From: Octopus sinensis
Taxonomy: Eukaryota
Length of the DNA stretch: 64,000 bases
Direction of reading: 5' to 3'
Assembly: GCF_006345805.1 (NCBI RefSeq)
Contig: NC_042997.1
Span: 34,596,001-34,660,000, forward strand
In this document: piece after piece, positions 1 to 64,000 of the stretch
Layout of the letters: each line of letters starts with the position of its first letter
Numbering within the stretch: position 1 is the first letter of the stretch
Program-made: the position numbers and the translations under genes
The notes under the pieces: model-generated
Database searches by the model: none
Seen by the model: only the letters and a program-made list of their open reading frames with translations
What the model was told of the DNA's origin: nothing

Positions 1-217
1 GCTCACATATTTCAAAGATATAAAGTAAATCAATAAAAGTATAATACACAGTTACTTTCTGTCACTGTGAGCTTGAGTTTTGACAGAAGGCAATTCATAT
101 TTCTAACTTATATGATTGATAATTGAGTTTTATGATATCATAATGCAAGGAGTAATAAATTAAATTTCTTTCTTTTAAACCTTTAGATACCCAATCCTTT
201 TATTGAGACATATGTAT

Positions 218-413
218 GTACACACACACACACACACACACACACGTAATATATTCATATATATACACACACATATTTATATGTATGTATTTGTATATAT
301 GTATGTATATATATATATATGTATATATACATACATACATATATAGATAAATATATATATATATATGTATGGATATATAGTGTGGTGTGTGCATGTATAT
401 ATATATATAATAT

Positions 414-472
<59 letters not shown>

Positions 473-515
473 TACATATACATACATACATATATACATA
501 CATATATATATATAT
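218..515. repeat. Compound (CA)n/(TA)n microsatellite
   Basis: Directly visible; explains the YI/HT-repeat ORFs in the track. Confidence 0.95.
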
Positions 516-867
516 AGTGCACTTTTCCGTTATGGTAAGATCAGCAAAAGAATTAATCCATATGGTGAGAGATAAATATTTTTTAATAAATATGATGTAT
601 GTTTTTTTATGTGCTACTATTTGTTTCATGTACTGAGAGCACGCCACACGGGTTTTTAACACGTCTGGTGTCATAGCACAATCATCGGACAATGTATAAT
701 GGCATACATTATGCCATGTGCGCAGTGTCTGAAGATTGTGCTAATAGTGTCATATACAAACATATAAGTTGTCTATTTATTATTAAATATGATAATATAA
801 GTTATTTGCATGTTTTTGACTTACGAAAGAAATTTGCCATGCTACTTGGATTTTTCTCTTCCTAAAT

Positions 868-884
868 ATGTGTGTGTGTGTGTC

Positions 885-928
<44 letters not shown>

Positions 929-1075
929 TTTGTGTGTTTGTATATGTGTTTGTGTGTGTGTATAGATGATTACATTTTCGGATGCGTGTGTTTTCGTTCT
1001 ACAAACTTTTAGCGTATTGCACGGTGAGTATCTAATGTCTGCATTATGTGCTTATTTACGTACGTGTATGTGTGT

Positions 1076-1108
<33 letters not shown>
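868..1108. repeat. (TG)n microsatellites (868-962 and 1070-1108)
   Basis: Directly visible. Confidence 0.9.
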
Positions 1109-1342
1109 GCGCGCGTGCGTATGTGTTGTTATTAGCCCTAACGACGCGCAGAATGCAATGATAGAAAAATACAACAGTGCCATCAAGATTCCCAAAGCAC
1201 ATGCTCGTATTAAATATGTTAGAAGCTATTTCTCTCGATAATGACGAAAACAGTCTGAATCGAATCATCAGAAATTACCTCAGGCTTCCTAGCCTTACAC
1301 CGCGTGCTATATTCCGTTGTGTCTGAGCTGAAATACCCATCA

Positions 1343-1575
1343 CCTATTTCTTTATTACCCACAAGGGGCTAAACATAGAGGGGACAAACAAGGACAGACA
1401 TAGGTATTAAGTCGATTACATCGACCCCAGTGCATAACTGGTACTTAATTTATCGACCCCGAAAGGATGAAAGGCAGAGTCGACCTCGGCGGAATTTGAA
1501 CTCACAACATAACGGCAGACGAAATACTGCTAAGCATTTCGCCCGATGTGCTAACGGTTCTGCTAGCTCGCCGCC
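1343..1575 (-). mobile_element. tRNA-derived SINE, family A (tail ...CCCCTTGTGGGTAATAAAGAAATA)
   Basis: Reverse complement reads GGCGGCGAGCTAGCAGAACCGTTAG (A-box-like), GAGTTCAAATTCC (B-box), then CCTTTCATCCTTTCGGGGTCGATAAATTAAGTACCAG. Matches copies at 8801 and 19197. Confidence 0.9.
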
Positions 1576-1586
1576 TTTTTTCTTAA

Positions 1587-1642
1587 CGAACCCAGGCCGC
1601 GTGGGTGAAAGCCAGGAATCCTAGCCACTAGACCACATGAGA
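1587..1642 (-). pseudogene. 3'-truncated tRNA-Glu(TTC) fragment
   Basis: Reverse complement TCTCATGTGGTCTAGTGGCTAGGATTCCTGGCTTTCACCCACGCGGCCTGGGTTCG follows eukaryotic tRNA-Glu(UUC) to the T-loop GGTTCG. One C-C mismatch in the anticodon stem; the 3' acceptor strand is missing. Confidence 0.75.
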
Positions 1643-1689
1643 CCACACTAGACCACATGAGCTGAAATACTTTTCACCTGCAGAAGTGT

Positions 1690-1930
1690 TTCATCTGTGG
1701 TCTTTTGCCAACCATGATAACATTGTACACGTCTTAGCTTCCATGGTTCTCTCTGCCGGACCTTCCTTCAGTTCTTAGACTCTATACCGATCTTAAAGAA
1801 ATTGTGCACTGATCTTGCTCGGAAAACCGCTGCAGTTGACTTCAGTGAGGTAGGAGGCTGTACACCATCCTTGACAAAAGCCTCATCAATCAAATCTTGG
1901 CATTTAACTATTTTTGCTTGGTGAGAAATA
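1690..1930 (-). mobile_element. Possible decayed mariner transposase N-terminal (HTH) fragment
   Basis: Weak resemblance of FKIGIES...RSGR...VIMVGKR to the mariner FKxGRESxED..RSGRP motif; several stops. Confidence 0.3.
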
Positions 1931-1989
1931 AAAGCTTTTCCTTCCAGTACACAGTGACTTTAACTATCATATTGTTTTCCTACTACTGA

Positions 1990-2880
1990 ACCCTTGCAAG
2001 TTATGTAGACGATACAAAAGTCTCTCAGAGGCTACAAAATCCCTGGAGATGTTGCACACCTGCAATAGGAGTTAGATACAATATGCAAGTGGACTGAGGA
2101 CAATAACATGTAGCTTAATACTGAAAACTTCCGAGCCTTTGGATACCAACACACGAAGCTGAATGAAATGCAGAGAGGATACACTGACCCAGAAGGAATT
2201 GCAATCCCAGAGTCAAAATTAGTGTGCGACCTGGGCATTGACATGAGTAATGATGTATCTTTCCTGGTGCGAATTACTACGTTGGCATTAAGATGTAGGC
2301 GGTTGGTCGCATAGTTCCTTAGAACTTCTAGAACGAGAGGACAAGAAACCATGATGGTCCTCTGGAGGACATTTGTCTTCAGTTGCTTAGACTATAGCTC
2401 CCAACTATGGTCACCATACAATGTAAAATTAACGGCAGAAATCGAAGCAATTCAGATAATTTTAGAGCGATATGTCAGCTACTGGAAAACGTTGAAAAAT
2501 TTAAGATTCTATTTCCTTGAACGAAGGCGGTGAGATATGCAGTGATATAGATCTGGAAAATCCTTGAAGGTCTTATATCAAACGTTGTAATTGAAATTTA
2601 CACAAACAGAATCGGGTACCATTGTATAGTGCCAAAGATCCCAAGATCACCATCAAAGTACAGGAATAGATATTGCAACAGTTTGGATTTCAAGGAGCGA
2701 TAGGTGTTCAATCTCCCGTCAAAATGCCTGATCGAACTACATAGGGTAGATGTAGGTATCTTCAAAACAAAACTGAATTTCTTCCTGTCATCAGTTCTGG
2801 ATGAACCTACTCTGCGGCAGGAAAGGTAGATGACGGTAGTAACATCAAACTTCTGCATTCACAAAATGCCACAAACCAGA
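1990..2880 (+). mobile_element. CR1-like LINE 3' fragment (RT C-terminus), decayed
   Basis: SYVDDTK at about 1999, LDTICKWTEDNNM, LWRTFVFSCLDYSSQLWSPY...EIEAIQ and a C-terminus matching the copy at 31934-32290; stops and frameshifts. Confidence 0.8.
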
Positions 2881-2970
2881 AAATGTTTCAAGTAGTGAAA
2901 ATGCTGCAACTGAAGCCAACAAAAGATGAAAGACAAACGATAAAAGATGCCGTATAAGCCACTCGTTTCT

Positions 2971-2971
<1 letters not shown>

Positions 2972-3033
<62 letters not shown>

Positions 3034-3282
3034 ACACACATGCACACACACACGCACACGCACACACACACACGCACACACACACATGCACAAACACACA
3101 CACATGCACACACACACATGCACACACACATGCACACACACACATGCACACACACACATGCACACACATATGCACACACACATGCACACACTCACACACA
3201 CATACACACACACACATGCACACACATACATGCACACACACACGCACACACACACGCACACACACACACGCACACACACACA
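2972..3282. repeat. (CA)n/CACATG-interrupted microsatellite
   Basis: Directly visible. Confidence 0.95.
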
Positions 3283-3892
3283 TTTAACTCTAATATATTA
3301 GACATAAAGAATATTTAGCTTTATACGTTTTTAAACAGACAAATCAAATAGGAAAGGCTACCCTACAAACCACAGAAAGACAAATCTTGCTGGACGAACG
3401 TACTACCAGTTTGCACTCATCTGTGTTCATTAGTTTATAGCACACGTCTTATCATAATTGACTGACTTTACTTAAACCCATATGACGTACTCTTTACTTT
3501 CATTGAAACTCATCTTCAACTTACCAGAGAAGAGATAAATTCCTTTACTCAAAATCTGTATCATAGCAAGATATTTCAACATGATTCGATGAATAAGTTA
3601 TTATTAAAGTAACAAATACTCAATACAAACATGAATGGAAGTTGCTATAATGATCTTGAGATAAAAGTTTACTATAAAAGAAAACATTTATTGCAGAATT
3701 GGGAGGGGTAGTGCATACAAACTTTGTATGGTGCCTGAGATAATATGTTGTTTATCCAGCGAACGAGAGATAGCGGCTTTATCTCAGTAATTTTAGTGTT
3801 CGTTTTCGCTTTCAAATTCGTGTTTATAAAGATATATTTATTATTGTTGTAAGAAAAATCTTCGCAATAAATTTATAACATAAACGGTTAAA

Positions 3893-4160
3893 TACATACA
3901 TACATACACACATATACACATTCATACATACATTCATAGGTACATACATACATACATACATACATACATACATACATACATACATACATACACATACATA
4001 CATACATACACACAAATTCATACATACATACATACATACACACATTCATACATACATACATACATACATACATACGTACATACATACATACATACATACA
4101 CACAAATTCATACATACATACATACATACACACATACATACATACATACCTACACACACA
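3893..4160. repeat. (TACA)n microsatellite
   Basis: Directly visible. Confidence 0.95.
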
Positions 4161-4626
4161 TATATGTACATATATAATATATGTATCTGTATATACATAA
4201 ATGAATATAATATACAATGTTACATACGTATATATTAGTGCGTATATAATATACAAACCTATGCTTATATGTGTATATTGGAACAGTGTGCTTGGTCGTG
4301 TGTGCGCGCGTGTGTGGTGAAGTCACGTGTTTTATCCAGCTAGAAACCATTTTTATATATGCTATATTTTGGTTGAAAGAGAACAATAAGCTAACCTTAA
4401 TTGTGAATTCCGTACCATCAGAGTTATACTTATATCGATTACAACAAATAGAGAACAAAAGATGATTGATAAATTCTTAGCTATTCCAACAAGGAAAATA
4501 ATACCTTCGAATTTTCCCTAGAGATATTGGCATATTGTCCTAACGTGCATACATACATATATACATTCATAAATGCATATACATATATATATAAACACTT
4601 TCATATATATTTATATTCTTAATCAA

Positions 4627-4675
<49 letters not shown>

Positions 4676-4884
4676 CTTAATCAATAATATATATATATAT
4701 ATACTATTCTTAAACAATATATGTTATCGATAGTGTCTTTGAAGATTCAACCAGCTAAGCCATAACCAGACAAGGGGTTAGGTAGACGAACCTTCGAAGT
4801 CACTGTTTGCTAATATTCTTGTTTAAGAATAATAAATTTGTACTCTACTAAAGTCGTTTTTATTGTAATTGAACATTAAAACTT

Positions 4885-5900
4885 TAATATGGTGGTTGTC
4901 TACTCCTTCTGCAGAGTCTGACCACCTCTTGTACACACACCTTAATCCATTATGGCGTCTGATATGGCTTTTTAAACCAGACAATATATTGAAAAGACAC
5001 CCACTTAGATTGCATATCCGACTTATACCACCAAGAGCTGCGGTTAAGTTCTGATCTTTGTGGATCTTAAAATATCTTTCGAGGCCTCCGTTAGAATTGC
5101 AGAATTATGGCATACACTGCATTGAAAAGTGTGCACAGATATATGGACAGAACTGTTGGTGGAGGTTCGGTTTTATTGGTCCTCAAATGAAATTTGAGGC
5201 CAGCAAAAGAATGGCATGGTCTGTCATAAACTGTGCACACTAAAAGGTCACTGAGATTCACATTCTCGATCGCAACATTCTTCTTTAAATCTCTCTTGAG
5301 TCTTGTATGTGTTATCCAGCCTTTTGAAACGCTTTCACTTCTCTCTACAATTTCGTTCGCTATCCAGCTCAATCCAAAGCAAGGGTTTCTATGGCCTTTG
5401 GCTCCATTGGAAGTGACTTCATGGTAAGCTTTATGCCGTCTTTAAACTTCTTTTTAGGTTTACACCGACTGCGTTTTCCCCCTTGCAAGCTTAGAGCTGT
5501 CTGCATTTTCCCTTTCAGCTTTCTGTAAGCTTCATTTGAGTTGCGTAAGTTTCTAAAAGTAGATCATGAATTTCTGGTGATTTGTCTGCAAACCAGTCAC
5601 TGGACTTACGCGATTTAAATCCCTCTGACGAACTTGCAACCGGAAATATTTTTGTTTTGAAAGCTTACCCTAGACTGTTTAGATCAAGATTGATACTCAG
5701 TATAACATCGTGGAATCTTTGCAAGTTGCTTGGTAATCTGAAGTTTGCAACATTTAAGTTTTTCGGTAACGTAGGACCAGACTGTCGACTTTTAGGCATT
5801 ATCGACGATGGTCAGTCCAGCTCTCTGCTCCTCTCATGGCCCGAACACTAGAAACATCTTTCATATCACGATTTCGCTTTTTCGGATCAAAATATAATCT
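4885..5900 (-). mobile_element. RTE-clade LINE relic with internal deletion of the RT domain
   Basis: Minus strand gives the APE C-terminus DYILIR..RDMKDV..VRAMRGAESWTDHR and the linker KNLNVA...SDWFADKSPEIHDLL. At about 5490 it jumps to post-RT GGKRSRCKPKKKFKDGIK, followed by C2H2-like motifs (CHSFAGLKFHLR; LSGLKSHIRRH). Confidence 0.7.
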
Positions 5901-5913
5901 CATAGATTATATT

Positions 5914-5953
<40 letters not shown>

Positions 5954-6286
5954 CACACATTGTGTGTTTCGATCTGAGACTGTGTGTTGAAACAGGAGCA
6001 ATTTCAAAAGTTCTAGCCAATTAATAACGAACAAAGATGTGTTAAATTCACTTTAGATTTAAATTTATTTCATGAGGTTTTAGTGACTAGATGCCAGTTG
6101 AGTGAGACAAATTTTGACATTTCACGAAAAAATTGGGCAGGTGTTTTCTACTATAGCCTTGGGCCAACCAAACCCTCATTAGGGGATTTTGTTGGCGGAA
6201 ACTCTGTGTGTGTGTGTGTATGTATGTGTGTGTGTGTATACATATGTATATACTTATATAGATATATAGATATATAGATAATTAAT

Positions 6287-6957
6287 CTGTTCGAAGGTTT
6301 TATTTACCTAGTTTCGGTGGAATACATCCACTTGTTTTCAATAATAGAAATATTAAAATTACTAAGTCTCTCTAAAAGAGATTACCGCAGCGTTACTGGA
6401 AATTAATTGTTATCGCCATATTAATATGGCAGTCTTGTAGATATAAGACTTAAAGCTGTCTGTGATTAGCTCCATGAGGCCATCGCCTTAAGATAGCTAT
6501 TTGACACACAAACTGTGTCCATTATAACCTTCGAACAAGGGAGGTCAGCCGCTTCACACTGCTAGTCAGACAGCTACAGACGCGTTTCAGGGTATTTGAA
6601 AACAAGTGGATATATTCCACCGAAACTAGGTAAATAAAACCTTCGAACAGAGACGATCAGTTGCGACACCTGCTGGGTCGACTACGCTACATTGACAAGG
6701 GGCAAATACTCTGAAACGCGTCTGTAGCTGTCTGACTAGCAGTGTGAAGCGGCTGACCTCCCTTGTTCGAAGGTTATAATGGACACAGTTTGTGTGTCAA
6801 ATAGCTATCTTAAGGCGATGGCCTCATGGAGCTAATCAGCGACAGCTTTTAGTCTTATATCTATAAGACTGCCATATTAATATGGCGATAACAATTAATT
6901 TCCAGTGACGCTGCCGTAATCTCTTTTAGAGAGACTTAGTAATTTTAATATTTCTAT
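6287..6957. repeat. Double (crossed) inverted-repeat element next to a (TA)-rich tract
   Basis: 6287-6343 pairs with 6593-6650; 6344-6598 pairs with 6703-6957 (about 255-bp arms, few mismatches). Confidence 0.9.
6686..6728 (+). ncRNA. Type I hammerhead ribozyme motif with U3-A8 core variant
   Basis: GCTACA / TTGACAA / GGGG-CAAATA-CTCT / GAAAC-GC-GTC / TGTAGC: 6-bp stem I and palindromic ACGCGT stem III. Confidence 0.6.
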
Positions 6958-7835
6958 GATATATAGATAAATACATATATAGATATATCTATATGCACAG
7001 ACATATATATGTTTATACATACACAGGCACACACACAAATGTGTGTATGTGTGTACGTATGTGTGTGTATGTATGTATCTATGTGTGTGTGTATAATAAT
7101 ATATATATTCAAAAAGAGAGAAAGTAAGAGAGAGAGAGATAGAGAGCAAGGGGAGAGGGAAAGAGTGATTTATACTGTCTGTAGGCGGTGGAGTTGTCAC
7201 AGTATTTACGTTTAATCAGCAACAGTTTAACTAGCACATGTCGGCCATTGATATGGATGGCGATAGACTGTCATGTGAAGTGTTTCACAAACTGCGCCCA
7301 TCTCTCGGCCAGCACTTATTAAATTCAATCGAAACCGCCATCCGCTTATACACGCACATAGAGCAAATATAATTATTCAACTTCGCGTATGAAAAGATGC
7401 GTCAGTTAGTTGGAGATACAAGGCCAAATATGTCTATCAATGATTACTATGACCTATTGACTTCATCAGAAGACGAAATATTGGTCAAGATAGAAATCTC
7501 TATTTCGGTTAAATGTTTAAATTCTACTTGGGTTATGTTTGCTTTTAATTCCTTCAATATTAATATATTAACTGCATGTTATTTACGGAATATACTCAGT
7601 CTGTTATGCTGTCTTATTTGTACACACGACTTTATATCGAGCAAAACAGGAAGATTAGATGTTTGCGTTTAACCTGTTTAAAATGGCAGCCAGTTTCTTC
7701 AAAATCATAACTTCTGAGAAAATTAGAAGCACATACAGTAAAATGAAGGCTCCAATATAAAAGAGCAACAACATGGTATCTATTAGAAAGTCTTTGGAGA
7801 TCTCTTTAATCAAGCGTGTCATGCTGCTAATCTCT

Positions 7836-8061
7836 TAAGCTTATACACCGCTTTATTAACCAGGAAACAAAACTACAAACATGGATGCACGCACACACGC
7901 GCGCAAACACACACATACACACAGATACATGCACAAACACATGCACACACACAAGCAACAGGCACACGCATGCACGTACAAGCACACTTGCACACACTTC
8001 ACAAACACACACGCACACGCACACAAGCACACACAGACACACATACACACATATGCACACA

Positions 8062-8128
<67 letters not shown>
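7836..8128. repeat. Microsatellite-associated repeat (ACACCGCTTTAT..CAAAACTACAAACA..GGATG) plus (CA)n tract
   Basis: The same roughly 55-bp leader precedes a (CA)n tract again at 8655-8716. Confidence 0.55.
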
Positions 8129-8129
<1 letters not shown>

Positions 8130-8800
8130 ATAATTGATCACACACTGTATTTTAATTTTCCTCCGACGAAAAAAAAAACACTCATTTATCGCACGGGATA
8201 TTATTATTTTTGTTCTTCAGACCAAAGTCAGTTTTGATCTCATAGAACTAAGATCAAAGACGTTCTATTCGTTTCCATTCCAGCATTATTTCAGACACAA
8301 TTCATTTACGACTACATTATTCCAACTTTTTTTCTTTGTATATAAATTACAATATTTTTTGTGACTGGTTAGAGATTTAAGTACTATTTCCTCCATTTCG
8401 AGCTATCACATAACAAATTGTAAAATTTCAAAATAGTCGAATTCACGCCATGCTTTCAATTACCATTAGAATTTCATTTAATCTAAATCGAGTAGAGAAT
8501 AAGTGACACAAGTATCTGTTTCTCTTTGCAGCCACAGGAATACGGTCATACTGTGACAGCACCTTCAACGATTTTAGTTGATCATATCTCCCCCACGTCC
8601 ATTCCTGTCTGCTACTTAATTTACAGATCTATAGTTATCAAATAACTAAATTAACTCTTAGACTTAAACACCGCTTTATCAAACAGAAAAACAAAACTAC
8701 AAACACGGATGGACACCCCCCCCCACACACACACACAAGCATGCGCATGCACGTGCACACACACGCACATATACACACATACATACATATATATACATAT

Positions 8801-9021
8801 GCTGGCAGAAACGTTAGTACGCCGGGCGAAATGCGTGGCCGTATTTCGTCTGCCGTTACGTTCTGAGTTCAAATTCCGCCGAGGTCGACTTGCCTTCATC
8901 CTTTCGGGGTCGATAAATTAAGTACCAGTTAAGCACTGGGGTCGATGTAATCGACTTCATCCATTTGTCTGTCCTTGTTTGTCCTCTCTGGGTTTAGCCC
9001 CTTGTGGGTAGTAAAGAAATA
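8801..9021 (+). mobile_element. tRNA-derived SINE, family A
   Basis: GCTGGCAGAAACGTTAG...GAGTTCAAATTCCGCCGAGGTCGAC...GTAAAGAAATA followed by (TA)n. Confidence 0.9.
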
Positions 9022-9204
9022 TATATATATATATATATATATATAACTGAGGTTAGTAAATCAAAAAACTAGAGTCTTTTATACACTCACGGAGATTAGC
9101 TGACATTAATAACTAGTACTTGCGACTACGATACCCACTTGAATTCTATATCCCTACCAACCATAATTTGAAAGCTTATTTATATATATATATAGCTTTA
9201 TATA

Positions 9205-10600
9205 GATGTTTTGCGAACAACTTGCACATGGAAGTGCTACCAGTCGAAAGCTCCGCAAATCGGAAGCCACAGGTGCATGGGGTCATCAGGAGAGAATGCG
9301 CGCCATTTCGGGGCGTAATTCTCCTTTCCCAGTTTCTCCACTGTAGATCCTGTCATATTATCAAGAGATTGACATACCTTGTTCCCAAACTCTTTATATG
9401 TTCCTTTCTCATTAGCAGCAGGCCATAGCATCCTCGGTTTCCTGAGTACTGTCTGATACACCAGTCTCATAACCTGCAGTTTCCTGTCGAGAAAAGGTCT
9501 TTGCCATAGCATTTATCGATCCGCTGTGGTTTGAGTCCGGGAATGATTTGCCACGTGTTTTACGATCAGATGATCCACACTGCTCAGTCCTTTTCTTACA
9601 ACTCTTTCCCCGATGTGTCTTCAAGCCTCTTTCGATTGCAAAAATCCCACAGCACAGCTTGCGTCCAAAGATGTTTGCACTTCGTTCGCCGTTCGAAGNN
9701 NNNNNNNNNNNNNNNNNNNNNNNNNNNNNNNNNNNNNNNNNNNNNNNNNNNNNNNNNNNNNNNNNNNNNNNNNNNNNNNNNNNNNNNNNNNNNNNNNNTG
9801 TGGGTAGTAAAGAAATAGAATAATATATATATATATATATATAACTGAGGTTAGTAAATCAACTAACTAGAGTCTTTTTACACTCACGGAGATTAGCTGA
9901 CATTAATAACTAGTACTTGCGACTACGATACCCTTGAATCTTATCCCTACCAACCATATTTGAAAGCTTATTTATATATATATAGCTTTATATAGATGTT
10001 TTGCGAACAACTTGCACATGGAAGTGCTACCAGTCGAAAGCTGCTCCGCCAATCGGAGCCACAGGTGCATGGGTCATCAGAGAGATGCGCGCCATTTCGT
10101 GGCCGTAATTCTCCTTTTCCCAGTTTCTCCACTGTAGATCCGTCATATTATCAAGAGATTACACATTTTCCGCCCCAAACTCTTTAATATGTTCCTTTCT
10201 CATTAGCAGCAGCCATAGCAATCCTCGGTTTCCGAGTACTGTCTGATACACCAGTCTCATAACCGCAGTTTCCTGTCGAAAAAGGTCTTTGCCATAGCAT
10301 TTATCGATCCGCTGTGTTTGGTTCCGGGAATGATTTGCCCACGTGTTTTACGATCAGATGATCCACACTGCTCAGTCCTTTTCTTACAACTCTTTCCCCG
10401 ATGTGTCTTCAAGCCTCTTTCGATTGCAAAAATCCCACAGCACAGCTTGCGTCCAAAGATGTTTGCACTTCGTTCGCCGTTCGAAGGAATAGCCATATTC
10501 ATGTTCAAGGTCATTTCGGTGTGAACTTGGTTTGATTGATTCTCGACTCACCCCTCTCGGTCAATGATGGGGCTGTCAATCTCATAGGTAGTTATTACAA
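9205..10600 (-). mobile_element. 5'/N-terminal relic of an RLE-type non-LTR retrotransposon, HERO-like (present twice across the gap)
   Basis: Minus strand gives CCGIFAIERGLKTHRGKSC (N-terminal zinc finger) and LWPAANEKGTYKEFGNKVCQSLD...GSTVEKL, resembling HERO/NeSL-type N-termini. Family assignment is from memory of motifs. Confidence 0.45.
9699..9798. other. Assembly gap (100 N)
   Basis: Run of exactly 100 N; 9003-9698 is repeated at 9799-10486. Confidence 0.99.
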
Positions 10601-11094
10601 TATGTTAAAGAGGCAAGGATTGTAATTTCGTAGCCTCCTGCAGTATTTCCTGGCATCGATAGACTTACCCGTTATCATCTCGACTTATGTGATTTGGTAT
10701 ATATACAGAGAAATTCAGTTGTATTAAGGTATTTACCTAGTATCGCATTACTTAATTATTCACAGAAGTCAATAAAACTCTGGTTGCTTAGTTGTGAGTG
10801 ACAAGGTTTTCACTGCTAGATGAACGATGGTCTGTTCCTGTTGAACGATGAACAAAGCATTTTCCCCTTGGCTGGTTTAGACAATGCGTTGGTGTCGATA
10901 AATATCAATGGCAGTGGATAAGTGCTGCTGAAAGTGACTGACAAAAACGGCTGCTATGTGGTTATGCAACTAAGGTCTAACGAATGCAAATATCCGGTGT
11001 GCAATGTCAACATGATATGCATTGGCCTCACTTGTGGTACCTTAGTACAATTCAGTATATACACACATATATACATACACGGCCCCATATATTT

Positions 11095-11988
11095 CTATGA
11101 AGCACCGAAAAACCTTCCCTAATTGCGATCTCTTCATAAAGACGGTTGTGGTGACTGTTTGGTCGGGTACAGCCGGACTCATTCATTATAACTTCTTAAA
11201 ACCAAGAAAAACCATTACTACAGATACATATGGCCATGAAATTGCTAAAAATGAGCGAAAAACTGTTACTCCCACCTCCTAGACTGGTCAATCATTCTTC
11301 ATGACAATGCTCGACCACACGGTCCACAAATGATGCTCCATACAAACACACATGCATACATACATACATGGATACATACATAGATGCATAAATACATACA
11401 TACATACACACATATGTATAAATACATACATACATACACACATACATACACACGCACACAAAAGAACGCTGTTCCGACAACGGACAGAGTGAACGATTAT
11501 GGAAAAGGTTGCAAGACGCAACGAAAATTTTAATAAAAATGAATAAGTAAAAGAGTGGAAATCAGACCGGTGAGTGTGTTAAATTAACAAGGCACTAAAA
11601 GAGCATGACTCTCCCTAAACACAATAAATTATGCTTCAACACACAAATTCATATGAAGAGAGAATTTTGCTACGAAGTTCTTCCCCACTCAGCTTAATCC
11701 TCAGACCTTTCTTCTACCGATTACAACCTTTTCAAGCACCTTGATGGTTTCCTGAGAGACAAGGAGTTAAAAAATCAAACCGATGCTGAAAGTGTGTTCA
11801 AAGAATTCATCAGCTCCAGAACTCCAGATTTTTATGGTACCGGAATAAACAAACTTGTAAATCGTTGGCAAAAAAATGTGTTGATTGTAATAGTATTTAC
11901 TGTGATGAATAAAATTTCACCATTTTTGACATAGATTGTGATGAATTTCATGTTACAAAACGTTGCTTATTTTTACTCAGCCTGATAG
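11095..11988 (+). mobile_element. Mariner (DD34D) transposase relic, 3' half with putative 3' TIR, interrupted at about 11341-11660
   Basis: VTVWSGTAGLIHYNFLKP, IILHDNARPH, YEVLPHS..SDLSSTDYNLFKHLDGFL...GINKLVNRWQK; TIR-like AAAACGTTGCTTATTTTTACTCAGCCTGATA. Confidence 0.85.
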
Positions 11989-13025
11989 TTTTAACGCTTC
12001 AGCTAAGTAGTGTATATAAAATCTACGGCTTCTGTCAATTCCCCTATATAAATACCATTCTACTTCATATCTGCTCCGAATGCCAGTTGCTGTACTAAAA
12101 TTTTGCAATAAATACGTTTCGACTTGCGAGGTCATATGCATTGTAGTTGATGCATAGCTAAGGTGAGCGTCACCTGTCTTACTTCTGACAGGACTGTCAA
12201 TCACAATTAGGCTGTAACACCTCACTCACGGCTTTTGACGATGAGAATAGGGACACTTCATTCAGTGTGTGTTCAGATCAATTTAAGAAGCTTGTGTGAA
12301 ACCCTCCTACGATCTAATATTTTATGTAGTGAAATTACAGCAAAGGTGTCAACGTTAAGCGTGTGAACATGTATTCGTATTTCAGTATTCCATCAATACG
12401 TTTTTATTGTTGACCTAATAGATCGTAAGAAAACTGTTTTCTATTATTACAGGAATTGATTTGTTGTGTTTTTTTTTCAGTACAGGTATGGCGCCGATGG
12501 TTAAAATAGTAATTCAAAAGTAAAAATGCAGAAAGTGTTTATGCCCTAAGTTTTTAAAAACAATTATTCTCTCTGCTAAGGTTGTTCTGAGTGTACAATT
12601 TAGAAGCATGAGTAAAAATTTAGAACCAAGTGTAAAAAAAAATTTCATTGTATGTGCGTTTCTTGTTGATCAGGCATCAGAAAATCTTGAATAAAAGTGA
12701 TAGCACTAGACCACGAACATTAAAACCGCTATTTGAATCGTATGCAGCAAAATCTGGACCGAATATTTGCATAGATATTCATAATTCGTCAGTTCAGATG
12801 CAAAATATGCTGGTTGCTGTAGTATACGTCTAGGGAGCATAGATTGTCCCTTTTACGACGACAAACACAGCACTTCGTCGCACGGGATTCTGGGATACGT
12901 CATGTTGTGTCTCGTTTGCCAGAAGTAGCCGGACCCGGAGCCTAGACAGAGAAAGCGGACTTGGTTAAACTCTGGGTTCCGGGAACTTCTTTGTTTCCTC
13001 AGCGAACGAATTGTTTACTGAACGG

Positions 13026-13490
13026 TGGACTGTGGCCATGCTGGATCACCGCCTTTAAGAATTTTAATCAGACGAACCGATCCCAGTACTTTTTTAAAGA
13101 TATTTTCTATCAACCTCTTTTGCCGGCCTGTTAAATTACTAGGACATAAGCACACGAGCACCAGTTGTCAAGTGGTGATGATGGACAAACGCAGACACAG
13201 TGACACACGCACACGCATATTCACACCCATACAGAGATACAGACACTCATACACACACTCACTTACACTCATACTCAGACACACATACACATACAATCAC
13301 TCACACACACATACACACGCATATATATATATATACTTACATGTAAATTCAACGGGCATCTTTCCGTTACCTTCAACCAAATCCATACCAAATCCAATCT
13401 TACGTTGGCCCGTGGATAGAATATGCGTGGGACTGAACCCAAGACCATGTAACTAGAAAACAAACTTATTACCATATAATCACATGCGTA
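13026..13490 (-). mobile_element. tRNA-derived SINE, family B, old copy
   Basis: Diverged match to family B tail (GGCCATGCTGGATCACCGCC) and head (GGGACTGAACCC), with an internal (CA)n. Confidence 0.7.
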
Positions 13491-14119
13491 AGCATTTATT
13501 AAAGCATTTAATAAAGAGTTCGATTGTAGTATTCCTACCATGAACAGTAACATGATCCTTAAAAATATCTGAGTATCAACTATTACAGCAAGATAATACA
13601 ATAGATAAACATTATCTTAATTCATTTATTAAACAATTATGACTTTTGTTGCTTCTCTTTTGCTTAGCACAAGAACAATTCCAGTTGATAAAACCTAAAC
13701 AAAGTAGGTATAATTCATACGACTAATAGCAAATCTGAAAAGAGTTATCAGGTTTACCTTTTCTGTGTCGTAATTTCAAGTGATGTTTCATGTTATTTTT
13801 TCGTGCATAAAACCTACCCAGCATTGCAATAGATAAATCCTTGCTTTTGTTTTTAAACAAGTCAGTGTGATGTGAAATAGATTTATCTATTGTACGTAGA
13901 TCAACTGACGGCATATAGACCATAAGTTTGACACTTTTTCTATTAACAAATTAAATATATAAGCAAAAGCTATGCTGCTACTGCCCACAAACTGTTTGTT
14001 CTGAGGACCAGTTTCATGAGAGACAATTTTTCGACAGACTAGTTTGATTGCGCGCATAAGAAAACACAATCGAGTGCATAATATATGATTTAATTATTAT
14101 ACATATAACACTTATACAT

Positions 14120-14157
<38 letters not shown>

Positions 14158-14159
<2 letters not shown>

Positions 14160-14580
14160 CGCAGGAGTGGATGTGTGGTAAGTAGCTTGCTAACCAACCA
14201 CATGGTTCCGGGTTCAGTCCCACTGCGTGGCTCCTTGGACAAGTGTCTCCTGCTATAGCCCCGGGCCGACCAATGCCTTGTGAGTGGATTTGGTAGACGG
14301 AAACTGAAAGAAGCCTGTCGCATATATGTATATATATATAATATATGTATGTGTGTGTGTGTTTGTGTTGTCTGTGTTTGTCCCCCTAGCATTGCTTGAC
14401 AACCGATGCTGGTGTGTTTAGGTCCCCGTCACTTAGCGGTTCGGCAAAAGAGACCGATAGAATAAGTACTGGGCTTACAAAGAATAAGTCCCGGGGTCGA
14501 GTTGCTCGACTAAAGGCGGTGCTCCAGCATGGCCGCAGTCGAATGACTGAAGCAAGTAAAAGAGTAAAGAGTAAAAGAGT
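14158..14580 (+). mobile_element. tRNA-derived SINE, family B (full length)
   Basis: GGCGCAGGAGTGGATGTGTGGTAAG...GGTTCAGTCCC head, internal (TA)/(TG) tract, tail GGCGGTGCTCCAGCATGGCCGCAGTCGAATGACTG plus GTAAAAGA repeats. Confidence 0.92.
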
Positions 14581-14599
14581 ATATATATATATATATATA

Positions 14600-14771
14600 A
14601 ATTCTATAATTATGAGTATAATTATAATTAGGGTTCAGCAAAATTTGCAGCTGTCTGGGAGATATCTTATGGTAGTAAAATAGTAGTTTTAACTGCTATT
14701 TCTAAATTTCGGTATGTGGTGAAGCAAATTTTGCTGAACCCTAATTATAATTATTCTCATAATTATAGAAT
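14600..14771. repeat. Fold-back element next to (TA)n
   Basis: 14600-14648 is the inverted complement of 14724-14771. Confidence 0.85.
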
Positions 14772-14843
14772 TTCTGTATAAATTTACCATACCGAACTAC
14801 TTGGTAAAATTATTAATTATTAATTAATTAAATTATATATATA

Positions 14844-15240
14844 CTAGCAGTATCGCCCGGCGTTGCTCGGGTTTCTAAGGGAAATAACTATATAAGCATT
14901 TTTAGAGATGTAAAGTATAATAGCCATCTCAATACGGCTAACCACAAAGGGGTGGGTGGGTGTTACTGTAGCTTTTTACGTTCTGAGATTTAATAATAAA
15001 TTTTTAGAGAGTTACTTCCCTTATATATGCCAAAAATGCATTAAAAATGGGAAAAATTGATGGTAATTTTTTTTTAAAATCGTAGACTCATCATAGACGC
15101 GCGCTAATATCCAGAAGGGCTCGATATGAATCACGGCTATAAGATACCCGGTTTTGGTTAACTGCACCGCAAAATGTGGGAGTAGTTAGGAATCTAAATC
15201 GTAGGAGACAGACAGCACACAACCTCATTTTTATATATAA

Positions 15241-15243
<3 letters not shown>
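14844..15243 (-). mobile_element. Non-autonomous Helitron (400 bp)
   Basis: On the minus strand it begins TC (15243-15242) after A and ends CTAG (14847-14844) before T, with a subterminal GC hairpin CCCGAGCAACGCCGGG: the canonical Helitron termini. Confidence 0.8.
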
Positions 15244-15281
<38 letters not shown>

Positions 15282-15739
15282 ATATAACATGTATATTACA
15301 TGTACGATACATATAGAGTACGAAAATACTCTACGGGCTTCGATAGTCGATGAAATTTAAACAGAATTAAGAAAGTTTAATCTTTCTATGCGGACAGATG
15401 GTGGGAGACCCTTGCAATAAAGTACACAATATAGAAAAAAAGCAATTGTTTCTTGATCTACGCCTCTTATATTCCCTTACTTAATAAGCTGATTCAATCT
15501 TTACTTATCGAATGATAGAATGATAAGCGTCGTCGTCGTAATGAAGATATGTCTTAGTACATACTGTTGCAGGCTGGAATTGCTTTTTCAAAGAAGAAAC
15601 TCCTCCCTATTATATTTTGTACTTCAGGTTGCGGTCATAGATTAAAAAAAAAAAAGTATCAGTGATATAACGCATGAATAAAGTCGACTGCATGACCTTT
15701 AGATTGTCGAAGATAATCGATAGATTGATATAGATGAAG

Positions 15740-16057
15740 ACTCCGCCGCTTACGACGACGAGGGTCCCAGCTGATACGATCAGCGGAACAGCTTGCTCGT
15801 GAAATTAACGTGCAAATGGCTGAGCATTCCACAGACACGTGTACCCTTAACGTAGTTCTCGGGGATAATCAGCGTGACACAGAGAGTGACAAGGCTGACC
15901 CTTTGAAATACAAGTACAATTCATTTTTGCCAGCTGAGTGGACTGGAGCAACGTGAAATAAAGTGTCTTGCTCAAGGACACAACGCGTCGCCGGGAATCG
16001 AACTCACAACCTTACGATCATGAGCCGAATGCCCTAACCACTAAGCCACGCGCCCTC
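15740..16057 (-). mobile_element. tRNA-derived SINE, family D (family C tail with a different central domain)
   Basis: tRNA head, then GTGTCCTTGAGCAAGACACTTTATTTCAC...CCACTCAGCTGGCAAAAATGA, then the same 3' half as family C. Confidence 0.85.
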
Positions 16058-16462
16058 ACAAATTGATATAGATAAAAATAATGACACAAACACATTCACA
16101 ACAGTTGCGCGCGCAGACTCACACACAGACAAATAAACCTACAATTACACATAAACGCATATACTAACACATATGGGTTACCAGGTAGTGATTTGTTTTC
16201 GTTAGATGCAGGTGTGCATGTGTGTGTTTATGTATATATATATATATACATAAACACACACACAAAGACAGACACACACACACACACACATATATATGTA
16301 TATATATATGTATATATATATATTATATATATATTATATATATATATATATGCATATGTACATATACGTTTGATACACTGATATGTGTATGAATAATTAT
16401 ATATATATATATATATAATATATATATATATATGCGTGTGTGTGTATAAATACACGTATACA

Positions 16463-16776
16463 CACGGTCGTAGGGTCGCGGGTTCGATTCCTAGACTGGG
16501 CGTTGAGAGTGTTTGTCGAGCTAAAACATAAAACTCCAGGATGCTCCGGCAGTTGATGGTGGCGAACCCTGATGTACTCTATCCCCACAGCTTCTCTTAT
16601 TCTTTCTTCCTGTTTCTGTTTTACCTCTCTGTCACGCTGAATCTCCCCGAGAAATATGTTAAGGGTACACGTGTCTGTGGAATACTCACCCACTTACACG
16701 TTTATTTCCCGAGGAGGTTGTCCCGTTCATCGGATCAACTGAAACTCTCGTCGTCGTCGTAACCGACGGAGTGCCA
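16463..16776 (+). mobile_element. tRNA-derived SINE, family C, 5'-truncated older copy
   Basis: GGGTTCGATTCCTAGACTGGGCG...GTCGTCGTAACCGACGGAGTGCCA matches 37451-37831. Confidence 0.85.
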
Positions 16777-16899
16777 TGATGATACAAATATACACAACCA
16801 TTCATGCACAGTTAATCAAAAGAAATAACAAAATATCTGATAGAAATAGTATAGACGTGTACTGGGAAACGATTTTCTTCATAATAGTTCAAGAAAGGA

Positions 16900-17034
16900 T
16901 ATATATATATATATATAAATCTATATATATATTATATAGTTATATATATATATATATATTATATATAATATATATATATATAATAATATATATATATAAT
17001 ATATATAACTATATATATATATATATCTATATAG

Positions 17035-17066
<32 letters not shown>

Positions 17067-17114
17067 ATATATATATATATATATTATATATATATATATA
17101 TATAATATATATAG

Positions 17115-17175
<61 letters not shown>

Positions 17176-17542
17176 ACAGATAAATTCCTCTATTTGCATA
17201 ATATCGAGGTCTCTTATTTCTTGTGTGGTCTTACCATTTTTATCAATTAATATTACATATATATATGTATATAATATAATATATATATATATATATATAT
17301 TTGTAACAGATAAATTCCTCTATTTACATAATATCGAGGTCTCTTTAGTTCTTTTGTTGTCTTACCATTTTTATCAATTATATATATATATATTATATAT
17401 ATATATGATATATATATATATACTATTATATGTATATATATATATGTATAATATAATATATATATATATATATAGATATGCATATATATATACACACACA
17501 CACATATATATACATCTATATATATATGTATAATATATATAT

Positions 17543-17573
<31 letters not shown>

Positions 17574-17580
17574 GCATATA
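16900..17580. repeat. Long (TA)-rich tract containing a duplicated unique unit of about 77 bp (17173-17249 and 17303-17380)
   Basis: GTAACAGATAAATTCCTCTATTT.CATAATATCGAGGTCTC...CTTACCATTTTTATCAATTA occurs twice. Confidence 0.9.
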
Positions 17581-18149
17581 TATGCGTGTCTGTGTGTATG
17601 TATATATTTCACACTGGTAATTTAGGATTCATATACAAAACGGTCAAAGGAAATCAATCACCAAACAGTGGATCTGATGGAACCCATTGCATGACTAATT
17701 TATTTATCCACACGGGAAATATGAAAGTAAAAAATCGTCTTTGACAGAAGATTGAGTCAAGTTCGTGGTTTTATTTCAGCTGAATATGTAATTTGGCCTC
17801 TGTCATATTTTAGAATGAAATGTCTATCTTGCTGCACCCCTTTTCAAGGTTATCATAAATACGGATAGAATCTTACTCACTGAAAAATCGTGATTTAAAA
17901 TTTTCTTTGTTTGTTTGTTTCTTTCTTTTTTCCCTTCCTTCCTTCCCTCCTTCCTTCCTTCGTTCTTTCCTTCTTCCTTCCCTTCTTCTTCATTTGTTTC
18001 TTTGCTTCCTTCTTTCTCGTTTTGTGTGTGTGTATGTCATTATTCAGTTTGTTTCAAGCTTTCTTGCCAATAGAGAAAGAACCGGTTTCTAACCTAGATC
18101 CAAGGCTCCTTCATTAGAATTTCAACATCACCAGCAGGATATTTTTGCT

Positions 18150-18570
18150 TGAATGTATGTATGTGTATGTGTATGTATGTATGTATGTGCAGATTTGTAT
18201 GTTTTATGTATGTATCCCTGTATGTATGTATGTATGTATGTATGTATGTATGCATGTAAGTATGTATGTATGCATGTGTGTATGCATGTATGTATGTATG
18301 TATGTGCAGATTTGTATGCTTTATGCACGTATTCTCGTGCATATCGCTGCATATCTAGACATGTTCATATATATTTAAATTATAAACTTCTGGAAAGTTT
18401 TACAGATTCTTACAGTTCCAGTGATGGAAAGAATATGTAGTCTTCGAATTAGCTCTCTTTTAGAGAAATCTAATTTCTCAAGATTGGTAATTAGGCAGTG
18501 TGTAATTAGGCCCCAATAATTAGAGGTATAAACCTGAACTTGTATGTAAGTATGTATGTATGTATGTATG

Positions 18571-18601
<31 letters not shown>

Positions 18602-18670
18602 GTATGTATGTATGTATGTATGTATGTATGTATGTATGTGTGTATGTATGTATGTATGTATGTATCTATC
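18150..18670. repeat. (TATG)n microsatellites (18150-18310 and 18541-18670)
   Basis: Directly visible. Confidence 0.9.
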
Positions 18671-18771
18671 TATCTGTACGTTTACATCTAATACATATAT
18701 ATATTTCTTCTTATATTTTTTCTTTTATTTGTTTCAGTCATTTGAAACAAATTTATATATATATATATATA

Positions 18772-18948
18772 TATAATTTAGGGTATCTAAGAGATACCAC
18801 CTCACTTGAAATAGCAGCCAAAAGTTGACTCTCAAACCACATTAAAAGTTCTCTCCTGGTGCTGTATGAACTTTTGATGTGGTTTCACAGTCAAGTTTTG
18901 GCTACTATTTCAAGCGTGGTGGTATCTCTTAGATACCCAAAATTATAA
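18772..18948. repeat. Fold-back/MITE-like element next to (TA)n
   Basis: Arms of about 80 bp at 18772-18851 and 18868-18948. Confidence 0.85.
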
Positions 18949-19196
18949 TTTTTATAATAATTATTACCTTTGAAGGTTTTTATTCCCATGCTGGCCACTT
19001 GATAAGTTCGATATTTAAATAACGATCTCATCTTTATTTATATAAATTTATATATATATTAGTACCTAAATGCGAATATATGTATCTATCTCTTTCTCTG
19101 TCTGTCTGTCTGTCTGTCTTTGTCTCTGTCTCTCTCTCTTTCTCTAAATATATATAAATATATACAGATACATACACACACACGCACACATGTATA

Positions 19197-19425
19197 TATT
19201 TCTTTACTGCCCACAAGGGGCTAAACATAGAGGGGACAAACAAGAACAGACAAAGGGATTGAGTCGATTACATCGACCCCAGTGCGAAACTGGTACTTTA
19301 TTTATCGACCTAGAAAGGATGAAAGGCAAAGTCGACCTCGGCGGAATTTGAACTCAGGACGTAATGGCAGACGAAATACCGCTAAGCATTTCGCCCGGCG
19401 TGCTAACGTTTCTGCCAGCTTGCCG
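19197..19425 (-). mobile_element. tRNA-derived SINE, family A
   Basis: Near-identical to 1343-1575. Confidence 0.9.
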
Positions 19426-19719
19426 AATGAAGGAAAAATAGATAGATAGAGATAGATAGATAAGGAGAGAGAGGAAGAGTAGTCTGATGGAAAAATGCGG
19501 ACTCAGTACCTAATAGTAGCAAATGATAACTTTATTTTGATCAGTGTCCCAATAATCTGAATTTTCGCATGAGACTTCAGAAGACTGTGTATATAGCCTT
19601 ATGACCATGTGAAGATATGTTGGTGAACAAGCAGAAGAATTTCCAGAGTACTAAAGAGCATACACGTCCAGCGCGCGCACATGCACACACAAACACACAC
19701 ACACTCATACACACGCGCC

Positions 19720-19756
<37 letters not shown>

Positions 19757-20090
19757 ATACACACACAATTCCATCTACATATTCGGTCAAATGCTACGCG
19801 GCATAATTAGCAAGGAGTAAATCATACTGAAGCATATTTAATGCATGTGGAATATTCTTAAGCCTATTCTGTTATTGCTAAATAATACTATTAAAGTTTT
19901 GAAAATTTAAGCACGTTACACTTCACCATTTGCAGCCGCACATATCAATACTTTATAAGCTCTCTGCTCCAGGTGAAAGTGTGGTAGTGTCATGACTTAC
20001 TAATAATACAACGTATTGAAATGTTGCAGGCGTAAAATGTTTTTGCCACGATATGACTATTCTACGTGACATGATTGCCGAACAGTTTCA

Positions 20091-20123
<33 letters not shown>

Positions 20124-20135
20124 GCATATATCGTT

Positions 20136-20354
20136 TATCTTTCACTTGTTTCAGTCATTTTTTACTGTGACCATGCTGGAGTACCGCCTTTTAATTGAAG
20201 AAATCGACCCTTGGGCTTACACTTTGTAAGCCTGATACTTATTCTATCGATAACTTTAGCTGAACCGCTAAGCGATGCTGGTGGGACAGAAACAAACACA
20301 CAAATATATACATACATACATACACACACACATATATATACACACTTCTATCTT

Positions 20355-20411
<57 letters not shown>

Positions 20412-20423
20412 TATATATATATA

Positions 20424-20467
<44 letters not shown>

Positions 20468-20631
20468 ACGACAAGCTTCTTTCAGTTTCCGCCTGCCAAA
20501 TCCACTCACAAGTGTTTGTTCGATCCGATGCTATAGTAGAAAACACTTTCCCCAAGATGTCATGCAGTGGAACAGAACCCGGAACCATGTGATTCGAAAG
20601 CAATTTTCTTACCACCAGCCAAGCCTGCGCC
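20136..20631 (-). mobile_element. tRNA-derived SINE, family B with expanded internal (CT)/(TA) microsatellite
   Basis: Family B tail at 20136-20200 and head at 20560-20631. Confidence 0.85.
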
Positions 20632-20699
20632 TATGTGTGTGTGTGTGTCTAAGTCAAGATATATATAGCTATTGTATATATATATATATATATCTGCTG

Positions 20700-21700
20700 T
20701 TCTTTGACTATCGATTTCATGCAGTTTTGAAGATTATATTCCTTTTCCTTTGATTCAAGTAAAACTATAGATGCAATCGGTTGATTTTTCGATCTATCCT
20801 TTGAAATTTTGTTTACAGTTGTCTTTCTGTTACGAAGGAGCCTGTATTTAGTTTTGCTCATTGCCCCCAATGGAGTGTGATGTATCCGCAAAAGATTGTC
20901 AGGATGTATTGATGCTGCTTGGGGTGAGAGAGTGAGAGAAAAACCAATAAACAAGTGTAAGATCGTGGGTGATGGCTTTCCAGTTGGCATTGTGTAAATC
21001 AAAATGCAGCGAGATAGTTCCGCCTCACTTAAGGTTGCCGAAATCTAAAACTACAGCGAACCACATCATGGTGGGAAAGGAGAATCTTTTGCCACTGTAA
21101 TATTACGGATAGTGTTAGTGTTGTAATGACTAAACACTAAGTCCAATGTGCTTTGGTTGAATCATGTTAGTTCAAACCCGGGTTGGGACAGATAAAAATT
21201 TAATCATGAATTCGAGAAGTGATCCATTGCTGTTCTCTCTGGGGTTGAAATGCACACACCTGTCCTCAAGGTACGAGTAGACCAGTCAACCCGGGTGAAA
21301 TTAAAGTCACTCATTATTAAAACGTTATCAGATTGTCACTGCTGAATGAACGACTTTATATTTCTGAGGTAATTTTTGAAACACAGTTTTGGGTAGCCTG
21401 TTAGAGCCCGATTATTGCTAAATCGTTTTTCTTTTTCGCAATTCCCACAGGAGAATGTGACATTCGTATCTGCAGTAAAAGAGTCGTTCAAGAAAATAGC
21501 AACTCCCCACTTGCTTCTAGTGCGGTCTTCGCGAATGGTGGTATGATTCCTCACGTTTTCTTCAGCTTCCAAGTGAGCGTTGTTTTGGTGAGTCCCAGGA
21601 AGAACGAAGAAAGGAATATGATGAGGATGGTCGGTAATATAATCATGAATGAACTGAACTTTTCGAATTGAAGCATGGAGTGCTGCCTTGAGCATTCGAT
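20700..21700 (-). mobile_element. CR1-like LINE ORF2 endonuclease and linker relic
   Basis: KVQFIHD...PGTHQ...HLEAE...IREDRT..WGVAIFLND (APE N-terminus), and a linker KYRLLRNRKTTVNKIS...LLESKE; many stops. Confidence 0.6.
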
Positions 21701-22748
21701 AAAAATATTAAGATTGGAGTAGTGCTCGAAAGAGACTTATGGACTTATTGCAAACGAGGAGAGTAGTTTCTTCACTGGGGTAGTAACAGGGGAGAATTTG
21801 GGAGCTGAATTTGTGGTTATACTAACAGTTTTCTCGGTTGTTTGATTTGTCGGTGTCCCTGTTGAGTGCTCTTCAGTTTCCCGAGTTGGGGTGGGAATTC
21901 TTCAGGGGATGTTGATTTTCTTTTGCTTTTGCTTTTGTCCTCACTGGATGCTTTCCTGTTACTTGAGTTATGGGAAAAGTATATGCTGCTACTGCAATAA
22001 TAGGTTATGCTTTTATGGATATTTTGGAGATGGGTGCAAGAGTTACTTTAGACGGCAAGCCGAGTCCCGGGAAGATCCCTGAACATGCAATCGTACTGTT
22101 GATATAATACCCAGAGTTAGGAATAGTGGCAGATTTTGTTGTTAGTGCTATTGTAGCAGGGGTTGCTTTATTTATTGGGCGTCTTGTCCCTGGTAGAAGA
22201 GTGTAATTTCAGTCTTGGGATGTGTATAACCACGTGGGTAAAGCAATGGCAGCATATTTTTGGATTTCGTTGTAGACATGTAGATGTTTTAAGGGGCAGT
22301 GGATTGTATATAGTTTTAGGTTTAGATTTTTTTGACTTCGATGAGATTGAAGCAGTGGAGGTTGGATGGGGACGGAAAGGTAGTGTGGTTGAGGTATATC
22401 AAATCCTGCTTTTATAAGAACAATTAAATACAAAGAAACAGGAAAAAAGAGAGATAAGAGAGGAAAAAAAGAAAAGGAAAAAGTGTGTGTGGGGATAAGT
22501 TAGAGGAAGATGGAGGGAGAGGGGGCGACAGACCACACATCCCAAGACAGACGGTGTGCTTGTTGGGGTTGAAAACGGGCGGGGGTAGTAGTATTAATAG
22601 TGATAGTGGAATTTAGTAGTGTTGACGTTGAGGTAGTAATGGTGTGGTAAGGAAGAAAAAAGGAACGGTTGGCATTGGTCAAAGGCAGAGGTAGAGGGGA
22701 GTGGCTGAGGTAATACACTCACAAAAACTAATTGTAGAAGAAGCGGCG

Positions 22749-22786
<38 letters not shown>

Positions 22787-22799
22787 TACAGCGGCCCCA

Positions 22800-23640
22800 T
22801 ACCCATTCAGTTTTTGTGACAATCTGCTCATTTACTCATTTGCCCAACTGGGATGAAAAAACTACCTGTGTAAAAAAAGACACCAAAACCGGAAGTAATT
22901 TTACATTGATAAACAAAGTTTCTAGTCTTAGAATTACTGCTAAGGACATGTATGCGATTGGAATTTATATGAAAAACACTAATATAGTAGTCTTTATTGT
23001 TCAAAGAATGGTTGGTGTTAATAATATCAATGTTATTATTTTCATTAAGTGAGTTGGTATTTAACAACTTATTGTTATGTGAAGAGATTATTTGTAAAAA
23101 GATTTTTGGTGTTTGAAAACCCTATTCTGATTCGGTGTGAATCGATAATAGAATGGTATCTTAAATCTTTTGAGAAATTCTTATCTATAGCTTCACGGAA
23201 CTGGTAAGGGAGGTTGGATTTGATCTGCTTACCATGTGGAATTATCAACCAAACAGTTTTACTAGGACATACCTTGTTATTAGGGTAATTATCTTTAAAA
23301 GTCCTAGATGTACTTTTATAATAAAAAAAGGAGGCTTAAATAACGGTTATCTCCCTTACGGTGCAAAACCTAATTTTTCGATGTAGTGTTGTTATTCGAA
23401 CTAAAATTTATATTGCTTTTACCATTATGCCGTGATTTCATGTCCTGATAAATAGAGGTAGAATTAATGTCAATAGGGTTAATATACATAATATTTTCTT
23501 TACAGCCTGCTTTAAGTAAAGCAGATTTATAAAATGTGGCTTTTTCATTGAAGATAACAATATTGGCAGATAATCTAGAAAGTCTACGTAAAATATTTCT
23601 AAATTCCCTGTAGTAGCCTTTGTATGATGTCTAACAACCT
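22800..23640 (-). mobile_element. Penelope-like element fragment (RT thumb, linker and start of GIY-YIG)
   Basis: KTVWLIIPH...IDKNFSKDLRYHSII..HRIRIGFSNTKNL...HNNKLLN, then NFVYQCKIT...FYTGS. Confidence 0.65.
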
Positions 23641-23682
23641 TTCAGTCTGTCGTCAAAATTATCAAAATTCGTCAGTATATCG

Positions 23683-23715
<33 letters not shown>

Positions 23716-23914
23716 TGTGTGTGTTTGAGAGAGCCATATGGACAATAATATTCCGAACGTACAGTCATACATATACATACTGACTACCATACATGCTGAT
23801 ATATATGACACAACATATATTTATATATAGTTGAATTTTATAGGAGAACAGAAGACGAAAACAAGTGTATGCACAACAAGCAAGTGTGTTAGTTTGACGA
23901 TCGGGAAAATGAGA

Positions 23915-23955
23915 AAGTCTTTTACGTTTCGAGCCTGCGCTCTTCAGTAGAAAGG
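23915..23955 (-). ncRNA. Minimal hammerhead-like motif, stem I poor
   Basis: Reverse complement CTGAAGA-GCGCAGGCTC-GAAACGTA has an intact core and palindromic ACGT stem III, but weak stems I and II. Confidence 0.35.
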
Positions 23956-24137
23956 TACAAGAGAAAATAAACAGAGTGAGAATGAAAAACCTGAGAAACC
24001 TGTTCTTTGGACTTGCATATCTGAACCACTTTCCGAACTTTCAGCACCTCTCCTCATTCATATACTAGCACTCTATCCGGATAACCACTGGATCTATTGA
24101 TTCTGCCTTTACGGATTTCAATGGAGATTTTCGTTCG

Positions 24138-24169
<32 letters not shown>

Positions 24170-24174
24170 ATATA

Positions 24175-24260
24175 TTATAGAAGGAGCTTCTACATACTAG
24201 AACTGTTTTTTTTTTTTTTTTAATGAAACAGTTCTAGTCATGTAGAAGCTCCTTCTATAA
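24175..24260. repeat. Hairpin element embedded in (TA)n
   Basis: TTATAGAAGGAGCTTCTACAT-ACTAGAACTGTTT pairs with AAACAGTTCTAGTCATGTAGAAGCTCCTTCTATAA around a T-rich loop. Confidence 0.85.
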
Positions 24261-24332
24261 AATAAATTAATTTACTCTGCTATGTATTGAGTACCTTATT
24301 AACTGTGGTTAACCAAGACTCAGCCCGGGACC

Positions 24333-24373
<41 letters not shown>

Positions 24374-24377
24374 GTAT

Positions 24378-24463
<86 letters not shown>

Positions 24464-24660
24464 GTGTGTGTCTGTGTGTATATGTGCGTGTGTGTAAATA
24501 AAAGCGCGAAACTGAGTATTACCAATTGGTGGATAGCTGATGACGATTACGGACATTTTGCTTGCATCCCTTTCGTTTGTGCATTCAGTATACGTCATTT
24601 CATTCGTTTTTTTTACCATATATTTTTCATTTACACCCACACACACACACATGTATATAT

Positions 24661-24802
24661 CGCCGCAGAAGTAGCTGTGCGATGGTTCCTGGTGTATAGC
24701 ACCTTGTTCAAGTGTTTTCTACTATAGACTCGGACCGACAAAGTCTTGTGAGTGGATTTGGTAGACGGAAACTAAAAAGAATCCCGTCTCATATGTATGT
24801 AT

Positions 24803-24857
<55 letters not shown>

Positions 24858-25060
24858 GTGTGTGTGTGTTTGTCCCCCACCATCGCTTGACAACTGATGT
24901 TGGTGTGTTTACCTCCTTGCAAAATAGCGGTTCGGCAAAAGAACTGATAGAATAAGTACTAAGCTTACAAAGAAAAGTCCTGGGGTCGATTTGTTCGACT
25001 AAAGGCGGTGCTCCAGCATGGCAGCAGTCAAATGACTGAAACAAGTAAGAGAATAAAAGA
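24661..25060 (+). mobile_element. tRNA-derived SINE, family B, head partly deleted
   Basis: Body and tail match 14158-14580. Confidence 0.85.
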
Positions 25061-25126
25061 AAGCATGCACTCACACGCACACGCGCACACACACACATAT
25101 ATATATATATAGATAGATAGATAGGA

Positions 25127-25508
25127 GGAAGCACTCCGTCGGTTACGACGATGAGGGTTCCGGTTGATCCGAATCAACGGAACAGCCTGCTCGTGAAATT
25201 AACGTGTAAGTGGCTGAGCACTCCACCGACACGTGCACCCTTAACGTAGTTCTCGGGGATATTCAGCGTGACACAGAGAGTGACAAGGCCGGCCCTTTGA
25301 AATACAGGTACAACAGAAACAGGAAGTAAGAGTGAGAGAAAGTTGTGGTGAAAGAGTACAGCAGGGATCACCACCATCCCCTGCCGGAGCCTCGTGGAGC
25401 TTTAGGTGTTTTCGCTCAATAAACACTCACAACACCCGGTCTGGGAATCGAAACCGCGATCCTATGACCGCGAGTCCGCTGCCCTAATCACTAGGTCATT
25501 GCGCCTCC
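25127..25508 (-). mobile_element. tRNA-derived SINE, family C (full length)
   Basis: Near-identical reverse complement of 37451-37831. Confidence 0.92.
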
Positions 25509-28500
25509 ATATAGATAGATAAATAGACAGATAAATAGATGTGTTTGTGTGTGCGCGTAATTTTGCGCAATTTTTTTTACATAACACCTACAATGTTTCG
25601 GCATATATGTGTATGTGTGTGTGTATGTGTGTGTGTGTGTGTGTGCGTCTGTGTGTCTGTGTACAACATATATACATATATATATACTCTAATGATATAC
25701 TTTTAAACGTTCAAGTATTTGCTAATGAATTTTCAGCATTAATTGTCAGAAGAAATTAAAGTCATTTCAAAATTAAGATGGGTTTAACGATAACTCAAAC
25801 TGGCATTTTGACAATTCATCACTCTACAATCATTGAAAATAAACAAAAGCAATGAAATTCTTGTCCCACGCCACCGTTTTGAATCTAACAATAAACTCCA
25901 TTCAGGTTTTATGAGGAAATTTATCAGGAATTTTTTTTACACATTTTCTGCAATATAGAAAATTAAATATAAAAATGACCATTGAAAGGCAGTTTGTAAA
26001 ATCATTTATTAACAGCGACAAAAAAGAAAAAAAAGAAATAACAAAAGAAATAGGCTTAACTGCCGAGCGAAGTGAAATGTATAAAACATTAAAAAGGGAA
26101 TTTTGATTGCCTTTTTTTGTTATCATGTTTTCTGCTATTATTCATTGTTTGACAAACATAACATATTTATTTCTATTTTAGTTATACAACGAAATTTTAA
26201 ATATGTCAGTTTGCTAGTAAAATGTTAAAGAAATCAACGAAACTACGTTTACGTACGCTTTCAAATTATAGTTAATCTTTCTAGAATATGCATATAATTA
26301 CTGTTGGTGCTTAGTTTTGAGCTGAATAGAATTTAATATAGTAGGACTTTGTAGCAACTACATCCTATCTGTTCTTGTTTCCTATGTCATTTAAAGTGTC
26401 CAAATCGAAATGAAGTAAAATAGAATACATTACGTCGAGAGAAATAGAATACAAGAATACAGTACGTACAGTGAAATGTCGTAAAGTCATGTAGGATGGA
26501 AATTAAATCCCTTTTATATTACTGATTCCATCCCGCTCTAAGTAATCGGTCTGTTCTTATCAAAATAGCTTCACATATGTAATATATGCATCTGTATATA
26601 CCAATAATTTAAAGATTAGAAGAAGCAATTCGTCAATTAGAAAAATGTTGGCAGGAAAAAAGGATAGGGCTGCTATTACTAAGACATGTTTATTGTTACC
26701 AAATTATGATGATGACATTCTCATAACACCTAAACTTAGTATCATAAGGTACCATAAGAATCTAGACAAGCCCGAGCACTAATTTGATGCTTACATATTC
26801 GACACTTGTATTTCGTCTCCTCACCAACTATGTGTGTGTGCGTGTAGATGTATACATACATATATACGTACATACAAACAGACACACACGCGCACACAGA
26901 CACACACAGACACACACACACACATATATATGTATAAGTTAGAGATGTTTAAAACCTCTAAGGAGTGGTTAAATCCAAAGGCGATCCTTGTGACTAGCTG
27001 CGTAGGTATATTACTTGGTAAAAGTATACGGTAGCAGGTAATTCAACGGGTAAACCGTAGTTTAAGTTATATGGAAGAAGAAAATGGAGGAAAAATAACA
27101 GGAAGAAGTTAGTCGTTTGCGCTAGTAAGCCATTAATTTAATTAATTAATAAAGTACAATGGTAGTAATAGTACATTTACGATCGTTTCTGTTTACAAGT
27201 TTTGGTGGTAGACATCATCAGAATGCAGAGTCATATGTAGAGATGAGAAAAGCGAAAGATATAGGGATACATCGGTAACATGAATAAAGACAAAGAATGG
27301 TGAGGCTTACATTATAATGGATGCAAGACTTCGTACGCTCTCTTCGCAACTGTTTCGCGCCGACTTAACGGAAGCTAAGTTTGTTGTAGAAGACTTCATA
27401 TTCAAAACCATGACTAATTTGCACATAACATACCATTTCATCGATGATCACTCGTTAGCATCACAAGGTACCACAAATCAACAATGCTCGAATGCTGAAA
27501 GAGTACGTGTAAAACGGTTTCGACGCTTTGTTCACAACTTGATCAGCCCTGGCTAAGAGAAATTCCGAGATTGAAGAGTTTATATATATCTGGCAAGGAT
27601 CATCGATAGCACTGAAGGGCCAGGGAATTTTGAAAGTTATACATAGTTCTTTGGCCAAAATTTCTCAAAAAGAGAGCAGTCAGTTTATTTCATGTATTTT
27701 CCCCGAGAACGTCGTTGCTCTTTCCCACAATTAAACTCCTAGAAAACGCCTACGTGGATGTTCCACCAACCACATTGTCCACGCTCATAGAGGGCTGTCT
27801 GTGCTTGACAGCACTTGTGTTCATTATCTAGGAATCTTCGTTGCTGCTGCTGACTCAGCACATGTCTACACAGCAATCTTTGTAACCGAAGACCTCATCA
27901 GAAGGTATCGGCAGCAGATAGACAACATAGCCAGTAGAAATCATCTTTAAAAAAGGAGAAAAAGAAAAAAATGGAAGAGCATAGGTCCTTATCTAGTGAA
28001 ACTGGATCGAATTTTGCTTTTTATTTTTCTTATAATGGGAACTTTGATGGTGATGGTGTGGGTGCTGTCCCGTCAAATCTCATAAGTTTCTGCTTTGGGC
28101 ATCTATTTTTCTGTGTTTGTTTGTGCGAGCCTCCTTACGCTGTGTAATGAAATTTATGAATGAGCCAATTCGAAGGAAGCGGAGAGTGGTTGCGCTCCTC
28201 CTATTCGTCTACATTGTAGGCTTACCTAAATTTCCAGTATTTAATTCTGGTGACAAATCCATCATCTTTATCTTCACCATATAAGCATGCAAAAGAACAT
28301 GAGGATAAATTTCTTTCTTTTATAGGGTCGAGCGACTCTTCGCGTCGCTCCCTGTAACAAGTCTCGAAGCCAAATCGCCTGGTACCTGTTACGACTGTTT
28401 CTGCCTGCATACCTTGTTCAAAACTCCTCGACGTCTGCATGTGTCGCCCTTTGAACATGTCTATATTCTACACCTATCTATTTCTCTAATTTTATGATTT

Positions 28501-29090
28501 CTCATGGTCTGGTCGCCTTACTGCAGTTCGCTACTCTACAAGACGCGGAACTTCTTATTGCCGTGGGAGTGCTGATGTTATTTTTTGGTTTTAGAAAGCT
28601 CAAGTTTTGGCTAGTGGCAGAGAAGCTGTTCCTATTGTTCTCTGCACGACGACAGAAGCCGTGATAAGGGTGATAGTGTTTCCTAGTGCGATTTGAATTT
28701 ATTGAACTGGGGGTGGCAATATTCTCATTGTCAATGAAAGCGTAGTTCAGAAGCCGTTCGTTGATAGTTTTGTGTTGTTGCAGTAGTGATGGCAGGAATT
28801 AGTGACACTAGAAGAAGAGTCTAGTCGCTGGAGGAAAACGGAAATCTTGAATTGGTTCTTAGAAATTATCTATCAATGTTCCCGCTTTCTGGTTGGCAAC
28901 AAATATATTACTTTCTACGAATGTAATTTTAAGAATGTAAATTTTAAATATATTTCATTTCAACTCTAACAAATATTCATACTAGTAACGAAAACAATCA
29001 CAATGAAGTCCCTAAATGGTTAAACAATCAATGATTGCTTTTAAACTTACGGAGTGAAAAGAAATACGTCTGAAAAATTCAATAGTTATC

Positions 29091-29136
<46 letters not shown>

Positions 29137-29153
29137 GAAGAAGAAGAAGAAAA

Positions 29154-29535
29154 AAATGCTTTCTAATTGATGTATCAATACCGGCAGATGACAACGTGTC
29201 TCTAAAAGAAATGGAGAAACTCTCAAAATACAAAGACCTGGAAATAGAGGTAACTAGAATGTGGAACCTGAAAACAAGAAACAATTCCTATCATAGTAGG
29301 TGCATTAGGCATGATAAAAAAAATATTCAGACAAATACATAACAAAAACACCAGGACTTACAAACACATATAACATACAGAAAATTGCACTACTAGGCAC
29401 TGCACACATCCTACGCAGAACACTTTCCATACAATAACCATCAGAGCATCACAACAAATCACAGCACATACCCAAGGCACACAGAGCTGCGCTCGGTAGT
29501 GAAGTGAAAGCACGCTATAAAAATAAAACTACTGA
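29154..29535 (+). mobile_element. R4/Dong-clade non-LTR element, 3' end (RLE domain and 3' UTR), inside (AAT)n
   Basis: CFLIDVSIPADDNV...EKLSKYKDLEIEVTRMW...IVGALG...QKIALLGTAHILRRTLSIQ* (stop 29435-29437); (AAT)n on both sides. Confidence 0.85.
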
Positions 29536-29906
29536 ATAATAATAATAATAATAATAATCAAGAAAATTGCTTTCTTAGTGAAGAATATTATGGAGAGAAT
29601 ATTTTTATTCTTACTTTTACCTTTTAAAATTCTATTCTACGACACTTGAAAATCATATTGATTTGAGGTTGGGAAAGAACAAAAAATAGATTTACAATGA
29701 TAAATCTATTAGACGAGACTTTAGTGATCTTTCCTGAAATGAATTGCGAATTCATGTCGAAACACTATTAGCCGAGCGGTATTCATTATTCAACGACATC
29801 AAAGTTTTTAGATACAAAGTTAATAGATACAGGCTAAAGGGAAACCATTATTTTTCATTAATTTGAAGAATACATAAATAAGACGTATAGCACAATGACG
29901 ATGGTA

Positions 29907-29943
<37 letters not shown>

Positions 29944-30499
29944 TTAATAATAATCTTTCCTCTCAACTAATATTTTACTAGTCCTTTCTGTATTGGCCAC
30001 ATGATCAGTACGCATCCATTCAAAACATATTATGTAAAACGAATACAAAGAAACGTATTGTGGTTTACGTAAGCAATAAAATAGAGGAAGGGCAAAAGCG
30101 TAATACAACTTAACAAATAAGGGCAGCACGTCCGCCTTCGGTCTCATAGTTCAGAGAAGTTGATCAGGGCTTAAGTTCTGCTCTCAACCCTTTCAAGTTA
30201 GTCCGTTATATCCCTAGCGCCATAGTCCCTAAACAAGGAACCACTGGGCAGTAGGGTGATCTTTACAACCAGCTCTATCCAGAGTGGAGAAAATATTAGT
30301 CGATTATAAAAATATATTGCAACTCTTCTTGTTATGTTATAAATCATTTTTATTAGGGAAGTGGACCACGCAGTCGACTGAGCCATCTTTCGTTGTTTAC
30401 CTACGTCTCTGCGTTAAGAGTCCTGATCCCTTCGAATTGATCAATGAAATAAGTACCAGTCATGTACTGTGTCGATTAATTACTCGAGACCCTTTCGCA

Positions 30500-31000
30500 A
30501 AGTGTCTTTTAATGTCTCCATCTTAGAAACCAACATTAATACGTTCTTAAAAGTTCCATTCAAATCTTTCCTTGTTCCACATGTGTGTTTAATTAGGTCT
30601 CCAGTATTGTCCTATGGAAGAGAGGGGATTGTGTTTATATCAGATTTTATCTGCTGTGGGTTTTTGTCTTGTTTGAATTCATATTGCTCTTTTTGTGAGA
30701 TCTTTTGATATATTAGAAAGTAACCATTGGAGAATATATGCTGTGAGATATGTTTCACTGAATTGAAAAGAGCTTTAACAAGAATTACGAAAGGCACGGA
30801 GTTGATCTAATGTTTAGCTTGTGTATAAAGTCGTGAGTGCTGATATGCTATGTACATTTTTAATGCGGTTATTTTCTTTTATAATCCATTCTGATACTTC
30901 ATAATTTGCAGTTTGGTTGTTTCTTTTGTTCATTGATAAGACATTTTTGTTTTCATAGCAGGATGATGACTTACTCAAAAACGATCACTATGGATATCAG
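30500..31000 (-). mobile_element. Possible Penelope-like RT-thumb relic
   Basis: Weak: ...VKHISQHIFSNGY resembles the PLE I.Q.L.NNGYP motif. Confidence 0.3.
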
Positions 31001-31905
31001 GGTGCAGCGGCTTTCCTTCACTTTATATGGGTGGATTGCTATGATTTGCATGCCAGCATAAACAAACGTCACAGCTGTTTCTAATATTGTTGTTGAAATG
31101 AAGTGAATTTGCAATTTTCATGCAGAATGCAGCTCATTATCTATTGGATATACGAACTACCTTGTCATGGATATTTTTTTTTGTTTTTGCATGGTGGAAG
31201 AATCTGGAAATGAAGTGGCTGTCAATTTTCCTGGTATTTTGTTTTGGCGAGGAAATAAACCTGTGCAGTACTACAACTATTAACGTATAACACTTTAGAG
31301 TTTCACTTTTTCCCCATTTCTATGTCCTCCTACAGAATAGTCATTAATTCAGCGTTTTTCAATGGTCTTTGGAATTTAAGTTACATATTTTACATCTTGT
31401 TTTCATACTTTGTATATTATATCATGTATAGTTACCTTAGATATAATTAGCGTCTACTTTGTACGTTGTTTTCTGATATACAAAAATTTATGATATTTTA
31501 GTTTCTCAACTGTTTCTTGAGTACTATACTTATTAGTATGTCATTACTGGGTATTTCTGTAGAGTCATTGTGCCTGCACCCTAATAGAACTCAATTCGGA
31601 TCACACTCTTCCCTAGTAGCACTTGAAAACAATATCTTATCTATAATTACTTTAAAATAATGACATTAGAATGCAGAGAACAGTTTTATTAGTTATCTAT
31701 ATATATAGGCGCTTCACTCCATTTAACAACTAATTCAAAGCAGTGAAGCTGTAGTTTAAAACAGTTTACAATTCCTATCATCTTATTTTCTTATCTCAGT
31801 ACTGGGAACATATTGTAATATTAGTTTCTATGTTGTATCCTACTCGTTAATACTTGTATTGTTTTATTGTAATGCTCGGATCCAGACTCAAATAAAATGT
31901 AATGA

Positions 31906-32290
31906 TTTGATTTTGATTTTGATTTTGATTTTTCCAGTTTCAGCTAATGAGCTGTGGCCATGCTGGGGCACCGCCATTTGGTTTGCTACACGATTTTACC
32001 TCACGGATGCTTTTTAGCAAACGCCATCTGATGCATGAGAGAATTCGATGCAGCTGCCCTCATCTGCACCTCCTGCCGTGAAGTTGGTTCATCCGGGACA
32101 CCTGAAAGGAAGAGATCCAGTCCTACTTTAAAGACATCCGCATCTACACCATGCAGGTCCCTCAGGTTCTTCGGGAGGATATTGAAGAGCTGTGGGCCTC
32201 TGAAGCCCAGGCTATCACAATATCTTGTCCTACATCTTGATGGCAAATTTGGAGTCCTTGGTAATATCTTGCATTTTAATTAATTTCCCT
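31906..32290 (-). mobile_element. CR1-like LINE extreme 3' end with 3' UTR and (TCAAAA)n tail
   Basis: ORF end RYCDSLGFRGPQLFNILPKNLRDL...FLSGVPDEP...AAASNSLMHQM, then UTR GGCGGTGCCCCAGCATGGCCACAGCTCATTAGCTGAAAC and tail. Confidence 0.85.
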
Positions 32291-33049
32291 CTTTTTAGAT
32301 TAGCTGTGGCATATTCGTTTACGTTTACACTCTGGTACCACAAGCAAATCCGGAACTCCAAGAGGATATAGCCACTTCTTTATTATGTTATGTTATATCC
32401 CTCTATGCTGATGCGGTTTCATATAATCCAAACATGCGTTTTTACAGACTACATGCCTGCTAACAAAATATTAGATTTTTCTTTTATGCATAATAATTTA
32501 GTTTTTTTTTGTTTTTATTAAACAGGTTCACATTTTGTTATGAGAGTTGCTAATAATTTACCACGAGGTTTTTTTTATCTCTCCTCAACTAAAAAAGACA
32601 AAAAAACCCCCCACAAAAACAATTATATTAATTTATGTATGTCATTCAGTACATGACCACTCGCCTAAAACATGTACTATGAAGTTAACTGTTTTTCAAT
32701 ACAATTCTAAACACTGAGGATTTGATTTATAAAATTGTCGGAATAATAGTGGGGTAAAGTATATTTCTGAAAAATGTTGTTTCTGATTGTATTTACGATC
32801 TATTTCTTTTGCATAGTATTTATTTTGCATTGCTGTTAATAATTTCTATTCTGACATGGCGTGTTTGTTTATATACTAGCATAATAAAGATGCTATTTTT
32901 TTTATTTGCATTGTTCCTTTACCCAAATTTGTGGAATGCTGACGAAAAAAATTTAGTTAATCTATACATGGAATATTATTACTTTTGTTTTCTATTTCTA
33001 ATAATTACTAGGTCTTTCAACAGGTATCATTTCTATCTACATATGATTT

Positions 33050-34000
33050 CCCAATACTCCTACTGTTCCTAATGTAAAATAATATCTTACAAGTAGCCGC
33101 AAACGTTTTGAAGAGTGTGAATATCAGGAATAGATTTATGTAGTTTCCGTAAACAAATTATTGACCTGTTGTTTTGTGCGTTACTGAAGCGTTTACTTTT
33201 GGGAATAAATATTGTCTCGTCAACCAATAGGTCGTCGTTTTTGGATGTGTAGTAATTCATCGAATACTGTTTCTGTAGCTTCCTGCACAATTGCTAATTA
33301 CTTTTAACAACAAATTGGGGAACTTTATCCATTTCAGGAGCATTGTAGCATTAACGGCGTTGATGATCTTGATAAATACACACCTTTCTTGGGCATTCGT
33401 TTCCTAATCTATAGTGGGGGGGTTATTATTATACTGTACAATTCCACTTCATCTGCTTTTCTTGTATAAATGAATTTCTGCCGCTGAGGCTACCAATGTT
33501 TTTTATGTTATTGATGAAATGATGTAATATTTTAGTATTTGTTTCAAAATATACGATGTCGGTGAGAAAAAAAGCAGCCGTGTTTATCAAATCGTATTTT
33601 TCAGTACATCTTTGGTTTGATAATTTATTTTAGTATATCTATTTTTTGTTATAAGGAGCTCTCCCGTTTTCTGGATATTGGATTTTCTTGATATATCTTT
33701 TACGCGTTTTTCTTTTCCCATTTCTATTTAACCTTTTATGGAGCTTTGCTAACGATGTTCTGGATATGTTATTCCGAAATAATATACTTTGTTTCGACTA
33801 TTTATGTGGGTCTGCGTGAAGGCTTGGTTCATACTATTACATTAGAATCCAGTTACCTTCGATAATGATATCTTTAATGATAGCTTTCTTGTATTTAGGG
33901 TTGCATCTGTGGGAAGAATTACGGGAAAGGCTTATAATTGGCTATTATTTTCCCAAAATATTTGTTTCTCTAGATTGGAAAGATGCTTCCGCTGATCAAC
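33050..34000 (-). mobile_element. Highly decayed R4/Dong-like RT region
   Basis: NAPEMDKVP and DETIFIPKSK...NNRSIICLRKLHK resemble the R4 motifs APGxD and TxLIPK..NYRPIxCL..YK. Confidence 0.4.
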
Positions 34001-34980
34001 ATATATCTATTCAGTAATGACTTCTCTTTTCTTCATTGCTCTTCTTTTGTTGCTATTGTCGCTGTTGCTGTTGTTGATGTTGCTTTGACTGTTATTTCGA
34101 GCATATCCAAATACTGAGTAATGATGCCGTCGCTGACCCTTGGTTTTTTTTTTTTTTTTTGAGATCGGTATTATTAGACTGCACATGTGCATGGACAACC
34201 GCCTATTTTCGTTTTCGTTGATTCTGTTTTAGCTGTGTATGGCCTGATTTTTTTTCAATGCGTTCTTCTGTAGCTGTTATCCTCACATTGGAGTTTTGTT
34301 CTTTCAGCCATTGTTTATATGTTTTATTGATTTATCATTTTACTGTTACAATCAGGTTTGTTGTGTTATTTACTCTGTATTTTAAGAGAACAATCATAAA
34401 GTATATATCAGTTGTACTGCAAGTGATAATATATTTTGTATGTAGTGAGTTTCGATGCGATACTCTCATTGGTTTACGCCTTGATCAATTCATTTGTTTT
34501 ATGTTCAGTGTATATTCTTTTTGTAAGTTATTCTATTTCTGAGGACTTTATTATCTATTATATATTTTCATACATCTGTTGATGTATTTCAGTATAGTTT
34601 TTATATTCTCAAAAATATCGTACATCATTTTTTATGGTGTTAGTGTATCTCAGCTATGTGAGAGGCTGTGTATAAGATTATGACACTTCTAAATATTGTT
34701 TATTTTTTCCTCTATCATTCTATTACAATTTTCATTTGACTTGCTGTACTAGTGAAGTAAGAAGTAGGCTGCATTGTATCAGCTTGTATGCATGACTACG
34801 TAAGTGTGCATGTGTCTGCAGGTGCGAGGGTGTGCGTGCAAAGGCGTGTGCATATGTAGATAGAAGAGTCTATCTGAGCGTTCATATTGGATACCTTCCG
34901 TAAGATTCTTTCCTTAAATACTATGACGTTGCACATAAACACTGGCGATGAATATTGCTCTCTTTCTTTATAAGCATAAT

Positions 34981-35228
34981 AATGATTTCAAATTTAACCA
35001 CAAGGTCAGCAAGTTTTTGGGGAAGGCCTAAGTCAATTATTCGACCCCAGTGCTGAGCTGGTTCTTATTTTATCGGCTCCAGTGCTGAGTTGGTTCTTAT
35101 TTTATCGATCTCGAAAGGATGAAAGGCCAAGTCGACCTCGGTGGATTTAAAGACCAGCACATGTAGACGGACGAAACGCCACTAAGTATTTTGTCCGGCC
35201 TGCCAACGATTCTGCCAGCTTGTCGCCT
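34981..35228 (-). mobile_element. SINE family A2 (family A head and core, alternative tail)
   Basis: Family A head and core with a different tail ending in (TTA); internal 29-bp duplication. Confidence 0.8.
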
Positions 35229-35249
35229 TTGTATGTATTAATATTGTGT

Positions 35250-35400
35250 CTACGTTCTGAGTTCAAATTTCGCCGAGGTTGACTTTGCCTTTCATCCTTT
35301 CGTGGTCGATAACTTAAGTACCATTTGCGTACTTGAGTCGATCTAATCGACTGGGTACCCTCCCCCAAAATTTTGGGCCTTGTGCATAGAGTAGAAAATA
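35250..35400 (+). mobile_element. SINE family A2, 5'-truncated
   Basis: B-box GAGTTCAAATTTCG, core, and tail CCCCCAAAATTTTGGGCCTTGTGC. Confidence 0.8.
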
Positions 35401-35419
35401 ATATTTTCCATTACTTTAA

Positions 35420-35636
35420 GGTGGCGATCTGGCAGAGGCGTTAGCACGCCGGGTGAAATGCATACTGGTATTTCGTCTGTCTTTACGTTCTGAGTTCAAA
35501 TTCCACCCAGGTCAACGTTGCCTTTCATCCTTTTGTGGGTTGATAAATTAAGTACCAGTTGCGTACAAGGGTCAATCTAATCGACAGGCCCTCTTCCCCA
35601 AAATTTCGGGCCTTGTGCCTACAGTAGAAAGGAATA
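35420..35636 (+). mobile_element. SINE family A2 (full length)
   Basis: GGTGGCGATCTGGCAGAGGCGTTAG head, core, and tail CCCCAAAATTTCGGGCCTTGTGCC. Confidence 0.85.
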
Positions 35637-36151
35637 TTGGCGATGATTTGGCAACCTCGTACAAAAAAGAAAAACAAAAATCAGAGAAAATTCATACTGG
35701 TATTTTTTCGGATTGTTTACGTTCAGAGTTCAAGTGCTGCAGAAGTCAGTGTAAATTTTATCCTTCGTGCTGAAATATAGTCTCGGTCGAGTGCAGTTGA
35801 GTATAGGAATTTATGAAGGTTCAGAAAAAAACCCCAAAAAACGTTTACTTTTGTATGTGCTACATCTCTTTACATTTTGAATTCGAAATTTTTTCGTACT
35901 TCCGGGACCAATTAAATAGGGATCTGCTGTCACAAGTGTGTGTCATCTCGCAAATAATGAATCCCTGACGCATTTAACAATCAAATTATACTCGATTGAG
36001 AGTTATGGTTTACTTATAACCGTTTAAGCGATTATCAAGGATGCCCAGGTATGTCTTATAAAACAAAATTAAGCAATGCAAATTTCTGGCATACAACTTA
36101 CACCATATGATTAAAAAAAATTAGAATCTGTATATACTGTCAGCAAAATTT

Positions 36152-36313
36152 GACGCAGGCGTGGCAGTGCAGTAAGAAGGTTGCTTCCCAACCACATGCT
36201 TTCGGGTTCAGTCCTACTGCGTGGCACTTTGGGTAAGTGTCTTCTAATCTAGCCTCGGGCCGACCAAAACTTTGTAAGTGGATTTGGTAGATGGAGATTG
36301 AAAGAAGCTCATC

Positions 36314-36390
<77 letters not shown>

Positions 36391-36626
36391 CGTGTGTGTG
36401 TTTTTGTGTGTTTGGGTCTGTTTTTGTTCTTCATTACTGCTTGAGAACCGGTGTTAGTGTGTTTACGTTCCCGTAACTTAGCGGTTCGGCAAAACAGACC
36501 GGTAGAATAAATACTAGGCTTAAAAAATAAGTCCTGAGGTTGATATGGTCGACTAAAAAGAAACCCTACAAGGTGGTGCTCCAGAATGGCCGCAGTCAGA
36601 CGACTGGAACAAGTAAAAGAATAAAA
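36152..36626 (+). mobile_element. tRNA-derived SINE, family B
   Basis: Head, internal (TA)/(TG) tract and tail match family B. Confidence 0.85.
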
Positions 36627-37129
36627 GCTTATTTATTTACTCACTCCTCAACCTCGGAAAAAACAATATTCTTGGTTTTACTTTGTAGTGTTACAACGAA
36701 GACTTACTCAGGGTTCCCTAAATCTTGAACTACCAACATAAAAGTCAATTCGAACAATTTTGAACGATTGCCCTTCAGAATTGCTGATATTAATTGCGAA
36801 ACTGATACTGACAAGAATTCGATGTCTTTGAAATCCACCTGCTAAGCCACTTGACTTCAATGTTCTTCTAAAATGAAGCAATTGACACTAGTAAGTTTTC
36901 CTGTCCTGATTGTTGATCCGGGAGAATGACAGTGAGCCTTGTGTGTTTGCAATGTTTTGGAGGATATAGGTTGCAAAATAGCATAGCAGGTTCTACCAGC
37001 TAGTGTGAGGTTATTCAGAAAGTCGTTTCCATAATTTATAACTGCTCTTACAAAGTTGCTGTACTGTTTTGTAGCTGATTCTTCTCGTGTAAATGTATTT
37101 TTCATACCTGTTGAGTCATATCTGTTGAG

Positions 37130-38130
37130 TCCCATAACCTTTGCAGACCATCCGAAACTGGTGAGCTTGATGCTTTTAATGCTCCAGTAAAACTACTGTG
37201 GAGCGACATATGCAGGAAAAAAAGGGGAGAGAGAACATTCCAAAGGGTCGACGTTCTAGGGAGAAACAACCCTAGCATATTGGCTAGTGCGGGGCCGTAA
37301 GGGTCAGTCATATCAAGAGTAAAAAATACAAGTGGAACAGGGCTGGCTAGAGGACAGGATATCTCTGAGGAATAGAAGCCGTAATTGTAGCGATAGAAAA
37401 AGAACAGGGAGAGAGGATACATTAGCCTGTATGGTAGATGCTGGAGATGTGGAGGCGCAATGGCCCAGTGGTTAGGGCAGCGGACTCGCGGTCATAGGAT
37501 CGCGGTTTCGATTCCCAGACCGGGCGTTGTGAGTGTTTATTGAGCGAAAACACCTAAAGCTCCACGAGGCTCCGGCAAGGATGGTGGTGATCCCTGCTGT
37601 ACTCTTTCACCACAACTTTCTCTCACTCTTACTTCCTGTTTCTGTTGTACCTATATTTCAAAGGGCCGGCCTTGTCACTCTCTGTGTCACGCTGAATATC
37701 CCCGAGAACTACGTTAAGGGTACACGTGTCTGTGGAGGGCTCAGCCACTTACACGTTAATTTCACGAGCAGGCTGTTCCGTTGATTCGGATCAACCGGAA
37801 CCCTCATCGTCGTAACCGACGGAGTGCTTCCAGATGCTGGAGAGTGTTCGTTACTGATTGGCTTCTATTGAGAGGGTTTCCCCTTTCCTGGATGAGGGTC
37901 AGGATACCGGTATGCGTTGCAACAGTAGCCTCCGATGTGAGATCGGTACTCCATTGTAATTCTCACCTGATCGTTGCTGATTGTTTGTTAGCAGTTGTTG
38001 GGAGATGCAATATTTTCTGGCTCTGAAAAGATGGGGGCTGTTTTTGGAATACAATCCTAACAATGCTAGGGATGTACTTTTGCCAGGAAAGATCCAGACA
38101 CTGAGTACGAACCTGGCACTAAAATACGTC
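37130..38130 (-). mobile_element. L2/Crack-like LINE 3' relic interrupted by a SINE
   Basis: LFRARKY..QQLLT, QVRITMEYRSHIGG, SLFFFYRY..G..SSE and FLPRTSTLWN continue on both sides of the SINE at 37451. Confidence 0.6.
37451..37831 (+). mobile_element. tRNA-derived SINE, family C (full length) with target-site duplication
   Basis: Head GGAGGCGCAATGGCCCAGTGGTTAGG...GGTTTCGATTCCC; TSD AGATGCTGGAGA at 37436-37447 and 37832-37843. Confidence 0.95.
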
Positions 38131-38799
38131 ACTGTAGCACAAAGAAACGGAAGGCCACGGGCCAAATCTATCTCATTCCTAATGGATGTATTTCTGCAAG
38201 TGCAGATACACATCCATTTGCATGAAGCAGATAAGCAAACTGACCCTGACAAAACTACTTTCATTCCACTCAAACATTCTGCACATGAAGAATCTATTTC
38301 TGAGCTCACTGAACACTAATTTCTCACTCTCTGCGAAAATGTACATTTTGAAGTACGCTTCAGTATGTTCCATTTAAAACAAGACAATCCTTCTGATGCA
38401 ATAAACGTTTATCTTATTGCTTTTACTTCTAAGATACCTAAGGTAATGGATACAATCATTAGAAATACTATTAAGCGAGCTGTGATTACATTGTCTGATG
38501 TAACTTTTAGGAAAGATTTTGAAAATCAGTTGTTGTTCTGTTACAAGGTTATGGCAGGCAGAAAGGCAACTCGATAGATATTTTCAAGAAACTGGTTTTC
38601 CACTTGTATGATCAAGTGTTGGACTTCACTTTTGCACTATCGCCATTGAAATGTTCACCCATATTGGTGGTAAGGTTCAGTGGTTGACCATATATTCACA
38701 AGAGATTTACTGACAGACAAAGGTCTGATGTCCTCAAATCCCTCGAGAATTATAGGCAGTGTTTGTTTGAAACCATGAGCAAAAACGATAGGAAGCCCT

Positions 38800-39225
38800 C
38801 CCACTATATGTATATTTCACGTCCATCAACCTTCCTCCTACTCTCTTATCAATTAATATATAATCCACCAAGACCCTATCCACTACTCTTCTTCCCTTCA
38901 CTCTCCACCATGTGAACTTATTCTTCTCCCACTTTTTAAACAGACTGTTCCCCACTTCCAACTCCTGCTCCATACACATTTCCAACAACCTCCTTCCACT
39001 CTCATTCCGATCAGGAACTCCATATTTTCCTTTTACATTTTCTACTTCCTCATTTTCCACTCGCGTATTCAAATAACCCAACGCCATGACATAACCACTT
39101 TTCCCCACCCTCTCCACACACTCAGTCAGTTCCAACCAGAACTCTTCTACTTTTTCCTTACTCCTTTCGTTCCCTGGACCATATGCGTTAAAAAGCACCC
39201 ACATCTCTCCTCCCCACCTCATCTT
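38800..39225 (-). mobile_element. RTE-type LINE AP-endonuclease fragment
   Basis: AYGPGNER...EEFW.EL.ECV...LGYLN(GDLN)TRV...GKYGVPDRNESGRRLLEMC..QEL.VGN..FKK...KFTW...VDYILI. Confidence 0.8.
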
Positions 39226-39596
39226 TTATTGGGGATTGTGTTCTATGCCTTGAACCGAGCATCGAACGGAGCTCGCCTCTTTGAGCTGGGGAATGAATGG
39301 AATGCTTGTGGGTATGTCTTATTTGACTACCCCCTCCTACAGAATGGAAAATAGTCCAGGGTATATTATTTATGTAGTATTAAGACAGTTTAAGTTTGTA
39401 TTAAATTAATTTGACTGAAGTTGATGGGTGAGAATTTAGTCAACCAGATTCGCAAGGAGCCATCTAAGCGTTGATTTGTGAGTTCAATTCAGCGTGAGGA
39501 GGTTAGCTCATCCTTTTTGAGTCATCTGTTTATATAAAAAAAAAATTGTCGCTTCAAATCGGAGAATAAATATATATATATATATATATGTATATT

Positions 39597-39942
39597 CATG
39601 TGTATATTTAAAGTGCTAAAAACCACTATGTGGTCAGCCATATGCTAGAAGTAGATCACCTACGATCAAACTACAAAGAAAAGAATGATCTCTAGAGAAA
39701 AATTCAGCGTACACCAGAACAATATGCGGGCAAGACCGATGAAAATTATATATACAAAAAAGACCGGTCTGCGATTAATTCTTGTTTTTTATATAATTTT
39801 CATCTGTCTTGCCCGTATATTGTTCTGGTGTCCGCTGAACTTTTCTCTAGAGAACATTCTTTTCTCTGTAGTTTGATCGTAGATCTACTTCTAGCATATG
39901 GCTGACCACATAGTGGTTTTTAGCCCTTTAAATATACACATG
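39597..39942. repeat. Large fold-back element next to (TA)n
   Basis: Arms of about 165 bp at 39597-39763 and 39780-39942. Confidence 0.9.
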
Positions 39943-40072
39943 TATTAGAATTTTCTCTGATTTTTCAGAATTTTGTATGCTAGGCTACTGGTTTTAAATT
40001 GATATTAATTAAATTAATATTCAATTTATCTCCCTCATTATTTAAATATATATATATATATATTCACATATA

Positions 40073-40770
40073 CATGAGGTCATTAAGAATGAAATGTCCG
40101 ATTTTGAATATCGCAGCAGAAAGCAATGCAATTAATCAAAGTATGCACCTAATTTATCAACATAATTTAGCCATTTTATCAGCTTATTTATGCCGCCAGC
40201 GAAGAATTGTGGAGAGCAAGAGATGAAATCACGGAAGGCTGTTTTTGCATCTTGTTCAGATTTGAAGATTTTTCCTTGCAAAAGTTGTTTAATGCATGGA
40301 AAAAGTGATAGTCATTTGGTGCAAGGTCTGGTGAATAAAGTGGATGACAGAGTACTTCCAAGTTCAGTTCCTGTAACTTGAGTAACGTTCTTTATGCAAC
40401 ATGTGGTCGGACATTGTCTTGCACTAGAATTGGCCTGTCTCGCTCAATCTCGGTTGTTTAATTGCAAGCTCACTCATCATTTCATCTAACTGGTTGATGT
40501 ATACAAACACTGTAATTGAATTACAAGGTCTCATGAAGCTGTAGTGGATGACACCAGCGCTAAACCACCAAACAGACACCATTAACATTTTTTGGTGAAT
40601 ATTCTTTTTTGGATTATGTTCTCGTACTTCGTCTGTATACAACCACTGTGCAGAACGCTTGCTATTGTTGAAAAGAATCCATTTTTCACCACACGTAACA
40701 GTACGATGCAAAACTGTTTCGCTTTTATACCGTGATAGCAAAGAACAGCAAGTGCAGGTTTGTGACTAGA
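40073..40770 (-). mobile_element. Mariner transposase relic (catalytic domain to 3' TIR)
   Basis: HRTVTCGEKWILF...MVSVWW.SAGVIHY...DN.RPHVA...HPLYSPDLAPNDYHFF; TIR ATGAGGTCATTAAGAATGAAATGTCCGATTT at 40074-40104. Confidence 0.88.
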
Positions 40771-40799
40771 AATTTTAGTGGCTACCTCTACATGTCCTT

Positions 40800-41306
40800 T
40801 TCACCACTTCCCTATTGCCAGAGGATTTGAGGTTGACAGTTGGTAGGCCGAGACGCACAGATACATGTGAGTGAAGTTATTGTAAGTGGAGGAATCGTTG
40901 CACAGAGACAATCCCACTCTCTCGGCAGAATGAACCTCGACCTAGTGGCACGGAAAACTGTTATGGCTGGAGAACCTTCATGTTGCAGTGGATTATCAGG
41001 ACTCCATTGTATGTCGTCGTGATTTAGGTGCCTGCTGTAAGTGCCTTCTTGAGCGTTGGGCCTCACTAGTGGCCTCGTCCGCCCAGTACGCCGACACCAG
41101 GTTTTGTATGCATGAGTAAACAAGCCCTTATCTCACTGAGGCCCATCGGCAACTCTCACCTGGTTTGGCCTGCTAGTCGAAGCGGTTTACCAGGTGTGGC
41201 CCCTGTGTATGCTACGTTACATGGAACCGCGAGTAAGAGCTGAACGCCAGATGGCGAAAAAGGTGACGAGCCACTCTTAGGGAGTGCGACTAGCTCCACC
41301 CACCAG
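40800..41306 (-). mobile_element. GC-rich segment resembling an RTE-clade LINE 5' UTR, isolated
   Basis: Reverse-complement motifs (AAACCGCTTCGACT.GCAGGCCAAACC.GGTGAG, TCAAGAAGGC, ATCCACTGCAAC, CGAGAGAGTGGGA) recall RTE 5' UTRs; recognised from memory, not by search. Confidence 0.45.
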
Positions 41307-41663
41307 TATAAAAATGTAACAACAAAAATATAAATATAAAAGTATAAATCTGAAATATAAAAAGAAGTTTAAAATATACAATATACATACTTACACACAC
41401 ACACAAAAGGAAACAAACAAACGGACACACACATGTCCACATTGTTGAATGATCGTTGACTGTTTATGAGTTCCTCTGCCCCTTGACTAGTCTTACTTTT
41501 CATCTAGCAGGGTATTCAACAATAGCCCTCCTCGCCAAGCAAGCTTGGTGGGGTTCCCAGCTCAGTCGCCGACGACCGGCCATGAGATATGTTGAACTGA
41601 GTTACATGTTACATGTAGCGCTCAAAACCGACCAGAGGCACTCAAGTGCAAAAGTTACACGTT

Positions 41664-42065
41664 ACTCTCTCTTTTACTCTTTTACTTGTTTCAGTCATTT
41701 GACTGCGACCATGCTGGAGCACCGCCTTTAGTCGAGCAAATCGATCCCGGGACTTATTCTTTGTAAGCCCAGTACTTATTCTATCGGTCTCTTTTGCCGA
41801 ACCGCTAAGTGACGGGGACGTAAACACACCAGAATCGGTTGTCAAGCAATGCTAGGGGGACAAGCACACACACATACACATACACACACATATATACATA
41901 TATACGACAGGCTTCTTTCAGTTTCCGTCTACCAAATCAACTCACAAGGTATTGGTCGGCCCGGGGCTATAGCAGAAGACACTTGCCCAAGATGCCGCGC
42001 AGTGGGACTGAACCCGGAACCATGTGGTTAGTAAGCAAGCTACTTACCACACAGCCACTCCTGCA
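41664..42065 (-). mobile_element. tRNA-derived SINE, family B (young)
   Basis: Near-identical reverse complement of 14158-14580. Confidence 0.92.
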
Positions 42066-42618
42066 TTGTGTTAGTTATTATACAAAAAGTGTCTTATAGC
42101 TTTGATTGTGTTTCAATATGGTTGAATTTTCTTTTCTTTATATGCCTTATGTCTTCTTAATGTTTTTACAAATGCACAATATTACTTCTTCTTGTAAGAA
42201 CTGCTACAAGTTACAATCGCACATACTGGGAAAGCTGAATACAATCTTACCTTAATTAGTTTATCACTTTTGCTCTGGGATTCGGTGACATTATCTTTTT
42301 CATACATGTGCTATATTATATCAGCTCTATCGTTTCGATATTTATGTGAGGTCAGCTTTTCCCTTTACTACTTCGGGCTAATAAAATAAAGAACCCGACA
42401 AGTATAGCGAGTTGACATAATTGGCTGTACTCCTAAGGAAATTTGAAGCGTGTCTGGGAAAAATCCGTTATTAATCATTTATAAGTATGACATGAATGAT
42501 GACTTATTATATGAGTATAGAAAGTTTATGACTATTAGATAAAATAAATAATAACTTCGATTGTGATGCAAGTATTATCGTGGCTGTGATGATGACTACA
42601 AGATCAGCAGCAAGAAGT

Positions 42619-43020
42619 GGAGGCGCAATGACCCAGTGGTTAGGGCAGCGGACTCGCGGTCGGAGGCTCGCGGTTTCGATTCCCAGACCGGACGTTGTGT
42701 GTTTATTGAGCGAAAACACCTAAAGCTCCACATGGCTCCAGCACGGGGTGGTGGCGACCCTTGTTATACTCTTTCGCCCCAACTTTCTCTCACTCTTTCT
42801 TCCTGTTTCTTGTCCCCGACTTCCTACGCAGCCGCTCATCCTGGATGCGCATTCATCCATCCGTCGATGTTCTCGGTGTCGGGGGTTGACCTGCTTTCTC
42901 TTCTGCGAGTCTTACGAATAGCCAAAGGACCACGTTTCGGGATTCTCCCACTACAGAGGCGCGATTTTGTGAGCTCTGGGACGAAGACCGCTTCGCTCAA
43001 CAAACAAACAAACAAATAAA
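42619..43020 (+). mobile_element. SINE with family C head and a different 3' half ending in (CAAA)n
   Basis: Matches family C to about 42810, then unrelated sequence and a (CAAA)n tail; ATCAGCAG occurs near both ends. Confidence 0.8.
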
Positions 43021-43417
43021 CAATCAGCAGAAACAATAGTTCAGATAAGTATAAGCGCATGCAGTTTTGGAATGGAAATAATCAATTATTACAATCAGAG
43101 TCCTTTTCGGGCACTTATTCTACATACTATTAAAGGCGAAAACCAAATTCAATACATTCAATGCTTGAGCACAGAACCTAGAGGTGTATAACTAAACACA
43201 ACAGCATTTTACATTAATTCTCGAAAATCTTAATCTATGTCTCTCTCCCACGTCTGTCTAAGAACTTGCAAGCATGCTTAGACTTCAAATTCGCCGACGA
43301 GGTTTTATAATAACAAGGTATGTGTGCATGTATTAACGAATAGCAAAATATAAGAGTCTCTCTTTACTGCATTCCATATTTAATTAAGTTTAATTTACTA
43401 AATTACGAATAGCAAAA

Positions 43418-43878
43418 GAGTCCAGAAGCTGGCTACCCGTATGGTTCTTGGTCTCAAGAATTTGTCTTATGAAGAAAGGCTGAAGACTCTCGATCTTTAT
43501 TCTCTAGAAAAATGACGACGCCATGGTGATCTCATTCTTGCTCACAACATCATAAGCGGAAAGTGTAACCTCTCGAAAGAGCTGTTCTTCACTCCTGCTC
43601 CAGAGCGTCGGCTGCGGGGTCATTCCGAAAAGCTCTATCTGCGACGATTTCATCTCAATCGAAGGAGAGGGGCTTTCTCCGTCCGGGTTGCGGATCCATG
43701 GAATAAGCTGCCAGACGAGATGGTGAAGATGCCGACGACCGCTCGGTTCAAAGTCTCCCTTGACCTCAAGCGGCCTGAACTCTTTACATGAACACCACCC
43801 TGTACATAACTCCATGTCCCCCTACATGGCCTAGCTTTTTGCTTTTTCAGCCAAAAAATTAACTAACTAACTAACTAA
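43418..43878 (+). mobile_element. CR1 LINE 3' end with (TAAC)n tail
   Basis: RVQKLATRMV.GLKNLSYEERLKTLDLYSLEK*RRHGDLI...LRGHSEKL...FSVRVADPWNKLP...FK.SLD. Confidence 0.9.
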
Positions 43879-44609
43879 ATGTTCAGGGTTGCTACTCCTG
43901 ATTTATTGTAAAGAATATGCTTACTTTAACGATCCAGCAATGGTAAAAGACAAATTGGACTTTCACGGAATTTGAACTCAGAATATAAATGAATATTTTA
44001 TTGGCGCTCTGCGGTCGTGTCATATACAAGCAATACCTAAATGTATGGCTTAAATAACTTTGATATCGGTAGAAACAACCTACAAGACTAATAAATTTGT
44101 TTCTTCTATTTACTTTACATTCATTTAAAATAAATCTGAACTTATGAACTTTTGCGACGTATTGGCTATGTAACTAAACACGTATTGCAAGATTTAAGTA
44201 TCAGTTTTCTTGAAAAACACTATTATATCAACTTAGAAGTCATCGAAACTTTATGCTGTCAAACCGTTTTTAGTATACTCTAGTTTCTTGTAAGCATAAA
44301 TGTACACATTTACAGAGAGCTGGTGAATGTTCATGAATATTAGTATCGCAATGGAAGGGAAATATTTATAAAGAACATTGGTTTATAATTCAGAAACAAA
44401 AGGCCAACATTAAATACTGCATGATATCTAACCCGCACTTCATATTTTATATTAATACAGCAATCCCCCGAAGATGATATTTCATTATGTTGGCATTTAG
44501 TTATATAATCTTGGTCGTGGTCCTGATGTTAACAAAGCCGATAAGACGTTCGTGTTTTGTCAACAAACAACGCATATTGATAATAATTATGATAATAATT
44601 TGATCAATT

Positions 44610-44855
44610 CTTGGGGTCGAACTGGAGATTCAGCCGGTCTTCTCCTCTAACTCCAGTCTCCCTGAACTACAAAAGATGATCTTGATGGTTACAGCCCATA
44701 TGCTACAGAAAGCACTCTCTATCTAAAATGGAATAAATGGGGGTGATAGTTTTCGCATGCATAGCGAAACAAAAGTGCCCTTGCTACTCTTGGCCTCCGG
44801 AGGGTGCCCGGTACTAAGGCAGCTGAAATAAAGTTATGATGAAAGGAAACCATAA

Positions 44856-44856
<1 letters not shown>
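44610..44856 (+). mobile_element. R4/Dong-like extreme 3' end and UTR
   Basis: ELQKMILMVTAHMLQKALSI* parallels the C-termini at 29154 and 52334; ends in (AAT)n. Confidence 0.6.
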
Positions 44857-45052
<196 letters not shown>

Positions 45053-45649
45053 GTAGTAATCTCCGCGCTGAATAACAACATGGATGTATTACACTGGGCT
45101 CCCCATTAAAAAACAAATCTAATCCAATAACATCGATGGACTTAGATAAAGGAACCTGTGGAAGACTTGAAAGAAGCGGTCTTTTAACGAAAATAATGAA
45201 AAAAAAAAATGCAGATTTTTTCCGCCATACAAAGCACAGTTTCTCCTATGCACGATGTCTCAGTGAAACATGTGCGAAACACACGCGATGTCAACACCGG
45301 AAAGTTACAAATTATAAAATAGAAATGGAAGAAAACAATAAGTACATAAATTGAGTAATTACGCATACACTCGAATGTCTATACAATTATATATATATAC
45401 ATTTTAATACCCATAGGACTTTACATACATCTCAATGTTTACACAATTACGTGAAATTTACAGGGCACACATTTACGCATATGAAAACAAGTGTCACAAT
45501 CGAAGCAAAAACAAAAACAAAATTTTATTCTTTTTTTCTCTTTATTTTTTGAACCAACACAGACAGAGTGAACCATTCATAAGTTTAAAAACATCACAAA
45601 AACCTATGCTTGGAGATAAATCTTTCAATACAAAAAACTACAAACGAAT

Positions 45650-48600
45650 ATAGATCTGTTAGCCTTAAGAAGTTACGTTACGAGCCATGTTTACATGCAG
45701 AGAACTCGGTGACGGTGTTGCCTCAAAAAATTGACCCTAAACAGACAAATCCGTCCCCTAATGTCAACGTCGAAGCTTGTCATGCCTCAGTGATAATAAA
45801 GCAAAGTACAAACCAGATTGGTCGTCGACCAGGTCACAAAGCGCTACGTACTCGATATAGATCTGTTAGCCTTAAGAAGTTACGTTACGAGCCATGTTTA
45901 CATGCAGAGAACTCGGTGACGGTGTTGCCTCAAAAAATTGACCCTAAACAGACAAATCCGTCCCCTAATGTCAACGTCGAAGCTTGTCATGCCTCAGTGA
46001 TAATAAAGCAAAGTACAAACCAGATTGGTCGTCGACCAGGTCACAAAGCGCTACGTACTCGATATAGATCTGTTAGCCTTAAGAAGTTACGTTACGAGCC
46101 ATGTTTACATGCAGAGAACTCGGTGACGGTGTTGCCTCAAAAAATTGACCCTAAACAGACAAATCCGTCCCCTAATGTCAACGTCGAAGCTTGTCATGCC
46201 TCAGTGATAATAAAGCAAAGTACAAACCAGATTGGTCGTCGACCAGGTCACAAAGCGCTACGTACTCGATATAGATCTGTTAGCCTTAAGAAGTTACGTT
46301 ACGAGCCATGTTTACATGCAGAGAACTCGGTGACGGTGTTGCCTCAAAAAATTGACCCTAAACAGACAAATCCGTCCCCTAATGTCAACGTCGAAGCTTG
46401 TCATGCCTCAGTGATAATAAAGCAAAGTACAACCAGATTGGTCGTCGACCAGGTCACAAAGCGCTACGTACTCGATATAGATCTGTTAGCCTTAAGAAGT
46501 TACGTTACGAGCCATGTTTACATGCAGAGAACTCGGTGACGGTGTTGCCTCAAAAAATTGACCCTAAACAGACAAATCCGTCCCCTAATGTCAACGTCGA
46601 AGCTTGTCATGCCTCAGTGATAATAAAGCAAAGTACAAACCAGATTGGTCGTCGACCAGGTCACAAAGCGCTACGTACTCGATATAGATCTGTTAGCCTT
46701 AAGAAGTTACGTTACGAGCCATGTTTACATGCAGAGAACTCGGTGACGGTGTTGCCTCAAAAAATTGACCCTAAACAGACAAATCCGTCCCCTAATGTCA
46801 ACGTCGAAGCTTGTCATGCCTCAGTGATAATAAAGCAAAGTACAAACCAGATTGGTCGTCGACCAGGTCACAAAGCGCTACGTACTCGATATAGATCTGT
46901 TAGCCTTAAGAAGTTACGTTACGAGCCATGTTTACATGCAGAGAACTCGGTGACGGTGTTGCCTCAAAAAATTGACCCTAAACAGACAAATCCGTCCCCT
47001 AATGTCAACGTCGAAGCTTGTCATGCCTCAGTGATGATAAAGCAAAGTACAAACCAGATTGGTCGTCGACCAGGTCACAAAGCGCTACGTACTCGATATA
47101 GATCTGTTAGCCTTAAGAAGTTACGTTACGAGCCATGTTTACATGCAGAGAACTCGGTGACGGTGTTGCCTCAAAAAATTGACCCTAAACAGACAAATCC
47201 GTCCCCTAATGTCAACGTCGAAGCTTGTCATGCCTCAGTGATAATAAAGCAAAGTACAAACCAGATTGGTCGTCGACCAGGTCACAAAGCGCTACGTACT
47301 CGATATAGATCTGTTAGCCTTAAGAAGCTACATTGCGAGCCATGTTTACATGCAGAGAACTCGGTGACGGTGTTGCCTCAAAAAATTGACCCTAAACAGA
47401 CAAATCCGTCCCCTAATGTCAACGTCGAAGCTTGTCATGCCTCAGTGATAATAAAGCAAAGTACAAACCAGATTGGTCGTCGACCAGGTCACAAAGCGCT
47501 ACGTACTCGATATAGATCTGTTAGCCTTAAGAAGTTACGTTACGAGCAATGTTTACATGCAGAGAACTCGGTGACGGTTGTTGCCTCAAAAAATTGACCC
47601 TAAACAGACAAATCCGTCCCCTAATGTCAACGTCGAAGCTTTTCATGCCTCAGTGATAATAAAGCAAAGTACAAACCAGATTGGTCGTCGACCAGGTCAC
47701 AAAGCGCTACGTACTCGATATAGATCTGTTAGCCTTAAGAAGTTACGTTACGAGCCATGTTTACATGCAGAGAACTCGGTGACGGTGTTGCCTCAAAAAA
47801 TTGACCCTAAACAGACAAATCCGTCCCCTAATGTCAACGTCGAAGCTTGTCATGCCTCAGTGATAATAAAGCAAAGTACAAACCAGATTGGTCGTCGACC
47901 AGGTCACAAAGCGCTACGTACTCGATATAGATCTGTTAGCCATAAGAAGTTACGTTACGAGCCATGTTTACATGCAGAGAACTCGGTGACGGTGTTGCCT
48001 CAAAAAATTGACCCTAAACAGACAAATCCGTCCCCTAATGTCAACGTCGAAGCTTGTCATGCCTCAGTGATAATAAAGCAAAGTACAAACCAGATTGGTC
48101 GTCGACCAGGTCACAAAGCGCTACGTACTCGATATAGATCTGTTAGCCTTAAGAAGCTACATTGCGAGCCATGTTTACATGCAGAGAACTCGGTGACGGT
48201 GTGTTGCCTCAAAAAATTGACCCTAAACAGACAAATCCGTCCCCTAATGTCAACGTCGAAGCTTGTCATGCCTCAGTGATAATAAAGCAAAGTACAAACC
48301 AGATTGGTCGTCGACCAGGTCACAAAGCGCTACGTACTCGATATAGATCTGTTAGCCTTAAGAAGTTACGTTACGAGCCATGTTTACATGCAGAGAACTC
48401 GGTGACGGTGTTGCCTCAAAAAATTGACCCTAAACAGACAAATCCGTCCCCTAATGTCAACGTCGAAGCTTGTCATGCCTCAGTGATAATAAAGCAAAGT
48501 ACAAACCAGATTGGTCGTCGACCAGGTCACAAAGCGCTACGTACTCGATATAGATCTGTTAGCCTTAAGAAGTTACGTTACGAGCCATGTTTACATGCAG

Positions 48601-50826
48601 AGAACTCGGTGACGGTGTTGCCTCAAAAAATTGACCCTAAACAGACAAATCCGTCCCCTAATGTCAACGTCGAAGCTTGTCATGCCTCAGTGATAATAAA
48701 GCAAAGTACAAACCAGATTGGTCGTCGACCAGGTCACAAAGCGCTACGTACTCGATATAGATCTGTTAGCCTTAAGAAGTTACGTTACGAGCCATGTTTA
48801 CATGCAGAGAACTCGGTGACGGTGTTGCCTCAAAAAATTGACCCTAAACAGACAAATCCGTCCCCTAATGTCAACGTCGAAGCTTGTCATGCCTCAGTGA
48901 TAATAAAGCAAAGTACAAACCAGATTGGTCGTCGACCAGGTCACAAAGCGCTACGTACTCGATATAGATCTGTTAGCCTTAAGAAGTTACGTTACGAGCC
49001 ATGTTTACATGCAGAGAACTCGGTGACGGTGTTGCCTCAAAAAATTGACCCTAAACAGACAAATCCGTCCCCTAATGTCAACGTCGAAGCTTGTCATGCC
49101 TCAGTGATAATAAAGCAAAGTACAAACCAGATTGGTCGTCGACCAGGTCACAAAGCGCTACGTACTCGATATAGATCTGTTAGCCTTAAGAAGTTACGTT
49201 ACGAGCCATGTTTACATGCAGAGAACTCGGTGACGGTGTTGCCTCAAAAAATTGACCCTAAACAGACAAATCCGTCCCCTAATGTCAACGTCGAAGCTTG
49301 TCATGCCTCAGTGATAATAAAGCAAAGTACAAACCAGATTGGTCGTCGACCAGGTCACAAAGCGCTACGTACTCGATATAGATCTGTTAGCCTTAAGAAG
49401 TTACGTTACGAGCCATGTTTACATGCAGAGAACTCGGTGACGGTGTTGCCTCAAAAAATTGACCCTAAACAGACAAATCCGTCCCCTAATGTCAACGTCG
49501 AAGCTTGTCATGCCTCAGTGATGATAAAGCAAAGTACAAACCAGATTGGTCGTCGACCAGGTCACAAAGCGCTACGTACTCGATATAGATCTGTTAGCCT
49601 TAAGAAGCTACATTGCGAGCCATGTTTACATGCAGAGAACTCGGTGACGGTGTTGCCTCAAAAAATTGACCCTAAACAGACAAATCCGTCCCCTAATGTC
49701 AACGTCGAAGCTTGTCATGCCTCAGTGATAATAAAGCAAAGTACAAACCAGATTGGTCGTCGACCAGGTCACAAAGCGCTACGTACTCGATATAGATCTG
49801 TTAGCCTTAAGAAGTTACGTTACGAGCCATGTTTACATGCAGAGAACTCGGTGACGGTGTTGCCTCAAAAAATTGACCCTAAACAGACAAATCCGTCCCC
49901 TAATGTCAACGTCGAAGCTTGTCATGCCTCAGTGATAATAAAGCAAAGTACAAACCAGATTGGTCGTCGACCAGGTCACAAAGCGCTACGTACTCGATAT
50001 AGATCTGTTAGCCTTAAGAAGTTACGTTACGAGCCATGTTTACATGCAGAGAACTCGGTGACGGTGTTGCCTCAAAAAATTGACCCTAAACAGACAAATC
50101 CGTCCCCTAATGTCAACGTCGAGCTTGTCATGCCTCAGTGATAATAAAGCAAAGTACAAACCAGATTGGTCGTCGACCAGGTCACAAAGCGCTACGTACT
50201 CGATATAGATCTGTTAGCCTTAAGAAGTTACGTTACGAGCCATGTTTACATGCAGAGAACTCGGTGACGGTGTGTTGCCTCAAAAAATTGACCCTAAACA
50301 GACAAATCCGTCCCCTAATGTCAACGTCGAAGCTTGTCATGCCTCAGTGATAATAAAGCAAAGTACAAACCAGATTGGTCGTCGACCAGGTCACAAAGCG
50401 CTACGTACTCGATATAGATCTGTTAGCCTTAAGAAGCTACATTGCGAGCCATGTTACATGCAGAGAACTCGGTGACGGTGTTGCCTCAAAAAATTGACCC
50501 TAAACAGACAAATCCGTCCCCTAATGTCAACGTCGAAGCTTGTCATGCCTCAGTGATAATAAAGCAAAGTACAAACCAGATTGGTCGTCGACCAGGTCAC
50601 AAAGCGCTACGTACTCGATATAGATCTGTTAGCCTTAAGAAGCTACATTGCGAGCAATGTTTACATGCAGAGAACTCGGAGACGATTTTCTCTCTAAAAA
50701 TTAACCCTAAACAGACACATACGTTTCCTAATGCCAACGTCGCTGCTCGCCATACCTCACTGTTAACAAAGCAAACTACAAACCGGAATGGTCATCGACC
50801 GGATCACAAAGGGCCACGTACTCGAA
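45650..50826 (+). repeat. Tandem array of 25 x 207-bp units with a stop-free 69-codon frame
   Basis: TAGATCTG recurs every 207 nt from 45651 to 50621 (24 x 207 plus net 2 nt from six indels). Unit reads RYRSVSLKKLRYEPCLHAENSVTVLPQKIDPKQTNPSPNVNVEACHASVIIKQSTNQIGRRPGHKALRT. The last unit diverges after about 50680. Confidence 0.98.
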
Positions 50827-50829
50827 TGA

Positions 50830-52774
50830 TGAACCAGATTCGATTCGAAAAAATCAGCTACTGGTTCAAATCTTCCCGACGCACAAGAGCTGGAAGTACC
50901 CTACCACCGGAATATTCCAACAGATGGCCATCCATGCTCGCCATTAAATAACCAAAAGACAAAGAATGAAAAATGGTCTAGAGAAGATAATAAAGAAATT
51001 CTTACGGCCTTCTACCATGCCATATATTTCCCCACAGATAAATCTAATACTGTACAAACCTACTTAAACTGGAGACAGAAACACCTTGAAGTAAGACCCT
51101 ACATAAGCAGTAACAAACTTGCCAACGTCAGAAGAAACATTGTAAAAAAAATTACTAACTGAAGTAGAAATTGACCAAATTAAACAAGCAGTAGGGAATA
51201 AATAGAACGAAGCTGCAGCTAAAGAAGATATTACAGAGGAAAAAATAATAGACCAGCCCAGGGATGATGCAAATGCAGTAATGATTAAAAGAGTTAATGT
51301 AAGTGATAGGCAAAGGGAAATACTTCTGAACCAACCATAAACACTAAGGTAGATGAAAATCAAATAGATGAAGAAAATCACACAGAAATTGACCCAACAG
51401 AACTACATGTCCTAAAAAATCAAATGAGTGAATGGCTGAAAATTAAAGAAACCAGTATGAATGAACGCGATACTCTCCCAAAAATTCGGAATTCTAACCA
51501 AAACCTGAAAATAATTGGTAAAATCCGCCTTGCACTTAAGGATATAATTTCACCACCCTAAGGCAGATACAGAACGACTCTATCTGCCAAGAAAAGAGGG
51601 AGGCCTTGGTCTTTTGCAACTGGCAATAACAATGAAGATTGCTACAATTGGCCTAGACACCTACCTGAAAAACTCTGAGGACTGGATGTTAAAACTTGTC
51701 TCAAAACATGAAAACAAGAAAGCATCATACTCAGTCAAAAAACAGGCAAAGGAATATCTAAGTGAATTCCGAATACAACAAATTCCAGAATTAGACGTAC
51801 TAGAAACATGCACAGAAAAAGCTAAGCGCATGAAAATCCGTGTTAAAACTGTTGCCTTAGATATTCTGACTGATAAATGGCAAGAAAAACCTCTCAATGG
51901 CAAATACCCAAAGAGAGCGAATAATGCCAATGGCTAATGGCCTCTGGCTTAAAATCTGACACAGAAGAGTTTATTATAGCAGCCCAAGATCAATGCCTAC
52001 CCACAAGGAACTACCAGGCCAACATATTAAATAATGGCAGTATTCCAACATGTCGTGTATGTCAACAACAAAAGGAAACCATTGATCATGTTGTCTCCAT
52101 GTGCAGTCTTCTAGCACCTACAGAATATCTCAACAGGCATGATAGAGCTACACGATATATTCACTGGGTAATTTGCAAAATCCAGGTGTGCCCCATGATA
52201 AAAACTGGTGGAAACATAAACCACCTCCAGTACTTGAAAATGATCACATCTCACTCCTCTGGGACTTCACCATTCAAACTGACAGAAAGATAGATGCAAA
52301 TAAGCTAGGCAAAAATCATGCCTCCTCATTGATATGACTGTCCAAATCGATATAAACGTATCTGTCAAGACCTACCAAAAACTGAGCAACTATAAAGATC
52401 TTGAAAGAGAAATTTGCAAAATGTGGAACCTGAAGACTAAAACAATACCTGTTGTCATAGGCACCTTAGCAATGATAGCAAAAGGGGTTGATTGCTACCT
52501 AGCTCAAGATACCAGGAATCTCCAAAATGGCAGAAATTCAAAAGATAATGCTCATGGGAACTGTCCATATCCTACGTGAAATACTGTCTATGGAATCTCA
52601 AATTTTAAAACAAACACATAATTTTCTTATGGTTTCTTAAACATTCTCTAGAACAAAACAATGTTCAAAGCCAAATATATGGCATAACACCAAAATGAAC
52701 TTCTAACTTGTTGTCTCTTGAGGTCTCTGTGTAAGACTTGGAGCCAACTTGTACAAATGCGAAGCAAAAGTCAA
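50830..52774 (+). mobile_element. R4/Dong-clade non-LTR element lacking the RT domain
   Basis: The N-terminus KWSREDNKEILTAFYHA...NKLANVRRNI is joined at about 51550 to post-RT HHPKADTERLYLPRKEGGLGLLQL. Then come the Zn knuckle CRVCQQQKETIDHVVSMC..RHD and the RLE LLIDMTVQID...KLSNYKDL...GTAHILR; frameshifts present. Confidence 0.88.
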
Positions 52775-52933
<159 letters not shown>

Positions 52934-53789
52934 ATAAGGGAAGAAATATCAGCAATATGACTAAAAAGGTAATATTTGTTTCATTTCAATTTACCAGTAA
53001 TTTTTGAAAGCAGAAAATGTTATCAACATGATTAATTACCATCACTTAACCAAACAAGTGTATAATCCCAGAAAAAAAGTAAAATTAATTCTTTTGCAGA
53101 TGACGAAAATGATAACCCTTACTTGTAAGATCATCCTTGGAGTCAGTTTACAGAAAAATCAAAAAAGGTGTACATTGTTTTGAATAAAATATTCATATCG
53201 TTCGGTTAACAGCGTATAATTAGAAGAAAACAATGTAATTAACAATGACACAAGACACAGCAACTGGATGAAGGTTCGTCCTTTATCATTTATTCATATT
53301 GCCATGAAGCAGAGATATAGATTGGAATACACATCTCTTTAACGTGCATTTCGACATGACTAAGCAAAGAATATGTAAACACAAGAAATATCAGCTCGAA
53401 AACAAAAATTAAGAAAGCATTTAGAAGAAAATTGCAATCGTATCAAAAGATACTAAATTAAGGAAGACATGTACAATACTTTTTTCTCTGGAAGTATGGT
53501 GTTGCAAGTAAACCACGTAACGCACATCAAGAAAGTGTTCAGGGATGAGATGCTGGGATTAACTATGGTGAAAAATTAAAATTCCAACAAATAAAATATT
53601 TCCAACGATATACTAAAATATCAATAGAAAAAGAAGGAAGCTGAGGAAGGAAAATGTAACATTGAAATTCACAACAAGGAAATAAGAATTGATAAGTAAT
53701 GTCACAGTATCTTTAAGCTAATATTTAATCAAGATATCACTGCATATATTATAACAGAAAAGGTTAATTATATTTGAAAAGCTGTAAAT

Positions 53790-54100
53790 GAAAACTGCTG
53801 AACAAATGAGCAACCTTTGTCGAAAGCTGGTAAAGAAAATTATCCCGAAATCAGAGAAAATCAACACGAGAATGAAAGTACATAAAGTTGCAAACTATTG
53901 GAAAAATACAAAAAGCATGGAGAAGTTCCAAACAGTAAAGAAGTTGAAGCAAAAACACAGACAAAAGCAAACCAGATCAAAAGATAGAGAGAAGCGTTAA
54001 CACATCTTGAAACAAAATCAGCTATTTGATACCGAGCAGAAAATATTCCACCGAGAGCTAAATCAAAAGAACAGAATAGGACTAAGCTTGCTGAACAAAT
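53790..54100 (+). mobile_element. Decayed R4/Dong-like pre-RT fragment
   Basis: KLKQKHRQK...QNQLFDTEQKIFHREL resembles the R4 QNxLFxxNxKxFYRxL motif. Confidence 0.4.
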
Positions 54101-55022
54101 TAGATAGCGTGCCATATAGTCAAAACTACAGATTCCCCATTGTGTAGTTGTGTAATGAGAAAAGCGTGTATAGTTGAAGAGAAATGGAAAGTGTTGCCAA
54201 TGCAACCTGGAAAAGCTTAAGTGGAATGAGAATGGAGATCTTGTGGGGATTTTAATGTGCATAATCAAATAACGCAATGCATTTATTATAAGAAGGAAGT
54301 ATATGATTAGACTTAGATCTCCTAGAAGAAAGGAAAGGCATGAAGAAAGATGAATAAATCCTGACCGCATTGAATTTAAGAGCAAAATGAAAATATCTGG
54401 TGTGAAAATGAGAAAATAATTCGAGTGATAATTGAGATATTTGGTGGAGCTAGCAAAATTTAAACAAAAAGCATTAGAAAATAGTTAAACATTTGAAATA
54501 GATTTGGAATACATCCAACGTTGTACTTTTCTCCACTGCAATCACAAAACTGAACACTTGAGTGATAAGACTGAACATTGAATTAAAATGTAAATATAAT
54601 TAAATAAAATATAGTTTTGCCTTTATCTAGGATATCCTTAACTTTAAATCTAAACCCAAACTTGACAATCAAAGTCAGCAAGAAACAAATTAAATCAGAC
54701 TTTAAAAAAATCAATGTGTCTCTTATTGGCCCGAGAGACAAGATGAAAGTGAAGTTACGAGCTGAGCACTTCATGCTAGGAAAGAGAAATGTATGTAAAA
54801 GCCGTATAAAGGTATAAATAGTGTGTGGACGGTTTAGGAGAAAGAAAGCCAAGAAAAAAAGTAGAAGAGTGTAGAAAGTCACAAGACAGAAGATGAATGA
54901 AAAAAGGGTGAGAAAAAAACCCCCACTTATCATTGCTTGCCTTCCGCATTTATTCCATATGTTTGTTTCAAGGAGTCTCTCAATACCACCTTTCTTTATC
55001 TTTCATGTGTAACTCTTTAATT

Positions 55023-55305
55023 GTGACTTATGTTTGCCATTTAAATATGGCTAACCCCGAAGGGTGAATGCTACTGTAGTTTGTAGCCCCAGGAGGACAC
55101 CTCCTCCAGCTGGCCATAGACACACTTTCTGTGCCCTATCAGTGTTTGCAAAGGGAAGCTATCCTTCCGGTCTTCTTTGCAAACACTGATAGGGCACAGA
55201 AAGTGCATCTATGGCCAGCTGGAGGAGGTGTCCTCCTGGGGCTACAAAGTACAGTAGCATCCACCCTTAGGGGTTAGACATATTTAAATGGCAAATATAC
55301 GTCAC
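55023..55305. mobile_element. Palindromic MITE-like element
   Basis: 131-bp arms at 55023-55153 and 55175-55305 with a 21-nt spacer. Confidence 0.8.
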
Positions 55306-55384
55306 GATGTGTTGTAGCTACTGTTTATAACTCGCTCTGAGATTTATTATTATCTTTAATTGTGGCACGCAAATTATAACGAAT

Positions 55385-55530
55385 GCACTTGGCCTTGTGC
55401 TAGATTGTTAGATTCACGACCATGATGTCCTGGATTCAATTCCTGGGCCGGGCCGTACGTTTTTAGTCCTTGAGCAAGGTATTTCATTTCAAATTGTTAC
55501 AGTCTGCTCAACTGTAAATGAGTACTAGTC
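55385..55530 (+). mobile_element. Old SINE fragment, family D-like
   Basis: GGATTCAATTCC B-box, GTCCTTGAGCAAGG and CTCAACTGTAAATGAGTAC. Confidence 0.5.
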
Positions 55531-55926
55531 AGCTTTTTTCTCTCTCCGTCTCTCATATCCTGGATGTGCTGTTGGTGTTATATATCTACTCACGACTACG
55601 TAAGTACCTAAACAAATTGTCGTAATCGTCGTACATAATACCAAATCATACATGTTCGCGCGTAGTGTTTACTTCACATACAGTTATTCGATCTTATGCT
55701 GTGACCACATCAACCTTAACATCTGGCCATCTAACTTCCCAGATTGCAACCCACTTGATTATTATCTGTAGGGCGCAGTTGAGCGAGAGACTAACAAAAC
55801 TTCTTGTAACACAAGTGCTCTGCAAAATCTAGGTACGTGACAGGAATTACATGAGTTAGGACCTCAAATGGGAGACGTAGTTTATTATTGTCAAAATCTG
55901 CCAGGTTCCAAAAGTGGGTACATATA

Positions 55927-56345
55927 TACTCTCTCTTTTACTCTTTTACTTGTTTCAGTCATTTGACTGCGGCATGCTGGAGCACCGCCTTTAGTCGAAC
56001 AAATCGACCCCGGGACTTATTCTTTGTAAGCCCAGTACTTATTCCATCGGTCTCTTTTGTCGAACCGCTAGTTGACGGGGACGTAAACACACCAGCATCG
56101 GTTGTCAAGCAATGCTAGGGGGACAAACACAGACACACAAACACACACACACATACATATATATACTTATATGCATATATACGACAGGCTTCTTTCAGTT
56201 TCCGTCTACCAAATCCACTCACAAGGCATTGGTCGGCCCGGGTTCTATAGCAGAGGACACTTGCCCAAGATGCCACGCAGTGGGACTGAACCCGGAACCA
56301 TGTGGTTGGTTAGCAAGCTACTTACCACACAGCCACTCCTGCGCC
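55927..56345 (-). mobile_element. tRNA-derived SINE, family B (young)
   Basis: Near-identical to 41664-42065. Confidence 0.92.
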
Positions 56346-56782
56346 TATCATTAAATAAATTGGAACTTAACTCATAATATGATTTCTTCATCACCACATG
56401 TACTGCAGTTCCAATATTTAGATGTGTGAATTTCTTCTAAATACTCTGTTTAATGCACGCTATGATCTTAATTTTTCTCCCATGGGTCGTTTGCCTGTTG
56501 ATACTCCAATATCAAGTTAAAATAAAAGTTGCAAACGAAATAGCAGTTTTCAAATTCTCTTAATCATCTGTTATTAATTACATGAACTTTATAGAATTAA
56601 GTTACGAAATATATAATTGATATTTAGAGCGTATCTGCAACCCAACCTCATACCTGAGACAATGAACTGCTATAAACCTGCTGGAAAATAGCTTCATGTA
56701 TAACATGAACGATACCTGTTCAAGAGAATCTGACAGTTGGATAACCGTTCATTTAAAGCAACTCCGAGCCCTTTACGATTAG

Positions 56783-56837
<55 letters not shown>

Positions 56838-56880
56838 CATAATTAAATCTCAGAATGAGATTGAAACAGTAATCGCTCGA

Positions 56881-56946
56881 TAATGTAAAGTATAGAAGCC
56901 ATCTTATCATGTGGTTAACCATGATAAGATGGCTTCTATACTTTAC

Positions 56947-56950
<4 letters not shown>
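56881..56950. repeat. Perfect 31-bp-arm hairpin embedded in (TA)n
   Basis: 56881-56911 pairs with 56920-56950; loop TGGTTAAC. Confidence 0.9.
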
Positions 56951-56999
<49 letters not shown>

Positions 57000-57007
57000 T
57001 AATATAT

Positions 57008-57061
<54 letters not shown>

Positions 57062-57070
57062 AATGTATAT

Positions 57071-57734
57071 ATACGATATAGTGTATATTTAAACACATAG
57101 AGAATCGACTTATAGGAATTCTACGCGCTAGAAAGAACAGCTAAGTTCTATGACCACTGGAAATGTAAATTTTAATTGAATATTATTAATTTTAATTAAA
57201 TTCCATTTCCCTTTGGTATGATTAAATACTGTAAGTTTTGGGATAATTTTCGGTTAATAAGTTGGCGGTTTTTTATTGTAGCCAACGAAGGACTGCGTCT
57301 GCGCAGTAGATTTGAAAAGTTGGCTCGTATAAACACGAGACAGGAAACCGAGTTTGTCTTGTGTGGATATGTTTAACACTATGTTGGACCTGCTGAAGAA
57401 AATCAAACCTTGTGGGTTCTCCATGACTCGCTAAAAGATGATTAGAAACCAATTGGTCCAGGAAACTAGATGGTAAAAGTTTTTCATCCCCAAATTTATT
57501 ACTGTCGAATTTTATCCCGAATTTTTTGTGGTCATATAAATTAGCTGTTCTTTCTAGCGCGTAGAATCCCTATAAATGGGTTCTCTATGTGTTTAAATAC
57601 ACACTATATCGTATGGCTAATATATGGTCTTTTTGACTAAAATTTTTTTACGCGTTAGACCACTGGAAATGTATATTTTAATTGAATGTTTTTAATTTTA
57701 ATTAAATTCCATTTACCTTTGATATGATTAAATA

Positions 57735-57736
<2 letters not shown>
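57071..57736. mobile_element. (TA)n-embedded element with inverted and direct repeats (possible Penelope pLTR derivative)
   Basis: Inverted 57071-57158 / 57528-57614; direct 57152-57230 / 57658-57736; contains a hammerhead motif. Confidence 0.65.
57389..57462 (+). ncRNA. Type I hammerhead ribozyme motif
   Basis: CCTG / CTGAAGA / A-AATCA...TGATT-A / GAAAC-CAATTG-GTC / CAGG, with palindromic ACCAATTGGT stem III. Confidence 0.6.
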
Positions 57737-57781
<45 letters not shown>

Positions 57782-59228
57782 GTGTGTGTGTATACGCAAC
57801 CATATATCACATACACACACACCCATGCACACACACACACACACATATACATACATATATATATGTGTGTATATATATATGTGTGTGTGTCTGTATATAT
57901 ATATATATACTTACACATATAAATACACATAAGCGCCTATGCAGGCAGGCCTATACAGAAATCTATACACATACCACTCATTTTATTCTGATATCACTTT
58001 ATCAGTAGTTTTCTTTTCGCTATGTCTATTGTTTGTCTTTTCGTAATCCTTTTTAACTAGCTTTCTTAGCTCACCTAGTATCTGATAAACGGCTTCGTCT
58101 TATAAAACACGCTATCTCATATTAACAGATGCAATGCAATTATTTCGGTGACAAGGTTGTCGATGTGTAAAGAAACATTTTGACATCACATAATAGATCA
58201 ACAAATAAACGAACAATAAAATATAACAGGTTTTTTGTATCTCCTTAAATGGCTGAAATGACTTTCTTGATGTAATCGTTACTTTCGTTTCTTCTTCTAT
58301 TCAATTTTTTTCTTTGTCTGTATTGTTAAATTGAACTGATCGTGTACATAGGTCTACGTAGTCGCTTAATCTGCTAGAAACATCAGTCACATGTCACTTA
58401 AATAATCACATAAAAAGAAAGGGTATATTGAATGATTTTATCATAAATGTACAATTTTTGAATAAATTTCGGAATAGTTACGTCTGCTCAACCATTGCCC
58501 ATCCTGGGTTAGCAACAACAAGGGAAGAGAAAGAAAGAAACCAGTTAAGTGTCGGATGTGGGGGGTAAAGAAGCAGCCGGCGATAGCGTAATGGACGAAT
58601 GCTGCAACATTAATCACAAGAAATATGACAAAAGGAAGGAGAGAAGGGTACAACAAAGTTCTTCTGCGTTTAGTAGAAAATTGCTAACCAAAATACACAA
58701 GTAGTGGTTTGAAACGACTCAGTATAGTTAAGTTAAGAGCGACCAGTCTCTCAGCGCCAACCGCCTGTGTAATAGAGAAGCAGACATAATTGTTTAATAA
58801 TAATATCCGCGATAAACCATTTCAAATATTCTTTTGATGTGTGGTATGCCTGAGTACTCTCCGTTTATGAGAGAGTCTGGAATTTGCAGAACATTATAGA
58901 AAAAATATAATACGTAAAGCATATGAAAGATAATCAATAAAAAGTGAAGAAGTAAAGAAGAAATTCACCTAAAAAAGGATAGTACGCCAGAAGGTACCCC
59001 AGAATCTGACCATCCGGTGGTCAGTATCAATGTTCCCACAGGAAACTTTACTTTATCTACATTGTGCTCTCAGTCTTAAGACACATTCACCTGCAGTTCC
59101 CACCCTCTGGTGTAAATGGCATTTCAAGATAAAGATGACTTATTTGCAGAAAGGTAACTTTGTTCACATTCTTTTGAGAATCGGTTAAAATATTGCAGTC
59201 AGATAACTGATACAAGTAAAAGAGTATA

Positions 59229-59268
<40 letters not shown>

Positions 59269-59949
59269 TATATTCAATGAGAATACAGTATACTAAATTT
59301 CGTATAAGTGTTCTTGGTAGAGAAATGTTAAAAACCTTAAAGATATTTAGACATTTAATAAGAGCGATTATATATTATTAAATAAGAGCAGGAAAATTTA
59401 CCTCAAAAAATCATCACAGAACATATACGTCCCAAATAATATTGTATTAATAGATAGATTTATAAATATATAAGGAATGATTATTTCAAATTTTACAATA
59501 TCTTACGATCGTTTCATGAATGTATTGCCCTTCGAAATGAAATCATTATTAGGTAATACATCCACTCGTCAGAGAAAAAGGGTGAATTTCCGTGTAGTCA
59601 CTCGAATGTTATTTAAAATCATGTGATAAAGATGTTGTTTAAAAACGTTTCTGCCATAGCTGTGCATTGGTACAATCTTGGGCTAAAAAGTTTGAAGAAA
59701 TGATATAAAAACCGTGGTAAAATCCTCTGTAGTAATCCATAATGGCTGTGTGTATAAATCCCATAATTTCATTCTCTTCAATATTTTCTGCATTTATGAA
59801 TTACATATTAAAGAGAATGAGGTGTGGATCATATATTGAAGAGAATGAAGTTATTGGATTTATATATACACAAAGCGATTATGGGTTACTGCAGAGAATT
59901 TTACCACACACTTATATTATTTCTTCAAAATTTTCAGCCCAAGTTTGTA

Positions 59950-62516
59950 TCAATGCACATCTATGACAATCAAAAATCCAGAACTGACAATAATAGCAAC
60001 AGCTACAACCTCAAATCTTATAAGAACCCTCCACACAACCCCTATCTCGAAAATTTTGAAGTGGATATGAGTAATTTAATTAGAAACATTAAATTCTCTA
60101 AATACAAATCCCCCTTTAAAAAAACGCTCAAACACCATTAAACGGATCATTGCATCCCCTAAATTACATGTCTTCTCGGACAAAGCAGGAAATACTTACC
60201 CCATTACCATTGAGGAATACAACAAATTCATAAAGAAAGAACTCAACAAATAATACAAGCTGGAACCAACTTCTGCCCTTAATGAAATCAACAACAAGCA
60301 CTGCAAACTTATGAGGAAATTACAATTGGATGACTGAACCGAACCATACTGCCTTGCATTTCCACACTTTAATCTCAAGAATCACAAGAAGGACTTTCAG
60401 TACGCCTAATATGCCCCACCAAATCCGACCTAGGAAGGGTAAGCAAAAATATTTTGGACAAAATAATACCATTCGTCAAGGACAAATTAAACGTTAACCT
60501 ATGGTCCCACACTGGTGAATCTATTACATGGCTCCATCTTCTAATAACAAAAAACTCATATTCTTACCTACAATTCGACATAACTAATTACTATTCTTTT
60601 ATTTCTCCTAAACTCCTTAATCAAGCTCTTCTAGCTAGGAACTTTACTAACCTAACCCCACTAGAAATTAACATAATACTTAATGCTCACAAAACCCTTA
60701 TTTCTTTCGAAAGCAAACTCTGGTGCCAGGCCAATAACCATAGTAATAACCATAGCAACCTATTCGACATAACCATGGGATCATCAGATTCAGTTCAGGC
60801 CACTGATTTAGTTGGACTATATATACTACATCAGTTCATATACACTTCCCTAACATCAAGGGAGGTCTATACAGGGACGACGCTTTACTAGTTACTAAAA
60901 ACATAAATAAATCCTCCTTAGAAAGAACTAGAAAGGATCTACATAAATTTTTCTCTAACCTAAACCTATCACAATCGAAAGCGCTCACAAAACTGCTAAC
61001 TTTCTTGACGAAACTTTAAACTTATCAACCTCCCAATACTCCATTTACCACAAACCTAACCAATACCTTAACATACACTCCAATCAGCACAAATCCACTT
61101 TCGATAACATAATCAAGGGCATCTCAACCCGCATATCCGACCTCTCTTCCACTGAAGAAATTTTCGATAACCACGCACCATATTATAATCAAGCACTCGT
61201 CGCTAGCGGCTTTTCCCAACAATTAGAATACATCCATAACACCAGGCTCAAACAATACATATCTCAAGTCACATCTCAAACACGCACAAACCATCAAAAT
61301 CTCAACCAACCACAAACACTCTTCGATGGAACCCTGGAAGGTCTTACACCTAGGCAACTTAGACCACACACACATTCATTTAACACTAGGTCAAAAACGA
61401 AAACAACTAAAACATCTAACAACAACAGGCCTCATCACTTACATACCTTCCCTTAAAATATAGATAGCACTCCTATATCTAAAAACTTAGATAGCACTAC
61501 TCCCAGACCCCCAAAAATGTGGTGGACACTCTATTCTGTGGTACACATCCTCATTCTCACCTAACGTTAAGAACTTAGCTAAATCCTTCTTTAGAATATT
61601 AGACTCTAACTTCCCTCGACAACATAAATATCATTCTATCTTTAATCGATCCACCCTGAATCTATCCTATTCTACGTCACCCAACTTCGAATTTATTGTA
61701 GCAGCCTCTAATAAGCAAAATCTTTCCCTTTGCTATCAAAACTCACACAACTACAACTCTAGTAATACGAACACTCAACACACACACAGCTCCAGCACAG
61801 ATACCTTTACATTAGACCACAACCACAACCCAACCCATCCTACTGACACTGCTCGGAACACTACCACAATCTCTAACACCCTTAAAAATAGTACAATTAA
61901 TAACAATAATAGTAATAATAGCAATGATGGTAATGATAACATAAATAATACTAATAATATAGAATTTTATACCCCCTTCTATAACCTTTCCTCTGACGAT
62001 ATTACCTCCTCTATTACTGAACACATTCCCCAAAATTCACCTAATTGTAATTGCCGTCCTGGAACCATCTGCCCGTTACAAACCCATTGCAGAAGATATA
62101 ATGTAATTTACAAAGGCACTGTCCTTAATCTATTACACAACTTTACAGCCATATACATAGAATCAACCAAACATTTTAGGCAAAGATATGCCACTCACCT
62201 CCATTCCTTTAGATACGATAAACATAGTAAATCTACAACACTCACCAACCACATACATCAACTCAAAAATACAAATATTGCCTATACTCTATCGTGGTCC
62301 ATACTAGACTCAGGGCTTCCCTACCGAGATCAACGCTCAACCTGCAAAATTTGCCTGAAGGAGGCACTTCACACGAAACACAACTCTCCAGCACTGCTAA
62401 ATAAACATAATGAGGCACTAAGCACATGCAACCACCGCATTTTTCACACACTCAAATTCTACCACAAAACCAAATGCCTAAACGACCATACAATTCATTT
62501 CCCCAATACCTATTAG
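59950..62516 (+). mobile_element. Penelope-like retroelement (RT plus GIY-YIG), near full-length pseudogene, probably Naiad-type
   Basis: PTKSDLGRVSKNILDKI, QFDITNYY, FDITMGSSDS...LVGLYIL and GLYRDD (YRDD at 60870-60881). Then CNCR...CPL...C..NVIYKGTV...YIEST and C-terminal CKICL.E...TCNHR; stops and frameshifts. Confidence 0.9.
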
Positions 62517-62798
62517 GTAATCCCAATAACATTATAAATCTACATTTTAACTCCTAATCCCTATCTAATTCCTCACTCATACTCGAATATCACAACCATC
62601 TAATTTTATTCGTGTGTATGTGTATCCATGCGTGTGCGTGTATAGGTGTGTGTGTGTGTGTGTGTATGTCTGCAAGGTATATATACGTACGTGTACAGGG
62701 GCAATAATACATGCAGATACACGTATATATGGGTGCGCATGTGCTCATATGCGTACCACTAAGAGTTGTGTATGTAGATATTGATTTGTATAAACATC

Positions 62799-62865
<67 letters not shown>

Positions 62866-63581
62866 CATATCTAATATAAACATATGTATACATCTTCACA
62901 TATATATTTTCTTCTACTACTAAGCACTGACCTGTCCAACCACCCAAATTCCTAAATTCTTCATTCCATACTACTACCCCTCTCTCTGCCCCATCACTTA
63001 GACTCTGTTATTGCACAACTGACACTCCTTTACTTTTTATACCTCTCTCTCTATCCCTCCCCCTCCATTCCTCCTATCTTTTTACACTCTAATACCTTTC
63101 TCTCTCTATCAGCCTTATCTTCCCATTCCTACTTTCAAATTATCTCCACTGACCACTAACTGGTACACTTGCCATTACTATCTCTATCCTTGTTTTCCTT
63201 CTTTTTACTTTCTTTTCTTTATTCCTCTCTTCCTTATATTCTTCTTTTCTCTTTATTCTCTTTTTTTCTTTTTTCTCTTTCTTTATTCTTCTCTTCCTGT
63301 TTTCGATTTTACCTTACTAATACATTCCCTACTTTTTGGACACCTTAAATAAAACCCTTGATTCAATAACACTATGTATAAACTCTATACTTCGAATAAC
63401 CAGTTTTAAATACTATTGGATTTTACTCATAGGGTATTGAAATCTTATATGTATACCATTCTGCCTAAATAATGGATCTACAAATACAATATCCCTGCAT
63501 ATCTCACATCTATTTTCATTCCTGCACCTCTATTTCGTATCTTATCTAGATTAACTATTGCTTAACTATCTGCTCACACTA

Positions 63582-63627
63582 TCCCCGATGAAGGAATATA
63601 ATAATTATCCTAGAAACAGCTGTAAGA
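63582..63627 (+). ncRNA. Degenerate Penelope-type hammerhead motif
   Basis: CCGATGA (U4 to C) / AGGA...TCCT-A / GAAACAGCTGTA with palindromic ACAGCTGT; stem I has only 2 bp. Confidence 0.4.
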
Positions 63628-64000
63628 CCTTCTATTTATGTTCTAAAATCTACAGAATCTTGTTTTTTTTATATCTCAATACGGAAGAATTTATATATAT
63701 ATATACTTATACTCAATTTTGCTTGTATAATTCATTTAAGAGCATGATTTACAATAGTAGACTTTCAGGCCTAGTGTGTCGATACGTAAATCTGTGTATA
63801 TGTGTAATGTGCTCTTCGCACCTTCTTTCTCTGTATGTGTATATACCTCTCTTGGTATGTGTCCTATCGGTTTTAGAGTTCGGTCCCACATCAGAAGATA
63901 AATTTATTTTGGAACCTGCAACATGGTACAATTTCAATTCTCTTGTATATCTTGTCATTTCGTGTGTTGAGTATATGTGTGGGTGTGTGTTGCATATATG

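What the first reader, a model, noticed from the sequence alone, without database searches (positions are those of the whole stretch)
45650..50951. Homogenised 25 x 207-bp array with an open 69-codon frame grading into a retrotransposon 5' end
Seen: units are nearly identical, a multiple of 3 and stop-free in one frame (659 aa uninterrupted at 48162-50141), with 12 CpG per unit. The last unit switches at about 50680 to a clearly diverged homologue (QTTNRNGHRPDHKGPRTR). Its frame continues to 50951, about 20 nt before the Dong KWSRE motif, which is in a different frame. Inference: a segment of the Dong 5' region or N-terminal ORF was amplified and homogenised into a young satellite, and the terminal unit keeps the older sequence. 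The alternative is an expressed repeat protein of about 1,700 aa if the six indels are read errors.
Basis: partly seen in the sequence, partly recalled or inferred. Interest (0 to 1): 0.8.

Follow-up and report, generated by a model that had tools for sequence, protein, structure and literature searches.

The report
Retrotransposon 5' segment amplified into tandem array
A dead jumping gene of the Dong type has had a 207-base piece of its front end copied head-to-tail 25 times; this is a clean but ordinary example of a tandem repeat array born from a mobile element, not a repeat-protein gene.

Summary
There are 25 head-to-tail units of 207 bp at 45648-50825. Sixteen are identical to the consensus, each has 12 CpG, and one frame is stop-free.

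The array lies inside one inserted block, 45049-52774, bracketed by (AAT)n microsatellites that each contain exactly (GAT)21. The block consists of:
- a 597-bp leader;
- the array;
- a decayed Dong-type ORF that lacks the whole reverse-transcriptase domain;
- a 3' UTR.

The last ~22 codons of each unit are homologous to the first ~22 codons of the ORF of TAA-microsatellite-specific relatives. The array's open frame is that ORF's frame.

A diverged copy of the same element occurs in three public read sets. It has the same leader followed by exactly one gapless 207-nt unit and then the same ATGATGAACCAG. So the single unit is the progenitor state, and the array arose in the window's lineage.

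The last unit is homogenised with the array in its first 62 nt and 19% diverged in the remaining 145 nt.

Coding is not supported:
- nonsynonymous to synonymous codon changes are 26:2;
- most units have no in-frame ATG;
- two units share a frame-breaking +GT insertion;
- no real protein homologues were found.

Promoter-monomer function remains possible but untested.

The parts
44855..45048 (.). Left flanking compound microsatellite: (AAT)15 ... (ATA)3 (ATG/GAT)21 (ATA)17
   Evidence: (GAT)21 lies at 44938-45000.
45049..45647 (+). Non-repeated leader, the 5' UTR of this Dong lineage. The element's 5' terminus is about ATCTCCGCGCTGAA.
   Evidence: It is homologous (75-81% identity, 11 indel events) to the leader of L009/L011, which starts at the same ATCTCC next to a microsatellite. 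It has no similarity to the unit.
45648..50617 (+). 24 homogenised 207-bp units (5' UTR end plus the first ~22 family ORF codons). Six units carry indels.
50618..50825 (+). Unit 25. Its first 62 nt are homogenised with the array and its last 145 nt are 19% diverged. Its tail encodes ...NGHRPDHKGPRTR, which is homologous to the family N-terminus.
50784..50843 (+). Two RNA hairpins conserved in the family at the ORF start. Hairpin 1 pairs 50784-50793 with 50812-50818. Hairpin 2 pairs 50822-50827 with 50838-50843 and has the loop GATGAACCAG. The array's 3' boundary falls in the 5' strand of hairpin 2.
50826..51548 (+). N-terminal ORF remnant: ATGATG at 50826, a +1 frameshift in the A6 run at 50848-50853, KWSRE at 50971-50985, and several stops and frameshifts.
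51548..51549 (+). Internal deletion junction. Relative's residue ~200 is joined to residue ~790, so the whole reverse-transcriptase domain is missing (~1.8 kb).
51549..52592 (+). C-terminal ORF remnant: end of the RT region, a CCHC zinc knuckle at 52051-52104, and a restriction-like endonuclease region. It has multiple stops and frameshifts.
52593..52774 (+). 3' UTR, ending ...GCAAAAGTCAAA.
52775..52934 (.). Right flanking compound microsatellite: (ATA)7 (ATG/GAT)21 ATA TTA (ATA)16 ATG (ATA)6
   Evidence: (GAT)21 lies at 52799-52861.

Best explanation
The array is a non-coding tandem amplification of a 207-bp segment from the 5' end of one Dong-type element. Dong-type means a TAA-microsatellite-specific non-LTR retrotransposon with a restriction-like endonuclease, related to R2 and R4. 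This copy is dead and has lost its reverse-transcriptase domain. The amplified segment spans the last ~145 nt of the 5' UTR, as judged from relatives, and the first ~22 codons of the family ORF. It ends one base before an ATGATG.

Shown:
- the progenitor state is leader, one unit, then ORF;
- the array's open frame is the ORF's own frame;
- the duplication arose in the window's lineage after it split from the single-unit copy.

Inferred history:
1. A first duplication occurred between short CGA(A)T matches at the two outer boundaries.
2. The two units then diverged for a long time without coding constraint, reaching 15-19%.
3. Recent expansion to 24 near-identical units followed, by unequal exchange or replication slippage. 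Some steps spanned several units: variants recur 10-12 units apart.
4. Homogenisation has spread into the first 62 nt of the ORF-proximal unit.

The stop-free frame is largely inherited. About 22 codons were ORF, and the rest is a T-poor sense strand, or possibly an N-terminal ORF extension in this lineage. The array has no demonstrated function.
For: - Array anatomy.
- Dong-type identity. The block is flanked by (AAT)n. Relatives in Oculina patagonica and in ENA assemblies are flanked by (TAA)n and carry a single ~1,150-aa ORF with RVT_1 and zf-RVT domains; their best solved-structure matches are R2 proteins at 3e-31. The literature reports that Dong elements target TAA repeats (PMC3812793).
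- Homology of the unit tail to the family N-terminus.
- Single-unit progenitor copy: P0207 and L009/L011/L012. The unit there is gapless and 207 nt long, 75.7% identical to the array consensus and 72-73% to unit 25, while consensus against unit 25 is 80.7%.
- No coding constraint. Codon changes are 26 nonsynonymous to 2 synonymous, and differences fall at codon positions 2>1>3. dN/dS is 1.7. The codon-position pattern against L009 is flat, 15/17/21.
- The +GT indel shared by units 13 and 23, and the variant spacing.
- Homogenisation boundary.
- RT deletion.
Against: - Zero indels in 207 nt against the single-unit copy, where about 3.6 are expected from the flanking rate (P about 0.03).
- dN/dS of 0.48-0.58 in the open frame against that copy, compared with 0.65-1.47 in control frames.
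- In L009, an ATG 13 codons upstream is in frame with the unit. Together these three points hint that the segment was once coding in this lineage.
- The identical (GAT)21 in both flanks suggests a young insertion, which fits poorly with long decay in place.
- Only one array and one other copy could be examined.
- Array homogeneity and copy number could be partly shaped by assembly polishing.
Confidence: 0.78

Rival explanations
1. The block is a recently retrotransposed copy of a long-lived non-autonomous Dong derivative. Its 5' monomers act like mouse L1 monomers: each unit adds promoter activity to an element type that otherwise depends on host read-through transcription.
For: - The internal deletion keeps both ends of the element, which is the classic architecture of a non-autonomous derivative.
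- The window copy and the 20-25% diverged L009-type copies share a +1 frameshift, so their progenitor was already ORF-broken.
- Both flanks carry an identical (GAT)21, as in a young ~130-bp target-site duplication.
- L011 also has (GAT)n-(AWT)n just upstream of the same 5' terminus.
- The units are CpG-rich (observed/expected 1.16) while the ORF remnant is at 0.37.
- Mouse L1 5' UTRs are tandem ~200-bp promoter monomers (PMC9022269).
Against: - The only other copy available has a single unit.
- A 597-bp non-repeated leader precedes the array, so elements would not start in a monomer.
- The unit includes former ORF codons.
- CpG richness is inherited (11 CpG in the L009 unit), and CpGs are not hypermutable here (5 of 29 differences fall on 13.5% of positions). 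It is therefore not evidence for a promoter.
- The shared flank and shared frameshift are equally well explained by orthology.
- No expression data are available.
Confidence: 0.15
2. The array encodes an expressed repeat protein of about 1,700 aa, and the six indels are read errors.
For: - One frame is stop-free in every unit, in unit 25 and in the L009 unit.
- Three of the six indels are single-base deletions in short homopolymers.
Against: - 26:2 nonsynonymous to synonymous codon changes.
- No in-frame ATG except in units 7 and 19.
- The +GT frameshift is identical in units 13 and 23 and is therefore inherited.
- No homologue among 5.8 billion proteins.
- In 1.84 billion representatives, the only real hit is the pseudo-ORF of the single-unit copy.
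- No Pfam match.
- The downstream ORF is broken and lacks RT.
Confidence: 0.02
3. The array is an ordinary satellite unrelated to Dong that merely abuts the element, and its ORF is due to chance.
For: A stop-free frame arises by chance in 10-15% of shuffles.
Against: - The unit tail is homologous to the family N-terminus in the right frame.
- An independent copy has leader, one unit and ORF in the same order.
- No copy of the unit was found elsewhere in the window or in metagenome contigs.
Confidence: 0.01

Closest known systems
Dong (R4 clade) non-LTR retrotransposons specific for (TAA)n microsatellites
   Same: - Insertion in (AAT/TAA)n.
- A single ORF with a C-terminal CCHC knuckle and a restriction-like endonuclease region.
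- Relatives with an RT domain that match solved R2 proteins.
   Different: - This copy lacks the RT domain and is riddled with stops.
- Its 5' UTR is long (about 600 nt of leader) and carries a 25-unit array.
- Placement in the R4 clade by RT phylogeny was not tested.
- The 5' HDV-like ribozyme reported for Bombyx mori Dong (PMC3774820) was not detected.
Mouse L1 5' UTR monomers (A, Tf, Gf; PMC9022269)
   Same: - Tandem ~200-bp CpG-rich units upstream of the ORF of a LINE.
- The ORF-proximal unit differs from the others.
   Different: - L1 monomers are purely UTR, are separated from ORF1 by a tether, start the element, and are present in all young copies with proven promoter activity.
- Here the unit contains former ORF codons and abuts ATGATG.
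- A unique leader precedes it.
- The only other copy has one unit.
- Promoter activity is untested.
Satellite or minisatellite DNA derived from internal segments of transposable elements (review PMC9659126: L1 ORF2, L1 3' UTR, CR1 3' UTR/ORF2, HeT-A/TART 3' UTR)
   Same: A TE segment was amplified in tandem and homogenised, and the progenitor TE sequence is still recognisable.
   Different: - The source is the 5' end of an endonuclease-bearing, microsatellite-specific LINE, which is not among the listed cases.
- The array is still attached to its parent element.
- Spread to other loci is unknown.
R2 5' RNA elements and non-autonomous R2 derivatives (SIDEs). This comparison is from my own knowledge, not tested.
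   Same: - A structured RNA at the start of the ORF.
- A deletion derivative that keeps both ends of the element.
   Different: - The function of the two hairpins found here is unknown.
- Trans-mobilisation has not been shown.

Membership tests
Dong / R4-clade retrotransposon | Insertion within (TAA)n microsatellites | tested here: met
   The block 45049-52774 is flanked by (AAT)n on both sides. Relatives L001-L008 are flanked by TAA/AAT repeats. A second 5'-truncated copy at 29151-29534 also lies in (AAT)n.
Dong / R4-clade retrotransposon | Single ORF with RT followed by a CCHC zinc knuckle and a PD-(D/E)XK restriction-like endonuclease | tested here: inconclusive
   The C-terminal region aligns with relatives at 45-50% identity, and zf-RVT is a weak match. 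The RT domain is deleted in this copy. A full-length relative has RVT_1 and zf-RVT and matches R2 proteins.
Dong / R4-clade retrotransposon | RT phylogeny places it in the R4 clade | not tested
   No RT remains in the window copy, and no reference R4 or Dong sequences were available in the tools.
Dong / R4-clade retrotransposon | HDV-like self-cleaving ribozyme at the 5' end (B. mori Dong, PMC3774820) | tested here: inconclusive
   There was no Rfam match in the window or in relatives. My own descriptor found nothing, but it was never validated on a positive control.
LINE 5' promoter monomer array (mouse L1 type) | Tandem ~200-bp units at the 5' end, upstream of the ORF | tested here: met
LINE 5' promoter monomer array (mouse L1 type) | Units are pure UTR, separated from the ORF by a tether, and the element begins in a monomer | tested here: not met
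   The unit tail is homologous to ORF codons. The array abuts ATGATG. A 597-bp unique leader precedes it.
LINE 5' promoter monomer array (mouse L1 type) | Arrays are a family trait with variable monomer number among copies | tested here: inconclusive
   The only other copy retrievable has one unit. The source genome could not be searched.
LINE 5' promoter monomer array (mouse L1 type) | Each monomer has promoter activity | not testable with these tools
   This needs CAGE, RNA-seq or reporter assays.
TE-derived satellite DNA | Monomer is homologous to a segment of a transposable element | tested here: met
TE-derived satellite DNA | Arrays at many loci or in high copy number, detached from the TE | not testable with these tools
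   There is no other copy in the window. Two metagenome scans found 0 hits, and no paper contains the unit's k-mers. The source genome is not available.
Repeat-protein gene | Start codon, uninterrupted frame, purifying selection and homologues | tested here: not met

The most novel reading that the evidence does not exclude
A Dong-type LINE normally has no promoter of its own; it is co-transcribed and cut out by a ribozyme. In this reading, one such lineage has convergently evolved an L1-like array of 5' monomers and propagates as a non-autonomous, RT-deleted element. It would insert with very long target-site duplications, because both endonuclease cuts can fall anywhere in a compound (AAT)(GAT)(AAT) microsatellite.
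Probability: 0.12. Interest if true: 0.6.

Novelty: new member of a known kind. Interest (0 to 1): 0.35.

Why it matters
This is a clean, datable snapshot of how a tandem array is born from a mobile element. The progenitor (one unit), an old two-unit stage (15-19% divergence), a recent burst to 24 near-identical units, and a homogenisation front inside the last unit are all visible at one locus.

It also extends TE-derived arrays to the 5' end of an endonuclease-bearing, microsatellite-specific LINE.

Two by-products may interest retrotransposon specialists:
- a covariation-supported two-hairpin RNA element at the ORF start of this family;
- a (GAT)21 marker inside the target microsatellite that exposes a ~130-bp flanking duplication.

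It is also a warning for annotation: long stop-free frames across TE-derived repeats are easily called as proteins.

Tried and rejected
- Unit peptide against 5.8 billion proteins: nothing.
- Pfam on the unit peptide: nothing.
- Exact look-up of eight window ORFs: none is in the collection.
- Two metagenome scans for unit 20- to 23-mers: 0 hits.
- Unit k-mers in papers: 0 hits.
- Rfam at gathering and E-value thresholds on the window and on relatives: no ribozyme or other family.
- Minimum-free-energy folding of the unit: z = +0.74 and -0.67, so no unusual stability.
- A home-made HDV-like descriptor: no hits anywhere, but it was unvalidated and is therefore uninformative.
- Leader against unit by local alignment with shuffles: no similarity, so the leader is not decayed monomers.
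- The idea that the unit equals the element's whole 5' end, because 143-162 nt of UTR plus 22 codons is about 207. I dropped it after relatives showed 5' UTRs of 142 to ~1,017 nt and L009 showed the leader to be part of the element.
- nhmmer with a profile of relatives' 5' UTR and ORF start: only a weak hit at the expected ORF-start position (E = 0.31), and nothing for the unit's first 145 nt.
- P0206, a 1,302-aa 'homologue' at E = 2e-14. It turned out to be a 67-bp satellite with no Dong nearby, so the hit is inflated by repeats. P0208 is a bacterial repeat protein and P0209 another satellite ORF.
- Paralogues of the flanks, to find an empty site: none.
- Search for the SRA run numbers in papers: irrelevant hit only. 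The organism remains unidentified.
Full report
OBSERVATION

Tandem Repeats Finder reports one array at 45648-50825, with period 207, 25.0 copies, 98% matches and score 9947. Anchoring on the unit start gives 25 units. Nineteen are 207 nt long and six are 206, 208 or 209 nt. Sixteen units equal the consensus, which has 12 CpG and 44% GC.

One sense frame has no stop. The other five frames have 4-6 stops per unit. The 659-aa ORF at 48162-50141 is real.

Unit 25 (50618-50824) has 32 substitutions against the consensus and no indel. Against the neighbouring unit type it has 1 difference in its first 62 nt and 28 in its last 145 nt, which is 19.3%.

A stop-free frame is weak evidence by itself. It appears in 10-15% of composition-matched shuffles in any of six frames, and in 5% in the sense frames.

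CONTEXT

The array is part of one block, 45049-52774. It is bracketed by compound microsatellites at 44855-45048 and 52775-52934. Each flank contains exactly (GAT)21, and these are the only (GAT) runs of five or more in the 64-kb window.

Inside the block, in order:
- A 597-bp non-repeated leader.
- The array.
- An N-terminal ORF remnant: ATGATG at 50826 and KWSRE at 50971-50985.
- A deletion junction at 51548/51549. It joins a relative's residue ~200 to residue ~790 and so removes the whole RT domain.
- A C-terminal remnant with a CCHC knuckle (52051-52104) and an endonuclease-like region, carrying many stops and frameshifts.
- A ~180-bp 3' UTR.

IDENTITY OF THE ELEMENT

The stitched ORF remnants find 85 proteins at up to 50% identity. 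Some are named from the cnidarians Oculina patagonica and Clytia hemisphaerica.

The loci of these relatives are flanked by (TAA/AAT)n. They carry a single ORF of about 1,150 aa with RVT_1 and zf-RVT domains. The best solved-structure matches are R2 retrotransposon proteins at 3e-31. The literature states that Dong elements target TAA microsatellites (PMC3812793).

I therefore call the element Dong-type on the basis of target and architecture. Clade placement by RT phylogeny was not tested.

WHAT THE UNIT IS

An Oculina N-terminus aligns to 50848-51147 in the KWSRE frame. Removing one A from the A6 run at 50848-50853 joins the array's open frame to that frame. This gives ...GPRTRMMNQIRFEKSATGSN...KWSRE, against the family consensus ...GPRPSxxNQAEVEKSATGTNS...KWTREE.

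I built a profile from 25 relatives' N-termini and scored the window against it:
- The tail of unit 25, before the frameshift, scores 24.0 bits in the open frame. This ranks first among about 15,000 shuffled frames; the next best is 11.6.
- Restricted to columns inside unit 25, the score is 12.1 bits, ranking second.
- The consensus unit's tail scores 5-6.6 bits in the same frame, ranking 19-24 of 15-18 thousand.

So the last ~22 codons of every unit descend from the first ~22 codons of the family ORF. The array's frame is the ORF frame.

THE PROGENITOR

I ran an exhaustive phmmer search of a unit dimer against 1.84 billion representative proteins. It found one real hit, P0207 (96 aa, 56% identity, E = 4.5e-14).

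Its locus was assembled independently in three read sets. L009, L011 and L012 come from SRR11869384, SRR11869394 and SRR11869390 and are 98.7-99.6% alike. The locus reads, in order:
- a microsatellite;
- ATCTCC and a 650-nt leader, 75-81% identical to the window leader, with 11 indel events;
- exactly one 207-nt unit, gapless against the window;
- ATGATGAACCAG, followed by KWSMEE.

The L009 unit is 75.7% identical to the array consensus and 72-73% identical to unit 25. Consensus against unit 25 is 80.7% over the non-homogenised 145 nt.

Three conclusions follow:
- The leader is the element's genuine 5' UTR, with a shared 5' terminus.
- One unit is the ancestral state.
- The duplication arose in the window's lineage.

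Polarised changes are 19 private to unit 25, 11 private to the array consensus, and 40 on the L009 branch or shared by the window's two sequences. After the first duplication, two units therefore diverged for a long time before the recent burst.

IS IT CODING?

Evidence against coding:
- Consensus against unit 25 shows 26 nonsynonymous and 2 synonymous codon changes. Differences fall at codon positions 2>1>3, and dN/dS is 1.7.
- Against L009 the codon-position pattern is flat, 15/17/21.
- The open frame has no Met except in units 7 and 19.
- The six indels include an identical +GT in units 13 and 23. That one is inherited, not a read error.
- There is no Pfam match and no homologue in the word-indexed search of 5.8 billion proteins.
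- The apparent 1,302-aa homologue P0206 is a 67-bp satellite with no Dong nearby.

Residual hints that the segment was once ORF in this lineage:
- Zero indels in 207 nt, where about 3.6 are expected (P about 0.03).
- dN/dS of 0.48-0.58 against L009, compared with 0.65-1.47 in control frames.
- An ATG 13 codons upstream that is in frame in L009 but shifted by 4 nt in the window.

These hints concern the ancestor, not the present array.

GROWTH OF THE ARRAY

Variants recur at offsets of 10-12 units: ATG in units 7 and 19; the C/A/G type in units 9, 13, 20 and 24; and +GT in units 13 and 23. This suggests a multi-unit duplication by unequal exchange.

The outer boundaries share CGAAT: ACGAAT at the leader/unit 1 boundary and TCGAAT at the unit 25/ORF boundary. 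This fits a microhomology-mediated first duplication, which is an inference.

CpG CONTENT

CpG observed/expected is 1.16 in the array, 1.24 in unit 25, 1.12 in the leader, 0.37 in the ORF remnant and 0.67-0.82 in the background. Intact relatives' ORFs are at 0.50-0.55.

Nine of 11 CpGs are shared between unit 25 and its neighbours. CpG positions are not hypermutable: 5 of 29 differences fall on 13.5% of positions. By my own count on the sequence, the L009 unit has 11 CpG.

CpG richness is therefore inherited from a CpG-rich conserved element. It is not evidence for a promoter.

A CONSERVED RNA ELEMENT (BY-PRODUCT)

In six relatives the 69 nt at the ORF start are 84% identical, and variable sites are spread 9/7/8 over the three codon positions. 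The KWTREE block is 65% identical with a 13/10/17 spread.

RNAalifold predicts two hairpins there. I counted pairs on nine sequences, including the window and L011:
- 92.6% of cells pair, against 25-46% when the 3' partners are slid by 1-3 columns.
- Six pairs show compensatory double changes.
- No shuffle out of 500 reaches the observed score.

The window keeps hairpin 2 with a different stem (TCGAAT/ATTCGA, 50822-50843). The array's 3' boundary lies in its 5' strand. Hairpin 1 is degraded in the array consensus, with 4 of 7 pairs remaining by my own count on the alignment.

UNRESOLVED

The identical (GAT)21 flanks look like a young ~130-bp target-site duplication. This is mechanistically plausible if the endonuclease's two cuts fall in the (ATA)n runs on either side of the GAT block.

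Three things are old, however:
- the ORF remnant is decayed;
- unit 25 is 19% diverged;
- the 20-25% diverged L011 copy has (GAT)n-(AWT)n at the same 5' terminus and shares a +1 frameshift with the window (16 nt against 15 nt between AACCAG and TCAGC).

Two readings remain:
- The block is a recent copy of an old non-autonomous lineage.
- The locus is old, the L009-type contigs are orthologous, and the flanks stayed equal by gene conversion or by chance.

I favour amplification in place but cannot decide without the whole genome.

VERDICT

The protein alternative is rejected. This is a new example of a known kind, a tandem array derived from a transposable element. Promoter-monomer function remains a minority possibility.

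Noticed in passing
44938-45000 and 52799-52861: Both microsatellite flanks of the element contain exactly (GAT)21. These are the only (GAT) runs of five or more in the window. They form a perfect direct repeat of at least 75 bp, about 130 bp near-perfect. The likely cause is a very long target-site duplication, but its apparent youth conflicts with the decay of the element.
   Followed up: partly
window 50784-50843; L002-L008 ORF starts; L011 843-918: The family has a two-hairpin RNA element overlapping ORF codons ~9-30. It is conserved at the nucleotide level (84% identity, third codon positions as conserved as the others) and has six pairs with compensatory changes. Its function is unknown. 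It may be a 5' protein-binding or translation element like the one described for R2; that comparison is from my own knowledge.
   Followed up: yes
29093-29558: There is a second, 5'-truncated Dong-like 3' fragment (29151-29534; CLLIDVSIP...KYKDLEIEV...) lying between (AAT)14(GAA)n and (AAT)8. It is only 71% identical over 97 nt to the main element and has a different 3' UTR, so it belongs to another Dong lineage in the same genome.
   Followed up: partly
window 50832-50858; L011 ~893-918: The window copy and the L009-type copies share a +1 frameshift relative to all other relatives (16 nt against 15 nt between AACCAG and TCAGC). Their common progenitor was therefore already ORF-disrupted.
   Followed up: partly
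L002, L003, L004, L005, L006, L007, L008 (5' ends): In relatives, the 5' UTR length, measured from the (TAA)n junction to the ATG, varies from 142 nt to about 1,017 nt. The proximal ~130 nt is shared by L003, L004, L005 and L007.
   Followed up: partly
L010 8273-11855: A 67-bp satellite (53.6 copies) in an ENA contig was called as a 1,302-aa protein. It matched the unit dimer at E = 2e-14 purely through summed repeats. This is a caution for repeat-against-repeat protein searches.
   Followed up: yes
whole window, e.g. 2845-3283, 20211-20753, 24287-24727, 56786-57904: The window is unusually rich in (CA)n, (TA)n and (AAT)n microsatellites and shows no clear host gene. The 162-aa ORF at 38734-39222 (- strand) has no Pfam match. 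The organism was not identified. Relatives of the element are from cnidarians and octopus.
   Followed up: no
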